A stretch of DNA of 27,045 nt from Paraspadella gotoi. Lineage: Eukaryota; Animalia; Chaetognatha. The notes below the pieces were generated by a model, which was not told the origin of the DNA, did not search any database, and saw only the letters and a program-made list of their open reading frames with translations. Position numbers and translations under genes: made by a program. The DNA lies in assembly GCA_051294375.1 (NCBI GenBank), contig CM119264.1, forward strand, positions 29,343,436-29,370,480, written 5' to 3'. Shown here piece after piece: positions 1 to 27,045 of this stretch (positions are counted from its first letter, which is position 1; the number at the start of each line of letters is the position of its first letter).

Positions 1-13240: not shown

Positions 13241-13522
13241 AACACAAAAACAATGTATCAGATTGTATTATAGAGATTATAAATGGGCTTAAATATTTTC
13301 ATTATGTGATAATCCTTTCTTTTCGTTGTTTTTAATTTTTGAGAAAGCAAAGTATTTTTTATCCGTCACCCCTGTCACAAAAGTGGCAAGAACGGACAAC
13401 CGCCCGCCTCGCCAGCAGGCGAGAAGAGGGCAGCCGGCAGGCGTATCAGGCCAAAGAGACATAAGAGTGGCCCTGGGGATCTTTCCGCAATGATAGATTC
13501 CCATCAATTCACCAGTTCGGTC
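13241..13522 (+). repeat. Inverted copy of 15236-15512 (PLE fragment plus flank), ending at a 10-N gap
   Basis: CAATGTATCAGATTGTATTATAGAGATT...ACCAGTTCGGTC is the reverse complement of 15236-15512 apart from single-base indels. Confidence 0.75.
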
Positions 13523-13849
13523 NNNNNNNNNNCCGACACACCTACTTATTATGAATTATGGAGCCCCACAAAAAATAATAAAAACTATTTATCAAGATTT
13601 TTAATTCATGATCAATATTATTCCACATCGTGAAATAAAATTTTTTCATTTAAGATTTGTAATTAATAATCATCAGTTTGTAGATTGCCTATGATGAACT
13701 TACCTTGTTAAGCAGAGGCTGACGGTTTGAGAGACAAAGTGAGCAAAACTTTATATCTAGCTCAATCACATACTTTTCTACCCATACACAAAATTTTATT
13801 CCAATCCATCTATTTAATTACAAATAATTAGAGTTTAATGCTAATATAG

Positions 13850-14293
13850 GATTGACTTAAAGTTGATTGAATTATGTAAGTTGATTAAATTATAAAAGTT
13901 TACCAAAGATAAAAGTTTACCAAATGATGAAAGTTTACCAATTTATAAAGTTCACCTAATTATAAAAGTTAAGAAAATTATGAAGGTTAACCAAATTAAG
14001 TAAATTGACTAAATTATAAAAAAATTTGTTGTCAAAACAAATAAAAATTGTTTTTCTCCTAATGCCCCAACAACGAAAATCGATAGTCTATACATAATGT
14101 CTATCAAAAAAATTACCAAACTTTGCTAGTTGACCAAATTGTTTAAAGTTAACCAAATTATCAAAGTTTACCAAATTATAAAAGTTTACCAAATTCTAAA
14201 AGTTGACTAATTATATTAGTTGACCAAATTATTTCAGGTGACCAAATGTGTCATTTGACTAAATTATGTAAGTTGACCAAATTATGCAAGTTG
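13850..14293. repeat. Degenerate 18-bp minisatellite of the same family as 25697-26095
   Basis: Units such as AGTTGACCAAATTATGCA and AGTTTACCAAATTATAAA. Adjacent 13746-13832 is a reverse-complement match to about 25305-25402. Confidence 0.75.
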
Positions 14294-14586
14294 GTATTGG
14301 TACAGCTATTGGTCCATTGATTGATTAATAGAAGTGAAAAATATTAATTTTTATATTTTATTATAATGAAAGATGAAAAAAAATAGATAGAGAGAAGAGA
14401 GAGAGAGAAAAGAGGGAGAGAAAGAGAGAGAAGGAGAAGAAGGAAGAGAGAGATAGGAGGGAGAGAGAGCCGTTCCAGGGGGCAAGAAAATCCATCCCCC
14501 TGGGGGGTGGCCCCGGGGGGAAATGTTTTTCTAGCCCCAGGGGGATTCCCCCTGGAGTGGCNNNNNNNNNNNNNNNNNNNNNNNNN

Positions 14587-14710
14587 GTTTTTTTAAATTA
14601 TTACAACGATTTTTTTTTTTATTAAGAGACGGACATGTTTCGGCTTGTTGGCTTCAAGCCTTCATCAGCATTTGACATTCATTAAAAATTTTGTGTAAAG
14701 GAAGAGTGTA

Positions 14711-14766
<56 letters not shown>

Positions 14767-15445
14767 GAGAGGAAAAGAGAGAGAGGGGTAAAAGTTTTCC
14801 AACAAAGTGGTGAGACAGAATAGGGTCAGATGTAAAGGTTAGGGCAGATTGAGTGAGTTGTGAAAAAGAAGAGAGAACTTGTTAGAGAGAGGAAAGAAAG
14901 AGAGAGAGAGAGAGAAAACAACAGGGATAAATAAATAATAAGATACATTTTTGCAATGTTACAACAGCAGATAAAGTTTTGAAAAAAAACTAATATTGGT
15001 GAAATTTGATATACAAATAGTGAAAAATAAACAATTAGCTAAGGATAGTTAGGTGAAATTTGAAATGTGAAAGAAAGTAGCTTTTTATAATTTTAGGTGA
15101 TAATTAAGAGACTAAGGAAAGTAAAATTAAAAGAAAGGAGAGCTCAAAATAAGCTGGCCCCCCTTGTTTTCATGCAATGAAGGAAAGGACGATGAATGAC
15201 AGGTCATTGGCGTGTCAGTGCTGAGAGGAGAGTACGACCGAACTGGTGAATTGGATGAATCTATCATTGCGGAAAGATCCCAGGGCCACTCTTATGTCTC
15301 TTTGGCCTGATACGCCTGCCGGTTGCCCTCTTCTCGCCTGCTGCGCGAGGCGGGCGGTTGTCCGTTCTTGCCACTTTTGTGGACAGGGTGACGGATAAAA
15401 AAAATACTTTTGCTTTCTGCAAATTACCAACGAAAAGAAGGATTA
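14587..15445 (-). mobile_element. Truncated Penelope-like element (related subfamily) in an intron of the Tha p 2-like gene
   Basis: Same order as the 23-kb element: GC-rich ORF-end remnant, (CT)n tracts, shared AAAGTTT(T)CCAACAAAG, hammerhead, AATAAA. It is cut by a 25-N gap. Confidence 0.7.
14629..14671 (-). ncRNA. Minimal type I hammerhead ribozyme (PLE-type, divergent subfamily)
   Basis: Minus strand ATG-CTGATGA-A-GGCTTG(aagccaa)CAAGCC-GAAA-CATG-TC-CGT. The core is the same as in the 23-24 kb copies, and stems I and II differ in sequence but still pair. It is followed by AATAAA...ATCGTTGTAA as in those copies. Confidence 0.85.
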
Positions 15446-15682
15446 TCACATAATGAAAAATCTTAAGCCATTATTAATCTCTATAATACAATCTGATACA
15501 TTGTTTTGTGTTTAAAATACTTTGCTTTCTCAAAAATATATTCATTTAAATATAAAAAAACGAATAATCATTGTGCGAGATCGATCAATCGATCGATCGA
15601 TAAATAAATAAATAATTAAATAAATTAATTAATTAATTAATTAATCATTAATTCAATCAATCATCTCTGCAATCTATTACAG

Positions 15683-15890
15683 ATACACGGAAAGGACAAA
15701 GCTCCGGATACAAAGACGATGGAAGGCCTTGCCCATCTGGCTCTTCCAAAGTCTTTGGTCGGGGCGCCGTCAGTCTTGAAGGATCTTCGCATGAAACTGG
15801 AGGACGAGAAGAGTTCGATGCCTTGGCTGAATGTGATTAATGTGGAGAAGAAGGAGATGAAAAAGAAGAGGGTGAAGAAAGTCAGAGATT
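15683..15890 (+). CDS. Second coding exon of Tha p 2-like secreted protein (IHGKDKAPD...KKKRVKKVRD)
   Basis: Acceptor CTATTACAG| at 15682 (phase 0); donor T|GTGAGT at 15891 (phase 1). The exon ends in a basic cluster that may be a proprotein-convertase site. Confidence 0.8.
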
Positions 15891-16127
15891 GTGAGTTGTT
15901 TGCGGGGGGGGGATCAGAAAGGACCGATTGTAAACCCCACCCTTTAAATTTTCTTAACTCCTCACCAACCCCGCCAATTTAGGCGGGGGAGGGGGAAGGG
16001 GGGCTGAAGGAAAGAAAAAGATAGAAAATGTTGGGATAAATTGCCAAAAAAATGTAATGGAGGTAAAAATATCAGCCTTATTTTCCAATAGTGCCCCAAT
16101 ACGGCTTAAATTTTTAATAAGTTTGAA

Positions 16128-16373
16128 GTGAAGAGACAGTAATCATTACTGTAATGGTTGTTATGTGTTAGTGACAGAACCATTCAATATAAGCAGTCCC
16201 TGAGCTTCGGATCAGGCTGTAACACCATGTTACAGGCGGGTTAAGCACCCGTCCCTCTTAACTGCTAGGCGGCTACCGGGCTAGAACCCCGGACCTTTGG
16301 GTTGGGAGGCGAATGACTTGCCTCCGGCACCAATGGCCGCTGAAGAACGGTTGGTGGATTTTAGTCCACCGTA
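16128..16373. mobile_element. Second, inverted copy of the 2045-2331 element, in an intron
   Basis: GTGAAGAGACAGT...AAGCAGTCCCTGAGCTTCGGATCAGG...GGTGGATTTTAGTCCACC is a close reverse complement of about 2093-2330. Confidence 0.7.
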
Positions 16374-16546
16374 GAAGTTTATTTTGGGGTTTAAGGATAG
16401 GGGATAGGTTAGGGGTTAGGGATTAGGGGTTAGGGATTAGGGATTTTATTTGAGATTTGGTTAGGAACTATGGTTAGAGAAGAAACAAATGATGAAAAAG
16501 AAAAACAAAAAAAGAAACAAATGATTGAAATTCTTTTTCCTCTCAG

Positions 16547-16672
16547 TGGAAGCGTACCGTGCCTATCGATCCAAAGACGATGAGCCCAAGATCAACGTTT
16601 GGCCTAATCATTGCTACTCCGGTTGGGCTAAGCACCAGTGCCGTCTCGGCTGGCGATTTGGATGTCAGGAAG
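16547..16672 (+). CDS. Third coding exon of Tha p 2-like secreted protein (LEAYRAYR...NHCYSGWAKHQCRLGWRFGCQEG)
   Basis: Acceptor TTTTTCCTCTCAG| at 16546 and donor AAG|GTGAGA at 16673. Phases 1/1 fit the neighbouring exons and there are no stops. Confidence 0.85.
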
Positions 16673-16773
16673 GTGAGAATCGTTTGTGAAATGAACAAAG
16701 TGACCAATTCTTTCGTGATTGTGACTCTGTAAGCAAATAATTTAAGTGAAAATCCTCACTACTTCACAATCAG

Positions 16774-16898
16774 GTCTTTGCTGGACCCAATGTCATTGGG
16801 CTTGGATCACGAAAGGCGCCGCCGAATGGTGTTGGGCTGGAAAACCCAACGACACCGACGGAGACAAGAAACATAGCAAGGCTTACGTGTTTTGCAAG
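16774..16898 (+). CDS. Fourth coding exon of Tha p 2-like secreted protein (LCWTQCHWAWITKGAAEWCWAGKPND...AYVFCK)
   Basis: Acceptor AATCAG| at 16773 and donor AAG|GTGAGG at 16899. It carries the CW.QC...EWC[WY]...YV.C motif. Confidence 0.85.
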
Positions 16899-17040
16899 GT
16901 GAGGGGAGATCCAAACTCACTAAAGCGAATAGTAGATCATGAACAAACTTGTACGTGTGAACATTTTTAAATTAAAAAAAAAATTATTTTTATTTTTCAA
17001 TTTTTGCATACACTCATATTTATACATAGTACTCGGTACT

Positions 17041-18194
17041 CACCATAGAAAATGTCAAAATTTTAAAAGATTTTTTCTTATTTTTAAAAGCAGATTCGAA
17101 TTCCTAATGAAAAGTTGATAGAAGGAATTATAATTCTTTTTAGAAAATTATTTGATTAAGAGGAAAGGTCATTCAGCATAACAATACGTAATCATTGATG
17201 TGGTTAGGGCTAATATATCGAGAAATACATTATAGTCATCAGTATTCACAAAAAAATAAGTTCTTATTTATTTGTGTTCATTCTGTTTTCAATAATTTTT
17301 TTTTTTTAAATCGGTAAATAACAAATTGTTAAGTTTAAATGGTAAAGCACATTTTTTTAAAGTATTTGTTTTTCAATCTGGTTGTTAAAAAAATTCTAGG
17401 TAAGAAGTTAAAACACGGATGGGATAGTTTAGAAGGGGAGAAATTAAACAATTAATCCTCGTTAACTCTGTTGGTTTTCTAGTCATGACAAAATCTTCAG
17501 TTAAATAGATGGTAAAGAAATTCGAGGGCTACAATAATCTACACTGAATTTTGAAGAAGTTGCAGCCTAAACGACTGCAATAATATTGAATTAAAAATTT
17601 GATTAGCAATCTTAAAACATTTGTAAAAATGTAATAGAGAGACATTTTGATAAACGCGTTCCAGTTAGAAAGAATTCAGGGTTAAAGTTTAAAAAACGTT
17701 TCATTTTCAAGGATACAAGTTGAAATTTAAAAATGTCTCTCTATTACATTTTTCTAATTCAGTAATAAAAGAATTCATAAAAATATCAGATGGATTGGCC
17801 TTTTCGTCTGACCTGCAACTCTTCAGATAGGTTTCTTTTATTTTATATTATAATTAAAACCGATATTAAAATGGGGTAGAATGCATCAAATGCTTAAAGT
17901 GAATACATTTTCGGAATCGCCAAGGAGCTCAGCTTTCTGAATTTGTAACTCCATTTTAGCCTATTTTGAAGTTGAATTGAATGACCCTTTTTCTTAAGTG
18001 GATCAAAATCCTAAAAAAATATTATTATTAACCTATAATTAAATTTTAAGTATAAAAAATATAGTTTTTTTAATTTTTGGCTAACTTAATGTAAGAATTT
18101 TTGGTTAAGACTTCTATAAACTTTTACAAGGAATTCGAATTTGCTTTCAAAACCTAGAAAACATTATTTAAAAATTTTAACATTTTCTATGGTA
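17041..18194. mobile_element. Old non-autonomous DNA transposon (MITE-like) with degenerate long TIRs, in the last intron
   Basis: ACCATAGAAAATGTCAAAATTTT..AGCAGATTCGAATTCCT..AAAAGTT (17042-17116) is inverted against AACTTTT..AGGAATTCGAATTTGCT..AAAATTTTAACATTTTCTATGGT (18119-18193). Also AAGAGGAAAGGTCATTCA vs TGAATGACCCTTTTTCTT. Confidence 0.55.
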
Positions 18195-18391
18195 AAATTT
18201 TTTTTTATATATCAATGTTCTTTAGTCCAGGACTGTTCATGATTAACTATTCGAATTTTGATCTGCAACTTCACTACGCCTTATTGAAGCTTCATCTCTG
18301 CTTCCTCCTCTCCCGCCATTCTCCCATCTCTCGTCTCGTCTTCGTGCTCGTCATCTTGACTAATGAATTACAACGTGCACTTTTTCTCCAG

Positions 18392-18457
18392 ACCGACGAC
18401 GATTGCCTGGATGTGCGCGCCTATCGCCTCGATTGCAAATCTATGTGCACGCTGTGA
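18392..18457 (+). CDS. Last coding exon of Tha p 2-like secreted protein (TDDDCLDVRAYRLDCKSMCTL*)
   Basis: Acceptor TTTTTCTCCAG| at 18391 (phase 0). It completes the C...D.DC.....C...C ending, with TGA at 18455-18457 and AATAAA at about 18602. Total CDS is 1101 nt (366 aa plus stop). Confidence 0.85.
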   Translation, partial: TDDDCLDVRAYRLDCKSMCTL

Positions 18458-18533
18458 TCCATGCGTGCACGCTGTGATCCATGCGTGCACGCTGTGATCC
18501 ATGCGTGCACGCTGTGATCCATGCGTGCACGCT
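18443..18533 (+). repeat. 20-bp tandem repeat (TGCACGCTGTGATCCATGCG, about 4.5 copies) overlapping the stop codon
   Basis: Directly visible. Each unit junction contains the palindrome GCGTGCACGC. Confidence 0.9.
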
Positions 18534-19471
18534 AAGATTCATAAGTGCAAGTTGTTAGGAGTTGATCGTCTGGGTTTGAGCAGAAAGAAAGCGGGAAACG
18601 AAATAAACCAAAATAACCAAAATGAATCCCGTTCAATTTTTTTTTTTTAATTTCAGGGAAAAAATGAGGATAACGATTTAATTTTTAATAAAATTCATCT
18701 TTTTACCGGGTGGTATTTCGGCCTTGCTGTGTTTTTCTTTTTTAGTCCGTTAGATTTTTAGTACTTAAATTGTTAAGTATATGTGAAGCTTAAAAGCAAA
18801 ATAAACCTCTTAGCGTAAGTAAGATTATTGATTAGTTGATCCCATATCGATGTTTTTCGTTTTACGCGAGAAACTTTATCGGATTGGGAGAGATTATCTA
18901 AGTGCTCTCATGGAATTCTCGATAATGAAGCCAATAAAAATGGAAATTTAAATCCGCGAGAAATAAAAAGTCAAGAAAAAAAAAGATTGAAAAACTGGAA
19001 AGGAAAAATGAGAGAAAAGCGAAGAAAAAAAGAAAAAGAAATACATCGTAGTTTTCAGTAATCACAATCAAAATAAGTTTCTATTTATATGTAAAAATTT
19101 TGTTTTAAATCTTTTTTTTAAAATCGGTTTACAAATAACAAAATTGCCAAGTTAAATCAATAAGCACATTTTTTAAAGACTTGTTTTTCAATCTGGTTTT
19201 TAAAAAAATTATTGGTAAGAAGTTAAAACACGGTAAAGGCAAATTTAGAAGGGGAGAGTTAAACAATTAATCTTGTTACTCTGTTGGTTTTTCAGTTGTG
19301 AACAAAATGTTTAGTTAAATAGATGGTAAAGAAATTCGAGCTACAATGAATTTACACTGAATTTGAAGAGTTGTCTCTCTATTACATTTTTCTAATTCTG
19401 TAATAGAAAATTCATAAAAAATATAAGATGGATTGGCTTTTTCGTTTGACCTGCAACTCTTCAGATAGGTT

Positions 19472-19640
19472 AAAAACCAACCCTGGATGGCCGTAAGCCG
19501 CCTTGGGGGCGTGGAAAACCCCCATGCCTGGTTCCAAGCCCAGGACCCGTTCCATGGCTGCTAGAGGGGGTTAAAGAAGTTGTGGATAGCACTCTTCAGA
19601 GCCACTTTGCTCCTTATCCACACTTCAAGCTGAGTTGACT
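19472..19640 (+). other. GC-rich structured island (twister-like or tRNA T-arm-like fold; possibly a SINE or retroelement end)
   Basis: Hairpins TGGGGG/CCCCCA (19504-19524), CCTGG-TTCCAAGC-CCAGG (19527-19544) and GAAG-T-TGTGGATA/TATCCACA-CTTC sit in an AT-rich background. Confidence 0.4.
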
Positions 19641-20450
19641 TTTTTTTCCTTGTGAAACTTGAGATTTACCAGCGTTTAAGTTGATCTAATGATTAAAAAT
19701 ATATTTAATACAATACAAAATGAATGGCATTACAAAAAAGAAAGTAGAGACGAAAAAGAGGGAAGAGGAGGAGGAGGAAGAGGAGGAGGAAGGGGAAGTG
19801 AAGTGGGAAAGAACGATGATGGAATTAGAAAATGATCAATACTGTTTAGGATTGGAGATGAAAAGACTGATGGATGACAGACAGACAAGATGTGAGGTTG
19901 ATGAAAGAGATTATGGGCAATTCAGGTGAAAGACATTGAAAAGAGGCCATCTGCAGAAAGATAAACTGATGGCAGACATTTTCGAATTAAATTTGCAGAT
20001 GGAATCGGAACCAAAAACGTAATCGGATCCGCGACTCGGTTGAAATCCACCAAGGACTCGCTGATTGGATGAATCACCATCGGAATGGACCAATCATTGG
20101 TCCAATGAGAAGAGGGGCTTCCGGAATAAACGATTTATCTCGTAGAAAGTCAATTTCACACTTCTGGTGACTCGAAGTGACCTTAGTCACCAAGTTCCCT
20201 GTCACAGAACTACAGTGAAGCCTCCCTCGACGGTTGACCTCTCTCTTTTTATATTGCAAAAAAAAACCGATTATTCGAGTAATAAGCAAAGAACAAATAA
20301 CTGCATTTTTTTTTTGACAATCGACGACGACGACAATGGTGACGACCACGACGACTGAGGCTTCACTTTAGTTCGGTGAGAAGGATCTTTGTGACTAAGG
20401 TCATCTAAATGTCTGATGTAAATTTGAGCCACCAGAGTCAAAACTTTCGT

Positions 20451-21559
20451 CTAAAGATCGAATGAGATGATGTAGTTCGGATGGTGACGATATCTTCTTT
20501 CGACGCATCCCCCAACGCAGACGAGATGAGTCGCGCGTTTCTCTTTCGTCACGACGATCGCTCGATGATGAGACAACCCTTCATCGTCGCCGCAGAATTC
20601 GGAAGGAAGATTCTGAATTTTTTGGAAACTCGAGTCTTTGACGTTAAAAACGAAGATTTCTTTGGAGTGACCGGAAGGAGTTCCGCCGCCGACGAGAAGG
20701 AGTTGAGAGGCGGAGACGGGGGAGAGGGTGTGAAAGCCAATGGCGGCGGGAAGACCGAACCTCAACGACGACCAACTGTGACTTTTCATGTTCAAAACGT
20801 GAAAATCGTCTAAAGGATTATCCTCACAACTGCCTCCGTGAATGTAAACTTTTTCTTTCAGTCGAGCGACAGCAAAGTATGAGCGAGGTGAAGGCGATCG
20901 ACCATTTGTCGGAAAATGAGAGAAACAATTAATCTCCGGATCAAATTCAATTAACTGATTGTTATAAAACATTCCTGGCTTTGACGTTTTTTCAACCCAA
21001 TCTCCGCCTTCTCCCTTTGGGCCGAGTCCTCCCAGGAAATAAAGTTTTCCCTCGAAACTCCAGCCCTGGTGGCCGAATCTGGCTGAAGGGACTTCGCCTA
21101 TGGGAATGAGGCGCTTGAATTCGCCAGAGGGAGAGAGAGAGAAGATTTCGTTGGTTGGCTCGTAAAAGCCTCTGTCGCCGCCAAATAAGTAAATCAGTTT
21201 TTCTATAACAGCGAAAGCGGCATATATTATCCCTGATGGAATGTCGCCAGTTTCTTGAATTCGTTGCCAGCGAAGATCGTGAGAATCGACTTCGGCGACA
21301 AAGACGACGTTTTTGGGAAGAAATAAATGTTTGCCCGAATTATGTTGAACTCCACCCCAGAATAAGATTTTCCCATCGACTTCGGCGGCGACGAATCCAA
21401 CGCCGATAAAGAATCTCTTTGCTGTCGACCAATCATCGTATCGGAGGCGATCGAGGGAAGGAGACTTAAGGATTGGCGGAGCGAATATGAGTGAAGAGTG
21501 AAGAGGAAGTTCGAGGCTTTCTTGGAAGATTGGCTCATCCGTGTTGACGTCCGGCGGGG
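20451..21559 (-). CDS. Exon 2 of HEPN-coiled coil-Kelch protein: six Kelch repeats (KLHDC/HCF-like beta-propeller)
   Basis: The acceptor TTTTTTAACAG| at 21560 is phase-compatible with exon 1. The frame is open for 1109 nt to the stop at 20451 and includes the listed ORF 20451..20972. Six hydrophobic-GG Kelch motifs: ILFWGG, IYLFGG, LYFLGG, VYIHGG, LLLVGG, LVCVGG, with linkers TGDIPSG, GEVPSARFGH, GRSPSPRSYF. Total CDS is 1938 nt (645 aa plus stop). Confidence 0.9.
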
Positions 21560-21699
21560 CTGTTAAAAAAAGGAACTTTTATTAAATTTAAGATTTTAAA
21601 AATGAGTAAATAAAATTTAAAAGAAAAGAAAATATGTAAGGTAAACAAATTCTATCAACAAAAGTTTAAAGGAAAAATAGAAGAAATAAAGAAAAAAAT

Positions 21700-21700
21700 A

Positions 21701-21796
<96 letters not shown>

Positions 21797-21802
21797 GAAA
21801 GA
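21700..21802. repeat. (AAAG)n microsatellite in the intron of the HEPN-Kelch gene
   Basis: Directly visible. Confidence 0.9.
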
Positions 21803-21924
21803 AGTAAATTTTAAAAAAAGGAAAAAAATACGAATGAAAAAATTATTAAAAGAAAAAAAGAGAAAAAATGGCTAAATAGATATCAAGCAAGGAAAAATTG
21901 TTAATATAGCTTCAGTAAATATAC

Positions 21925-22753
21925 CTGAAATGGCAGGCTGCCCTCTGGATGCCGGCGGATGAGGTTGTAAAGGCAAAAGCGACTGTTCAGGCGCCTGATT
22001 CAAAGTTCCATCTGAAAGTGGAGGCAAAGGCGCTTCATCCTCCAAGCCTTGGATGATCTTGTCGGTTTGCAACTGACTTCTTTCCAACATCTTTCTCAGT
22101 TCCCTCGCATCCATCTGAGCCTTGGCAACTTTCTCCTTCAGGCTGGAATATCTTCTTTCCACTTCCTCCAATCGACCCGCGTCCAACTGACCCATTCTGA
22201 CTCGTTCCAAATGATTGAGCCATTGCATCTTCAGTCCCGGAAAATCTTGGAACATTTTCTCCACGACGTTTTTCTTGAGAAACTCGAATCGTTCGTAACA
22301 TTCGATGTCGTCTATCCCGGTTCCGTCGTCGTGAGCGATGTCGTTGCGCTTGCTTCTCAAATGATTGCTGGCGTCTCTCACGTGACGTCGCGTGACTTTC
22401 TTGTCGACGACGTGAGCGAAAAATGTCACGTCTCCTTTTTCAAGAATCGGAATGAATTTCTCGCTTATGACGTCCGATTTTTTCTTTTGTCCTTTGAAGA
22501 ACCGATAGTTGGTGATAGCTTCTTCGTAATTTTCGTCGCACCAAGACTTCCAGAGTTGACCGTCGTCCCAATCTCTGTTCGTCTCTTCCGGCAGAAGCGC
22601 GCCGAATAAAGATTTGTACATCGCGGGTCCGTCGATCAAAATGGCGCCGGTGTAGCGAAGATGGTTCACGCGTGGGGGCGTGTAGGGATTGCAGGTGGCT
22701 GCGGTGGCTGCGGCTGCGGCGCCGGCCGCTGCCCCGGAGGCTGCGGCTGCCAT
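21925..22753 (-). CDS. Exon 1 of HEPN-coiled coil-Kelch protein (poly-Ala N-terminus, DZIP3-type HEPN-like domain about aa 28-191, coiled coil about aa 194-238, Pro-rich linker)
   Basis: 829-nt open frame from ATG 22753 (MAAAASG...) ending at donor TTTCAG|GTAT (phase 1). It contains N30-HLRY..LIDG, G-D108-VTFF, L-R-S-K-R136-N-D-I-A-H141 (R-x4-H; nt 22348-22331), GIDDIECYERF and LERVRMGQLD, matching my recollection of the DZIP3-like HEPN pattern. A heptad-like stretch RLEEVERRYSSLKEKVAKAQMDARELRKMLE follows. Confidence 0.85.
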
Positions 22754-22862
22754 GTCGAGGGTCGCAGAGGGAAGGAATGAGATCTGCCGACGATTGAGGG
22801 AGTGTTCAATGAAAAAGGAAGAGGAAGAGGAGAAAAAGGGGAGGAACCCGATAAAGATACAC

Positions 22863-22868
<6 letters not shown>

Positions 22869-22950
<82 letters not shown>
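22869..22950. repeat. (GA)n microsatellite upstream of the HEPN-Kelch ATG (similar tracts at 10130-10240, 10896-10987, 14710-14785)
   Basis: Directly visible. Confidence 0.9.
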
Positions 22951-22957
<7 letters not shown>

Positions 22958-23154
22958 CAGAGAGACAGAGAAAGGGAACCGGCACGTTATTACTATATAG
23001 GAAAAAAGTATATCACATTTTGAATAAAGGATATCTATTCGAAAATTTTGTTAGATTTATAAAAAAAATCCATGGTATATCCTTTCTTTTCGTTGTTGTA
23101 TAGAGATTTACAAGGAAATTTGAATTGTTACAACGATTTTATTATTAATAAGTT

Positions 23155-23198
23155 GCAGACATGTTTCGACTCAGAGATTTTCGAGTCTTCATCAGCGC
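23155..23198 (-). ncRNA. Minimal type I hammerhead ribozyme (PLE-type)
   Basis: Exact reverse complement of 24244-24287. Confidence 0.85.
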
Positions 23199-23241
23199 TT
23201 TTGACAGTTGTGAATAATGGGACAATTTGTGAGTTAAAGAA

Positions 23242-23284
<43 letters not shown>

Positions 23285-23995
23285 CAGAAGAGGTTAAAGT
23301 TTCCAACAAAGAATTGAGAGAGATTAGTGGTCAGTTCAGAGGACAGATTTAGTTTAGGCTAGATAGAATAAGTGGTGAAAAGAAATGAAATTTGGTGAAG
23401 GTGAGAGAGAGAGAGAGAGAGAGAGAGATAAATAAGTAATTACATTTGAGCAATGTACAACAAAGATAAATTAAACAAACTTGATTTGTGTCTAATAACA
23501 AAATTGCAATAAATTAATTTTGAAGTTTGAAAAATTGAAATGAATGAATTTGAAATATAAGAGTTTAATTCAGAGGGATAGATAAGTAAAGATTTTAGTG
23601 AAATATAAGATGTATGAAAGGCTCAAAATGAGCAAGCCCCCCCAGGTCTTATGAATGAAAGGCATGGCTGATGGTGCCGGGTCATTGGCCGCGTCATAGG
23701 CTGAGAGGACAGTGGGGTTGATCTCAAGTTTGCTGGCTCGGGCAGCGATCCCTGAGGAAAGAGACCCAGAGCTACCCTAATGTCCTCTGGCCTGATATGC
23801 CTGCCGACGGCCCTCTTCTCACCTGACGGTGAGGCGGGCGAGTATCCACTCTTGCCACTTTTGCAAGGGACGGTGGAACATTCATTTCAATTTTTCAAAC
23901 TTCAAAATTAATTTATTGCAATTTTGTTATTAGACACAAATCAAGTTTGTTTAATTTATCTTTGTTGTACATTGCTCAAATGTAATTACTTATTT

Positions 23996-24040
<45 letters not shown>

Positions 24041-24155
24041 TTCACCAAATTTCATTTCTTTTCACCACTTATTCTATCTAGCCTAAACTAAATCTGTCCT
24101 CTGAACTGACCACTAATCTCTCTCAATTCTTTGTTGGAAACTTTAACCTCTTCTG

Positions 24156-24200
<45 letters not shown>

Positions 24201-24243
24201 TTCTTTAACTCACAAATTGTCCCATTATTCACAACTGTCAAAA

Positions 24244-24287
24244 GCGCTGATGAAGACTCGAAAATCTCTGAGTCGAAACATGTCTGC
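24244..24287 (+). ncRNA. Minimal type I hammerhead ribozyme (PLE-type)
   Basis: GCG-CTGATGA-A-GACTC(gaaaatctct)GAGTC-GAAA-CATG-TC-TGC: conserved core, 5-bp stem II, palindromic ACATGT replacing stem III, 3-bp stem I. Predicted cleavage after GTC at 24284. Confidence 0.85.
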
Positions 24288-24472
24288 AACTTATTAATAA
24301 TAAAATCGTTGTAACAATTCAAATTTCCTTGTAAATAAAAAAAATCATAATGTTTCCAAATCTATATTGAATTTCCTTTCAGTTGCTTCTTTCCATTTTT
24401 TTGTAGGTCAAATCGTTTAGACGTTACAGGCAAAAAATATTGTTACTTCAAATGAAAAATGTCTAAAAAAAG

Positions 24473-25062
24473 GTGGCTGTGGTATTCCTCCCATACGGGA
24501 TTCCTCCCAACTGGATTCCTCCCACACGGGATTCCTCCCAGGTGGGATTCCTCCCACACGGGATTCCTCCCCGCGGGATTCCTCCCACACGGAATTCCTC
24601 CCCAAGGAATTCCTCCCATACGGGATTCCTCCCATGGAATTCCTCCGCATAGAATTCCTCCCACACGGGATTCTTCCCATACAGGATTCCTCCCAAAGGA
24701 ATTCCTCCAATGCTGGATTCCTCCCACACATTATTCCTCCCACGCAGGATTCCTCCCACACGGGATTCCTCCCACACGGGATTCCTCCCACGCGGGATTC
24801 CTCCCACACGGTATTCCTCCCATGCGGGATTCCTCCCAGACGGGATTCCTCCCATACGGGATTTCTCCCACACGGGATTCTTCCCACGCGGGATTCCTCC
24901 CACGCGGGATTCCTCCCACACGGGATTCCTCCCACACTGATTTCCTCCCACACGGGATTCCTCCCACGCGGGATTCCTCCCACGCGGGATTCCTCCCACA
25001 CTGATTTCCTCCCACACGGGATTCCTCCCACACGCGATTCCTCCCACACAGGATTCCTCCCC
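24473..25062. repeat. 16-bp minisatellite (GGATTCCTCCCACACG)n, left arm of a foldback-like structure
   Basis: Directly visible. The 16-aa periodic ORFs (WEESRVGGIPCGRNPV) in every frame reflect the 16-nt period. Confidence 0.9.
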
Positions 25063-25140
25063 TTAAATTGTGATTAACTTTCTTGTTGCATGTTCTTGTT
25101 GCAAGGAAAAAAATTGATTCATTAAAATAAAATTTTTTAC

Positions 25141-25650
25141 TCAGATCTGCTTATCAGCAGATTCCGACTCTATAATTCACTTTGTCACCCCAAAATATTG
25201 TCGGTAAATCATTATTATCATATCAAAAGCTCAAATTATGATAAATTATGCCAAAAAAATGATGTCTGTCCGTCCGTCCATCCGTCCGTCTGTCCGTCCC
25301 CCTTTAGCAAAAAACTCCAATTACTCATGATTGGATGGATGGATTGGTATCAAATTTTGTGTGTGGGTAGGAAACTGTGTGATTGAGATGGATATAAAGT
25401 TTCGATGGAATAGTGCGAGTGGAAATGAGTTAAAATGGAAAAAACAAAAGTCATATTTACTTGAAGTATTTTTACTTAAATTTACTCATAATTATTATGT
25501 TTATTAAAATTTGAATAGATAAATTGAAATGGAATTTTGTGCGTGGGTAGGAAAGTATGTGATAAAGCTGGATATAAAATTTTTGATGTAATCGTAGGAG
25601 TGGAAAAGAGTTCAAATTAGAAAACCAAAAGATACATTTATTTGAATTTT
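25141..25650. mobile_element. Possible DINE-1/HINE-like non-autonomous Helentron-associated element
   Basis: Hairpin ATCTGCT-TATC-AGCAGAT (about 25145-25162), a (GTCC/GTCT)n microsatellite at 25264-25300 and two tandem units of about 180 bp (from about 25353 and 25533). This is architectural resemblance only. Confidence 0.35.
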
Positions 25651-25696
25651 TTAAAGATTCTCTCTCTCTATCTCTCTCTGATTAATTGATTGATTG

Positions 25697-26095
25697 ATTG
25701 ACCAAATTATGCCAATTGACAAAAATATGCCAGTTGACCAAATTCTGCAAGTTGACCAAATTATGCCAGTTGACCAAATTATGCCTGTTGACCAAATTAT
25801 GCGAGTTGACCAAATTATGCCAGTTGACCAAATTATGCCAGTTGACCAAATTATGCCGGTTGTCCAAATTATGTTAATTGGCGAAATTATGTCAGTTGAC
25901 AAAATTAGGTCAGTTGAACAAATTATGTCAGTTAAGCAAATTATGTCAGTTAAACAAATTAAGTCAGTTGTCCAAATTATGTCAGTTGACCAAATTATGT
26001 CAGTTGACCAAATTATGTCAGTTGACCAAATTTTGTCAGTTGACCAAATTATGCCAGCTGACAAAATTAAGTCAGATGACCAAATTATGCCAGTT
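25697..26095. repeat. 18-bp minisatellite (GTTGACCAAATTATGCCA)n
   Basis: Directly visible; gives the VDQIMP and IIWSTD hexapeptide ORFs. Confidence 0.9.
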
Positions 26096-26589
26096 GGGAG
26101 GAATCCTGTGTGGGAGGAATTCCGTGTGGGAGGAATCCCGTGTGGGAGGAATCCCGCGTGGGAGGAATCCCGCGTGGGAGGAACCCCGTGAGGGAGGAAT
26201 CCCGTGTGGGAGGAATCCCGTGAGGGAGGAATCCCGTGTGGGAGGAATCCCGTGTGGGAGGAATCCCGCGTGGGAGGAATCCCGTGTGGGAGGAATCCTG
26301 CATGGGAGGAATCCCGTGTGGGAGGAATCCCGCGTGGGAGGAATTCCAGGCGGAGGAATTCTGTGGGGAGGAACCCCGTGTGGGAGGAATCCCGCGGGGG
26401 AGGAATTCCTTTGGGAGGAATCCCGTGTGGGAGGAATTCCTTTGGGAGGAATCCCGTGTAGGAGCAATTCCATTTGGAGGAATCTTTTGGGGAGGAATCC
26501 CGTTTTGGAGGAAACCCGTGTGGGAGGAATCCCGCGTGGGAAGAATCCTGCGTGGAAGGAATCCTGTTGGGAGGAATCCCAATGGAACC
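26096..26589. repeat. 16-bp minisatellite (GGGAGGAATCCCGTGT)n, inverted relative to 24473-25062
   Basis: The unit is the reverse complement of the left array's unit. Confidence 0.9.
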
Positions 26590-26835
26590 ATACTTTTTTC
26601 CTAGATAGTTGTTAGAGTTAGAGTTTGTAAGCGAGTACTCGCGAGGGAACTAAAAACCTTATCAAGGAGCAGAGTTCAAGGCCGACTTTATTCTGACGCA
26701 AAATTAAAAAAACTCAAAAATTTCAAATTGAGCCTTGAGGAGATTTTTCTCTGTGTGGAATTTGGAATCTGGGTGCGTTCCGTCTCGTCGGCTTTATTTT
26801 CTAAGATCTCCCCATTTCATCTTAATTTATAAAGT

Positions 26836-27045
26836 AGGTTAAAAGGTTATGGTTAGGGATTGGGTAAAGGATTATGGTTAGGGATTAGGTTATTGATTAG
26901 GTTAGGGATTAAGGTTAGGGATTGAGGTTAGGGATTAGGGTTAGGGATTAGGGTCAAGGATTGAGGTTAGGGATTAAGGTTAGGGATTAAGTGAGGGATT
27001 AAGGTTAGGGAGTAGGGTTAGGGATTAAGGTTAGGGATTAAGGTT
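26836..27045 (+). repeat. Degenerate telomere-like repeat (GGTTAGGGATTA[A])n running off the window end; similar short tract at 16386-16476
   Basis: Alternating TTAGGG and TTAAGG/TTGAGG units; not a pure (TTAGGG)n array. Confidence 0.8.

Follow-up and report, generated by a model that had tools for sequence, protein, structure and literature searches.

A HEPN-type domain joined to a KLHDC-derived Kelch propeller in a predicted receptor-enzyme of Paraspadella gotoi

A two-exon gene on the minus strand of a 27,045 nucleotide stretch of Paraspadella gotoi DNA (the window) encodes a protein of 645 amino acids that is predicted to be an intracellular defence receptor-enzyme, in which a HEPN ribonuclease-type domain is followed by a likely coiled coil, a flexible linker and a Kelch propeller. 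This HEPN-Kelch combination is architecturally new but belongs to a known theme, that of invertebrate HEPN effectors mounted on variable sensors.

The window is eukaryotic DNA, rich in repeats and bearing spliceosomal introns, and contains no match to Rfam. The original prediction had joined 22753-21925 to 21559-20451 in a single frame, and this join is borne out by 645 codons plus a stop codon, with no internal stops, and by a GT-AG intron with a T-rich tract ahead of its acceptor (Table 1). No other GT/AG pair at a distance of up to 30 nt from the called splice sites keeps the frame. The ATG at 22753 opens the exon 1 frame in a good start context, with no ATG upstream as far as a CT repeat; its position is matched by the starts of relatives in the alignment, and contigs from one sequencing run (X6) extend past it to 22838. 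The linker between stalk and propeller covers aa 240-320 (approximately 80 aa) and is proline-rich, with 21% proline across aa 240-300. Since the HEPN domain and stalk lie on exon 1 and the whole, intronless propeller lies on exon 2, exon shuffling is suggested. We considered an artefactual join of two adjacent genes, and rejected it because the 375-codon frame of exon 2 has no in-frame methionine until deep in the propeller and because the junction is used.

Table 1. Positions in the window of the HEPN-Kelch gene and of its predicted features.
Feature	Window positions	Strand	Basis or content
Exon 1 (coding)	21925..22753	-	aa 1-276: Ala-rich start, HEPN, helical/coiled-coil segment, first part of Pro-rich linker
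Intron	21560..21924	-	365 nt, phase 1, GT-AG; (AAGA)n microsatellite; inside Pro-rich linker
Exon 2	20451..21559	-	Remainder of linker, entire intronless Kelch propeller, stop codon
HEPN-type domain, aa 21-195	22169..22693	-	Pfam, 11 relatives, AF2, Csm6 profile and fold matches
Conserved D108-x-T110	22424..22432	-	Before helix 109-119; invariant in 9/9 rows
Predicted RNase motif R136-N-D-I-A-H141	22331..22348	-	End of helix aa 123-140; invariance in family
Predicted coiled coil, aa 192-239	22037..22180	-	Heptad check; start common to NACHT-bearing P0018 and P0019
Six-bladed Kelch propeller, aa 321-645	20454..21428	-	Pfam PF24681, KLHDC2-like; ends at last strand

Use of the junction was assessed in reads from four of 11 public runs, none of which is recorded as RNA; of the four, X1 and X5 are DNA and X6 is RNA by guess; figures for X6 and X7 were nearly equal, and the two were counted as one dataset. 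The joint 21559/21925 is present in one contig each of X6 and X7, with no differences across 21406-21559, and is not listed for X1 or X5, contigs of which cross the exon-intron boundary with no differences (21406-21606 and 21915-22102), as expected of DNA. The RNA-seq check proposed with the original prediction therefore favours the junction, and we conclude that one dataset, probably of RNA, shows these splice sites in use. The spliced contig falls short of documenting a complete in-frame mRNA for the window copy: in X6 it apparently also skips 21978-22111, approximately 134 nt of the stalk and linker in exon 1, with depth and side length unchanged. This skip is found in X1 and X5 as well. 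If no letters lie between its two sides, it shifts the frame and brings in a stop at codon 240, ahead of the Kelch domain; such a variant, if out of frame, would encode a Kelch-less HEPN protein.

The N-terminal domain is very likely a HEPN domain of the wider DZIP3/CXorf38 group, an assignment that combines several individually weak lines from sequence and model. The Pfam family HEPN_RiboL-PSP matches the window domain at 21.4 bits (E 2.6e-4), below its cut-off of 28.4, and HEPN_DZIP3 (PF18738, cut-off 27 bits) gives no match to it at E up to 1. Eleven relatives of the domain, at 27-36% identity, came out of an exhaustive search. Pfam HEPN families match seven of these, all below cut-off, and HEPN_DZIP3 itself matches six at 13.5-19.9 bits, below cut-off and over model positions 81-125 only. 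The window's own HEPN domain has no usable match in the Atlas; for the relative P0005, Atlas neighbours at 0.93-0.95 (nearest clusters 0.95) carry PF18738 in 11-38% of members and PF15112/DUF4559 in 11-37%. Formal membership of PF18738 was rejected, as the window domain has no match and those of its relatives fall below cut-off. The profile comparison thus pointed, below threshold, to the HEPN clan and not to HEPN_DZIP3, and the earlier label 'DZIP3-type' survives in a looser sense, through the Atlas neighbours of P0005 and through relatives that bear a NACHT domain.

An R-x4-6-H pattern occurs three times in the 645 aa protein and is weak evidence alone, but its conservation in relatives raises the one at R136 above chance. 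R136, N137, A140 and H141 are invariant in all nine full-length rows of an alignment at about 25-30% identity. With D108 and T110 they belong to 11 invariant positions, every one of which is kept in the window copy. The nine rows are the window protein and eight full-length relatives; the fragments P0007, P0008, P0010 and P0011 were excluded, P0018, a longer member of the same cluster, replaced P0009, and P0019 was added. In the alignment termed A1 the motif is present in eight of 12 rows, and the other four end or diverge ahead of it. The intact R136-NDIA-H141 and the preceding D108 sit where they had been placed, and conservation of the arginine and histidine among homologues, a test named in advance, was found in every full-length row.

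An AF2 model of the domain (pLDDT 92) is all-helical, with a helix at 123-140, H141 directly after it and the next helix at 149-167. This location agrees with the account of the HEPN motif in the accessible part of PMC3710099, where Rx4-6H, with a polar residue after the arginine, is placed where a core helix ends. The best PDB match to the A1 family profile is Csm6 (E 0.017), and PADLOC returned a Csm6-like match (E 0.0077). A VIA-align fold search of 48,161 structures ranked Csm6 (4rgp) first (Z 7.4, rmsd 3.9, 116 aligned), Cas13 fourth (Z 6.5) and Swt1 eighth (Z 6.3), the Csm6 score being tied within 1 Z with unrelated helical bundles; a second fold comparison placed Csm6 at ranks 1, 2 and 6. 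Foldseek with the same model gave nothing at E 0.001 or better, and phmmer with the HEPN domain alone gave chance matches only against the PDB. Weak as each is, the HEPN-clan profile matches and the top profile and fold match to Csm6, together with the conserved motif, support the proposed HEPN identity. A dimer prediction scored 0.00, which, having been computed without an alignment, carries no weight either way. A tree of the nine HEPN rows has no resolved branching and places the window copy on a long branch.

The architectures of the relatives bear out the suggested link to NACHT proteins. P0018 (954 aa) and P0019 (1125 aa) carry the same HEPN family ahead of a helical segment and a NACHT domain, and P0003-P0005 are short proteins with low-complexity tails; this distribution points to the HEPN domain as a mobile N-terminal module. 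A Kelch domain is carried by none of the relatives. Neither exon of the window gene has a Pfam match to NACHT or NB-ARC, and in tblastn searches of the window P0018 and P0019 match the HEPN-helix part only. The coiled coil of the original prediction has moderate support, from a heptad check of a charged, helical stretch of 44 aa, in which hydrophobic residues made up at best 0.53 of the a/d positions, and from weak matches to coiled-coil Pfam families; the proline-rich linker that follows it had been missed. The C-terminal tails of P0003, P0004 and P0005 contain stretches rich in N/Q/I/V/G, which we take to resemble RHIM-type amyloid motifs and presumably hint at activation by oligomerisation; no RHIM match to these tails was found in Pfam.

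The six Kelch blades proposed for the C-terminal half are all present, as judged by six GG motifs (aa 345, 403, 453, 518, 567 and 626) and by a match to Pfam PF24681 (Kelch_KLHDC2_KLHL20_DRC7) at E 4.6e-46 and 157 bits, against a cut-off of 50. The best solved relative of the propeller is KLHDC2 (E 8.6e-23), and although the two are distant all six blades are intact. The likeness to the C-degron receptors KLHDC1 and KLHDC2 lies in the six-bladed propeller and a long loop in blade 3; the window protein differs from them in its fused HEPN domain, in its C-terminus and in its pocket. It stops at the final propeller strand, whereas KLHDC2 continues to residue 406, a tail of approximately 45 residues. 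In KLHDC2 the tail after the propeller is the Elongin BC-binding part, which recruits cullin. The residues R236, R241 and S269, given as the carboxylate contacts of KLHDC2 in the available text of PMC11470957, are replaced by S, P and G in a pairwise alignment with full-length KLHDC2. With both the degron-pocket residues and the tail lost, a plain KLHDC2 orthologue was rejected, and we conclude from the alignments that the propeller is KLHDC-derived and not a C-degron E3 receptor.

Many divergent contigs were present in all four runs. X1 contigs identical to the window had mean depths of 59 to 345, a spread that fits several near-identical copies, although depth does not measure copy number and alleles or a pool of individuals could contribute. 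Variation was tallied from 40 of 177 variant rows, unphased, which map to 34 codons; none of the 34 is a stop codon. In this subset the Kelch codons have 21 nonsynonymous to 3 synonymous changes and exon 1 has 5:5 (Fisher P 0.03), a contrast that would weaken without the two of the five synonymous exon 1 changes that lie in the gapped Ala-rich start. The pN/pS of exon 1 is about 0.29, and the nonsynonymous excess over the whole Kelch domain does not differ significantly from neutrality (P 0.15). Top-face loops were assigned from the Kelch motif, after the variant list had been seen, and not from the AF2 single-sequence model (pLDDT 34); they take up 117 of the 324 Kelch residues (36%). Within the same 40 of 177 variants these loops show a ratio of 16:1 (pN/pS 4.7, P 0.075) and the rest of the Kelch domain 5:2, so that 16 of 21 nonsynonymous Kelch changes fall in the loops (clustering P 2e-4). 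Since loops outvary strands in any protein, we regard the top-face excess as a trend and not as proof of positive selection. The expected contrast of variable Kelch loops with a conserved RxxxxH is accordingly seen as a trend.

An in-frame replacement at 22390-22450, seen in X1, X5 and X6/X7, removes a net 42 nt (14 aa) within aa 102-121 and covers D108-x-T110. Among the X6 contigs listed for exon 1, the one with this replacement has the greatest depth; such a copy may encode an altered or inactive HEPN domain (a decoy). A 3-nt insertion behind 21456 also recurs in variant contigs.

HEPN RNases such as Csm6 and RNase L need a dimer for activation, with an active site built from two chains. For the window protein we envisage that a foreign or damage ligand would bind the Kelch face, that the ligand-bound protein would cluster through its stalk so that two HEPN domains meet and complete the active site, and that the predicted nuclease, once switched on, would cleave host or invader RNA. 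The gene itself would have arisen by exon shuffling, in which a HEPN-helix effector exon was joined to a propeller of the KLHDC1/2 type that had no introns and was possibly a retrocopy; the top face of this propeller would be diversifying to recognise different ligands. This reading, a cell-autonomous defence in which Kelch-ligand clustering leads to RNA cutting, is favoured because the same HEPN family heads NACHT proteins, because the KLHDC2 pocket and tail have been lost and because there are many variant copies; it is weakened by HEPN matches that stay below cut-off, by the loss of D108-x-T110 in some copies and by the skip in exon 1. We put its chances at about even. The propeller could instead act as a guard or bait, either holding an active HEPN domain off or being itself what a pathogen effector or protease attacks, with release through the proline-rich linker as the activating step. 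The 80-aa linker between the modules and the possible Kelch-less variant would suit such an arrangement, and a propeller from a family of host quality-control receptors is a plausible pathogen target, but the KLHDC2 pocket residues are gone and the changes crowd into top-face loops, which fits varied ligands better than mimicry of one fixed host protein. We consider it unlikely, though a serious contender.

Much the same standing, unlikely but worth weighing, is given to the view that exon shuffling produced the gene recently, that it belongs to a family evolving by birth and death in which many copies are decaying or inactive decoys, and that the fusion has no coupled function. The copies that have lost D108/T110 and the possibly frameshifting skip, which occur in all three studies (X1, X5 and X6/X7), are in keeping with decay, as are the non-significant selection tests and the fact that protein searches and a metagenome scan found no orthologue. 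Against this, the window copy combines all 11 invariant family positions with an intact 645-aa frame, the variant codons are free of stops, exon 1 has a low pN/pS, the blades have stayed intact despite their distance from KLHDC2 and the junction is used. Least probable of the alternatives, in our estimation, is a housekeeping factor in RNA or protein quality control, in which the KLHDC2-like propeller has kept its recognition of C-terminal degrons or of stalled products and brings in an RNase of the Swt1/Las1 kind. KLHDC2 is indeed the closest solved relative and Swt1 is among the fold matches; however, R236, R241 and S269 are not kept, nothing extends past the propeller, NACHT proteins carry the same HEPN family and a housekeeping gene would not be expected to exist in so many variable copies. 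The ligand-clustered defence receptor-enzyme could also be one member of an NTPase-free, germline-diversified class of intracellular receptors, in which interchangeable effectors (here a HEPN RNase) are set on a coiled coil and a Kelch domain co-opted from a ubiquitin-ligase receptor, with a top face under diversifying selection, so that the whole would work as a killing switch in the manner of RNase L but with many specificities, as a repertoire. This broader proposal is a tentative one, and we would sooner bet against it than for it.

RNase L and Csm6/Csx1 are ligand-activated, and their sensors read a fixed nucleotide messenger. The window protein resembles them in combining a sensor and a HEPN RNase in one chain, Csm6 being also its best profile and fold match; it differs in that its predicted sensor is a variable, repertoire-like propeller face. 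NLR/STAND receptors have a central NACHT or NB-ARC NTPase, which the window protein lacks. HEPN effectors on variable sensors have precedent in invertebrates in the accessible portions of PMC3710099, PMC9646362 and PMC8195603. An N-terminal HEPN domain, an R-N-x-x-x-H motif and lineage-specific variable copies are shared with the DZIP3/hRUL138-like and CXorf38-like HEPN proteins of invertebrates, HEPN-NACHT NLRs included, as far as these are described in the available sections of PMC3710099 and PMC9646362. In the latter, 194 of 202 oyster DZIP3-HEPN proteins are reported to have the motif, over 50 being on NACHT proteins and many without; the DZIP3 fusions listed in the accessible part of PMC3710099 are without Kelch, and the word Kelch is absent from its main text. 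The part of PMC8195603 available to us describes an expansion of Crassostrea gigas HEPN-Ig-DED-TRADD-N-WD40 proteins, also without an NTPase, proposed to be both invader sensor and effector. Both proteins have an N-terminal HEPN domain and a C-terminal beta-propeller and are NTPase-free; by comparison with that C. gigas protein as so described, the window protein is a minimal, three-part version with a Kelch propeller, and is without the Ig, death-fold and TRADD-N adaptor parts. Sponge Kelch genes are down-regulated by microbial patterns in PMC6208332, the accessible text of which makes no link to HEPN.

A HEPN-Kelch fusion was not found in the literature, a provisional result as supplementary tables may list one. 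Nor was a second organism with the fusion found by word-indexed protein searches and a metagenome scan, which are of low sensitivity and in which intron-bearing genes are poorly represented. The HEPN domain gave none among 4250 longer candidates in the word-indexed search; exon 2 gave one unrelated Kelch protein among 2667 and a profile one among 7989, neither of them HEPN-Kelch, and none of 176 pattern matches in the metagenome scan was confirmed as HEPN-Kelch. The idea of an uncharacterised architecture without an NTPase switch accordingly holds, provisionally, for the HEPN-Kelch pairing, of which no report was found in print, and not for the principle, which the available text of PMC8195603 already gives for the oyster HEPN-WD40 proteins.

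Immune expansions in invertebrates are rich in animal HEPN domains of the DZIP3/CXorf38-like kind, and in the accessible parts of the papers cited above the RNase activity of these domains is predicted from the motif. A compact 645-aa protein with one effector, a stalk and a sensor offers an easy handle on both the RNase prediction and the rule of activation. Should sensing prove to lie with the variable Kelch face, a quality-control receptor would have been turned into an immune sensor, and Kelch would join LRR, TPR, WD40 and ankyrin among the repeat folds used for intracellular recognition of non-self.

Several other elements were observed around the gene. An inverted repeat of 458 bp and 96% identity (23106-23546 / 23879-24336) lies 350 bp upstream of the start codon and is likely a fold-back transposon, related pieces of which occur at 13241-15512. 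On the plus strand, 11439-18456 likely holds a neighbouring gene of five exons, which begins with what resembles a signal peptide and is rich in Cys and Trp at its end; the four of its exons that were tested have no Pfam match above cut-off. A large inverted duplication of 83-84% identity pairs 5482-6539 with 8383-9371 and 4883-5341 with 9418-9889. Tandem arrays of 16-nt and 18-nt units lie in 24484-27045, where the window finishes in a degenerate repeat that resembles those of telomeres.
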